Below, one piece after another: positions 1 to 42,479 of a stretch of DNA of 42,479 bases; position 1 is the stretch's first letter, and every line of letters begins with the position of its first letter. Location of the stretch: IMG/VR virus record IMGVR_UViG_3300029156_000004, positions 1-42,479 of that record; one strand, 5' to 3'. The notes below the pieces were generated by a model. The model ran no database searches. It saw nothing but the letters and a program-made list of their open reading frames with translations, and had not been told where the DNA came from. The position numbers were made by a program, and so were the translations under genes. This stretch comes from a virus. Taxonomy: Duplodnaviria > Caudoviricetes.

Positions 1-17
1 GTTTCCCAGTCACGATC
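1..17 (+). other. Random-amplification (SISPA-type) primer tag, technical sequence
   Basis: GTTTCCCAGTCACGATC is the known primer A/B tag; its reverse complement is at 42463-42479. Confidence 0.9.
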
Positions 18-61
18 CAGGGGCGTGACCGATACCTGCGCTAGTGAAGTAGATAATCAAA

Positions 62-1729
62 ATGCTTAAATTAAGAGATTGCCAAGAGAGCGCAATACAA
101 TCGGTATTGTCGGATTTCCAAAAACCATGCAGCGTACTTGGCGTTGCAGCGACCGGTTATGGGAAAACGATAATAACTTTGGAACTAGCCCAACGCATCC
201 TCGACCAGTCGCCTGAACACCGCGTGCTATTCCTGGCCCACCGGCGGGCGCTCATTCAACAGCCACTTGAACGAGTGGGTCAGTTCTGGCCCAACCTCGT
301 TGCCAAAACAGGTATCGTGATGGCCGACCAGGATCAATATGCCAAGCGCCTAATAGTAGCCAGCGTGCAGACGCTCGCTAACCCAAAGCGATTGTCAAAG
401 ATTTTGAGTCATGCGCCAATCACGCATGTGATTATAGATGAGGCTCACCGTGCGGCGGCAGGCACGTATACGGGCATCGTGGACACATGTAGGCGATTCC
501 ATCCCGATTTACGACTCCTCGGCGTCACAGCCACGCCAGAGCGCGCAGACGGTAAGCTAGCAGATGTCTTCGAGAAGGAATCTTTCGTATACGGCACGAA
601 AGAGTTAATCGCTCTCGGCCACTTGGTTAAGCCAGAAATCCGCGGCATCATGACAAGCATTAGCGTGGCCGACGTGCGCGTTGACGGATCTGGCTCAGGT
701 CGTGATTACAACTCGAAGGGGCTGGCAAAGGTTTTCGAGACTGATAACTGCTTCGAGTTAGTGGTTGAATCTCACAAGGAGTATGCAAGCGGTCGCCCGG
801 GGATTGCCTTCACCACGAGCGTGGCCGGCGCATACAGACTGGCCGAACTATTCAATGAGTCTGGCATACCCGCCATCGCCCTGGACGGCACAACGAAGGA
901 GATTGATAGAGAGTCTGCGCTAGAGCGTGTAAAATCAGGCGAAATCCTCATGATATGCAACGCGCAACTGTATAATGAGGGCTTCGATCTACCTCTGTTG
1001 GAAGTTGCCCACCTTGTCCGACCCTACCGCCAGGATGGTCCGTGGATACAGTGCGCTGGTCGCGTGTTGCGCCGGTCCCCAGAGACGGGGAAAGTGGGCG
1101 CTCTGATTCTCGACTACCTACCAGAAGAACGCACGCTAGAGCTATCGCTGCACAAGCGAGCAGCGCGCGTGGGGCAGGATACTGTTTCAAAATCCAAGCG
1201 CGGTGATGGCGACGGTACCGGTGAAAATCCATTCATGGTGCCTATCGAGATAGCTGGCACGGGAAATGGACTTGAATATGTCTTACTTGATTATTTCAAT
1301 CTAGGCAAAGGCAAAGATACAGCTTGGTCGGAATCCGACAGCGGTTGGCGCATTATCGGCCTGGGCAAGGGTGATGATGGTATCCAGAGATCGCTAGCTG
1401 TTTCCCCCGCCTCCGAGCAGATGTCGCTGTGGGCCATCTGGAAGCGCCCGGGCGACCGTTGGAATCAAGCGGCCATGATTGAATCAGGCGATTGTGATAA
1501 TGTTCTGGCATGCAGCGAAGAGCTAATCAAAAAGCATGGCGCAAAGGCGTTGACGGGGAAGGCTGCGCATTGGCGTAGTAAGCCGCCCACCGTAGGAGCG
1601 CAGAATTTTGGACGTAAGTTAAGCGTATTTTCTGATGGCATGACAGGTGGCGAGTTATCGGACGCCATCAATGAAAAATTAGCAATGCAAGCATTGAGTC
1701 GAGCGTGCGCAGGGATGGCGCGGGCTTGA
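62..1729 (+). CDS. Superfamily 2 DEAD/DEAH-box helicase (Res III/YejH-like)
   Basis: Q motif LRDCQ, Walker A ATGYGKT, DEAH, TAT, EGFD, motif VI QCAGRVLR. Confidence 0.93.
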   Translation: MLKLRDCQESAIQSVLSDFQKPCSVLGVAATGYGKTIITLELAQRILDQSPEHRVLFLAHRRALIQQPLERVGQFWPNLVAKTGIVMADQDQYAKRLIVASVQTLANPKRLSKILSHAPITHVIIDEAHRAAAGTYTGIVDTCRRFHPDLRLLGVTATPERADGKLADVFEKESFVYGTKELIALGHLVKPEIRGIMTSISVADVRVDGSGSGRDYNSKGLAKVFETDNCFELVVESHKEYASGRPGIAFTTSVAGAYRLAELFNESGIPAIALDGTTKEIDRESALERVKSGEILMICNAQLYNEGFDLPLLEVAHLVRPYRQDGPWIQCAGRVLRRSPETGKVGALILDYLPEERTLELSLHKRAARVGQDTVSKSKRGDGDGTGENPFMVPIEIAGTGNGLEYVLLDYFNLGKGKDTAWSESDSGWRIIGLGKGDDGIQRSLAVSPASEQMSLWAIWKRPGDRWNQAAMIESGDCDNVLACSEELIKKHGAKALTGKAAHWRSKPPTVGAQNFGRKLSVFSDGMTGGELSDAINEKLAMQALSRACAGMARA

Positions 1730-1751
1730 ATGGTACGGAATGGAGTGAATT

Positions 1752-2435
1752 ATGATGCAATTATTAATAGATCCCGCAGCCCGACCAACCGTCAGACATC
1801 CGGCTAAATACACGGATGCGTTGCTGCCCACAATGGCAAGAATGTTATCCGGCAGTTGCCGGATACTCGATCCGTTCGGGGGGACTGGCAAGGTCTTCTT
1901 GCTGAAAAAATGGCTACACTTGGCCCAAATTGAAGCTATCGAAATCGAGCCAGAATGGGCGGCGATGCATCCAAAGACCATGCTCGGAAATGCGCTAGCA
2001 TTGCCGTGGCACAATAATTATTTCGATGCGATTGTAACCAGCCCGACCTACGCAAATCGCATGGCCGACTCGCATGTAGCCAGAGATGCCAGCCGCCGGA
2101 ATACCTACACGCACGCCATCGGGCACAAGCTGCATCCCGAAAACAGCGGACATATGCAATGGGGAACTGAATACAAAGAGTTCCATATAGCGGCATGGAA
2201 AGAAGCGCGGCGTGTTCTGTGTGACAATGGTGTATTCATTCTTAATATCAAGGACCACATACGGGACAGCCAGAGAATTGAAGTAACTGATTTTCACATC
2301 AACACCTTGCTGAATTTAGGATTTCGTTTTGTTGTTGAGGTAAAAATAGACTGCCCCGGTAATGGCTACGGACAGAATGGGAACGTGCGAATTCCATACG
2401 AATCCGTAATAAAATTTGAAAAGAGCAGCCTGTGA
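1752..2435 (+). CDS. DNA amino-methyltransferase (N4C/N6A type)
   Basis: HPAKY, motif I LDPFGGTG, variant motif IV TSPTY. Confidence 0.8.
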   Translation: MMQLLIDPAARPTVRHPAKYTDALLPTMARMLSGSCRILDPFGGTGKVFLLKKWLHLAQIEAIEIEPEWAAMHPKTMLGNALALPWHNNYFDAIVTSPTYANRMADSHVARDASRRNTYTHAIGHKLHPENSGHMQWGTEYKEFHIAAWKEARRVLCDNGVFILNIKDHIRDSQRIEVTDFHINTLLNLGFRFVVEVKIDCPGNGYGQNGNVRIPYESVIKFEKSSL

Positions 2436-3091
2436 AATTATTAGATTTATTCTGTTGCCAAGGCGGCGCTGCGTCAGGCTACGAGATGGCTGGCTTCACA
2501 GAGATTGTCGGTGTCGATATTGAGCCACAGCCACGGTATCCGTACACATTCGTGCAAGGCGACGCTCTGGAATACGTGGCGGCGCACGGCCATGAATTCG
2601 ACCTGATACATGCCTCACCACCATGTCAGGCGTACAGCACCACAAAATCACTACATAGCAACGTACACCCTGACCTAGTGGAGCCAACACGCGTGGCGCT
2701 GATAACGACCGGCAGACCATACGTGATTGAAAATGTAGTCGGCGCGCCGCTGCTCAACTACATTAAGTTGACTGGCCTAATGTTCGGATTGAAAGTTTTT
2801 CGAGAGCGATGGTTCGAGACCAGCGTCATGTTGTTAGCCCCGCCAAAGCCGAAACGCAAAAAGTGGATGACCACCAACTCACAGCACGGGAGAGGCATAT
2901 CGTCATTCGCCAATGGCGCTACACACATCGCTGTGACGGGGCATAATTTCTGCGTCGAAGACGCCAAAACAGCGATGAAGATCGACTGGATGAATCAGCA
3001 CGGGTTATCCCAAGCCATACCGCCTGCATACACGAAATACATTGGCGAGAATATGATTATGGCGTGTGAGCTAAGATATATAGGTGAATAA
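2432..3091 (+). CDS. DNA (cytosine-5) methyltransferase, short phage type
   Basis: LDLFCCQGG, catalytic ASPPCQ, IENV, RERWFE, C-terminal QAIPPAY. Confidence 0.9.
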   Translation: MKLLDLFCCQGGAASGYEMAGFTEIVGVDIEPQPRYPYTFVQGDALEYVAAHGHEFDLIHASPPCQAYSTTKSLHSNVHPDLVEPTRVALITTGRPYVIENVVGAPLLNYIKLTGLMFGLKVFRERWFETSVMLLAPPKPKRKKWMTTNSQHGRGISSFANGATHIAVTGHNFCVEDAKTAMKIDWMNQHGLSQAIPPAYTKYIGENMIMACELRYIGE

Positions 3092-3093
3092 TA

Positions 3094-3636
3094 ATGAAAT
3101 CATCAGTTAGTAAAACAGAAATTCTATCCGCCATGCGCGGTATGTACGAGAAGGGCATCCTCCCGAATCGGCGCAATTGGTCGAAGAAGCGGCCGCGAAA
3201 TCTTCCGAGCGACCGCATTATTGCGGTCATTTTCGGCGGCATTGATTGGGCGGAAATTGTAGCGCAGGCCGTCAATGTCGAAATTAAATGTAGATCGTCT
3301 TGGGCGCTCAATACAATCGCGGCACGCCGGAATTTAGTACTGCTGGTGATAGGGCGCATCACCGCGGAAATAAAAGCGCGCGTCACGGTCGAGGATTGGG
3401 ACGCCTACCGTCCAGAATACATCCCAAAGGCGCGCGTGGTGACTGGTCTATTCAATGAATCGTGGGACCAATTTAGCGAGCGGATATGGGAAGAGTTCGT
3501 TTTTGCCGACGACCATTTACCAGATAAGCGCGAAGTGTGGCCCGACTCATTGCGAGTCGGAAAAGAGACAGAGAAGCTAATTTGGCACACGCAGCGCTAT
3601 TGTAGAGTGCGTGTTGTTGCGCAATTAGTGATTTAG
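3094..3636 (+). CDS. Hypothetical protein
   Basis: 180-aa ORF tightly packed in the operon; no recognised motif. Confidence 0.7.
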   Translation: MKSSVSKTEILSAMRGMYEKGILPNRRNWSKKRPRNLPSDRIIAVIFGGIDWAEIVAQAVNVEIKCRSSWALNTIAARRNLVLLVIGRITAEIKARVTVEDWDAYRPEYIPKARVVTGLFNESWDQFSERIWEEFVFADDHLPDKREVWPDSLRVGKETEKLIWHTQRYCRVRVVAQLVI

Positions 3637-3647
3637 GGGATTATTCC

Positions 3648-4811
3648 ATGAGTTACAAACTAATCAACGATGATTGCATGAGCGCAATGATCCAGATGCC
3701 TGATAATTCCGTCGATTCTATCATTACCGATCCACCATACGAAATTGGCTTAATGAATAGGAAATGGGATAGCAGCGGCATCGCGTTTAGTGCCGAGATG
3801 TGGGGAGAATGCCTGCGCGTTGCGAAACCAGGGACAATCCTCTTGTCATTTGGCGGTGCAAAAACCTTCCATCGACTATTTTGCGCCATTGAAGATGCGG
3901 GGTGGGTATTGCAAAATTCAATGTTCTGGGCCTATGGTGAGGGTATGCCAAAAGGCATAGGCAATATCGGCAAGGCAAATGATATGCCAGACTTTGACGG
4001 ATTCTCAACAGGTATTAAACCGTGCGTGGAGCCAATCTGCGTTGCAATGGCCCCGATAGATGGTACGTTTGCTCAGAACGCCGAAAGGTGGAGTGTGGCT
4101 GGGTATAATGTAGATGCGTGTAGAATCCCGCGTCACTCTGCAAATCTATCGCGTCTGAACAGCGACGGCGATAACGGCTGGGCAAACGCAAGTGGCGGAT
4201 CGAATAACGCTGCGTTGCGCGCGAGTGAGGGGTTGCCACCGCTAGGTGGATGGCCTAGCAATCTAGTAGCGGACGAATCGGCTGCCGCAGCAATAGATAT
4301 GCAGAGCGGCTATGCCGGTAGTGGCGCATCTCGCTATTTTAATGTCTTGCACGATACCGACGAAATTCTGTTTTGCTCCAAGCCAACGCGGGCCGAGAAA
4401 GAGATCGGGCTTGATCACATGTCGGAAGTAGCCATTGGCGATGGGCGAAAAAAAGCGATTGACAACGGCTACCAACGCGGCAAAACGCTGCGCAAGAACC
4501 CTCATGAATCAGTCAAGCCGCTTAAAATAATGCTTCATTTATGCAAGCTAACACGCCCTCCGGCTGGGGGTGTTGTTTTTGACCCGTTCGCTGGTAGCGG
4601 CACAACTGGTGTTGCCGCGGCACTATCTGGCCGCGACTTCATTGGCGTTGACATGCGAGAGACTTGCATAGATGTAGCCCGCGCCCGCATCGCCTACGCT
4701 GAACGCTACCTTCGAAGGCAGGGGCTAGAGGAAAGCACGGTCGCCGCAATGATGGATCATCAAGTAGAAGCTCTCCAGATGAGCATATTCGACCTGGAGA
4801 CAAGCCGATGA
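3648..4811 (+). CDS. DNA methyltransferase, N6_N4 family (beta order)
   Basis: ITDPPY near the N-terminus, HESVKP and DPFAGSGTT near the C-terminus. Confidence 0.92.
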   Translation: MSYKLINDDCMSAMIQMPDNSVDSIITDPPYEIGLMNRKWDSSGIAFSAEMWGECLRVAKPGTILLSFGGAKTFHRLFCAIEDAGWVLQNSMFWAYGEGMPKGIGNIGKANDMPDFDGFSTGIKPCVEPICVAMAPIDGTFAQNAERWSVAGYNVDACRIPRHSANLSRLNSDGDNGWANASGGSNNAALRASEGLPPLGGWPSNLVADESAAAAIDMQSGYAGSGASRYFNVLHDTDEILFCSKPTRAEKEIGLDHMSEVAIGDGRKKAIDNGYQRGKTLRKNPHESVKPLKIMLHLCKLTRPPAGGVVFDPFAGSGTTGVAAALSGRDFIGVDMRETCIDVARARIAYAERYLRRQGLEESTVAAMMDHQVEALQMSIFDLETSR

Positions 4812-5769
4812 GCCAATACAAGCCATTATTCCCTGGTTTGGCGGAAAGTCAAAGGCTTCTCATCTGGTTTGGCCGCGATTTGAAAACATTACAAACTACG
4901 TCGAGCCGTTTTTCGGAAGTGGATCCGTTTTGTTCAAGCGCCCCCATGCGCCAAAAACAGAAACGGTAAATGATCTTGACGGATACGTTTCCAACTTCTG
5001 GCGCGCTGTTCAGTCAGACCCCGAGAGTGTAGCTGATTGGACCGATTGGCCCGTAAACGAACTGGATTTGCACGCTCGTCACCGATGGCTTGTTGACCGT
5101 AAGGCGGGATTTACGGAACAACTCCGCGCCGATCCAGATTTCTATGATTCAAAAGTGGCTGGATGGTGGGTATGGGGTATCTGCCAGTGGATAGGTAGCG
5201 GCTGGTGCGCAGAAGGAAAAGCCAGCCGCAAACGACCGCATCTTGGCAACGCAGGCAAGGGCGTTCATCGACCGAGTGAACAACGACCGCATCTTGGCAA
5301 CGCAGGCACTGGCGTTCATCGACCCGATAATACACGCGCGCTAATCCAGATTTTCGCGCGTCGGCTGCGCAATGTACGCGTCTGCTGTGGCGATTGGGAG
5401 AGAGTGTGTGGACCATCAGCCACGCACAAGCACGGGCTAACCGGCGTGTTTTTGGACCCGCCATACACCACAGGCGCAAACCGTGATATGAATCTATATG
5501 TGGAAGATAGCGGGGACGTTGGCCACGCAGTCACCGAGTGGGCAATCAAACAGGGTGATAATCCAAAAATGAGAATAGCCGTCTGCGGCTACGAGGGAGA
5601 ATATGAGTATCCTGATTCTTGGGAATGCGTGGCCTGGAAAACAACTGGTGGGTACGGCTCTCAGTCAAGCCAACATGATAATGAAAATGCCAAGCGCGAG
5701 CGCATATGGTTCTCGCCCCATTGCCTAAAACCATCAGTAAAACGAAGTCTTTTTGAGAGTGCAATATGA
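4808..5769 (+). CDS. Dam-like (D12 class) DNA adenine methyltransferase with an apparent frameshift near 4830
   Basis: PWFGGKS, YVEPFFGSG, VNDLD, FLDPPY. ATG at 4808 (GGAG RBS, ATGA overlap) is out of frame with PWFGGKS by one base at TTCCC-TGG. Confidence 0.85.
5231..5324 (+). repeat. 51-bp-period tandem duplication encoding RPHLGNAGxGVHRP twice
   Basis: aacgaccgcatcttggcaacgcaggca..ggcgttcatcgacc at 5231 and 5282. Confidence 0.95.
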
Positions 5770-6275
5770 GCCAATACGAAATATACGGCATCCCCGTAAC
5801 CCAGGACGTATACGAGGAGAGCATGTCGCGCTTTGGTAGCCAATACGACCAAAAACTTACCGCCAGTTCACCAAAAAAGCTACAGCCGTCCGCTTACGAG
5901 TTAAAGGATTTAGAACTCAAATTCTACACGGCGTGGTGCCTGCTCCACGCTGACGAACCACTAGAGATACAAATGACAGGACTAGTCCCAGATCGAAAAT
6001 TCGTAGTGGATTTTTATCATGTGGCCAGCCGCGTCGCTATTGAAATACAGGGCGGCACGTCGCAGAGACCAGTCAAAATTAATGGCAAGTGGATGATACC
6101 CGTCAGTGGCCACAATTCGATGGCGGGTATCAATCGCGACTGTGAGAAGATGCTGCTAGCGGCAACGCACGGAATTATCACATTGTGTGTCACAGAATTC
6201 ATGTTACGTGATGCAAACATAACATTTACCATCGACCAGATTTGGCGGGTGGTGAAGGGGAGAACGAAGGCATGA
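5766..6275 (+). CDS. PD-(D/E)XK / Vsr-DUF559-like endonuclease
   Basis: RKFVVDF...VAIEIQGG...GH...GINRDCEK pattern typical of phage Vsr-like nucleases. Confidence 0.8.
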   Translation: MSQYEIYGIPVTQDVYEESMSRFGSQYDQKLTASSPKKLQPSAYELKDLELKFYTAWCLLHADEPLEIQMTGLVPDRKFVVDFYHVASRVAIEIQGGTSQRPVKINGKWMIPVSGHNSMAGINRDCEKMLLAATHGIITLCVTEFMLRDANITFTIDQIWRVVKGRTKA

Positions 6276-6418
6276 CCTACTACGAACGAAAAGCGCGCGC
6301 GTATGCCGAAGGGTACTTGGGCGAACTAGACCTAGCACATTGGGAGGAAGCCGTGCAGGAGTTGGCCACCGATGGTATCCGGTTGAATGATGTTGAGGTA
6401 AAGGAGGCGATTAGATGA
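6272..6418 (+). CDS. Small hypothetical protein (48 aa, MTYYERKARAYAEG...)
   Basis: ATGA overlaps with both neighbouring genes. Confidence 0.65.
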   Translation: MTYYERKARAYAEGYLGELDLAHWEEAVQELATDGIRLNDVEVKEAIR

Positions 6419-6711
6419 TAACAGTCGAGCATCGCAACGAAAGGATTTTTGCTCTACAGGTCGGGACCGACTTTGTGGATCACTACGATGTTGATTGGGA
6501 CCGTACTGGAGTGGGGCTGCTCACGTATGTGGGCGGTGGGCCAGTACCAGCAGAGCGGAAAGGGGAAGTGTCAGAAATTTCAAACCTGGAGCAATTCATA
6601 GACCATTACGGACTCATCGAGGTAGACAGAACAGAGTGGTGCGAAACGTGTAAGGAATTCTACGCCAATGACGAAATCGGACAATGCGGTCATCCACGAG
6701 AAGAGGATTGA
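6415..6711 (+). CDS. Hypothetical protein with C-terminal CxxC...C.H motif
   Basis: AGGAGG RBS; 98-aa ORF. Confidence 0.7.
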   Translation: MITVEHRNERIFALQVGTDFVDHYDVDWDRTGVGLLTYVGGGPVPAERKGEVSEISNLEQFIDHYGLIEVDRTEWCETCKEFYANDEIGQCGHPREED

Positions 6712-6760
6712 TATGACCTATTTGAGATTTTTGGATGCGAAGATAGGGGGCTAGCGTAGG

Positions 6761-6789
6761 TTGAAAAACCCAACGAATGATGGTATAAT
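6761..6789 (+). promoter_or_regulatory. Sigma70-type promoter
   Basis: TTGAAA-17 bp-TATAAT with extended -10 TG. Confidence 0.8.
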
Positions 6790-6795
6790 CTAGGG

Positions 6796-6957
6796 GCTTA
6801 GACACACGTGATAGGGGCGTATTTTATTTTACGCACCTTGCACAAACACATATTTAGCCTTGTCCGTTTGTGGACAAAGCGCCCTTTGCTACGTGGTCGC
6901 CTTGTGCGTCCCGTCGTGTGTCTAAGCAACTATCGGCAACGTAGCAAAGGGCGTTTT
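6796..6957 (+). promoter_or_regulatory. Structured 5' leader, putative transcription attenuator
   Basis: 13-bp pairing 6796-6808/6915-6927 interleaved with a 15-bp stem 6880-6894/6939-6953 followed by TTTT. Confidence 0.7.
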
Positions 6958-6980
6958 GCGTTTATCGAAGGGTAGTTGTT

Positions 6981-7678
6981 ATGGCACAAACGCCAGAGGG
7001 AGCAGTGAAGATAGCCGCCAAGAAAGCAGGGTTAACGGTTGAAGAGTATCGGGCGCGATTGGATGATGGACTCAAGAAGTGTACCAAGTGCAAGGAGTGG
7101 CGTGGCACTGGCGAATTTAACAAGGACTCTTCAAGATGGGACAACCTATCGCCATCTTGCCATAATTGCATTAGGGTGAATGATCCATATGCCACCGCCA
7201 GAGGGAGACCATCTACATTTAAGGGCAAAAAACACACGCCAGAATCACGCGCAAATATGCGTAGGGCGCACAAGGGCAAGCCATCCCCCATGGATGGGAA
7301 AAGACACACGCTCGAATCCCGCAGAAAGATGAGCGAGTCAGCAAAAAAGCGCGGAATAAAAGGTCCAAAGCACCCACGTTATCAGCATGGTGGATTCCAA
7401 GTTAAGCATGATCTACGCCGTAGTTCTGAATATAAGTGGTGGCGCATTCAAGTCTTTGAAAGGGATAGCTATACTTGCCAAAAGTGCGGAGACTCCAGTG
7501 GTGGCAACCTTCGCGCCCTACGCATATCAAATCTTTTGCGGAGTACCCCGAATCAAGATTCGATGTTGATAACGGGCTTACACTGTGTCACCCATGTCAT
7601 GAGTTAGAGCATTTTAAGCCGGATAGTCTGCGCAACCAACAAAAGTTGAAGCGCGGGCAGAAGTTGATAAAGGAGTAG
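6981..7678 (+). pseudogene. NUMOD3-containing HNH endonuclease, frameshifted near 7518
   Basis: CTKC/CHNC zinc knuckle, two KHTxESR (NUMOD3) motifs, [10 protein letters not shown] in one frame and [26 protein letters not shown] in another. Confidence 0.8.
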
Positions 7679-7682
7679 TATT

Positions 7683-8549
7683 ATGGGTATACATACATAT
7701 ATTGAATGGGCAGATTCTTCATGCAACGGGCAAATGGGCTGCGACGGTTGCGAACTGTGGAGTAAAAAAGTGCGCAACTGCTACGCGGGGAATATGACGG
7801 CACGACACGCAGGCCGCAACGGCTGGCCAGCCTCGTTCGACCAACCAACGATGTTTCCGCACCGATTAGAGCAGGCCGTCAAATGGCCCGATCTAGCCGG
7901 CAAAGACCGCCAGGATAAGCCGTGGCTCAGCGGCCTACCGCGGCATATATTCTTAGACGACATGGGCGATACCTTCACGGAGTCGTTGCCAGTTGACTGG
8001 CTCATGCCACACATAAAACTTATGGAGCAATCACCGCATGTGTGGATGTTCCTCACGAAGCGGCCAAAGCGAATGTTGGCGTTTTTCGAGGCTTTGGGAT
8101 ACGTTCCGAAAAACTTTTTTCTTGGAACAACGGTAACAACGCAGCGCACGGCGGATGTGCGCTTGAAATACCTGACCGCCATTGCAGATATTGATTCCTC
8201 TGTGCGATTGTGGATTAGTGCAGAGCCGCTATTGGAACCTGTAGCCCTTGGCCCGTGGCTCTGGAATGAGGATAGCCAGCTTATTGATTTGGTAATCATA
8301 GGCGGTGAATCCGGCCAGAACGCGCGCCCGATGGAGCAGCGATGGGCCAGGGGAATAATAGCGGAATGCCAAGAATCATTTGTTCCGGCCTTCGTGAAAC
8401 AGATGGGGGGTCAAAAGGATAAGGGCGGAGACATGTCGAAGTGGCCCGTTGACTTGCGCATACGTGAGTTCCCACGCAACGCGCCAATAGCCCAGCCTAG
8501 CGTTCAGCAAACATTATTCGAGATGACAGACAGGAGAGTGTACGCATGA
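7683..8549 (+). CDS. Phage Gp37/Gp68 family protein (DUF5131, radical-SAM-like)
   Basis: IEWAD, GC..C..CYA, DMGDTF, FLTKRP, SAEPLLEP, IIGGESG, FVKQMG. Confidence 0.92.
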   Translation: MGIHTYIEWADSSCNGQMGCDGCELWSKKVRNCYAGNMTARHAGRNGWPASFDQPTMFPHRLEQAVKWPDLAGKDRQDKPWLSGLPRHIFLDDMGDTFTESLPVDWLMPHIKLMEQSPHVWMFLTKRPKRMLAFFEALGYVPKNFFLGTTVTTQRTADVRLKYLTAIADIDSSVRLWISAEPLLEPVALGPWLWNEDSQLIDLVIIGGESGQNARPMEQRWARGIIAECQESFVPAFVKQMGGQKDKGGDMSKWPVDLRIREFPRNAPIAQPSVQQTLFEMTDRRVYA

Positions 8550-9040
8550 TGACCACGCAAGATGAATTAAAACGCTATCACGAAATGGTGTGGCGTTACC
8601 GTGCCGAATTGGAAGAAACATGGCCTACGCCTACCGTACTAGACAGCTTGAGGTTTGCGGTCTGCGAAGCGTGCGAGGCAATGGACGCGAAACTGCGGGA
8701 GAACGCCTTGTATTCTAGAAACAATGAAAAGAACTTATCGACAGTCGATGAGTTGGCCGATTGCATCATGATGGTGATGACGGCAATCGGGCCCCCCAGT
8801 GAGGATATAGATTGGCAAAGGCCGCGCCCTTATACCTGGACAGATGACCACCGCATAGATAGGATTATAAGTTTATGTGGAGAGACGGTTATTTTTTATG
8901 TCGAAGGAGCCGACATAAAAAGGCTATGTGCGGCCATTTGCTATATGGTAGAGGATTACGTTCGCGGGGAGCATGAGAGCCTTTACGCTAGATTAGAATC
9001 GCGACTTGACCACATCAAGTCCAAAGGAGCCAGCCGATGA
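8546..9040 (+). CDS. MazG-like / all-alpha NTP pyrophosphohydrolase-like protein
   Basis: EACEAMD...DELADC acidic motifs. Confidence 0.6.
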   Translation: MMTTQDELKRYHEMVWRYRAELEETWPTPTVLDSLRFAVCEACEAMDAKLRENALYSRNNEKNLSTVDELADCIMMVMTAIGPPSEDIDWQRPRPYTWTDDHRIDRIISLCGETVIFYVEGADIKRLCAAICYMVEDYVRGEHESLYARLESRLDHIKSKGASR

Positions 9041-9177
9041 ACCAAAAGACAATTACAAAACGAGACGGCAGCAACGTAGCGTTTGACCCAGCCAAAATAG
9101 AGGCGGCAATTGAAAAATGCTTTGCCTCATTGGCGGCGCAGGAGTTGGCTTGTTTTGCGGGGTCTTGTGACATTTGA
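9037..9177 (+). CDS. Truncated ATP-cone domain (46 aa)
   Basis: ITKRDGSNVAFDPAKIEAAIEKCF matches the ATP-cone N-terminus; AGGAG RBS and ATGA overlap. Confidence 0.75.
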   Translation: MNQKTITKRDGSNVAFDPAKIEAAIEKCFASLAAQELACFAGSCDI

Positions 9178-9192
9178 TTCCTGATCGCAAAG

Positions 9193-9221
9193 GCGGTATG
9201 CGTATATTACCCGCATACCGC
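9193..9221. terminator. Hairpin between the convergent arms, likely bidirectional terminator
   Basis: gcggtatgcg / cgcataccgc 10-bp stem. Confidence 0.7.
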
Positions 9222-9258
9222 TAGGTCTAAAAGTTGCGCCCCTCGGTCGTAGAGATCT

Positions 9259-11211
9259 CTAGGTGGTTACCGAAAAATTGTATCCGTCTAGCGATAGCCA
9301 GTTTTCGGAGTTGACAATCGCGCCGGTCATGCTGACCACGCCCGCGGATGAGATGGTCATCCGCGATGGCAATTCGCCAATCGCATTGCTCCATCGTGAG
9401 CGATTCGCAAGGCGAAGTTGGGCTGGTGGTCGGTATCCAGACGGCAGCGTGAATATTGTTGTCCCGCTGCCAGATGTGCGTTCGGTAGTCCCGCGCAGGT
9501 ACACTATATCCCCAATTTTTCTGTATTCAACCGTTTGCGCACCCGACAGGTTGCTCCACCCACTCGCAAATGTAACACCGGTCCAATCGCTTGTCGAATC
9601 ATCGTTGAATACCGGCATCCACATGTCGGTGCCATTTACATTGACGCGCACGCGCCCGTAATGGCTCCCGACTATATTTGTGCTAACCGCGTTGGAGTCA
9701 CCCGCTGTCGCTTGAAAACGGATAAACTCCTCTGACACATCAGCCTGATCTAGATACAGCACTGGCTGCGCGCCACTTGTGCTGCTCTGGTCCACATGCA
9801 ATTGTCCAGAAGCACTCCCGGCACCTATGAGCATGTCGCCGCTGGTGTCCAAGACCACCCTGGCCGAGTTGCCGGTCATCAGCGCCAGATTGTCACTTGA
9901 AACGCTACCTATGTATGTAATCCCGTCGCTGTGAACTAGGATGCCACCCTCGTCCCCCAGGTTGTTTTCCGCCGTGATCTGTATGGAATTTCCGTCTGGA
10001 TTGACGTACAATCCATCTCCTGCATTTGTCGGCGTCTGGCTACCGTCCCCAATGTGCAGGTCGCGCGCAGGGGAGGTAATACCGATGCCGACCTTACCAT
10101 CGGCAAGAATAGTGACTTTGCTTGTGTTATTTGTTGATAGCTGCACCGGATGATTTGACCACGTGCCAAGGTAGAAAACATTGTCAGAATGAGGGTTCAT
10201 TCCACCTTCGACGCTGTTGCTATTCTCGACGGTGACTTGCGCTGTTGTAGCATTCGGGTTGACGTAGATACCATCCATCGAGTTGGTGGGTGATTGCGCG
10301 CCGCCGCCCACGTGGAGAGTGCGCGCAGGGGCAGATTGCCCTATGCCCACCTTGCCGTCAGCCAAGACCGTCACCTTAGCAACATTGTTCGTCGTCAATT
10401 GCAGCGGGTGATTTGACCACGTACCTAAATAAAAATTGCTATCCGAATGGGGATTCATGCCACCCTCGACGCCACTGCTGTTTTCGGCGGTTATTTGCGC
10501 AGTGGTGAAGTTTGGGTTGACATAGATGCCTTCCATCGAGTTAGTGGGTGACTGGCCACCGCCGCCAATGTGCAAAAGCCGAACTGGCGAACTGGTCCCG
10601 ATGCCAATCTGACCGCCATCCTCAACAAATATGCCGTTGCCGCCATCGTCCTGTAGGTTTAGGCCATCACCATCCCTGGCTCGAATGGTGTCAGCTAGAA
10701 TGGCGCGGGTATTGCCAATGTCCCAATTGGCCGTTAATGGGACGCTCCCGTCCTCGTCGATCTTGTCGCTAAGCTCCTGGCCTACGCCATATAGGTGAGC
10801 AGTAAGATTATCAAGGCTATCTGCCTCCGCTGGCGTGGTCGATGGCGTGTACCCAATAGCCGCCCAATCAATATCGAGCTTGTCCCCGTCGATCTCGTCA
10901 CTGCCGCTTGTGATATGCGTGCTAGCGTGACTGGCCGTTGTGCCCAATCCCTGATCAATACCATACAGGTGAGCAGTGAGATTGTCGAGGCTATCCGCCT
11001 CCGATGGGGACGTGGATGGCGTGTAGTTGGATGGGGTCCAATCAATATCGAGCTTGTCCCCGTCGATCTCGTCTGACCCACCAGTGATGTGGTCGCTCGC
11101 GTGACTTGGCGCTCCTGTGGCACCTTCGAGGATTTCTTGAGCGGCTAAACGCTCGGTGATCAGCTTGTCACCACCAGCCGGTGTATCAATTTTTAGGCTT
11201 GTCTGTATCAC
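9259..11211 (-). CDS. Tail fibre / receptor-binding protein
   Basis: Last gene of the tail module; GxVGIG...P...LH repeats; C-terminal YRKIGDIVYLRG...IFTLPSGYRP domain. Confidence 0.85.
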   Translation of the reverse strand: MIQTSLKIDTPAGGDKLITERLAAQEILEGATGAPSHASDHITGGSDEIDGDKLDIDWTPSNYTPSTSPSEADSLDNLTAHLYGIDQGLGTTASHASTHITSGSDEIDGDKLDIDWAAIGYTPSTTPAEADSLDNLTAHLYGVGQELSDKIDEDGSVPLTANWDIGNTRAILADTIRARDGDGLNLQDDGGNGIFVEDGGQIGIGTSSPVRLLHIGGGGQSPTNSMEGIYVNPNFTTAQITAENSSGVEGGMNPHSDSNFYLGTWSNHPLQLTTNNVAKVTVLADGKVGIGQSAPARTLHVGGGAQSPTNSMDGIYVNPNATTAQVTVENSNSVEGGMNPHSDNVFYLGTWSNHPVQLSTNNTSKVTILADGKVGIGITSPARDLHIGDGSQTPTNAGDGLYVNPDGNSIQITAENNLGDEGGILVHSDGITYIGSVSSDNLALMTGNSARVVLDTSGDMLIGAGSASGQLHVDQSSTSGAQPVLYLDQADVSEEFIRFQATAGDSNAVSTNIVGSHYGRVRVNVNGTDMWMPVFNDDSTSDWTGVTFASGWSNLSGAQTVEYRKIGDIVYLRGTTERTSGSGTTIFTLPSGYRPPAQLRLANRSRWSNAIGELPSRMTISSAGVVSMTGAIVNSENWLSLDGYNFSVTT

Positions 11212-12311
11212 GATAGTGGCTCTCTCAGAACTATATCCACCTGCATGTGCGGCGTGAATCTCACGTTTACTTGGCTTATCTGGCGCGTAACTGCTGACCC
11301 GCCAAAGTCCAGCGTGACTATATTCCCCGCCTCGTAATCGACTAAATATTGATAGCCCGACGATTGTAGTATGTCGGCGCTGATGGTTGTGCGCGCTTGA
11401 CGATCTGACAAGACAATATCGCCGCGGTCATCAAGTATAGAGGTTGTTGATGTGTCCTTGTGATCTACGAATATTTCGTAGTCATTTGTGGCTGACTGGT
11501 TGACTCCTGTACGTGTTCGCACGGTACGACTAGATTCTTGACCAGCCCCACCCACAATGGCAACTGTTTTCTCCAACATCTTGTTTTGCTGCAATGCGGA
11601 CTGCCCCATGTTGTTGATCGCGAGCGAGAAGACAACATCGCTGCTGACATCAGTGCTGGTAGTATCGACGCGGACAGTAAGCTCATTGGTAGAGATGTTG
11701 CGCACCACATCAAATGTGTTGCCACCAAGGAATGCTAGTTCCTGCAATGCGGTGAGTACATTTTTCCACGCGCATCGGTAGTCGATGGTTGTTGCGCTGG
11801 CTGACCCGGTACCTGTGGTTGACACGGTAGAGATGGCGTCTCTTTCTCTGCCATCCGCTGTTGTGCCGTTAGTGGTGCAGTTATACCTCCACACATTTGA
11901 GAATATGGTAGAGATGGCACGTGACGAAAACAGACTTCTGTCTGTCGTTGCCGCCTTGTATGCAACGATGGAGCGTGCCAGGACCTCTTCGGCGGATGGG
12001 AAATAGAGCAATTTGTATTCGTTGCCTGATTGGTCTGTGGATGTCTGCTGTTCCCTGTACACCCCATGGTAGTCAGTTTCCCACGCTAGAAAGCTGCCGG
12101 TACTGGCACCATCGGTGACAGATATTTCTACTCTATCGTCTTCTCCAACAAGTGAGAGCGCAGGATGATCTGGCTGTACCGCCCACACACACATACCCAC
12201 GTCGTTGACCTTCTTGCGGTATTGTAGCGATAGTCCATCATTCCAGATGCCATGCAAAGTGCCGGTAGATTGGTCGTATATTTTAATATTGTACTGGCGA
12301 CGGTAGCCCAT
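11208..12311 (-). CDS. Siphovirus ReqiPepy6 Gp37-like minor tail/hub protein
   Basis: Follows Dit; IVGGAGQESSR, EIFVD, YLVDYEAGNIVT motifs. Confidence 0.8.
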   Translation of the reverse strand: MGYRRQYNIKIYDQSTGTLHGIWNDGLSLQYRKKVNDVGMCVWAVQPDHPALSLVGEDDRVEISVTDGASTGSFLAWETDYHGVYREQQTSTDQSGNEYKLLYFPSAEEVLARSIVAYKAATTDRSLFSSRAISTIFSNVWRYNCTTNGTTADGRERDAISTVSTTGTGSASATTIDYRCAWKNVLTALQELAFLGGNTFDVVRNISTNELTVRVDTTSTDVSSDVVFSLAINNMGQSALQQNKMLEKTVAIVGGAGQESSRTVRTRTGVNQSATNDYEIFVDHKDTSTTSILDDRGDIVLSDRQARTTISADILQSSGYQYLVDYEAGNIVTLDFGGSAVTRQISQVNVRFTPHMQVDIVLREPLS

Positions 12312-13186
12312 TAGAGACTCAAGTATCTTTTGTAATACAGTACACGCGCTTCGGTCGCACCAGTTGTGCTGCTTCCAGAGAAGGAGATCACGGTGCTACT
12401 AGGTGCGCCAGACCCATACGCAGACAAGAATTTTTCGGAATGCACGCGCAGCATTCCGTGCAGGTTGTTGCGCGAACTTACCTGCAATTCTGACAATTTG
12501 TTGGTCGACAGATCATCCGATATGGTCTTGAATCCTGGCCGCAGATCTATGGTATATGTGCGACCACTCGCAATTGTATTGCCAAAAAAGGAGAGATTAG
12601 CCGCCGAGAATGCAGATGGATTTATGCCAAGGCTGGTGATAGGTCCGTCTATTTCAATCACGGGATAGTCGTACCATGTTAATCCGCTGGCACTAATTGT
12701 GGCATTGCCGCTGCCTGATGATAAATCCACCGTCTCAGTCACTTGTGCGGGGTCATAAAAAATGGGGTCGGGCGCAACGAGAGGAACAGTAATTTTTTGC
12801 ACACTGCCATCGAGTCTGTCATAGATGCTGACTGGGTAATCTATTTGGCCGTCCAAATACACATCAATTTGGCGTACCGCCGCATCCTCACGCGTGATTT
12901 TCAGATTGAGCGGATTCTGCGTCGGCTCAAATATGCTGGCAACCGTGTCTAGTGTGGCCTCTGCTGCGCTGGCCGTTGACTCGCTAATGTATAGCGTCAA
13001 ATCAATGCGCCGCGGCTCTAGGCGAAACCCGCGGTCCTGATGCACATTTGTGTTGAGTGCAGGCTCAATGTTGCGCTGCACGGAGGGCACGCCAACACCT
13101 GTCATTTGCACAAAATTAGTGGTTGTTCCACCAGATAATGTGTGCGTTGTGCCTGCCTCGTCTATTACTTGGATTGTAAAAGCCAT
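12311..13186 (-). CDS. Distal tail protein (Dit)
   Basis: Follows the tape measure gene; PRRIDL, LVAPDPIFY, YPVIEIDGP. Confidence 0.82.
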   Translation of the reverse strand: MAFTIQVIDEAGTTHTLSGGTTTNFVQMTGVGVPSVQRNIEPALNTNVHQDRGFRLEPRRIDLTLYISESTASAAEATLDTVASIFEPTQNPLNLKITREDAAVRQIDVYLDGQIDYPVSIYDRLDGSVQKITVPLVAPDPIFYDPAQVTETVDLSSGSGNATISASGLTWYDYPVIEIDGPITSLGINPSAFSAANLSFFGNTIASGRTYTIDLRPGFKTISDDLSTNKLSELQVSSRNNLHGMLRVHSEKFLSAYGSGAPSSTVISFSGSSTTGATEARVLYYKRYLSL

Positions 13187-13189
13187 AAT

Positions 13190-15436
13190 CTATACCGGAA
13201 CTGATACAGTATTACTGAGCATATTGATAAGACGCGTTGCCTCGTCAGCCTCGTTTTGGCGTGCGCTGCCAGCAAACGAAACGTTGAACGTGTTGTCCAC
13301 TTGGCGGGAATTGTTGTTGGTGATATTGTTGGCGGTGCCTACAACAGCCCCCATTGCCATCTCGGTTGTGGATAGAGCCTCACCGAGTCCCGCCTTTATC
13401 CCGCCAGAAAGCCCCTGCATGATGTTCATGCCGTAGCCAGCAAAGAGACGTGACGGCGAGCCAAGCTTGAAAATATCGGGGACTAGATCTGCCAAGGTCG
13501 TCATCCAGCCGCTAACATCGTTTTTCACGGTTTCAAACGCGTTGCCAATGCCGTCTCTGAGGCCGTACAATATGTTGGCACCGAAGCCTAGCAACTTTTC
13601 GGTATTGAACACATTCGCCATTGCGCCCCATATATCCCCCAGCACGGCACTAAAATGGCCTTTGACTTCGGTTATGCGGCCATTAAATCCATCGACCAGC
13701 CCTTGCCAAATGTTCCATCCGAGGCCCATTGCTAGTGTGGATGGCGAGGCAATGCCAAAGAAATCCTTGACGGCTTGCCAAGCGTCCTTGAAGCCACTGA
13801 CCATCGTGTCCAAAAACCCCCCTTCGGTGAGTTGAAATGAATTACGAAAGCCATCCCCTATAGCTGTCCATAATCTGCTCCCTTCGCCCTCTGCCGCGTC
13901 ACCGAACGCCCGGGAAAACATCCCACTAAAAGCTTCTGACAAATTGACCAATTCGACGGTATTTAGATATTCTATTCCCGCTGCTAGCATGTTTTCGAGA
14001 CGATCCGTAAGCGTTTCGCCTTTTATGTTGTCGAGGAAACCAAGATCGAAATTTGAGGCTTCTTTCAGCCTTGGCAGATCGGTTTCACCAACGCCAACGA
14101 GGCGCTTGATCGCCTCTGCGGCAATCTCGACGCCGAGTACAACGTCATCGAAAAAGGCGACTATATCATCAGCGTGATTGTCCAGAAATGCAGCGAGAGC
14201 ATCAACCATATTGCGCACAACAGGGAGGAACTTTTCACCAATCCTTAGTTGTAATGTCTCGACAATGCCCGATAGAATCTCCATCGAGCCTTTGAGGTTG
14301 TCTACTCGCGTAGCGGCAGAACCCTCAGCATCCACTTTACCCATTTGAGCCTGCAAGCCCTCAAACGCAGTAATTCCTCCGTCAGCAAACCCCGCCAAGT
14401 CATCGACGCTAACCCCGAGTTCCTTTGCTGCGGTTTCTAGGTCAGTGTAAGCCACTTTTCCCGCCTCTGCCGTTCCAGCTGCCGCACGCATGGCATCGGA
14501 TCCAAATATGGTGGTCAATGCTTGGTTGCGCTGTGAATCACTCAGTCCAGATAGCGCGCCGTTGAGCAAGCCAGAAATCTCGCTCATGCTGCGCATGTTA
14601 CCGCTGGCGTCAAAAAATTGGTTACTGCCGTCCTCAGTAATCAGGCCAAGCTCCTCCATTGCTACCTTCGCCGCCTTGCTTTGCGGATTTAGGCGCTGTA
14701 GCATGGTTTTCAGGGAAGTGCCAGCATCAGAACCAGACGCGAACAAGGGAGATATGGCTGCTATCGTTGTATTAAAATCATCAAACTCGACGCCAACAGT
14801 CGCCGCAACACCGCCACCTTGCGCCAGTGCCAGCCGATAATCATCTATGGAGAATTTGGAATTATTGACCACCGACGTAATGCCATCAACCGCCGTACCC
14901 ATGTCTGCGGCCTCTATGTTGAATAGGCTCATCACATCGGTAGCGATGTCGGCGGCAGCGCCAAAATCAGCACCCGTGGCGTTGGCCAGCAGGACCGTGT
15001 TGCGCGCTGCGCCATCCATGATGTCGGACATGGACAGGCCGTTGCGGCCTAACATCTCAATGGCGTTTGCCGCTTCGGTCGCGTTGACCTTCAGTTTTGG
15101 GTCGATACCAAGTTGGAGGATTAGATCCTTGAGCGGGGCGACCTCCTCTCTGGTCTTACCCATGACAGCCGCAATGCCGCTCATCTGATCTTCAAGGCTG
15201 CTAGCTTTTTGCGTGGATGCAACGATGGCTGTAGCGAGTCCACCAACGGCTGTCACCGCTGCGCCAGCAGCCACAACAAGTCCGCTGCTCAACATGGCAG
15301 ATAGCTTGCCAAGTCCACCGCCTGTGCCGCTTACGCGCTTGCCCGATTCGTCAAGGCTATCTATGTCACCGCGGGCCTGTCCAAATATGCGGCCCGCTTT
15401 GTATTGAGCGTCGATTATGAAATTGAGAGTTGTCAC
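13190..15436 (-). CDS. Tail tape measure protein (TP901 family)
   Basis: GSDAGTSLKTML, IFGSDAMRAA, GIASPS/LGSPSR motifs; Ala/Gly-rich. Confidence 0.95.
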   Translation of the reverse strand: MTTLNFIIDAQYKAGRIFGQARGDIDSLDESGKRVSGTGGGLGKLSAMLSSGLVVAAGAAVTAVGGLATAIVASTQKASSLEDQMSGIAAVMGKTREEVAPLKDLILQLGIDPKLKVNATEAANAIEMLGRNGLSMSDIMDGAARNTVLLANATGADFGAAADIATDVMSLFNIEAADMGTAVDGITSVVNNSKFSIDDYRLALAQGGGVAATVGVEFDDFNTTIAAISPLFASGSDAGTSLKTMLQRLNPQSKAAKVAMEELGLITEDGSNQFFDASGNMRSMSEISGLLNGALSGLSDSQRNQALTTIFGSDAMRAAAGTAEAGKVAYTDLETAAKELGVSVDDLAGFADGGITAFEGLQAQMGKVDAEGSAATRVDNLKGSMEILSGIVETLQLRIGEKFLPVVRNMVDALAAFLDNHADDIVAFFDDVVLGVEIAAEAIKRLVGVGETDLPRLKEASNFDLGFLDNIKGETLTDRLENMLAAGIEYLNTVELVNLSEAFSGMFSRAFGDAAEGEGSRLWTAIGDGFRNSFQLTEGGFLDTMVSGFKDAWQAVKDFFGIASPSTLAMGLGWNIWQGLVDGFNGRITEVKGHFSAVLGDIWGAMANVFNTEKLLGFGANILYGLRDGIGNAFETVKNDVSGWMTTLADLVPDIFKLGSPSRLFAGYGMNIMQGLSGGIKAGLGEALSTTEMAMGAVVGTANNITNNNSRQVDNTFNVSFAGSARQNEADEATRLINMLSNTVSVPV

Positions 15437-15648
15437 TTCTTCACTCGTTGCGCCCGCATCTTAATGACCCGCTGCTCTATGGACATCACGCGCAGTGCGA
15501 CTAGATAATCAGATAGTCGCTGCGACCGAAAATCGGATGGGGTGCAGTGCCAAATGTCACGCATGATTACATGTGCGCTATACTCGCGCGGGCAATTGCC
15601 AACGCCTGTCCACAGGTACTGTGTAAGGCGTTGGCTTAGGCGTTTGGG
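15433..15648 (-). CDS. Tail assembly chaperone gpT-like extension via -1 programmed frameshift
   Basis: Slippery CCCAAAC (15648-15642), downstream hairpin, open -1 frame (RLSQRLTQYLWTG...WHCTPSDF...RVKK) ending at a TGA that overlaps the TMP GTG start. Confidence 0.8.
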   Translation of the reverse strand, partial: PKRLSQRLTQYLWTGVGNCPREYSAHVIMRDIWHCTPSDFRSQRLSDYLVALRVMSIEQRVIKMRAQRVKK

Positions 15649-15950
15649 TCAGACGCCCCACCGATTGCAGAGACTACGGCATCGCTGATCAACGGCAATG
15701 CGCGTATCGGAATCGTGTTGATGTCTGTGTCCGGTATGACTTTTGCGAGGAAATCAACAATCTCGACTGTGGTTGCGCCGCTATCTGACAATCGCTCCAC
15801 GAATTCAAGATCGGCTACGGTCAACGCGTCAATGGCAATCTCAATTTGCAGCGGCGTAACTTTCTTGAATGATATTTGCACATTCGCATCGAATGGCTCA
15901 GGAAGCAAAACCTCTGGCTCTGTCCCGTTCTGCCTAACTGTGGTTATCAT
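15636..15950 (-). CDS. Tail assembly chaperone (gpG-like)
   Basis: Between tail tube and TMP; ends DPNA at the slippery site. Confidence 0.8.
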   Translation of the reverse strand: MITTVRQNGTEPEVLLPEPFDANVQISFKKVTPLQIEIAIDALTVADLEFVERLSDSGATTVEIVDFLAKVIPDTDINTIPIRALPLISDAVVSAIGGASDPNA

Positions 15951-16432
15951 TATGAAATTGTCTCTTCCTTGAACTGCGGAGCGAGAACGCTAAATGTAGC
16001 CATGATTGCATCTCCAGACGACGAGTCCGCATCGGGGGGTGGACAATTGATTATGGGGACCAGCGTTGCCGCACTACCCGCGTCATCGCTGGCAAAGTAT
16101 CGCGACTCAGTAGATTGGCCCCCGGCGGGTGAATAGCGCACAGCAATGGTCCCTGCTGCCCCGTCCTTGAATCGGTCATACACAACTGTAAATGCCTCGG
16201 ATGCGGTCTCGGTATAGAAAATATTGAATGTGGCAGTAAGCGCGCCCATTTTGCCGCTACCCGTCACAATGGGGAACTGACCATCAAATGTGTGCTGCTC
16301 ACCGGTGAGTTGGTCGCCACCAGAAAAACTCACAGACGCACTTGAGCCGCTTACATCTGTCCATGCCGAGGCGTCTACGCTGACTTCTACCTGACATTTC
16401 CCCTGCGGCAAGCTGCCGGTTGTTTGTGCCAT
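15950..16432 (-). CDS. Major tail tube protein
   Basis: 160 aa, S/T/G-rich beta pattern, immediately upstream of the chaperone. Confidence 0.75.
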   Translation of the reverse strand: MAQTTGSLPQGKCQVEVSVDASAWTDVSGSSASVSFSGGDQLTGEQHTFDGQFPIVTGSGKMGALTATFNIFYTETASEAFTVVYDRFKDGAAGTIAVRYSPAGGQSTESRYFASDDAGSAATLVPIINCPPPDADSSSGDAIMATFSVLAPQFKEETIS

Positions 16433-16441
16433 GATTTACTC

Positions 16442-16771
16442 CTATTTCACTCTGACTATAGCAACAGTCACAGATGACGTGCTACTTGCGGCCAGCGTCA
16501 CCTGCCCACTGGTATTGTTGAATAGTGTCGGGTCAAAAGGTCCGACAGCGCCGATTGCGCCATTTGCAATATTGCCCGTCACCACGTCGGACAGCGACAG
16601 GCCCCCAGGCGTCCCCGCCGCCGTGGTTGTGATCGTGATGTTGCCGCCGCTTCCATTATCAAAAAGCGCGATGATGTTGCCGTCGTTTGCGAACACGTCC
16701 GATGCGGCCACGGCTGCAAATGTGATGGTTGTTCCATCGTGATCAGGCTGCTGTACCGTGAGTGTCGCCAT
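16442..16771 (-). CDS. Putative virion protein
   Basis: 109 aa, beta-rich, in the neck/tail region. Confidence 0.6.
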   Translation of the reverse strand: MATLTVQQPDHDGTTITFAAVAASDVFANDGNIIALFDNGSGGNITITTTAAGTPGGLSLSDVVTGNIANGAIGAVGPFDPTLFNNTSGQVTLAASSTSSVTVAIVRVK

Positions 16772-17012
16772 TTACCACCTCCTCATTTGCCTCATGCACC
16801 TTGACTGCTGCGCTATTTTGCTCTGGCGGTTTTGTCTCATCCGCAGGCTGTACGACGGTTTTAGCCAAGTACAACGCCGCCTTGGTATCGTCTAACCATA
16901 TCTCAGCGCCAGGATTCCATACCTCATCACCCTGACGGGTAGCAATGCGCCGCAGGGCGATGTATCGCTTCTGACCCTTATGGTCGTCAATCTTCTTACT
17001 TTTCATAGCCAT
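16743..17012 (-). CDS. Hypothetical protein (neck region)
   Basis: 89-aa ORF coupled to the upstream gene. Confidence 0.6.
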   Translation of the reverse strand: MAMKSKKIDDHKGQKRYIALRRIATRQGDEVWNPGAEIWLDDTKAALYLAKTVVQPADETKPPEQNSAAVKVHEANEEVVNGDTHGTAA

Positions 17013-17488
17013 CAGCTAAACATCTCCTGTACGTTTATCTCGAAAATAATCCCGGTGTAGTCTATGCCTGCGTAGGTCAATCCGCGATTGCCCACCAATT
17101 GCCCCCCGCTCGTTATGCCGCTATCTCGTATCTCGCGTATCTGCACGAGATTTTCAGCCAGCACAAAGTTGTTCCAATACGCGTCAAGAAACCTCTGCAA
17201 TAATGTAATTCCCGTCTGCATGACGGCATCATATGTGTCCTGCGCTGCTGGCTCGATAAATAGTCGAGCGGAATAGTCGCGTATCATTTCTTTTTTAGCA
17301 CGCGCCGATCCCATTGCTCTCGGCTGGAATGTTTGCAGCGATGTGGTTGCCTGCGAGGGGAACGTAATCACCATTGGGAGATCGCTGGTATTGATGCTGC
17401 CTGGGTACGACGTGGGTGCAGATGTGACACCATCGATACCAGCGTGAAGCGCTTGAAACAGGTCGAGCGTACTGGAAACTCCGGCCAT
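17012..17488 (-). CDS. Putative tail completion/terminator protein
   Basis: Position after the head-tail adaptor; 158 aa. Confidence 0.55.
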   Translation of the reverse strand: MAGVSSTLDLFQALHAGIDGVTSAPTSYPGSINTSDLPMVITFPSQATTSLQTFQPRAMGSARAKKEMIRDYSARLFIEPAAQDTYDAVMQTGITLLQRFLDAYWNNFVLAENLVQIREIRDSGITSGGQLVGNRGLTYAGIDYTGIIFEINVQEMFS

Positions 17489-18063
17489 TATGAGCGCCTC
17501 CGGTACGAATCTATCGCTAGGCGCAAATCTTTTGGCACGCCCTGCGGGATTGTGATTACGCCCAATTCCGGCGTAGCTGTAATGTCATAGACCTGGCTAT
17601 CTTTCTGCCGATACAACCACCCAACGTACCGGATGCACAGATGCTCTATATCGCTGTCAGCCGTAACGCTCCATGCCCATCTGCCCGTCACAGCAATAGC
17701 CCCCTCCGGATCGTTGTTGCTGTCGTATTCCCAGGTCAGGCCACTTGACGACAACAGCTTTATCGCGCACCACGGCGAGCGATTGCGCGGAACCGTGGTG
17801 TATTTCGTACTGGCAATAGTTGTACCATCACCATTGGTGACGGTGGTGATACTGGCAAGATCCTCGTCGAAGTAGAGCATTGGACCGTCAGTGTCGCACT
17901 TTGCATCAAAGTAGCGCGTTGTGTCCGACGTTGCCTCAAAAGTGCGATGCCAATGGCGGTCAAGACCTGCTTGCGCACGCGGGATAAGGGCGTCGAGCAG
18001 CGCGTCATCGTCAGTTGTGCTGTTACCGAGGTAGGCTTTGACTTGCTCAGTAGTACAATACAT
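17488..18063 (-). CDS. Head-tail connector (gp6/gp15-like adaptor)
   Basis: YCTTEQVKAYL...DDDALLDALI...IAVTGRWAW...LYRQKD...IDSYRR. Confidence 0.85.
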   Translation of the reverse strand: MYCTTEQVKAYLGNSTTDDDALLDALIPRAQAGLDRHWHRTFEATSDTTRYFDAKCDTDGPMLYFDEDLASITTVTNGDGTTIASTKYTTVPRNRSPWCAIKLLSSSGLTWEYDSNNDPEGAIAVTGRWAWSVTADSDIEHLCIRYVGWLYRQKDSQVYDITATPELGVITIPQGVPKDLRLAIDSYRRRS

Positions 18064-18091
18064 TTACATTGCTCCGCAAGTGTGGTAAAAT
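18063..18091 (+). promoter_or_regulatory. Sigma70-type promoter for the antisense nuclease gene
   Basis: TTTACA-17 bp-TAAAAT with extended -10 TG. Confidence 0.65.
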
Positions 18092-18135
18092 CCTATATAG
18101 GAACTTGTGTGAATGTCAAAGTGAAAAGGAATCTT

Positions 18136-18987
18136 ATGCCGTCTATTAAGCCAAAGATACAGATAGTTTGCGAAGTTTGCGATATTGAGTTTGAGGTACA
18201 GCCATACCGAGTAAGAGCCGGTGTTCGTTTTTGTGGACGCGCCTGTTACGAGATTTGGCGAAAAGGTAAATGTTTCTACACTGCCCCCCTCAGTCTGAGT
18301 AATTCTGAGATTGTTAAACGATACACGGCGGGGGAATTGCTCAAAGGCATAGCCGATGACGCCGGAGTGACGACGCCGACCATTCGCCTTATTCTTAAGA
18401 ATCACGGAATTGCGCAACGACCAGTTGACCCAGGGAAAATACTTACAGACCCGCTCGTACAAGAAAAGGCAAAAATTGCCAATCAGAAACGCACTGGGGC
18501 GAAGAACCATAAGTATGTTCATGTTCCTATAGACGAAATCGCCAAACTTTATAAGGCAGGGGAAACCACCACGGCGCTGGGCAAACAATTTGGGGTATCG
18601 CGCAATACAATCGCTAGGAAGTTGCGCTCCGCTGGCGTCTCGCTCCGGCAACGCGGTTTTTCTAAGCCAAGAGAATGTCCAGACGGACATATCGTTGATT
18701 CGGGATTGGAATACGCTGTTGACGTATGGCTTTTCGAGCATGGGATCGTTCATAATGTTCAGCCTACAGTCCCTTGGTGGAATGGGGGAAGAAGCCCTCA
18801 AAGAGCAGACTTCCTGGTTCGCGAAACCTATATCGAAGTATGGGGAATCGAAGGCAACCAACGATATGATCAGAGGCGACTTAACAAAGTCGAGAAGTAC
18901 AAAGCTTGTGGTTCGCCCCTTATCCAGATTTTCCCTCACCATGTTTTTGACGGTGATTTTTCCCCCCTCGAAACACTTCTCGAATAG
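18136..18987 (+). CDS. Zinc finger + tandem HTH + PD-(D/E)XK nuclease (homing-endonuclease-like), antisense to the structural operon
   Basis: AAGGA RBS; CEVC..FCGRAC; two HTH (RYTAGELLKGIA, LYKAGETTTALG); DSGLE...ADF...YIEVWG. Confidence 0.82.
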   Translation: MPSIKPKIQIVCEVCDIEFEVQPYRVRAGVRFCGRACYEIWRKGKCFYTAPLSLSNSEIVKRYTAGELLKGIADDAGVTTPTIRLILKNHGIAQRPVDPGKILTDPLVQEKAKIANQKRTGAKNHKYVHVPIDEIAKLYKAGETTTALGKQFGVSRNTIARKLRSAGVSLRQRGFSKPRECPDGHIVDSGLEYAVDVWLFEHGIVHNVQPTVPWWNGGRSPQRADFLVRETYIEVWGIEGNQRYDQRRLNKVEKYKACGSPLIQIFPHHVFDGDFSPLETLLE

Positions 18988-18992
18988 CGCCA

Positions 18993-19319
18993 TCACTTAG
19001 CCTCAGTCAGTGCTTCGATTAGTTGGGTCTTGTTCATGCCAGCAGTAATGATACCGTAGGATTCCGCGACTTCTACCACGTCAGACTTTTTCATGCTGGC
19101 GAAGTCCAGCAAATCAATAGCGTCCTCCAATACCTCTTCAACGATGTCGGGTGACACACCCGCCGAGTTCGCTTTGGGTCTGGCGGCTTCCCACCCCGCA
19201 CGTGCAACCCCAATGTCAATCAGGTGTTGACCTTTTCTCAAATCTGCCTGCGCGCCCGCCTTGTAAAAAGAATTACCGGACGCTACAGATAAATGGTCTT
19301 TGATGAAGGTAATCTTCAT
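18993..19319 (-). CDS. Hypothetical head-region protein with C-terminal Rho-N/HeH-like motif
   Basis: SMKKSDVVEVAESYGI...MNKTQLIEAL. Confidence 0.65.
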   Translation of the reverse strand: MKITFIKDHLSVASGNSFYKAGAQADLRKGQHLIDIGVARAGWEAARPKANSAGVSPDIVEEVLEDAIDLLDFASMKKSDVVEVAESYGIITAGMNKTQLIEALTEAK

Positions 19320-19768
19320 AGCGCATACCCCGTCACACTGAATGTATGACTGCTGTTGCCGTTGCCGCTATCCACAATTACCCACCTTGCGCGCCAATAG
19401 GGGCCAGTGAAACCCTGGCGCACTGTGGCCACCGCCGCGTCACTGGTAATGACTGTCGTTCCGGTCGATGTAGCCGATGCGCCAACAACGGCCAGTCCTT
19501 TGGCTGCGCTACCATTACCCGCCTGTTGCGTAAAATGCACCACATTCCCCGCGCTGTTGACGCCGTCAAATGACACGTCGATATATACGTCCAGGGTGTC
19601 CCCCGCATCGGTAGCACTGGCTGTTATGTTGAGGATCCACGAGAACTGGATACGTTCGCCAAGAACCGGAACCCATTCGCCATTCCCGCTGGCCGTCCGT
19701 GCCGAACTGCTAGCGAGAGTGATTAGCTCGCCTTGTTCGAGATTTCGACCTCGTTCGCCTTGTCGCAT
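19316..19768 (-). CDS. Putative virion/decoration protein
   Basis: Beta-rich 150 aa, RARWVI motif, in the head gene cluster. Confidence 0.6.
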   Translation of the reverse strand: MRQGERGRNLEQGELITLASSSARTASGNGEWVPVLGERIQFSWILNITASATDAGDTLDVYIDVSFDGVNSAGNVVHFTQQAGNGSAAKGLAVVGASATSTGTTVITSDAAVATVRQGFTGPYWRARWVIVDSGNGNSSHTFSVTGYAL

Positions 19769-19899
19769 TCTCTACACTCCTTAATTAATTCGCTCAACAA
19801 CAGCAACGCGCCGATAATACGCTGGACTTGCCTCTCGGCTGTGCGCTGCTCCTGCTGTAGTTCAGCGTGGCGCTTTTCTAGCTTATCCAGCGTCATCAT
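19723..19899 (-). CDS. Small coiled-coil protein
   Basis: MTLDKLEKRHAELQQE...QRIIGALLLL; ATGA coupling. Confidence 0.55.
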   Translation of the reverse strand: MMTLDKLEKRHAELQQEQRTAERQVQRIIGALLLLSELIKECRECDKANEVEISNKAS

Positions 19900-20609
19900 G
19901 CGTTGACCTGCACCGCACGCAACCAATTGACGGTCATAGTGTTTGCCACTGCTTCACCGGTTAGGAAATGGATTGACGGGGTTAGCTGTTCGTTGTCGGG
20001 CAGATTCGTAATGGCGAGCCGCGTTTGCAATGTGCCATCGACCCAAGCGTCCACGTTGGTTCCATCGAAAATAAATTCGAGTGTGACATTGGTGGCATCG
20101 GCTAACGTTCCGACCGCGCTGGCACTCGTTGTCTCGGTGCTGTCTTTTTCCAGTACGAAATTAATGTCGGTTGAACCGTCAAGACATTCAAAGTAAGCCC
20201 CGTCCGTCATGCCGCCCAGCAGCGTTGTGTCTGTGATACAAAGACCGGCCAGTACATCGGTTTGGGTTGCGTCGTTGGTCTGGAAGTTGACACCAAAATA
20301 CGTGTAGTTTCCAGACCCCAGGTCAAATGCTTCGCCCTTGACCTGTAGGTTAACGCCGTCATTCTCATTAGCTGCCGCAGTGATTAATAGCGTATTGTCT
20401 GCAAGGACCGCCGTGCTACTCCCCGCACCCACCTCGACTGCCGTATGCGTAAAACCAGACAGGTCGCCGGTTGTGTCGTCGTCAGCAGCAAACGCCGTAT
20501 TCAGTATGAACTTGGTCACGTCTGGTCCAATAGCGTCGATTATGCGCTGCTGAGTGTTGTCGTAAAAGACCAAATTGCCGTTTACTCGGCGGCTATGTAA
20601 ATTTGCCAT
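19896..20609 (-). CDS. Putative virion protein, lectin/jelly-roll-like
   Basis: GGAGG RBS; 237 aa, beta-rich. Confidence 0.6.
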   Translation of the reverse strand: MANLHSRRVNGNLVFYDNTQQRIIDAIGPDVTKFILNTAFAADDDTTGDLSGFTHTAVEVGAGSSTAVLADNTLLITAAANENDGVNLQVKGEAFDLGSGNYTYFGVNFQTNDATQTDVLAGLCITDTTLLGGMTDGAYFECLDGSTDINFVLEKDSTETTSASAVGTLADATNVTLEFIFDGTNVDAWVDGTLQTRLAITNLPDNEQLTPSIHFLTGEAVANTMTVNWLRAVQVNA

Positions 20610-20661
20610 AATCGCGGCCTCCTAGACCGCGCCCTACGTGGGCGATTATGCGATGAATTCC

Positions 20662-21117
20662 TTAGTCAGCCAAGCTAGAATCAACTTCCGAATAGCGCGG
20701 ATTGACGATGGCGCACGTGATGCCGCCAAGGACTGGATCATTGGCAACTTCCACGGCTTTTAACTGTGCGTAGCCGTAGCCTTCTGCCCCAATCTCGGTG
20801 GCTTCAACATAAACTTGGTACATCTGTGAACTTCCCGCGGTTGTCGTAAAGCCCGCGGTAGTGGCTCGTGTCCAATCTGACCACGTATCGCCACTCGTGT
20901 TCGTGCGATACATAAACGCGACCGCCGCGCTCGTTGTCGGCGTCACATCATCGCAAGCCAGAACGGTGATCGTGCTAGTCCCTGTGGCCCCAACGCCTTT
21001 GTGAATTACCCACAACACCCCCTCACCAATCGCGTTCACCACATCGCTGGTAACGGTCCCCGCGAAGGCATCGGCCACAGGGTCAAGCCCTTTAATCCAG
21101 TGTAATTTTGGTAGCAT
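20662..21117 (-). CDS. Putative capsid decoration/cement protein
   Basis: Directly downstream of the major capsid gene; 151 aa. Confidence 0.6.
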   Translation of the reverse strand: MLPKLHWIKGLDPVADAFAGTVTSDVVNAIGEGVLWVIHKGVGATGTSTITVLACDDVTPTTSAAVAFMYRTNTSGDTWSDWTRATTAGFTTTAGSSQMYQVYVEATEIGAEGYGYAQLKAVEVANDPVLGGITCAIVNPRYSEVDSSLAD

Positions 21118-21126
21118 ATTATCTCC

Positions 21127-22455
21127 CTATGACCGTGTAGCTACTGTGACAAATGGCGATTGGGTAGCGGTGCCATTTTTGGGCGTCATGGCGCTTGACC
21201 ATCCAGGCTGACCATCTAGGCGATATGTCCAGCGGAACGTCATTTGGTCAGTCAAGAATTGCACGTGCATTGACTCGGCCTCTTCCACACCACCTTTGTC
21301 AATCATGATATATTGTGTCAGGTCCGCTAACACAATATCGCCAACCGTGCCAAGCGTGCTAGCTTCTTCCGTTGGCACAACCGGACGCCCCATTAATGTT
21401 GCGAAAGGTGATTGGCTCAGTCCACCAGGGGGCAAGTAGACAGGTACACCGCCCGTACCAATCGGTAGTTCCAGCCCGAACAATTGCGGCTCAATGTCCT
21501 GATTAATGAACCATACCGCATTCGCTCGGCTGCGCGCCCACATTCTCGACCACATATTGAAAATGTTTTGTGGAACGATGGTGGCAGCAGCCTGTCCTGT
21601 TTCCTTTGGGACCGTTACCAGAGAATTGCTATTCAGGATGCCGTCTGGTTGTCCCGCTCCAGTGCCTCGGAAGATGGCCTCTTCTGATCGGACGGTAAGC
21701 TCCTCATTCACAGCCATGCGCGCAACGGATGCAAGCGCGGTTGTGTCGGCTAAAAGCTCGTCCGTCGCATACATCAGCGCGAGCAGCTTGTTCAACTTTA
21801 GTTCCATCTGGCGAAATTTGGGCTTTGTTGCTGTAGCTGCATCGCCCTCGCTCGCCCAATACGCCTGCACGCCGCCCCACCTCGAGCCATTTGCGCGGCT
21901 GGTTTCGTCAACTGCGTTCATCGTCAGTCCGTTGCTGTTCGCCCCGACAGGCAAACGTCGTACACGCGTTAGGATTTCGCCCGTAGCATGTTCCAGAGTG
22001 AACAATTCCTGAACATGCGTAGGCTGGACAAGGTAGCCGCCATCCGCGGGAATACCTTCGGATGCGCCGAGAACGGCCTTTGCGCGCTGCGCTTTCAGGC
22101 GATCATCCATCAGCCCTGGCGTTTGCGCGGCCACCTGCACTGCCTTGAGAAAATGGCCAAGTGTTTTCCACGGCTGTGTAGACTTTTTGTCTGCCTCGTC
22201 CTGCGTTACGGTCATGTGTCCCGCCGCTTTGATTGGCGGCTCCGCTTCGATTTTCGCCTTGAATTCTTTCAGCCCGTCAAGCTCTAGCTTAAGTGCCTTG
22301 AATTCGTCGGACTCGGTGATAGGCGTGCTTGGCTCAGGCGAAAGGTCGTCAAGCGCCTTCACCGCCTTTGCTTTTTTGGTCAGCTTCTCCGCCTCTTTCA
22401 GATCGCCAGCGGCGATAGCTTTCCGAGCGGCAGCTAACAGTTGCTCTAGCGTCAT
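21127..22455 (-). CDS. Major capsid protein, HK97 family
   Basis: N-terminal coiled-coil delta domain, DGGYLV, W..EG, GTGAGQPDGILN, TLMGRPVV, FRWTYRLDG. Confidence 0.96.
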   Translation of the reverse strand: MTLEQLLAAARKAIAAGDLKEAEKLTKKAKAVKALDDLSPEPSTPITESDEFKALKLELDGLKEFKAKIEAEPPIKAAGHMTVTQDEADKKSTQPWKTLGHFLKAVQVAAQTPGLMDDRLKAQRAKAVLGASEGIPADGGYLVQPTHVQELFTLEHATGEILTRVRRLPVGANSNGLTMNAVDETSRANGSRWGGVQAYWASEGDAATATKPKFRQMELKLNKLLALMYATDELLADTTALASVARMAVNEELTVRSEEAIFRGTGAGQPDGILNSNSLVTVPKETGQAAATIVPQNIFNMWSRMWARSRANAVWFINQDIEPQLFGLELPIGTGGVPVYLPPGGLSQSPFATLMGRPVVPTEEASTLGTVGDIVLADLTQYIMIDKGGVEEAESMHVQFLTDQMTFRWTYRLDGQPGWSSAMTPKNGTATQSPFVTVATRS

Positions 22456-23690
22456 AGTGATAACTCCAATAGTTCCACTTCAATAGATAAACGTTTGGCT
22501 ACGTCTGATTTGTTCGCTACGGGGTCCGCAGATGTACGGTCTGCCTCTGGACGATCCGTCTTGGCGTCTTCGCCAGCGTTGCCAATGTATGATTTCAGCG
22601 CGGGTATGCGCTGTGACAATGCCTTAAATGCCGTGAGCGTGTTCTCGCTCATCATGCGCGGTTCCATCGGGGTAACTGTGAGGGTATCGCGCATTAATGG
22701 CCATTCGGTAATTTCGCCATTTTTTGCCGACTTTGCGCCGTTCTGTATCGGCTCCGAGGACGTCCCGATAAGACCCAACTTGATAAGTTCTTCCAAAAAT
22801 TGTACATACTGATTACGCCGATTCAAGACGCGTTCAACGAACAGCCCCTTGTCGTCTATCTTGGCTGTTTTCCAGTCAACGCGGCCCAATAAATCATCTC
22901 GCCCAGGCTCATCTTGTGGTGCTACTCCATGCTCCCAATCTATGGCCACCATATCCAACTCTGTGTATGGACTGTCAAACTTGGTCGCCTTTGTGAAATA
23001 CTCGCCAAAGCTACCATCGGCATTTACACGCGGACTTGCTATGCCCTCTAGGTCACGCCCCCCAAACAATGCCATGTAATTCCCAACACGAAATTCTGTG
23101 TCAGTCACACTGAGTGCCTTGAGCGCGTTCCCCTCGGTAAGTTCTGCCACTATCGTTTCTCCTTGCAATGGCAGCCTTGTCACATTGTCACCATGCGATA
23201 GGTAAATACTGCCAAAACCAATTTCGATCTCTGGGGGCGCAAGCATGGAAGCAGGCATCTCGGCGGGTACATACCCTAGCGTAATATGTGGCGTGAATCC
23301 ATGCTCGCGCGATGCGCTAATGCCACGTCTGCGCAAATGCTCTAAGACCTTATCCTGCATATTGATAATTTGCGGCGAATCTACTTGCGCCCAAACCGCC
23401 TGTTTTCCATCGCTCTCCTTTGAGAAACGCCCCACACCACCGACGCGAGCGCGTACCGAAGTTAACTGGCTAGATAATTCTGCCAACGCACCGAGAATGT
23501 CAGATTCGCTAAACCGCACTTCGTCAACCTTGCCGAAGTAGCCTAATGTGATATGAAATTCATCCGATGGCGTCAGGTCGCTACCTTCCGGCAGGGTTGA
23601 CTGGTATTCGATTAGTTGCGCCCTTGCTCCCTCTGGAACGTAAAGCGCAACCATGATGCTAGTGTGGAAACCATTCGTGCTATCGGCCAT
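22452..23690 (-). CDS. Fusion: N-terminal 2H phosphoesterase (LigT/Acb1-like) + C-terminal prohead protease
   Basis: Two HITLGY motifs about 88 aa apart; then GRDLEG...GEYFT...DWEH...GTSS...TLTVTPMEP directly upstream of the capsid gene. Confidence 0.85.
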   Translation of the reverse strand: MADSTNGFHTSIMVALYVPEGARAQLIEYQSTLPEGSDLTPSDEFHITLGYFGKVDEVRFSESDILGALAELSSQLTSVRARVGGVGRFSKESDGKQAVWAQVDSPQIINMQDKVLEHLRRRGISASREHGFTPHITLGYVPAEMPASMLAPPEIEIGFGSIYLSHGDNVTRLPLQGETIVAELTEGNALKALSVTDTEFRVGNYMALFGGRDLEGIASPRVNADGSFGEYFTKATKFDSPYTELDMVAIDWEHGVAPQDEPGRDDLLGRVDWKTAKIDDKGLFVERVLNRRNQYVQFLEELIKLGLIGTSSEPIQNGAKSAKNGEITEWPLMRDTLTVTPMEPRMMSENTLTAFKALSQRIPALKSYIGNAGEDAKTDRPEADRTSADPVANKSDVAKRLSIEVELLELSL

Positions 23691-23702
23691 AATTTTGCAA
23701 AT

Positions 23703-23743
23703 AAAAAAGGGGCGACCATCACCCGTAGGTGATAATCGCCCCT
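23703..23743 (-). terminator. Intrinsic-terminator-like hairpin just upstream of the protease gene
   Basis: aggggcga-tt-atcacc-tacg-ggtgat-gg-tcgcccct followed by a T tract on the - strand. Confidence 0.65.
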
Positions 23744-23879
23744 GCGTTCTAAACGGTTGAGCGTGTTTATGTATTTGTCAGGCTAATGATAGCCTGTTGT
23801 CACTCTGTTGCAATCCTGATGATTTCCTTAGCTTTCCAAGTGTTCGCGGTGCTTTTCGACCTGCGGCTTATGAAGGCTT

Positions 23880-24095
23880 TCAAACGTCTTTGGCATCCCT
23901 GCGTCTCTGCTTACTTGTCTGCAATCTGTCAAGGCCAAAAAAGGGGTTGAGCGTCTGCTGAAGCTGCACCAATGCACGCCTCATGCGCTCATACTCAGCG
24001 ACAGACACTATCATCATGCCGTCTGGAATCTGTGCAAACATTGTATCATCTTTGTGACGCTTTTGCAACCGATGCTCTTGTGCTGCCTTACTCAT
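23880..24095 (-). CDS. Hypothetical protein
   Basis: 71-aa ORF overlapping the upstream stop. Confidence 0.55.
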   Translation of the reverse strand: MSKAAQEHRLQKRHKDDTMFAQIPDGMMIVSVAEYERMRRALVQLQQTLNPFFGLDRLQTSKQRRRDAKDV

Positions 24096-24492
24096 CTACC
24101 CTATCATCCATTGCCTTCTCGAATTGCTCGCCAATCCACTCCTCTTCCTGCGCGGCAACATCCTCGTCGGTACTCCATCTGTCTTTGTGGATTTTTGCCT
24201 GAAATTGCGCACTGCCAACCACCGGACCATACGTCGTATTGTTGCCGATACGGCCCTCGATACGTGTGGCCGTGGCTGTGCGTATCTCGCGCTGCGCAGT
24301 GGTCCAACGCCGTCCGTATGTTCCGGTCCTGCGATAGGTACTCCCAGGAGGAGGGGGAGGATACACAGACATTTTCTCGGCCAGTCGGAAAAGAGCGCGG
24401 TCCATCGGCTTACGTAGGATGTCGCTTATATCGTCAAGGTCGTTTAGTTTTCGGCGCGCGCGTGGCGCTCCTTCAAGTATTATCGTTGGCAT
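24088..24492 (-). CDS. HK97 gp10-like / virion morphogenesis protein
   Basis: YRRTGTYGRRW...IGNNTTYGPVV. Confidence 0.7.
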   Translation of the reverse strand: MPTIILEGAPRARRKLNDLDDISDILRKPMDRALFRLAEKMSVYPPPPPGSTYRRTGTYGRRWTTAQREIRTATATRIEGRIGNNTTYGPVVGSAQFQAKIHKDRWSTDEDVAAQEEEWIGEQFEKAMDDRVDE

Positions 24493-24709
24493 GGGGAGTT
24501 CCTCCTATTTTACACCCATCGGTCGTGATTATGTAATGAGCATTGACAGGAGAAACCCCCAGGCGCTCTAGGGCGTATTCCATTGCTTTGTCAAGTCTCG
24601 CGATTTCGGAATGACTAGTGCGCTGTGGGACAGTGACATGGATCAGGTACTTTTTGCTAGGATCGATTTCAATTAATAGTATCTTTTCCACAATTAGATC
24701 TTCGTTCAT
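24473..24709 (-). CDS. Hypothetical protein
   Basis: 78-aa ORF. Confidence 0.55.
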   Translation of the reverse strand: MNEDLIVEKILLIEIDPSKKYLIHVTVPQRTSHSEIARLDKAMEYALERLGVSPVNAHYIITTDGCKIGGTPHANDNT

Positions 24710-24711
24710 GT

Positions 24712-24822
24712 TTATTTATCCCAGTGATAGCCAATAAAAGATGCGATTGCAACGGCCCCAAGGTACAGAATCGATACGACCGCTACTATTGCTAGTGACT
24801 CGAAGGGTGTCAAGGGCATCAT
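24712..24822 (-). CDS. Small single-pass membrane peptide (36 aa)
   Basis: MMPLTPFESLAIVAVVSILYLGAVAIASFIGYHWDK; ATGA overlap with the DUF551 stop. Confidence 0.5.
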   Translation of the reverse strand: MMPLTPFESLAIVAVVSILYLGAVAIASFIGYHWDK

Positions 24823-25127
24823 GTATCACCCTCAGTCGCTGGTGGGTCTGGCATCGGCATCCAATGCGTGATGCCAGTGACAAGGAAGTCATGATACGCC
24901 CATTTCTCTTTTCGATGCTTACCATTCTCGTCAGGACGTGGCTCCTGGTAGTATACCGCCATCACTTCATTTCCATCCCAAGCAAGTATTTCCGCCTTGT
25001 CTTCTGGCTTGCGCTCGGCCACACTGTTCCATTGGTGTGGCCCTGGCGACTTCAAGTGCATCGCTACGATGGCCTTGTCCCTGTACATACCTTTTAAGGA
25101 ACAAGTGATATTTTTCGATAAGTTCAT
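24819..25127 (-). CDS. DUF551 domain protein (true start possibly near 25089)
   Basis: WNSVAERKP...ILAWDG...ITHWMPMPDPP signature. Confidence 0.8.
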   Translation of the reverse strand: MNLSKNITCSLKGMYRDKAIVAMHLKSPGPHQWNSVAERKPEDKAEILAWDGNEVMAVYYQEPRPDENGKHRKEKWAYHDFLVTGITHWMPMPDPPATEGDT

Positions 25128-25359
25128 GGTTGACTTCCTCCTTCACGAGACAAATGTAATAGTTCAGTGTGACGGCAGATACTGGCACGATAGGCCAAAG
25201 GTTAGGCGCAAAGACAAAGGGCAGGACGCATACTTTGCTAAGGCGGGATATGTTGTTTTGCGTTTTGACGATGATCAGATAAATAATCAGATAAAGTGGT
25301 GCATAAAGCGCATAAGGAAAGCCGTCAAGAGCAACCAGATACCGCTGATTAATTATTAG
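24997..25359 (+). pseudogene. DUF559/Vsr-like endonuclease catalytic domain, probably 5'-truncated, antisense to the head operon
   Basis: FMVDF...VIVQCDGRYWH...KDKGQDAY...GYVVLRF; 5' part overlapped by the DUF551 gene. Confidence 0.7.
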
Positions 25360-26087
25360 TCATCTATTACGGGCGTTATCCAGCATCGGCATCTCGGATG
25401 CCGAGGCGGTAGTCCAACGCCATCAAAGTTACCATGTATTGATGTGCGCTGCCCCTCAAGCGGCGCACAAAGTGGGCAAACGCGCTCATCGGCGGCGACC
25501 CTCCACTCAAGCTCATCTACCACGCCACTTTCGATATACGCCAGCCGGTTGGCTTCAGCAAACGCCTTTGTCACCTCAGTACTCGCTATCAATTCCGCAC
25601 GTTGCCGTCCAAAAAGAGGCTCCAATTCTTTCACCAGTGATGATAACGGATCTCCATTATCAATCCATGCCGCGACGGATTGCTGTATCGTGCGGCGGGT
25701 CGTGTCATTGATGCCAGATACAAGTTCGCCCGTATACTGATTGGCCCATTCTCTGGCCGAAACATTGGCGAGAGTCCAGTCAAACGATAGGCCAACATTC
25801 TCCATTTGCTGCACGGCGATTTGTACACCCAGGTCAGATGATGAAACCAGCATACGGCGCAATGCGTCACTCACGCTCTCGCTTGTCTCCTCGACACGAC
25901 CAGCCATCGCAGTCACGTCGTTGACGCTGTCTGGCATCAGTGCATCAGATTGCTCGTTAAGCGCCCTCCGCACGTCGTTAGCCGCTCTACGCTCAGTCTC
26001 CATCCTGGCGGCTTGCTCTGCCTCATCGTCGGATGGATCGAGTTGCAGCACCAGCGCCTTGATGTCAAAGTCTTTAAGGGTAGCCAT
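25356..26087 (-). CDS. Phage head morphogenesis protein (MuF / SPP1 gp7 family)
   Basis: RAELIASTE, W...DERVCPLC, PPRHPRCRC. Confidence 0.92.
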   Translation of the reverse strand: MATLKDFDIKALVLQLDPSDDEAEQAARMETERRAANDVRRALNEQSDALMPDSVNDVTAMAGRVEETSESVSDALRRMLVSSSDLGVQIAVQQMENVGLSFDWTLANVSAREWANQYTGELVSGINDTTRRTIQQSVAAWIDNGDPLSSLVKELEPLFGRQRAELIASTEVTKAFAEANRLAYIESGVVDELEWRVAADERVCPLCAPLEGQRTSIHGNFDGVGLPPRHPRCRCWITPVIDD

Positions 26088-27477
26088 CCCATCGAAAGGT
26101 CGCGGCCTCAGCCGCTATATCCCCCCCCCTCGCCATCTCGTCCAGGATGGCGTATTTCATCTCATCCGTGAGTAGCTGCGATTCGTAGGCGCTTGGCTTT
26201 GGGGTTTTTCGCTTGGATGCCCACCTGCGAAAGCGCGCCTTCTCCTGCTCGACGGGTTGCGTATCCTCAATCAATCCTACTGGCTCTGATTCGACCACCG
26301 TAATGACTGCCGATTCCTCTGGGTCAAGGTCGGTGTACTCCATGCCCGCGGGCAGGCTAATGCCTAGGATTTCCGCGGCTACACTAAGCTGCACACCGGC
26401 CTCAACGTACTTCTTTAGTGCGTCGCCACGCTCATTCTCATCGGCCTGGAAGATGGACATTTCCTGTGACCGCTCTTGTATCATCAATCCCTGCGGCTCG
26501 AAAATTTGCTCATTTAGCCACTCGAAAATAATTTCTAATTCGGGTATCATGGTGAGCGACTGATAGTTCATCGCATCTTGTTCCGCCGTGGCGAAGTTCG
26601 CTGCATTGCCAAAAATCAGGCTGTGATTCACGCCCATACCCGTCGCTATGTCTTGGCGTTTTTCTTCGGTCAATTCCGTGTTTCCAATCTCAGAAATTCC
26701 TTCGCCAACAACTACGGCATCCACATCCATCGAGACAACCTCTGACCCCCACGCGTTTTTGACGCCCGTGAAAAACCGTTTCCACCATTTTTTTAGTCGA
26801 TCAATCTCGCCCCGCTCAGGATTGCCACCTACTCGCAGGAGAGTCGCCTTAATCGCGCCGCGCTCAAAAAAGCCACGCGCAAATTCGTCCACGCTGTAAA
26901 TGACACCAGCCGATGACATGACGGCTTGCGCAGGTGGCCGACCGCCTTCAGTTTCGTGGACCGGATTAAGCCTTGGAATGTAGACAATATCATCCAGGCC
27001 GTAGCGCGTTGTGCCTCTACTCAGCGTGCGGTCGAAGCCAATTAGCCCGTTATCCTCATCCCAAACGGCGCGTGTACTGGTCGGTGCTAGAAACTTGTAT
27101 TCGATGGTACGTGCGCGGTTGCGAACGTGAAACCAGAATGCCTCTGGCGCTAAAGACAAGCACGCCTCAGTGCGCCATAGATTGCGCCGAAAGCTCCGCA
27201 TGTGGGACAGTTGTGTGGGGGGGCGTGAGTCTAGGCTATGCCATATTTCTTCATCGCCGCGCATGATGGCCCAGGGGATTCGCGTGATAGCGGCCGCGCG
27301 AATTTCCACACAGCGATAGAGAACGGACACCGTTTCATACAACGCTTGTGCCGAGAGGATGTCGGCGCGGCTGTCGTTGACCTTTGTTCCACCACCACCC
27401 AGGCTTGTCCAAGCTGCAGCCGGGTATTGCTCCAGTGCTATACTTTTTTGGCCATCGAATAAAAAGCTCTTTGTCAT
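26074..27477 (-). CDS. Portal protein
   Basis: Follows terL; FFERGA, DIATGMGV, NFATAEQ motifs of HK97-type portals. Confidence 0.9.
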   Translation of the reverse strand: MTKSFLFDGQKSIALEQYPAAAWTSLGGGGTKVNDSRADILSAQALYETVSVLYRCVEIRAAAITRIPWAIMRGDEEIWHSLDSRPPTQLSHMRSFRRNLWRTEACLSLAPEAFWFHVRNRARTIEYKFLAPTSTRAVWDEDNGLIGFDRTLSRGTTRYGLDDIVYIPRLNPVHETEGGRPPAQAVMSSAGVIYSVDEFARGFFERGAIKATLLRVGGNPERGEIDRLKKWWKRFFTGVKNAWGSEVVSMDVDAVVVGEGISEIGNTELTEEKRQDIATGMGVNHSLIFGNAANFATAEQDAMNYQSLTMIPELEIIFEWLNEQIFEPQGLMIQERSQEMSIFQADENERGDALKKYVEAGVQLSVAAEILGISLPAGMEYTDLDPEESAVITVVESEPVGLIEDTQPVEQEKARFRRWASKRKTPKPSAYESQLLTDEMKYAILDEMARGGDIAAEAATFRWDGYP

Positions 27478-28844
27478 AGTAATAGTTTTCCGCTAGCCCC
27501 TATATCTGGGAGCATGTAGGTAAATCCCCAGACGAGTGCATCCAATCTATCAGGGGAGACATTACCCGGTATCCATGTGCAAAGTTGGTCTTCTAAATCC
27601 GCAAACATGCCCACGTGATGCACGCGCTTTTGTTCATACAACCCACTAACGGGCTCGGCTCGCGTATATTTGCCACGGGTGGCGCGCACACTCACAACAT
27701 TCACATAATCCGTATCGCGTTCGCCTTTAGCAAACATGATGCGCGCCGTCGTCTTGATATTCGAAATCACTAAATCGCCACCATTATTTGTTTCAGCCAC
27801 AATTGCATCAGCGCGCAACGCGTCGTACTCCACGATTGCTTTTTCTGCCCACTCCATTGGTGTATAAATCCCCGACAAATCCCTAACCACATAGCCATGC
27901 ATATCTTCATCTATGCCACTGGAAATAATACCAGTTTCGTTGCTGCTATCTTCATTCGCTGATACCGCAGGGTCTACAGCCACCACAGCACGCAGGAATG
28001 ATGGGAATTTGTTAACCCGCGTTTCCTCGATATTTCCACGTGTCCACAATGCTCCCGGCGTGTCATCCAAGATGTCAGCATATATCTCTTGCTGACCCAA
28101 CCTAGTACCTTCGTATCTGTTTCGCAATCTTGACAGGTATTTATCAGGCAGGTTGCTTACGTTCTCGTATGTTGAGCCAGTAACCACAACGGTCGTCGCG
28201 TCACTTATTATCGCGCGGAGCAATGGCATGGGACGTGGTGTCGTTGTAATGCACGTTTGCGGATGTAGCCCTAAACGAAGGCCAAACTCCATATTGTCCC
28301 AAGTTTCTTGTGGGTATCTCATTTTACAAAGTTCATCAACCCACGCCGACCCATGCTGTGGGCCTCTAAGCTGATCTGGCTCATCGCCGCTGTAAATCAT
28401 GGCTACCATGCCGTTGGGCCATGTGAGCCGCCGTTTGCTGCTTTCGTATTTTGGGTAAAACCAGGGCGGGCTGCACTTGAGTATACTGCTATCGCCAGTT
28501 TCCACCATCGTATCGCGCACATCTGCTTTAGTTTTTCCTATCAGGGCTATAGGGTGATAAGGACCGTGCATAGCGCGGCTGATCACCCATTCGCTGCCCG
28601 CTCGCGTCTTTCCAAATCCACGGCCAGAAAGCAATAACCAAACATCCCAAGAATTAGCTGGCGGTAACTGTTTTGGCCTTGCCCAGAATTTCCAATCATA
28701 TTGCAGCGCACTTACTTCATCATCCGTCAGACTCGCCAGTATCGCTAATCTTTCCATCTCTGGCAGAGTACTCAGAGATTCTGCTAGTGATAAGTTCTCT
28801 GGCATTGGATGTATCTCTAAATTCCGTCCGTTCTGTTGGGCCAC
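27474..28844 (-). CDS. terL: Terminase large subunit (start may be ATG 28805)
   Basis: SGRGFGKT Walker A, LRGPQ, WVDE, TTTP, AVDPA, SPDRLDALVW. Confidence 0.96.
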   Translation of the reverse strand: MAQQNGRNLEIHPMPENLSLAESLSTLPEMERLAILASLTDDEVSALQYDWKFWARPKQLPPANSWDVWLLLSGRGFGKTRAGSEWVISRAMHGPYHPIALIGKTKADVRDTMVETGDSSILKCSPPWFYPKYESSKRRLTWPNGMVAMIYSGDEPDQLRGPQHGSAWVDELCKMRYPQETWDNMEFGLRLGLHPQTCITTTPRPMPLLRAIISDATTVVVTGSTYENVSNLPDKYLSRLRNRYEGTRLGQQEIYADILDDTPGALWTRGNIEETRVNKFPSFLRAVVAVDPAVSANEDSSNETGIISSGIDEDMHGYVVRDLSGIYTPMEWAEKAIVEYDALRADAIVAETNNGGDLVISNIKTTARIMFAKGERDTDYVNVVSVRATRGKYTRAEPVSGLYEQKRVHHVGMFADLEDQLCTWIPGNVSPDRLDALVWGFTYMLPDIGASGKLLL

Positions 28845-29172
28845 CTGTCAAAAGTTGAAGTTTATCAGCAAGGATGCCGAACGCGATGGCGAGATGATTG
28901 TACGGGGCATCTTTCCGCGCATTGGGCATTTCTCCAAAGATGCCGCGAATCTCAGTATCTATCAGAGCGGTCAAGTCGCCTTTTTTTTCGGTAACAACTT
29001 CGGTAGGTGGCGGGTTATTTTTCTCCTTAGCCCACCGCGATAATGTCGCCAGCGGTATACCGAGGTGCTTTGCCACGCTGGTAAGCGCGCCCTTCTCATC
29101 GGGCCACCCAGCCGCCTGAAGCATAACAATGGCGCTGGCTCTAAATTTGTCGTCATATCGCTTGCGCGCCAT
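28720..29172 (-). CDS. terS: Terminase small subunit (HTH)
   Basis: VAKHLGIPLATLSRW HTH; DKLQLLTGGPTER; immediately upstream of terL. Confidence 0.75.
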   Translation of the reverse strand: MARKRYDDKFRASAIVMLQAAGWPDEKGALTSVAKHLGIPLATLSRWAKEKNNPPPTEVVTEKKGDLTALIDTEIRGIFGEMPNARKDAPYNHLAIAFGILADKLQLLTGGPTERTEFRDTSNARELITSRISEYSARDGKISDTGESDG

Positions 29173-29174
29173 CT

Positions 29175-29894
29175 CTACAAACACCCCTCATACCGATGCA
29201 GCCACGTATAGCCACGCCCTGCAAACTCGCTCATTGTCCAGTAGGTATCCCCCAGGAGCGCCACGGCCTCACCCTGCGGCTCGTCCACCACGGGCAGTTC
29301 GCGGATAGCCTGTAGCTGGATACCATTAGACCAGTCGAATAGGTACAGGCTGCTGCGCGGATAGACAGACCGAATCAGCACCCTATCGCCTTCGCGCGTC
29401 GCATCGGTCACGTAGTAAATCTTACTGCCATCAGGCGCTTGAAGGCGTCCTATTTTTTGCATGATGCCATCCTCCAGCACATACAGGTCACTGCGCACAC
29501 CTTTCGTGATGACCATGGCCGTGCCATTGATGACGAGCATTGCCTCAACGTCGAAGACCTCATTTTGCGGAAAGCGGAACGTGATCGGCTCACCATGCGG
29601 CCAGCGGTAGACAGTGTAAAGTGGCCCACCGCGGGCATTGCGGCCTGTGTCGCCAACGTAGAAGGTGCTGCCATCCATCGCTATCGATTCCATGTCTATC
29701 GGCTGCACGCTGGCGAACTGTGTAGTCGCTATGCGCTGACCGTCGTGATTGAGTGCGTAGAGGTAAGGCCCATCGCCGCTGTCGTTGTGGACATAGATGG
29801 CGTCAGGCGTTGCAACCATACCGGAGACTTCGTGCAGCGATGGATCGCTGATCAGGATTGAGAATATCGTGCAAACTAGTACGGCTAACATCAT
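29175..29894 (-). CDS. Secreted beta-propeller-like protein
   Basis: Hydrophobic N-terminus; blades EVSG..HNDSG, DMESIA..YVGDTG, DVEAM, QGEAVA. Confidence 0.7.
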   Translation of the reverse strand: MMLAVLVCTIFSILISDPSLHEVSGMVATPDAIYVHNDSGDGPYLYALNHDGQRIATTQFASVQPIDMESIAMDGSTFYVGDTGRNARGGPLYTVYRWPHGEPITFRFPQNEVFDVEAMLVINGTAMVITKGVRSDLYVLEDGIMQKIGRLQAPDGSKIYYVTDATREGDRVLIRSVYPRSSLYLFDWSNGIQLQAIRELPVVDEPQGEAVALLGDTYWTMSEFAGRGYTWLHRYEGCL

Positions 29895-29906
29895 ATCACT
29901 TCCATA

Positions 29907-31136
29907 TCACGGAAAATTGGATCGTATCGCGTTGTAACCATTGCTGCCGAACACTATCAGGTTGTCATGCGTATTGCCCGTGTCGGTCGTGTACAGCCCG
30001 TGGGCAGTGCCGCTTACGGACGTGATCGTAGTACCGTAGGTGCCGACGTATAAATCGTTGTAATAGAGCATGGCACGCTGGCCGCGCAGATGCAAACGTA
30101 TAGACGCGTTTGCCGCGTAGGTGGCGGCGGCAGTGATGCGCGTCGTCGCCGTGCCAGATACCACCTCCTGCAGAACAGCATTCGTGCCATCATGATATGC
30201 ACGTAGATAATTGTTGCTATCCTCCCAGCGCGCCACTATGCCGACAACGCCACCAGACCGGACCAAATCGCATTCAATCAGCACATCTTCCGTCGATGAA
30301 GTGGCCGTGGCGACCGCTATCCCGCTGCCGAGTGCGGATGCTTGGGCCTTATTGCTAGTAATGCCCCACGTTCCAGATTGCGCCGTCCACGCGGCCCCTG
30401 AACCACCATTGCCCTCCTCGTGCCCAGCGCCATCAGTGTTGCCAAGCGAGCCGTTCGCCCGATTGAATGAGTCGGACGCGATTGCTAGGCTGCCAATGTC
30501 GAAAAGTGCAGTCTCAGGTACGGCTACGTCGTCAAAATTAATTTGGAATCCAGACGACAGATGCGTTGCGCCCAAATACAGAGTTGCGGTGCTACTCCAA
30601 TCATCCCACCACAGCAGGTCAACATTAGCGCCATCGTCGTGCAATATGTAGCGACCATTCACACGTAGGACGTTGTACCAAGCCCCAACTAGTCGGGATA
30701 ATATGTTGATGGGTGGCGACGTAGCTCCCGATGTGCGCCGCGCCCTAAAAGAACCAGAAGATTCTGTCTCTACCCCAAGGTTACTATATCCTAGGAAATT
30801 CGCATCTTGAGACGATGTAAGCATAATCTCTCCTGCGCCTGCGCCTGCGCCACTGGCGATCTTCATGCGGACGGTGACGCCCGCGCCGCGGGTAATGGCC
30901 GGTGTGTACCAAAACCCCGCCTGATTCCACCCGCCATTCCCTACGAGAGAAAGCACCCCAGAAGCCACGCTGACACGCGTTCCAGCCGTGTCAGTTATGT
31001 TGAGAGTCCCTGGTCCAGGCGTCGCGGCACGTGTCGCACCGATGGGCGCGGCGGCAGTATCGGTAAAGTCATCGCGCAGCAGGTAGGAGACGCCCGTTCC
31101 ATTAAGCACCGTCACGTATTTTAATGATGATCTCAT
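29907..31136 (-). CDS. Putative virion lectin-like (beta-sandwich) protein
   Basis: YLLRDDF and DSFNRANG domain starts; G/T/A/S-rich; ATGA coupling at 31136. Confidence 0.6.
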   Translation of the reverse strand: MRSSLKYVTVLNGTGVSYLLRDDFTDTAAAPIGATRAATPGPGTLNITDTAGTRVSVASGVLSLVGNGGWNQAGFWYTPAITRGAGVTVRMKIASGAGAGAGEIMLTSSQDANFLGYSNLGVETESSGSFRARRTSGATSPPINILSRLVGAWYNVLRVNGRYILHDDGANVDLLWWDDWSSTATLYLGATHLSSGFQINFDDVAVPETALFDIGSLAIASDSFNRANGSLGNTDGAGHEEGNGGSGAAWTAQSGTWGITSNKAQASALGSGIAVATATSSTEDVLIECDLVRSGGVVGIVARWEDSNNYLRAYHDGTNAVLQEVVSGTATTRITAAATYAANASIRLHLRGQRAMLYYNDLYVGTYGTTITSVSGTAHGLYTTDTGNTHDNLIVFGSNGYNAIRSNFP

Positions 31137-31393
31137 GAATTCAACCCCAGGTAGATCGAGATCCCGGTCGCACCAGTGTTGTCCTGATTGATGACCTGCA
31201 AGACTTGCCATTCGGCGTCCTCATGGATGCGCGCTTTGACCTCGACAACAAAAGTACCACTGCTTGCGTCGTCTACTTGGATAGTGCCAACCGTTGCGCC
31301 ATCGGTCGAGATGTCCGCGCCGGTTGTCGTACCGGTTGTCGTACCGGTTGTTCCTGATTGCACTAATTGGAAAGTTTCTACTGCTCTGGACAT
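31133..31393 (-). CDS. Small putative virion protein
   Basis: MSRAVETF..., AGGGG RBS, GTTT repeats. Confidence 0.55.
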   Translation of the reverse strand: MSRAVETFQLVQSGTTGTTTGTTTGADISTDGATVGTIQVDDASSGTFVVEVKARIHEDAEWQVLQVINQDNTGATGISIYLGLNS

Positions 31394-31452
31394 ATTTACC
31401 CCTTGTACCCTATCTCTCGCCCACTTTTCGAGGCTAATGTACTGCTTGTCAT

Positions 31453-33798
31453 TTATAAATGAAAAACCGTGAATAACGAAACATGATGTTTTCCTGGCGT
31501 TGACCCATCCTCTTTTGGCAATGAAAACGGCGTCATGAACTCGCCGCCACCAGTTGTTTTGACGCGCCAATATGTGCTTGCCTCGACCGGAAGATTAACC
31601 CATCCGTGCGGTCCGGTTTTATGCTCTTCGCTATGATATGTGATAGACGCATCGCGATTGGTGCGCTCAAAGTAAATCGGAATGCCAGTAATGAACTCGC
31701 CGTCGGCATCAACCACGCCAGCAAAAATATGATGGTCGCCGCCGCCGCCGCCATCTCCCGTCTCTTTGCGCAGGTATCGGTCACGCGCGTGTTGCGTGAT
31801 TGAATATATCTCGCTAGTTGGCTCCCAGCTGCCATGAAAGGTCGTGAAACAATCGCGTATTGAGTATGGTGCGCCAGGATTGACGATCATCGCCATGTGG
31901 GTGACCCCGGGCGACAAAATTGCGTCGGTCGGCGGTGGGGTTACGTTACCCGCTTCCAGCGCATCAACGCGGCGTTGAAGATTTTCAATTGAGAGCATAG
32001 CGACCCTGATCGTCGTTTGGTTATCAGTGATGGCGCGCGCTTGCACCTCGTTCGTCTCTTCGACGGCAAACATGCGAAGCTCCAGCGTAGTCACGCGTTC
32101 CTCGAGGCTGTCAGGCGCGGCGATGCGTTCCAAATACGTGCTGGAGGAGTAGCCGGTCACATTTCGTTCTGCGCTTCGGATCTTCCACCAGAGACTATCG
32201 GCCTCCAATACATCGATTATATCATCGGCGTGTACCTGACCGACCACGGGTTGCAGTGCATTATTTATCGGCGGTCCAGAACGCACGTTCAATTCAGACG
32301 CATTTATGACTGTGGCTTGGAATAACACGGGTTCGGTCCCTCCATTCGGCTTGATCAGCGGCTTGATTGTCTGCGGATTCGCACTATAGTGATTGGCCAA
32401 GTCCTGATTCATGCCGAACATTTCATGTGTCTGCCAGGGTGCAAAGGCGTGCGTGAGATAGCATGTGTAACCCAGAATGCGATCCGACCATTGTAGCAGG
32501 TAGGACATGACATTGATTAGGTCGGCGCGGTATTGTTCATGAGAGCGCCAGACCTGCCATCCCCCTGGTTTTTGTTCTTCGTCATTTACGGCTAACAATC
32601 GGGTCAGACCGAACTCCCCAACGACATAGCGCAATTTATCAAATCCAGCTTTATCCAGCACGGGCATGGCGGTGTGTTCGAGTCTGTGAATGTACCAGTC
32701 GTTATTGTAGATCACTTCCCCAGCGCGGGCATGGCCAGGGGGATAGACTGCGGGATTCCAGAATGATTCGCGGCTATACTGGTGGCAATTCACAACGAAG
32801 CCGTTAGACTGCGCATATTCCAGCGTGGGAAACACATGCTCCCAATCGCCAGGGTGATCCTTGCCTACATGAAGATTGCCGACTGAGCAATCAATGACGG
32901 TAGTGCGATGGCCAGTCGATACGCACAGTTCCATCAGGCGAAGGTAGTAGCGGTTGAGTAGTTGCAGTTCGGGCGGGTGTTGGTTCTGCTCGTTCTGAAT
33001 CTGGTAGTAGTCTACGCCCGTCATTTTGAGATCTACTATAAGCTGGTGATGATTCGCGGCGGTCCCCTCTGGGTCGCGATTAATGTCACTGGAGACCGTG
33101 CTGTCATCAATGTAGATCCGATTAATGATGTAGCTATCAGGAGTCATTTTGCGGATATCGTCAATCTCGGACTGTTTGCCGTCCATTAATTTGACAACGC
33201 GCGGTTTGAGTTTTGATAGATAACTCATGTCGCCGCGGCCTTGCATGAAGACAGAGAATATTGTATTCACGTTCAAGTTGTCACCACCTATCGAAAACTT
33301 ATCAAGTTGCGAACTTTTGGCGTATGGGAACCAGTGGAAGAGGGACTTAGGCCAGAATGATTCCGGCAAAAGGCGGCGGTAGTTCCGCATATCCTCCAGC
33401 ATGATTAGGTGTACATGGTTTGGGAACGACGTTTGGCCGGTCGCCCCGACGCGTGAGAACCAATCGTGTTGGCCCAATTTTGCACCCACCTTGACGTACG
33501 GCTTAAAGCTGCCCTCTTCCAGATGGCAATACCACGCGTGTACGTCGCCGTGGTCGATAATGATGTTTACGCCGTAGCCGCCATCATTGGGCGCTTTCGG
33601 CACGCGCTGAATGTGGCGCACAATGCCGTCTGCGATGGGGTATACCTCAAGGCGCTTGTTGTGCGCGGTGATGTCGTAGGCGCGCTCTGAATTGCGCCCT
33701 ATGTGCATGTCACTATCGCTACTCAGCACATTTGAGTAAAGCGGCATGAGGTATTTACCATCGGTCGATGGTATGCGGCGGGTAAAATCTGGTTTCAT
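31453..33798 (-). CDS. Multidomain endolysin: M23 peptidase + glycoside-hydrolase-like TIM barrel + SH3b + coiled coil + C-terminal domain
   Basis: YGVNIIIDH..YCHL..GATG..NHVHL (M23); QNE...HQY...VGEFG (clan GH-A-like); LNVRSGP...GYSSSTYL (SH3b). Confidence 0.8.
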   Translation of the reverse strand: MKPDFTRRIPSTDGKYLMPLYSNVLSSDSDMHIGRNSERAYDITAHNKRLEVYPIADGIVRHIQRVPKAPNDGGYGVNIIIDHGDVHAWYCHLEEGSFKPYVKVGAKLGQHDWFSRVGATGQTSFPNHVHLIMLEDMRNYRRLLPESFWPKSLFHWFPYAKSSQLDKFSIGGDNLNVNTIFSVFMQGRGDMSYLSKLKPRVVKLMDGKQSEIDDIRKMTPDSYIINRIYIDDSTVSSDINRDPEGTAANHHQLIVDLKMTGVDYYQIQNEQNQHPPELQLLNRYYLRLMELCVSTGHRTTVIDCSVGNLHVGKDHPGDWEHVFPTLEYAQSNGFVVNCHQYSRESFWNPAVYPPGHARAGEVIYNNDWYIHRLEHTAMPVLDKAGFDKLRYVVGEFGLTRLLAVNDEEQKPGGWQVWRSHEQYRADLINVMSYLLQWSDRILGYTCYLTHAFAPWQTHEMFGMNQDLANHYSANPQTIKPLIKPNGGTEPVLFQATVINASELNVRSGPPINNALQPVVGQVHADDIIDVLEADSLWWKIRSAERNVTGYSSSTYLERIAAPDSLEERVTTLELRMFAVEETNEVQARAITDNQTTIRVAMLSIENLQRRVDALEAGNVTPPPTDAILSPGVTHMAMIVNPGAPYSIRDCFTTFHGSWEPTSEIYSITQHARDRYLRKETGDGGGGGDHHIFAGVVDADGEFITGIPIYFERTNRDASITYHSEEHKTGPHGWVNLPVEASTYWRVKTTGGGEFMTPFSLPKEDGSTPGKHHVSLFTVFHL

Positions 33799-34082
33799 TC
33801 CAGCGCACTTTCCTCGAAGTGCATATCAAAAACAGTTATGCCGCCGGGCATGAATGCACCAACGGCAACGACGCGGGCAAGCATATTGAACAATTTCGCC
33901 GTATCCCCCCGCGTTGGGGATCGGTACAGAACAATGTCGCCCTTCTCGCCCAGCACATCAGAGAAGCGCCTGATCTCATCTATGTCAAAATCAGTTATTC
34001 CGCCCTTTCGCCTGATCTCTTGTATCTGCAAAAGACAAGCTGCCTCGAGAGCGGCGGGTAGCGGATGGCCTTTCCCGAACAT
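33795..34082 (-). CDS. Hypothetical phage protein
   Basis: 95 aa, coupled on both sides; FMPGGITVF C-terminal motif. Confidence 0.7.
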   Translation of the reverse strand: MFGKGHPLPAALEAACLLQIQEIRRKGGITDFDIDEIRRFSDVLGEKGDIVLYRSPTRGDTAKLFNMLARVVAVGAFMPGGITVFDMHFEESALE

Positions 34083-34633
34083 TAAATCACACTTTCTCTA
34101 ATTGAACTCAGTATAAAATCTGGAATCTCATCCACATCGCCAGCCATGAAAGCTTCACAGTATTCGATCTCATCTGCTGTGAGCGAATCAAAAAGAACGT
34201 CAATTTGAATCGCCGGAGCGATGCTTTGGTGCATCTCTACCTCGATCCGATTCGTGTCACTTACGCCGTCTTCCCATCTGTAATCTAGGGAAGCATAGCG
34301 AAATCGCCGCCACTTTGCGTTACGTGCTAAAATTTTCTCGTAATTGTTGAGGTAGTACCTACGGTTATTTTCCCTAACTTTCTCTGGATTGTTGCAGCGC
34401 CAGAGGAATGCGCGGTCGTTGCTGCGCTCCCTATTAGCGTCCCTTGTCGCACGCGCCCGCGCTCTTTCGGCATCGATATTGGCGTAATACCATTTTCTGC
34501 TGCTCGCCAATTTCCCATCCCTGCGGCATTCCTTGCAGGTGCGACGGTAGCCAAACTTGCTATCTGGTCTACGTTCAAAATCGGCCAGCGGCTTTGTGTC
34601 TGCGCATCCGTTGCAGCGTATCTCAGTCATCAT
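34082..34633 (-). CDS. Zinc-knuckle/basic helical protein (HNH-type N-terminus without the HNH domain)
   Basis: CNGC...KPLADF...CKEC, repeated YY.N motifs; acidic tail. Confidence 0.65.
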   Translation of the reverse strand: MMTEIRCNGCADTKPLADFERRPDSKFGYRRTCKECRRDGKLASSRKWYYANIDAERARARATRDANRERSNDRAFLWRCNNPEKVRENNRRYYLNNYEKILARNAKWRRFRYASLDYRWEDGVSDTNRIEVEMHQSIAPAIQIDVLFDSLTADEIEYCEAFMAGDVDEIPDFILSSIRESVI

Positions 34634-34906
34634 CTATCGTTCAACGAATTCCCAATTCATGATGGACGGTGATTCGTCCAAAAACGTATCGACCAGATTC
34701 AAACCGGCAAACTCAGAATGCTCGCCAGACGCTTCCCTATACGCCTCTTCTATATTGCGCTTCGCCAAATTGTAGGATAGCGGTACAATCTCGTTGGCGT
34801 GTATCTCGTTCGCGTACTTTCGTTCCAGATCGCTGGGCGCTATCAGGCCGCTTTGCAGCAAGCGTACAATGAATGTTCCTGGACCCGTGAATGGGTCCAG
34901 TAGTAC
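34634..34906 (-). pseudogene. Fragment of a Type ISP restriction-modification methyltransferase domain
   Basis: Frame reads VLLDPFTGPGTFIVRLLQSGLI...ERKYANEIHANEIV...NIE...DTF; no ATG of its own upstream of motif I. Confidence 0.7.
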
Positions 34907-35172
34907 AAAAACGATTGGTCCTTTATCCGCTGCTGGTTATCAAGATAATATTGGCGTCTGTAGGCTATGATTTTCGCTTTGTTCTCGGCGCGGTATCTGT
35001 CGTTTAGTGCCTTTACCTTGTCCTTATTTCTGGCGCGCCAGCGCCGATTGATAGCGTTGACTTTTTTATTGTTGTCCTTGGCCCATTTTTTCTTACGGTC
35101 AGTCTCGCATGGCTTGCATAGCCGCCCGTGAAACAATTCTGCGCACCCACATATTTTGCAATCGCTACTCAT
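34843..35172 (-). CDS. Zinc-knuckle/basic helical protein, possibly joined to the methyltransferase fragment by a frameshift
   Basis: CKICG...LCKPC followed by N.KK/N.DK repeats. Confidence 0.6.
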   Translation of the reverse strand: MSSDCKICGCAELFHGRLCKPCETDRKKKWAKDNNKKVNAINRRWRARNKDKVKALNDRYRAENKAKIIAYRRQYYLDNQQRIKDQSFLYYWTHSRVQEHSLYACCKAA

Positions 35173-35491
35173 TGCGTATTCGCCACCTTGCGTGCAAATG
35201 GCCGATTAACCCAACCCAGGCGGAGAAAATCAAAAGTGCAATCGCCAAGCGCGACATGGCTATTGCGTCGGTAATGCTGATCCATGCATGAAAATTCCTG
35301 GTGGCCAAAATCGCATTATTCAAACAAATTAGCCAGCAGGCTAGAGCTACCATTAAATGCCGCGGGCTTCTGGACTCGCATACATAGTAGCATATGAAAA
35401 TGACGGCCCACACCGCAAATATGAATGTCCCGGCGATGTACATCACCAATGCTGCATTGTCAGTGAGTAGAAGCCATTCCGGTATTCTCAT
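35165..35491 (-). CDS. Three-TM membrane protein (holin candidate)
   Basis: Three hydrophobic segments, basic C-terminus, upstream of the lysin. Confidence 0.55.
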   Translation of the reverse strand: MRIPEWLLLTDNAALVMYIAGTFIFAVWAVIFICYYVCESRSPRHLMVALACWLICLNNAILATRNFHAWISITDAIAMSRLAIALLIFSAWVGLIGHLHARWRIRNE

Positions 35492-36069
35492 ACTGTCCCC
35501 GCCGCAATCATTCCCACGATAAACGCGATTCCCAGGCCCAGCCCAAAAGCGAAAAAATAATATTTTGCATCTTCCAAACCGCCGTTTGGAGATAGGTACA
35601 GCCAGTTTTCGTTGGCGTTTAACGCGTAGTATGCTTTTCTGATACTGCTCTGCCTACGCAACTCCCTGGCAAATTGCATCCCAACCGAGGCAGCTACGCG
35701 ATCTTCCAGTATGTTTATTCCGGCCAGTATATGAATGTTTGCAGCGCGCAAGCGATTGGGCAGGATCTTCGTATCACACGATGACAACATCAGTAAGCGC
35801 GCGCCGGACGCCGATATAATTCGTCTTAATTCATCGTACCCGATGGTGGATGTAGATAGGTGGATTTTGTCACCCGTTGCGCCAGAGATAATCCAAATTA
35901 CATTATAATTGTTTTCATTCACGGCGCGCGACAAATCTAATAGATCAACGTCGCCTTCTATGACTGTGGCGTTATGATACCGTCTGATCTCGCTGATCTC
36001 GTGAAATTTATTTGGCAACTCCTCATGCTCGCGCAGGGTTGGTGCAATTACTAAAATACGTCGCTTCAC
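35488..36069 (-). CDS. CHAT/caspase-fold domain protein with C-terminal TM helix
   Basis: ILVIAP..LP...EISEI...YNVIWIISG...LLMLSSC...VGMQFAREL...SIRKAY; hydrophobic C-terminus. Confidence 0.65.
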   Translation of the reverse strand: MKRRILVIAPTLREHEELPNKFHEISEIRRYHNATVIEGDVDLLDLSRAVNENNYNVIWIISGATGDKIHLSTSTIGYDELRRIISASGARLLMLSSCDTKILPNRLRAANIHILAGINILEDRVAASVGMQFARELRRQSSIRKAYYALNANENWLYLSPNGGLEDAKYYFFAFGLGLGIAFIVGMIAAGTV

Positions 36070-36093
36070 TACCCCTGCCCATCTTTCTCGCGC

Positions 36094-36306
36094 TTACTCG
36101 CCGCCTTTGATATACGACTGCTGAGTACCGTTGCGGCTAAAACTGCCGCCCCGACGACGATCAGCAATATGCACAATGCCACCAGTATAGTTGCTTCTAG
36201 GCTCATATCTCACCACCCGTCGCCGATGCCACCATAGCGCCGATGAAATGGCCGCGAAGTGTAGCGTCAGGATTCCGAAAATCGCGAGTAGCATCGTCAT
36301 ATCCAT
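36094..36306 (-). CDS. Small single-TM protein
   Basis: MDMTMLLAIFGILTLHFAAISSALWWHRRR. Confidence 0.55.
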   Translation of the reverse strand: MDMTMLLAIFGILTLHFAAISSALWWHRRRVVRYEPRSNYTGGIVHIADRRRGGSFSRNGTQQSYIKGGE

Positions 36307-36307
36307 A

Positions 36308-36484
36308 TCAGGCACCCGTGACAAAGGAAACAAGTGCATTCCATGCAGCGACCGTACTATCCGAGAATGTGAATCCAAATAGCCCGACCAATGCGACCAG
36401 CACTACCCCTATCGTGGTCCAAGCTTTCGGATTGCGCAGTAAATCATTTAGTTTTTCTTTGTTGAGATCCATATCATCACCCAT
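36308..36484 (-). CDS. Small membrane protein, holin candidate (58 aa)
   Basis: MGDDMDLNKEKLNDLLRNPKAWTTIGVVLVALVGLFGF...; first gene after the late leader. Confidence 0.55.
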   Translation of the reverse strand: MGDDMDLNKEKLNDLLRNPKAWTTIGVVLVALVGLFGFTFSDSTVAAWNALVSFVTGA

Positions 36485-36529
36485 GAAGAACTACGAAAAA
36501 ACGGGGCAATGCGGCAATGGGAGGAAATG

Positions 36530-36639
36530 AAAAGCCCCTACCCTCTGGCGTCCAACCGGAGGTAGGGGCAAAGTCTAGGCGTCCAACCATAGAAAAGCTC
36601 TATCTCTCCGGTTGGACGCCGTATATCTCAATTATATCA
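36530..36639 (-). promoter_or_regulatory. Putative late promoter plus attenuator leader
   Basis: Extended -10 TGaTATAAT (36639-36631); 15-nt 5' segment complementary to the loop/stem of terminator 36534-36569 and to a second copy at 36578-36588. Confidence 0.7.
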
Positions 36640-36649
36640 TATGTCTGAC

Positions 36650-36686
36650 AAAAAAGATAGCCGTCTGATATAATCAGGCGGCTATC
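36650..36686 (-). terminator. Intrinsic terminator after the pentapeptide gene
   Basis: gatagccgcctgat / atcagacggctatc stem followed by TTTTTT. Confidence 0.8.
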
Positions 36687-37089
36687 AGTGGGTGGGGCTT
36701 GGGGGGCTAGTCGGATAGCTCTGCGAGCTTTGCGACGACGGCCTCTTCAACGAGGTCAGGTTGGCGTCGGTCAGGTTGGCGTAGCGCAGGTTGGCACCGG
36801 TCAGGTTGGCGTTGCGCAGGTTGGCGTTGCGCAGGTTGGCACCGCTCAAGTCGGCGTCTATTAGCGTCCACTTCTGGACCTTTCGCGTGTCCCACTCGGC
36901 AACAATCTCTTTGTCGGTGTAGCTTTGGCGAAGTACAAGCACGGCGATATGCGCTTTTTGTCCCACGTTCTCGCCGCTCACCCAGCCGACGGGGATTCCG
37001 CTCGACTCTGTGTTTCCCGCCAGTGCCTTTGCTTTGTCCGCAGGCCATTGGATGAGTATGGCGCGAATGGTTGTGATTGCTTTATTCAT
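36685..37089 (-). CDS. Pentapeptide-repeat protein (short array)
   Basis: ADLSG ANLRN ANLRN ANLTG ANLRY ANLTD ANLTS. Confidence 0.8.
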   Translation of the reverse strand: MNKAITTIRAILIQWPADKAKALAGNTESSGIPVGWVSGENVGQKAHIAVLVLRQSYTDKEIVAEWDTRKVQKWTLIDADLSGANLRNANLRNANLTGANLRYANLTDANLTSLKRPSSQSSQSYPTSPPSPTH

Positions 37090-37313
37090 TTTAATACTGC
37101 TACCTTTCGCGTACTCTTGAGTACGCCATAGTACTCGCTTCATCCAGCATTGCCCGGCTGTGGGTCTTATGCGCTGTCCACGAGCGTTTAACGTCCGATC
37201 TAGCCAGTACCGGACGGATGACCTTTTAGACGTAGGCCAGTCTTAACGCTTCTTGTTCGATATTCTTGGCTCCTTTAATTCTGAACAACCAGCCAACTTA
37301 GCAAGCGACAGGC

Positions 37314-37405
37314 AAAACCCTGGTTACCAGGGTTTTAGTCAGAGGATTTGCACTTTTTGGCACTTTTTGCCGATTTTCGTAAAACCCTGGTAACCAGGGT
37401 TTTAC
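37314..37405. promoter_or_regulatory. Pair of 23-bp palindromes with phased spacer repeats; parC-like centromere candidate
   Basis: AAAACCCTGGT-w-ACCAGGGTTTT at 37314-37336 and 37381-37403; GCACTTTTTG twice at 37350-37369. Confidence 0.65.
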
Positions 37406-37415
37406 AGGGGGGACC

Positions 37416-37646
37416 CTACATGATTGCATCCCCCCATCCGTCGCCAAAATCGTCATCATCGACCTCATCATCGGGTGCTGTGTCAATACGCCCCAATAGG
37501 GCTTGTATCACTAGCTCCCCTTTGTGAGTCGCATCATCCAGCAACTTTTTGACCCTGGCATGATCTGGGTTGCCATCCCTAAGTGTTAGCTTGACGACGT
37601 AACGATGTACTGACTTGTCTGGCTTAGGCCCACGTCGCTTCGCCAT
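37416..37646 (-). CDS. Putative ParR-like DNA-binding adaptor
   Basis: 76 aa directly after parM; basic N-terminus, strand-helix-helix pattern, acidic tail. Confidence 0.6.
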   Translation of the reverse strand: MAKRRGPKPDKSVHRYVVKLTLRDGNPDHARVKKLLDDATHKGELVIQALLGRIDTAPDDEVDDDDFGDGWGDAIM

Positions 37647-37648
37647 GA

Positions 37649-38611
37649 TTAATCCTTGTTGATGAATCGGAACAATCCGTGAGCGATTGACATAACGGGA
37701 TCAGTAGGGACATGCACCATGCCGTCGAAATGTTTTGTGAAATAACCGTTGAGTAGAAGAGATCCGCCGCCCACTACGATGATGGCATCGAAACGCTGCC
37801 AAGTATCGCCCCACGTATCCTCGATAACGCCAGTCACTTCGCCCTCCCATTCGCTCATGGCTGGGCTTACGTCGAGAAATCCGCGGCGTAGTCGGTCGTC
37901 AAGTTCGCCCAGTGTGAACAGTTTCTTTGGGTCTGCGTTGCGGAGTAGGCGTCGCACCCCCGCTTTTGCACCTGATGTTCTGTGATCTACGATTGCCTTG
38001 TTGGATACGCAGAGGACTTCGAGCGTGTTGAACCCTACGCTAATCACACCTACCTCGCCCTTTATTGAATCTCTGCGACTGGCAATCGGCTTGCCAGTTG
38101 GGGACAATGCGTAATCAAATAGCGCAGCAAGTGGCTGCGATGTTACTTTTACATCATCAACATCTACGCCGTAATCCTTACCATCTGACTGCCACGAGTG
38201 AACGCCCTTTAACCATTTCTTTACGTCTGCAATGCTTTGCTTGTGATTCTCGCTGGTCATCATCTCTACAGGCAGTGCGGCAAAGACTGTCACCGATCCA
38301 TTGTATTTTCCATGTTCATTGATACGATTCGTCAGTGCGCCGTAAACCAGCGCTTTGATTTCCTGGCTACTTGTTAGGCGGTCGAAACCCATGTTTTCGA
38401 TGGCCCGACCTGAATTGTGGGCATTACGACCAACGTAGTAACTTCGCCCATCAAACTGAACATCTAGCGCAGACTTAGATTTGTTTGCACCAGTCGCAGC
38501 GACAAAGCGTTTTCCGCCACCAGTTGATACGAATGATGGTAGATGCGTGCCACCTGCACTGTCCCACAACTTGATTGCTCCCATTCCTGGGTCCATTCCG
38601 ATAAATTCCAT
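37649..38611 (-). CDS. parM: ParM/StbA family actin-like ATPase
   Basis: GMDPGMGAIK (phosphate 1), ALPV, SQP, ISVGFNT (phosphate 2), VVGGGS (adenosine), PVMSIAHGL. Confidence 0.9.
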   Translation of the reverse strand: MEFIGMDPGMGAIKLWDSAGGTHLPSFVSTGGGKRFVAATGANKSKSALDVQFDGRSYYVGRNAHNSGRAIENMGFDRLTSSQEIKALVYGALTNRINEHGKYNGSVTVFAALPVEMMTSENHKQSIADVKKWLKGVHSWQSDGKDYGVDVDDVKVTSQPLAALFDYALSPTGKPIASRRDSIKGEVGVISVGFNTLEVLCVSNKAIVDHRTSGAKAGVRRLLRNADPKKLFTLGELDDRLRRGFLDVSPAMSEWEGEVTGVIEDTWGDTWQRFDAIIVVGGGSLLLNGYFTKHFDGMVHVPTDPVMSIAHGLFRFINKD

Positions 38612-38707
38612 GTTCCTGTTTTCCTTTATTTTGATTGAATCCCAAGTTCTAACGCTCGTTTAACTAATTCCTTCGCCAACTTTGGCTTGATGTGGGCAAG
38701 CGCTGAT

Positions 38708-38998
38708 TCAATCATTCACCATGCCATCTGCTCTTTTGACAGAATCGTCTTTGAAGCACTTCCAGCACAGCCGCTCTTCTTCCTGATCGCTTCCAGCGTC
38801 GTCAACCTGTAGGTGATGAGGCTTTCCACAATTGCGACACTGGGTCGGTTTGCGTAACTTCGATTGCCAATCCTCATGACTTATCACGACGGCAACGGGT
38901 CTTCCATACCGACTGATGACGGTGTGGCTGCCACGGAGACAATCTTCTAAAATTTTGCCAACTTGCTTTTTTACTGCTGAACTCTCAATCATACTCAT
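38708..38998 (-). CDS. Phd/YefM-family antitoxin-like protein with C-terminal zinc finger
   Basis: [18 protein letters not shown]; CRNC...CWKC; AAGGAG RBS. Confidence 0.8.
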
Positions 38999-39056
38999 TT
39001 TTTGTTCTCCTTAATGATATTGTGGGCCTTGCTATGCGCTTGCCCCTGTTGTGCAT

Positions 39057-39101
39057 ATCGTACCATGTTGCCCCAACACCGTCAACCCCTAAACCCCAAC
39101 A
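39057..39101 (-). promoter_or_regulatory. Sigma70 promoter with operator-like repeats
   Basis: TTGACG-17 bp-TACGAT; TGTTG-ccc-CAACA inverted repeat in the spacer; CCCCAACA at 39071 and 39094. Confidence 0.75.
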
Positions 39102-39120
39102 TCTCATTTTTTTAAGGAAC

Positions 39121-39170
39121 AAAAAAGCGCCACAACCATAAACGCTCGGCGCTTATTATTGAGTTGTGGC
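39121..39170 (-). terminator. Terminator with a possible alternative pairing
   Basis: aagcgcc/ggcgctt stem plus T tract; competing gccacaac/gttgtggc. Confidence 0.5.
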
Positions 39171-39211
39171 CAGGGTCGCAATCATTGCCAGTGAATTTTA
39201 ATCATCTCCCG

Positions 39212-39385
39212 CTAATCATGCAGCAGCCCTTTCCCCGTTGCGACACCGCTGGCTATCCCAGAGATGATCGCCGCCGCTATCAGTATGCCGCAAATGGTAT
39301 CGGTTAGCGACGTGTCTGGCAGCGAGAAGATCGCTGCTACGGCCAGTAAAAACCAAGTTGTTGCTTCGCGTTTAATAAAGTTCAT
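39212..39385 (-). CDS. Small two-TM membrane protein (57 aa)
   Basis: MNFIKREATTWFLLAVAAIFSL...ICGILIAAAIISGIA; GAGG RBS. Confidence 0.6.
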   Translation of the reverse strand: MNFIKREATTWFLLAVAAIFSLPDTSLTDTICGILIAAAIISGIASGVATGKGLLHD

Positions 39386-39397
39386 ATTGTTTTTCCT

Positions 39398-39826
39398 CTA
39401 GAGAATAAATCCATCCCATACTGCGTACATAAATGCCAACACCGCCACTAGAGCGCCAACCGCCAAAAACAATCTTTCTGTTTTGAATGTTGGCATCTCG
39501 GCCCGCGGCAGACCTTTGATGTATCTGTCAATCGCCCAGAGATCAAATCCGCTTAAGTAATACCATTCGTTTCGTCCCCTTTTCTGAATTTTCCGGTGCT
39601 TGAACATGCGATGTAGTTTTGCCTCCATCGCATGGTGATCGTTCACGACGTACTCGGCGTAGATGCTAACAGGGTAGGATGACCCCGTACGCGCATCTGA
39701 TAGTCGAGTCTCCGCCGTGTGCCTCGTCTTTCCTATCTTGAAATGGCCGGTGAAGATGCCGCCAGTCGCTAGCCGAACTATCAATGGCACATGCTTTTTG
39801 AGGATGTATACGGTTCCTGCCGCCAT
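39398..39826 (-). CDS. GIY-YIG nuclease (T5orf172/Mug113-like) with C-terminal TM anchor
   Basis: VYIL...FKIGKT...RL...TG...EAKLH..F...NEWY; hydrophobic tail; TAATG coupling. Confidence 0.85.
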   Translation of the reverse strand: MAAGTVYILKKHVPLIVRLATGGIFTGHFKIGKTRHTAETRLSDARTGSSYPVSIYAEYVVNDHHAMEAKLHRMFKHRKIQKRGRNEWYYLSGFDLWAIDRYIKGLPRAEMPTFKTERLFLAVGALVAVLAFMYAVWDGFIL

Positions 39827-40161
39827 TAGTTCACCACCTCGGATTCTGGATTGATAATCAATACCGTGCCGTTGCGGATGTCTTCGTACAATTTCGTTTG
39901 CTTTCGAGTGCGCCACCAATAGGCAACGACGGCGCAGAGGGCGGCAGCGACGAACACTACAGCGTACCATGTCATTGTTGCCAACTGCGCAACAAGCGCC
40001 CATATTAGTGGTGCGATCCACACAATCAGTTTCGCGATTCCGATAGCGATGATTGGTGTGAGCCACATGATGAGTTTTGCCGCGCCGATAATCACCAGCA
40101 GGATAAGGCCAAAGAGGAGCCAACTGGGCGATGGTAGTTGAAGTTTTTGTTTGAGTGTCAT
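39826..40161 (-). CDS. Multi-pass membrane protein
   Basis: About 70 hydrophobic residues with an internal repeat AKLIxW..P.I. Confidence 0.75.
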   Translation of the reverse strand: MTLKQKLQLPSPSWLLFGLILLVIIGAAKLIMWLTPIIAIGIAKLIVWIAPLIWALVAQLATMTWYAVVFVAAALCAVVAYWWRTRKQTKLYEDIRNGTVLIINPESEVVN

Positions 40162-40186
40162 AATTTTTATCCTAATGTGCTGGTGA

Positions 40187-41791
40187 TTATCGGTTACTGA
40201 TTTTTCCGCGCGCTGGGGAGTATGGTAATGGTAGCCCCATTTCTAGGCGAACACCATTTATCATCGACGCGAACTTGCGACCTTTGCGGTCGTTTGTTTT
40301 GTTCGGATGATTAAATACCTCTAATATAATGCGGCCATTACTGAATCCATCGCGCAGACTAATTTCGACTTGAATTCTCTGTGACGGGGTTAAATCCTGC
40401 GCGGCATCGATGTAAATCATATGCTCTGGCTGTACATCCGGACCTACAGCCGGACCTACAGCCATTGTGGGTGGCTGTAGGTCTTCAATTTGGGGTACAA
40501 CCGCCGGACCGGATGTAGGACCGGCTGTAGGTCCGGATGTAGGTCCGGATGTAGGACCGGCTGTAGGCATAACTGCCTCTATATGACCCTGATCACACAG
40601 AGGAATCTGCAAACGCGTGCGCTTAATGTCCGTATTGTTCATCAGGCAAACGCCCGTAGGTAAATCATCAATGGCGCGGAAGTCACCAAAACTCTCAATC
40701 ACCTGCGCTCCATCCTTGGGCATTCGATGAATAATGCTTGTCTGCGCAGCGCGGCGGAGTTTGAATCCAAGATCGCCCATCTCTGACTTTGACCAAAATT
40801 GCGATATGCAGAATGCAAATATATTGAACTTTCGAAAACTTTTCAGAATGATAGGTAGCGATTTTTCTGCATATTGACGTTCCTCATCTGTCGCCATCGC
40901 GGCAAACTCGGCCACCTCATCAATGACAAAAAGCAATGGATCAAAGTCGTTCGGCCGCGAGCCTTCAACTCGAGCGCGGCGCTCTCCTTCCAGCATGACA
41001 CAACGCAGCATTTCCATACCGTCTTCAAACTCAATTGCTGGAGGCATGAAAAAACTACCGGACAACGGGGCTAGGCTTGACAAAATTCCCTCCTCGCTGT
41101 TGCCGTGCGGGTCAAAGATTGCCAATCGCCAACCAAGCATTGCGTATTGGGCCAATAGGAATCTGGTTGTGTTGCTTTTACCGCTGCCAGATAATCCACC
41201 ACAAACAATCGATTTGACTTTGTGCGGCTTGGCATATAGCGGTTGTCCGTCTACGTACCCTAGCATGACGTTTATGCTCCCCAAAGCGCCATCCCTGACC
41301 AGTTCCCCGAAGTTGGGGACAGTATGATTCCCCAATGCTGCTATCTCGCCATCCATCTGTGCGCCATCGCTTTTGTTGCTGTAATGAAGGCTCCCTGGCA
41401 CGTTCGGGTGTGTGCGGCCCGCATCGATATTCATCTCTAGCAGGTTGACGGCGTTACCGGCCATTTCGCCAGATGCAATTAGGTTGCGCGCAACTGGCAG
41501 AACATTGCCTTTCGGATTGATGATTTGCAGATCTAGCAGCGCACGCTGATTATCAATTGCCATGCGCTCCAAATAAAGGCGGTTCTCCTCGTTGCTTAAT
41601 CGCGCGTTTCCTACAGCGATGAACGATTTGTGCAGTGCGTAGATGATTGCGGCCAACCCGAACAGCAGACAAGCAACGAGCGCGATCTCACCAATCACGT
41701 CCATGATGTACGGAATTGAATCCGCAATCATTGCTGTCGTTGCGAATATTGTAATGGCCACTATGACCACGATTGATGCTTGCTTACCCAT
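40187..41791 (-). CDS. FtsK/SpoIIIE/TraB-like membrane-anchored P-loop ATPase
   Basis: Two N-terminal TMs, GGLSGSGKS, FDPH, LFVIDE, RKF...ISQ, Pro-rich linker, small C-terminal helical domain. Confidence 0.85.
   Translation of the reverse strand: MGKQASIVVIVAITIFATTAMIADSIPYIMDVIGEIALVACLLFGLAAIIYALHKSFIAVGNARLSNEENRLYLERMAIDNQRALLDLQIINPKGNVLPVARNLIASGEMAGNAVNLLEMNIDAGRTHPNVPGSLHYSNKSDGAQMDGEIAALGNHTVPNFGELVRDGALGSINVMLGYVDGQPLYAKPHKVKSIVCGGLSGSGKSNTTRFLLAQYAMLGWRLAIFDPHGNSEEGILSSLAPLSGSFFMPPAIEFEDGMEMLRCVMLEGERRARVEGSRPNDFDPLLFVIDEVAEFAAMATDEERQYAEKSLPIILKSFRKFNIFAFCISQFWSKSEMGDLGFKLRRAAQTSIIHRMPKDGAQVIESFGDFRAIDDLPTGVCLMNNTDIKRTRLQIPLCDQGHIEAVMPTAGPTSGPTSGPTAGPTSGPAVVPQIEDLQPPTMAVGPAVGPDVQPEHMIYIDAAQDLTPSQRIQVEISLRDGFSNGRIILEVFNHPNKTNDRKGRKFASMINGVRLEMGLPLPYSPARGKISNR
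40428..40567. repeat. Cluster of direct and inverted 12-bp-period repeats (core TACAKCC) inside the ATPase gene
   Basis: GGMTGTA at 40428, 40473, 40511, 40523, 40535, 40547, 40559; TACAKCC at 40433, 40445, 40457. Confidence 0.92.
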
Positions 41792-41859
41792 GCTGACTCC
41801 TGCTATCCAGTAAAAATACTTTTAAAACCATGCGATTTGTTAGAGATATGTAGAGTTTG

Positions 41860-42126
41860 TTACCGTTTGTTAGACTTCTGACTGCTGATTAATAACCTTC
41901 TAATGATGACAAATATCAAAATTACTAGTGTTGCCACTAGCCATCCGACTACAATTATCTGCACGCCGATCACGAAAATGTGTAGCAGCAGATCCCCTAT
42001 CTGGTATCCAGTCATATAGACGGCAGCGCACGCCAGCGCGATTGCAGAAACTATGAACTCCCCTAACCCACCTACTCGCCCGGCTTTTTCTACCGTCTGG
42101 ATTATGACGTTGATCTTGTCGCTCAA
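41860..42126 (-). CDS. Two-TM membrane protein
   Basis: GGAGG RBS, TTG start, two hydrophobic helices, basic tail. Confidence 0.7.
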   Translation of the reverse strand: MSDKINVIIQTVEKAGRVGGLGEFIVSAIALACAAVYMTGYQIGDLLLHIFVIGVQIIVVGWLVATLVILIFVIIRRLLISSQKSNKR

Positions 42127-42151
42127 AACTGCCTCCCCTGTTCCTTGAAAT

Positions 42152-42283
42152 AAAAAACGCTCAACGGTTTGCGTTGAGCGTGTGAGCGCATGATGTGTGA
42201 TATGCTTTCCATCATACCGCCCGTTGTCGCTTCAACGGTCTGGTTTAGACTACCGCAGGTGTGGATGTCACCTGCGGTAGTCG
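42152..42283 (-). promoter_or_regulatory. Structured leader/attenuator upstream of the membrane-ATPase operon
   Basis: 14-bp hairpin 42248-42282, small hairpin 42221-42238, terminator 42157-42181 plus T tract. Confidence 0.6.
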
Positions 42284-42285
42284 AT

Positions 42286-42462
42286 TTATTCGCCAATCAA
42301 TTCCTTGTATTTATCGTAATTCATTAACACTGCAACGTGCCTACCGTGGCGAGTCACAATAATAACCTTCTCCTCATGCTCCAGCACGCTATCAACGTGC
42401 TTTCTCAGAAAGTCTCTGAGATTCTGAATTACTACCTTTACCTCGCTGATTTTGCCCACCTT
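42286..42462 (-). CDS. Phd/YefM-family antitoxin-like protein (5' end possibly cut by the window edge)
   Basis: NLRDFLRKHVDSV...IIVTRHGRHVAVLMNYDKYKEL; not in the ORF track. Confidence 0.8.
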   Translation of the reverse strand, partial: KVGKISEVKVVIQNLRDFLRKHVDSVLEHEEKVIIVTRHGRHVAVLMNYDKYKELIGE

Positions 42463-42479
42463 GATCGTGACTGGGAAAC
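42463..42479 (-). other. Random-amplification primer tag, technical sequence
   Basis: Reverse complement of bases 1-17. Confidence 0.9.

What the first reader, a model, noticed from the sequence alone, without database searches (positions are those of the whole stretch)
39212..42126. Candidate TraB/Spd-like dsDNA transfer system carried by a tailed phage
Seen: a five-gene operon in which every product has TM helices: 2-TM protein, TM-anchored FtsK-like ATPase with a small C-terminal domain, multi-TM protein, TM-anchored GIY-YIG nuclease, 2-TM peptide. It sits next to ParM/ParR, with no relaxase or T4SS genes. Known: Streptomyces plasmids move as dsDNA using one FtsK-like TraB plus small hydrophobic Spd proteins, one of which (SpdA-type) has been linked to nuclease-like activity. 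Inference: a phage-plasmid with a second, non-lytic route of spread, either cell to cell or across septa of a filamentous host. Alternative: a membrane ATPase-nuclease exclusion or defence module. Best candidate for an undescribed system in this window.
Basis: partly seen in the sequence, partly recalled or inferred. Interest (0 to 1): 0.85.

Follow-up and report, generated by a model that had tools for sequence, protein, structure and literature searches.

The report
Phage DNA pump with built-in repeats
A tailed phage, likely of filamentous Chloroflexota bacteria, carries a membrane-anchored FtsK-type motor whose own gene holds two opposed arrays of short DNA repeats; the motor likely grips these repeats and would pump the phage DNA into neighbouring cells without lysis, which is untested.

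Summary
The five membrane-protein genes are real. The centre is a 534-aa FtsK-fold ATPase with two N-terminal helices, a motor and a small helical C-domain. It belongs to a large unnamed family (909 clusters) that branches apart from Streptomyces TraB. The family sits in Chloroflexota phages and in small chromosomal integrase-plus-replicase elements with no capsid or secretion-system hits, the layout of actinomycete ICEs.

New here: the linker-coding DNA holds two opposed arrays of 12-bp repeats. All 4 other complete phage-contig genes have such arrays, against 3 of 788 controls. A hold-out of 18 chromosomal genes failed the exact test (0 of 18) but showed a degenerate motif in synonymous codons (25 of 57 vs 9 of 107; post hoc).

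Best reading: a TraB-like, not TraB, dsDNA pump with its loading site inside its own gene (0.5). The five-gene operon is not conserved as a unit. Absence of an integrase cannot be judged, because the contig is partial. The scan noted similar ParM-FtsK-membrane operons in four other phages; no note on the repeats was found.

The parts
41860..42126 (-). 88-aa protein, two predicted TM helices, no family
   Evidence: no homologue in loci searched
40187..41791 (-). 534-aa membrane-anchored FtsK-fold ATPase: TM 5-23 and 32-50, long helix to about 88, motor about 155-410 (Walker A 199-206, Walker B D291-E292, conserved R320-K321, Q331), linker about 408-452, helical C-domain 455-529
   Evidence: (pLDDT 86.6)
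40428..40567 (.). Opposed repeat arrays inside the linker-coding DNA: five 12-bp-period copies at 40511-40567, one more at 40473-40481, and two exact plus one degenerate inverted copy at 40428-40463. The 9-mer occurs nowhere else in the window. Candidate loading site (clt-like).
40085..40193 (-). Perfect 16-bp inverted repeat. The predicted RNA stem pairs the ATPase stop region and most of the next gene's ribosome-binding site with codons of the 111-aa gene; likely translational coupling.
   Evidence: z -4.06, 0 of 200 shuffles; 0 of 200 shuffles
39826..40161 (-). 111-aa protein, three predicted TM helices, no family
39398..39826 (-). 142-aa T5orf172/MUG113 (GIY-YIG-like, clan recalled) domain with a C-terminal TM helix
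39212..39385 (-). 57-aa hydrophobic peptide, one clear TM helix
38708..38998 (-). Phd/YefM-like regulator upstream of parM
37649..38611 (-). ParM-like actin; relatives mostly in Chloroflexota
37416..37646 (-). 76-aa ParR-like adaptor (by position only; no Pfam hit)
37314..37404 (.). Two 24-bp palindromes 67 bp apart just downstream of the ParR-like gene; candidate centromere-like sites, found only here in the window
42157..42181 (-). Terminator-like hairpin separating the operon from an upstream Phd-like gene
42463..42479 (.). Library-primer artefact (same 17 nt inverted at 1-17); not a phage terminus
   Evidence: identity as a random-amplification primer is recalled

Best explanation
The operon encodes a membrane-anchored FtsK-fold ATPase whose own gene holds two opposed arrays of DNA repeats, and it likely works like Streptomyces TraB: its C-terminal domain would bind these repeats and the motor would pump double-stranded phage DNA into an adjacent cell of a likely filamentous Chloroflexota host. 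Shown by sequence and computation: genes, fold, catalytic motifs, repeat arrays, the family's presence on phages and on capsid-less integrative elements, and separation from TraB in a tree. Inferred: a hexameric ring; C-domain binding to the repeats; an extrachromosomal state held by ParM/ParR; small TM proteins as channel or septal partners (the 111-aa protein is likely translationally coupled); the T5orf172-TM protein as a membrane-tethered DNA-binding or nicking helper; movement across septa or between filaments.
For: Fold: best structural matches are the FtsK motor on dsDNA (E 1e-11) and TcpA; 130 of 142 family members have N-terminal TM helices. Elements: L220, L222, L166 (recombinase + ATPase + P4-type primase) and L165 (integrase + ATPase + rolling-circle Rep) gave no capsid or T4SS hit among the ORFs scanned. 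This is the Int/Rep/Tra layout of actinomycete ICEs (PMC3429521, passages). Repeats: 6 of 9 discovery genes, including the window and all 4 other complete phage-contig genes, versus 3 of 788 control gene tails, with a different 8-mer per lineage. In 18 hold-out genes CTTCC is enriched in the linker (p 1.5e-5) and polar (p 0.015), and [ATP]-Ser pairs use the motif-forming codons in 25 of 57 cases versus 9 of 107 elsewhere in the same genes. Known clt sites are short direct and inverted repeats next to or overlapping tra (PMC3583192, passages). Distribution: 14 of 169, 15 of 301 and 3 of 301 genomes in three Chloroflexota classes, 0 of 301 in a small-genome class. Small TM neighbours: 18 of 30 versus 198 of 636. 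Downstream TM+HTH-like partners resemble SpdB2 by architecture.
Against: The pre-set exact-repeat test failed in the hold-out: 0 of 18 versus 3 of 114 controls; with one mismatch 3 of 18 versus 50 of 350. The motif tests were devised after seeing those outputs, CTTC ranked 5th of 120 4-mers for polarity, tandem copies are not independent, and the window's own repeat core differs from CTTC. A protein-only test was no better than a motor-domain control at most thresholds. The family is not sister to TraB, and no winged helix was shown. The four small genes are not conserved. Integrase-plus-primase elements could be phage satellites carrying the gene as cargo; L164 has a VirD4-type coupling protein and L230 a Replic_Relax protein. 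L166 and L167 carry a shortened ATPase without linker or C-domain. Smaller genomes carry fewer mobile elements, which confounds the class tally. No expression, binding or transfer data.
Confidence: 0.5

Rival explanations
1. Private segregation pump: the ATPase clears the plasmid-like prophage from the closing division septum, as chromosomal FtsK does, using the repeats as a loading site. Inheritance is vertical only, with no new cells invaded.
For: FtsK fold; next to ParM/ParR; FtsK-like ATPases lie within 3 kb of this ParM family in 8 of 48 viral and 18 of 80 genome loci. FtsK/SpoIIIE genes of Bacillus plasmid prophages are read this way (PMC11526630, passages).
Against: The family also sits on integrase-bearing elements that the chromosome segregates while integrated; ParM already offers segregation; several family phage loci show no ParM nearby.
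Confidence: 0.25
2. Membrane ATPase-nuclease exclusion or defence module that detects or destroys incoming DNA.
For: T5orf172-TM downstream of the ATPase; GIY-YIG and T5orf172 genes follow the ATPase in L166 and L167; P0208 fuses T5orf172 to this same C-domain, 64.5% over 62 aa; weak PADLOC hits (PDC-S57 6e-8, mad8 5e-5); satellites often carry defence cargo (established knowledge).
Against: A nuclease neighbour was seen in only those two other loci; PADLOC hits on the ATPase are mostly short matches around the P-loop; it does not explain DNA-level repeats in the gene; HerA-type structures rank below FtsK.
Confidence: 0.1
3. TcpA-like coupling protein that hands relaxase-bound single-stranded DNA to a conjugation channel encoded elsewhere.
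For: TcpA ranks 7th in the fold search; L165 has a rolling-circle Rep, L230 a Replic_Relax protein, L164 a TraG/VirD4-type protein; part of this phage genome is unseen.
Against: No relaxase or T4SS hit in 55 window ORFs; a separate C-domain plus in-gene repeats fits direct dsDNA loading better.
Confidence: 0.08
4. Captured extrusion module of a filamentous or budding virus (pI-like ATPase plus small hydrophobic coat proteins), as proposed for Dehalococcoides IME1.
For: ATPase flanked by short hydrophobic ORFs; precedent in the same phylum (bioRxiv 10.64898/2026.09.15.751708, passages); A32-like ATPases appear lower in the viral fold search.
Against: No Zot hit; N-terminal anchor is FtsK/TraB-like (pI topology recalled); the phage has its own terminase and capsid; the small ORFs are not conserved.
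Confidence: 0.04

Closest known systems
Streptomyces TraB + clt + Spd (pSVH1, pWTY27, pIJ101, pJV1, pSG5)
   Same: N-terminal TM helices, FtsK motor, small C-domain; short element-specific direct and inverted repeats at the gene's 3' end; hydrophobic neighbours in a coupled operon; no relaxase or T4SS seen.
   Different: Separate branch in the tree; C-domain predicted all-helical; repeats lie inside the linker-coding sequence in two opposed arrays; no Spd or GntR/TraR homologue seen; on a tailed phage in Chloroflexota.
Actinomycete integrative conjugative elements (Int + Rep + FtsK-like Tra)
   Same: Chromosomal family members L165, L166, L220 and L222 have the same three-part layout with no capsid or T4SS hit.
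   Different: Reported as nearly confined to Actinomycetales (PMC3429521, passages); here Chloroflexota, mostly with P4-type primases; transfer untested.
FtsK/SpoIIIE and ParM-like genes of Bacillus plasmid prophages
   Same: Tailed phage with actin partition genes or an FtsK-like ATPase (PMC11526630, passages).
   Different: There FtsK sits with a replication-relaxation gene; no in-gene repeat arrays or TM cassette in the passages read.
AlpC/AlpA of Corynebacterium prophage CGP3
   Same: Prophage actin plus adaptor (PMC4446434, abstract and outline only).
   Different: Integrated prophage using actin for replication, which shows that ParM alone does not prove a plasmid lifestyle; no DNA pump in the abstract.
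SpdB2 homologues on actinophages
   Same: Published suggestion that phage-borne membrane proteins assist spreading of phage DNA (PMC4447253, passage).
   Different: That passage names only the Spd-type protein; here the phage has the motor and a candidate loading site.

Membership tests
FtsK/HerA superfamily, FtsK-type motor | RecA-like motor with Walker A/B, conserved Arg and Gln, FtsK fold | tested here: met
   FtsK E 4e-16; 6t8b E 1e-11
Chromosomal FtsK | Groups with chromosomal FtsK and carries a gamma winged helix | tested here: not met
   chromosomal FtsKs form their own branch, support 99; no FtsK_gamma hit
Streptomyces TraB | N-terminal membrane anchor + FtsK motor + C-terminal small domain | tested here: met
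Streptomyces TraB | Motor groups with TraB/Tra proteins | tested here: not met
   quick ML tree of 69 rows: the 24 family rows are separated from 5 Streptomyces rows and 8 chromosomal FtsKs by a branch with support 96; TraB branches are long and the careful search did not finish
Streptomyces TraB | [quoted passage not shown] | tested here: inconclusive
   model shows four helices and no wing; profile comparisons gave 3% or less, but the gamma-versus-TraB control also failed; Atlas gave no named match
Streptomyces TraB | cis-acting locus of short element-specific repeats | tested here: inconclusive
   arrays present in the window and phage relatives; exact test failed in 18 chromosomal genes; degenerate motif supported post hoc; binding untested
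Streptomyces TraB | Hexameric pore and dsDNA transfer between cells | not testable with these tools
Spd proteins | Homology to SpdA/SpdB2-type proteins | tested here: inconclusive
   no Pfam, PHROG or NCBIfam family for the three small TM proteins above cut-off; no direct alignment to Spd proteins was run
Phage-plasmid | Virion genes plus partition genes | tested here: met
Phage-plasmid | No integrase; plasmid replicon | tested here: inconclusive
   none in the window, but the contig is partial; family phages L185 and L042 have integrases
Known defence systems (HerA-based, MADS, PDC-S57) | Full-length match and partner genes | tested here: not met
   only short or weak hits for the window's five proteins; no partner gene among them

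The most novel reading that the evidence does not exclude
Filamentous Chloroflexota have their own TraB-like dsDNA transfer system, a lineage separate from Streptomyces TraB. The pump's loading site is written into the linker of its own gene, directly beside the domain that reads it, so pump and site move and diverge as one unit. Tailed phages use it to spread cell to cell along or between filaments without making virions.
Probability: 0.3. Interest if true: 0.88.

Novelty: new variant of a known kind. Interest (0 to 1): 0.64.

Why it matters
Single-protein dsDNA conjugation is described as nearly confined to actinomycetes. A separate lineage on Chloroflexota phages and integrative elements would extend it to another filamentous phylum and give tailed phages a non-lytic route of spread. 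The in-gene repeats make this directly testable: synonymous recoding removes the candidate site without changing the protein.

Tried and rejected
Close relatives with DNA context: none found in viral contigs, genome contigs or GenBank phages; the one metagenome locus, L001, is an unrelated coupling protein. So the neighbourhoods of the six 51-67% homologues are unseen; P0003 and the 94% ParM homologue P0011 share a longest-contig length of 12134, which is only circumstantial. The first fold was poor (pLDDT 43) and its structural search returned only coiled coils. The terminal inverted repeat as a linear-plasmid telomere was rejected: the same letters dangle from other contigs and the genome continues. 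The exact opposed-repeat test failed in the hold-out; the protein-only inverted-repeat test was weak. C-domain profile comparisons were uninformative. No RNA holder listed. Promoter scan was at chance level, 7 versus 7.1. Literature: searches listed no paper whose title or abstract opening describes this family or in-gene arrays. The library lacks most subscription papers, the original TraB structure paper was not read, and no supplements were read.
Full report
Observation. The five minus-strand ORFs are present and tightly spaced. The nuclease-like gene starts at 39826, overlapping the previous stop, and gives 142 aa. Each product has at least one hydrophobic helix; the 57-aa peptide has one clear helix. 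The window is a siphovirus with helicase and methylases on the left arm, and ParM plus a small adaptor-like ORF downstream of the operon. None of 55 ORFs hit an integrase, relaxase or T4SS family. The contig is partial, however. Both ends carry the same 17 nt in inverted orientation, which I recall as a random-amplification primer. The same letters dangle from other contigs, one public contig runs 3.2 kb beyond the left end, and two run past 42462 into pentapeptide-repeat sequence.

Host. The host is inferred. ParM relatives at about 37-48% identity lie mostly in records titled Anaerolineae or Chloroflexota (80 loci kept of 96). A profile of the ATPase family hit 14 of 169 and 15 of 301 genomes in two Chloroflexota classes, 3 of 301 in the class of Longilinea, and 0 of 301 in a class of small genomes, all at E 1e-28. 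One hit genome has BchZ, so its class is probably Chloroflexia. The small-genome class is presumed Dehalococcoidia from size alone. Filamentous growth of the positive classes is recalled, and genome size confounds the tally.

The ATPase. Six homologues at 51-67% led to 909 cluster representatives. Of 142 full-length ones, 130 have N-terminal TM helices and 140 keep Walker A. The model from 142 sequences (pLDDT 86.6) shows a long N-terminal helix, a RecA-like motor, a disordered linker and a four-helix C-domain without strands. The best structural matches are the FtsK motor on dsDNA, then TcpA, EssC/EccC and HerA. Atlas look-alikes are FtsK-type clusters, many viral or Chloroflexota. The best plasmid hits are Streptomyces FtsK/SpoIIIE proteins at 26-30%, one beside spdD and one in an integrase-Rep element. 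A quick tree of 69 motor domains separates the family from Streptomyces Tra proteins and chromosomal FtsK with support 96; the careful search did not finish and the TraB branches are long. The C-domain matched no named family, but my positive control also failed. A 148-aa protein, P0208, fuses a T5orf172 domain to this C-domain (64.5% over 62 aa), which suggests a portable DNA-binding module (inference).

Contexts. The family occurs in viral contigs (L182-L186, L042, L039, L050). L185 and L042 have tyrosine integrases; L042, L039 and L050 have ParM. It also occurs in small chromosomal islands: L220, L222 and L166 have recombinase, ATPase and P4-type primase, and L165 has integrase, ATPase and rolling-circle Rep. 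No capsid or T4SS family was hit among the neighbours scanned (150, 73, 54 and 38 proteins, overlapping sets chosen by size and distance). Exceptions are a VirD4-type protein in L164 and Replic_Relax in L230. A small same-strand TM gene lies within two ORFs in 18 of 30 family loci versus 198 of 636 background genes. Several downstream partners are multi-TM proteins with an HTH-like end (L184 has HTH_DeoR; L166 and L167 by inspection). GIY-YIG or T5orf172 genes follow the ATPase in L166 and L167 only. The window's three small TM proteins had no homologue in the loci searched. Separately, 8 of 48 viral and 18 of 80 genomic ParM loci have an FtsK-like gene within 3 kb, mostly a more distant clade lacking TM helices; many of these loci are truncated.

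Repeats inside the gene. The linker is coded by five 12-bp-period repeats, a sixth copy, and an inverted array. The 9-mer occurs nowhere else in the window. Using an exact 8-mer with at least two copies in each orientation in the last 420 nt, 6 of 9 family genes scored, including the window and all four other complete phage-contig genes, versus 3 of 788 control tails and 0 of 36 distant FtsK genes (truncated L182 left out). The hold-out failed: 0 of 18 chromosomal genes versus 3 of 114 controls, and 3 of 18 versus 50 of 350 with one mismatch. A protein-only test was weak. After seeing these outputs I tested the shared core: CTTCC is enriched in hold-out linkers against 849 controls (p 1.5e-5) and against the same genes' upstream part (p 0.001), with forward copies tending to come first (p 0.015). 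Synonymous choice points to DNA-level constraint: Ala/Thr/Pro-Ser pairs form the motif in 25 of 57 linker cases versus 9 of 107 elsewhere (p 2e-7); the matching test for Glu codons within the linker was not significant. These tests are post hoc, copies are not independent, and the window's core differs from CTTC. My reading: crisp arrays in free phages, a looser motif in many chromosomal copies, none in some.

Other signals. A perfect 16-bp inverted repeat pairs the ATPase stop region with codons of the next gene, and the predicted stem covers most of that gene's ribosome-binding site (z -4.06; 0 of 200 shuffles). This likely couples translation of the 111-aa protein to the ATPase. Two 24-bp palindromes behind the ParR-like gene are candidate centromere sites.

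Mechanism. TraB binds short repeats through its C-terminal domain, forms a hexamer and moves dsDNA. Known clt sites have direct and inverted repeats, and in pWTY27 the site overlaps the tra gene by 16 bp (PMC3583192, passages). Spd proteins add spreading through septa, and SpdB2 homologues on actinophages were already suggested to spread phage DNA (PMC4447253, abstract, introduction, first results and passages). By analogy, this ATPase likely loads at its in-gene arrays and pumps the circular prophage into a neighbouring cell, helped by replaceable small membrane proteins (0.5). The main rival is segregation at the closing septum (0.25), then defence (0.1), coupling protein (0.08) and viral extrusion (0.04). 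Nothing here shows expression, binding or transfer.

Comparison and novelty. It works like TraB/clt but is not filed as TraB, since the tree test was not met. AICE-type transfer is described as nearly confined to Actinomycetales (PMC3429521, passages). FtsK and ParM genes on plasmid prophages are known (PMC11526630, passages; PMC4446434, abstract). Ten searches listed nothing on this family or on in-gene arrays; subscription papers and supplements were not seen. This scan noted four similar ParM-FtsK-membrane operons in Chloroflexota and cyanobacterial phages and no note matching the repeats. Verdict: new variant of a known kind, interest 0.64.

Noticed in passing
window 1-17 and 42463-42479: Inverted 17-nt ends are a library primer; the real genome continues on both sides, on the right into a second pentapeptide-repeat sequence.
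   Followed up: yes
window 22452-23690: 412-aa protein directly before the major capsid gene has an N-terminal 2H phosphoesterase (LigT/Acb1-like) domain; possible anti-CBASS enzyme fused to a head protein.
   Followed up: no
window 35488-36069: 193-aa protein with a C-terminal TM helix, related to a CHAT-domain protein in phage locus L184; lies upstream of the M23 peptidase gene, role unclear.
   Followed up: partly
window 36547-36620: Three copies of an 11-bp motif, one inverted, plus an 11-of-12 sigma70-like site at 36645-36674 on the + strand; candidate operators at the start of the late operon.
   Followed up: no
window 38708-38998 and 42286-42459: Two Phd/YefM-like genes with no evident toxin partner flank the operon; likely regulators.
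   Followed up: no
window 1752-5769: Cluster of three or four DNA methyltransferase genes.
   Followed up: no
L014, L019, L030, L063, L073, L074, L081 (gene just upstream of ParM): A more distant FtsK clade without TM helices has direct repeats at the very 3' end of its gene (4-8 copies of an 8-mer); 11 of 36 distant genes versus 15 of 788 controls reach four copies.
   Followed up: partly
L166:8663-11016 and L167:8185-10695: The ATPase appears split into a 2-TM protein and a soluble motor without C-domain, followed by GIY-YIG (and T5orf172 in L167) and a TM+HTH-like protein, near serine recombinases.
   Followed up: partly
protein P0208: T5orf172 domain fused to the same C-terminal helical domain as this ATPase.
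   Followed up: partly
L004 (Virus Rctr41k): A GenBank phage with a 40% identical ParM and two tyrosine recombinases but no match to the ATPase family; ParM of this type coexists with integrases.
   Followed up: partly
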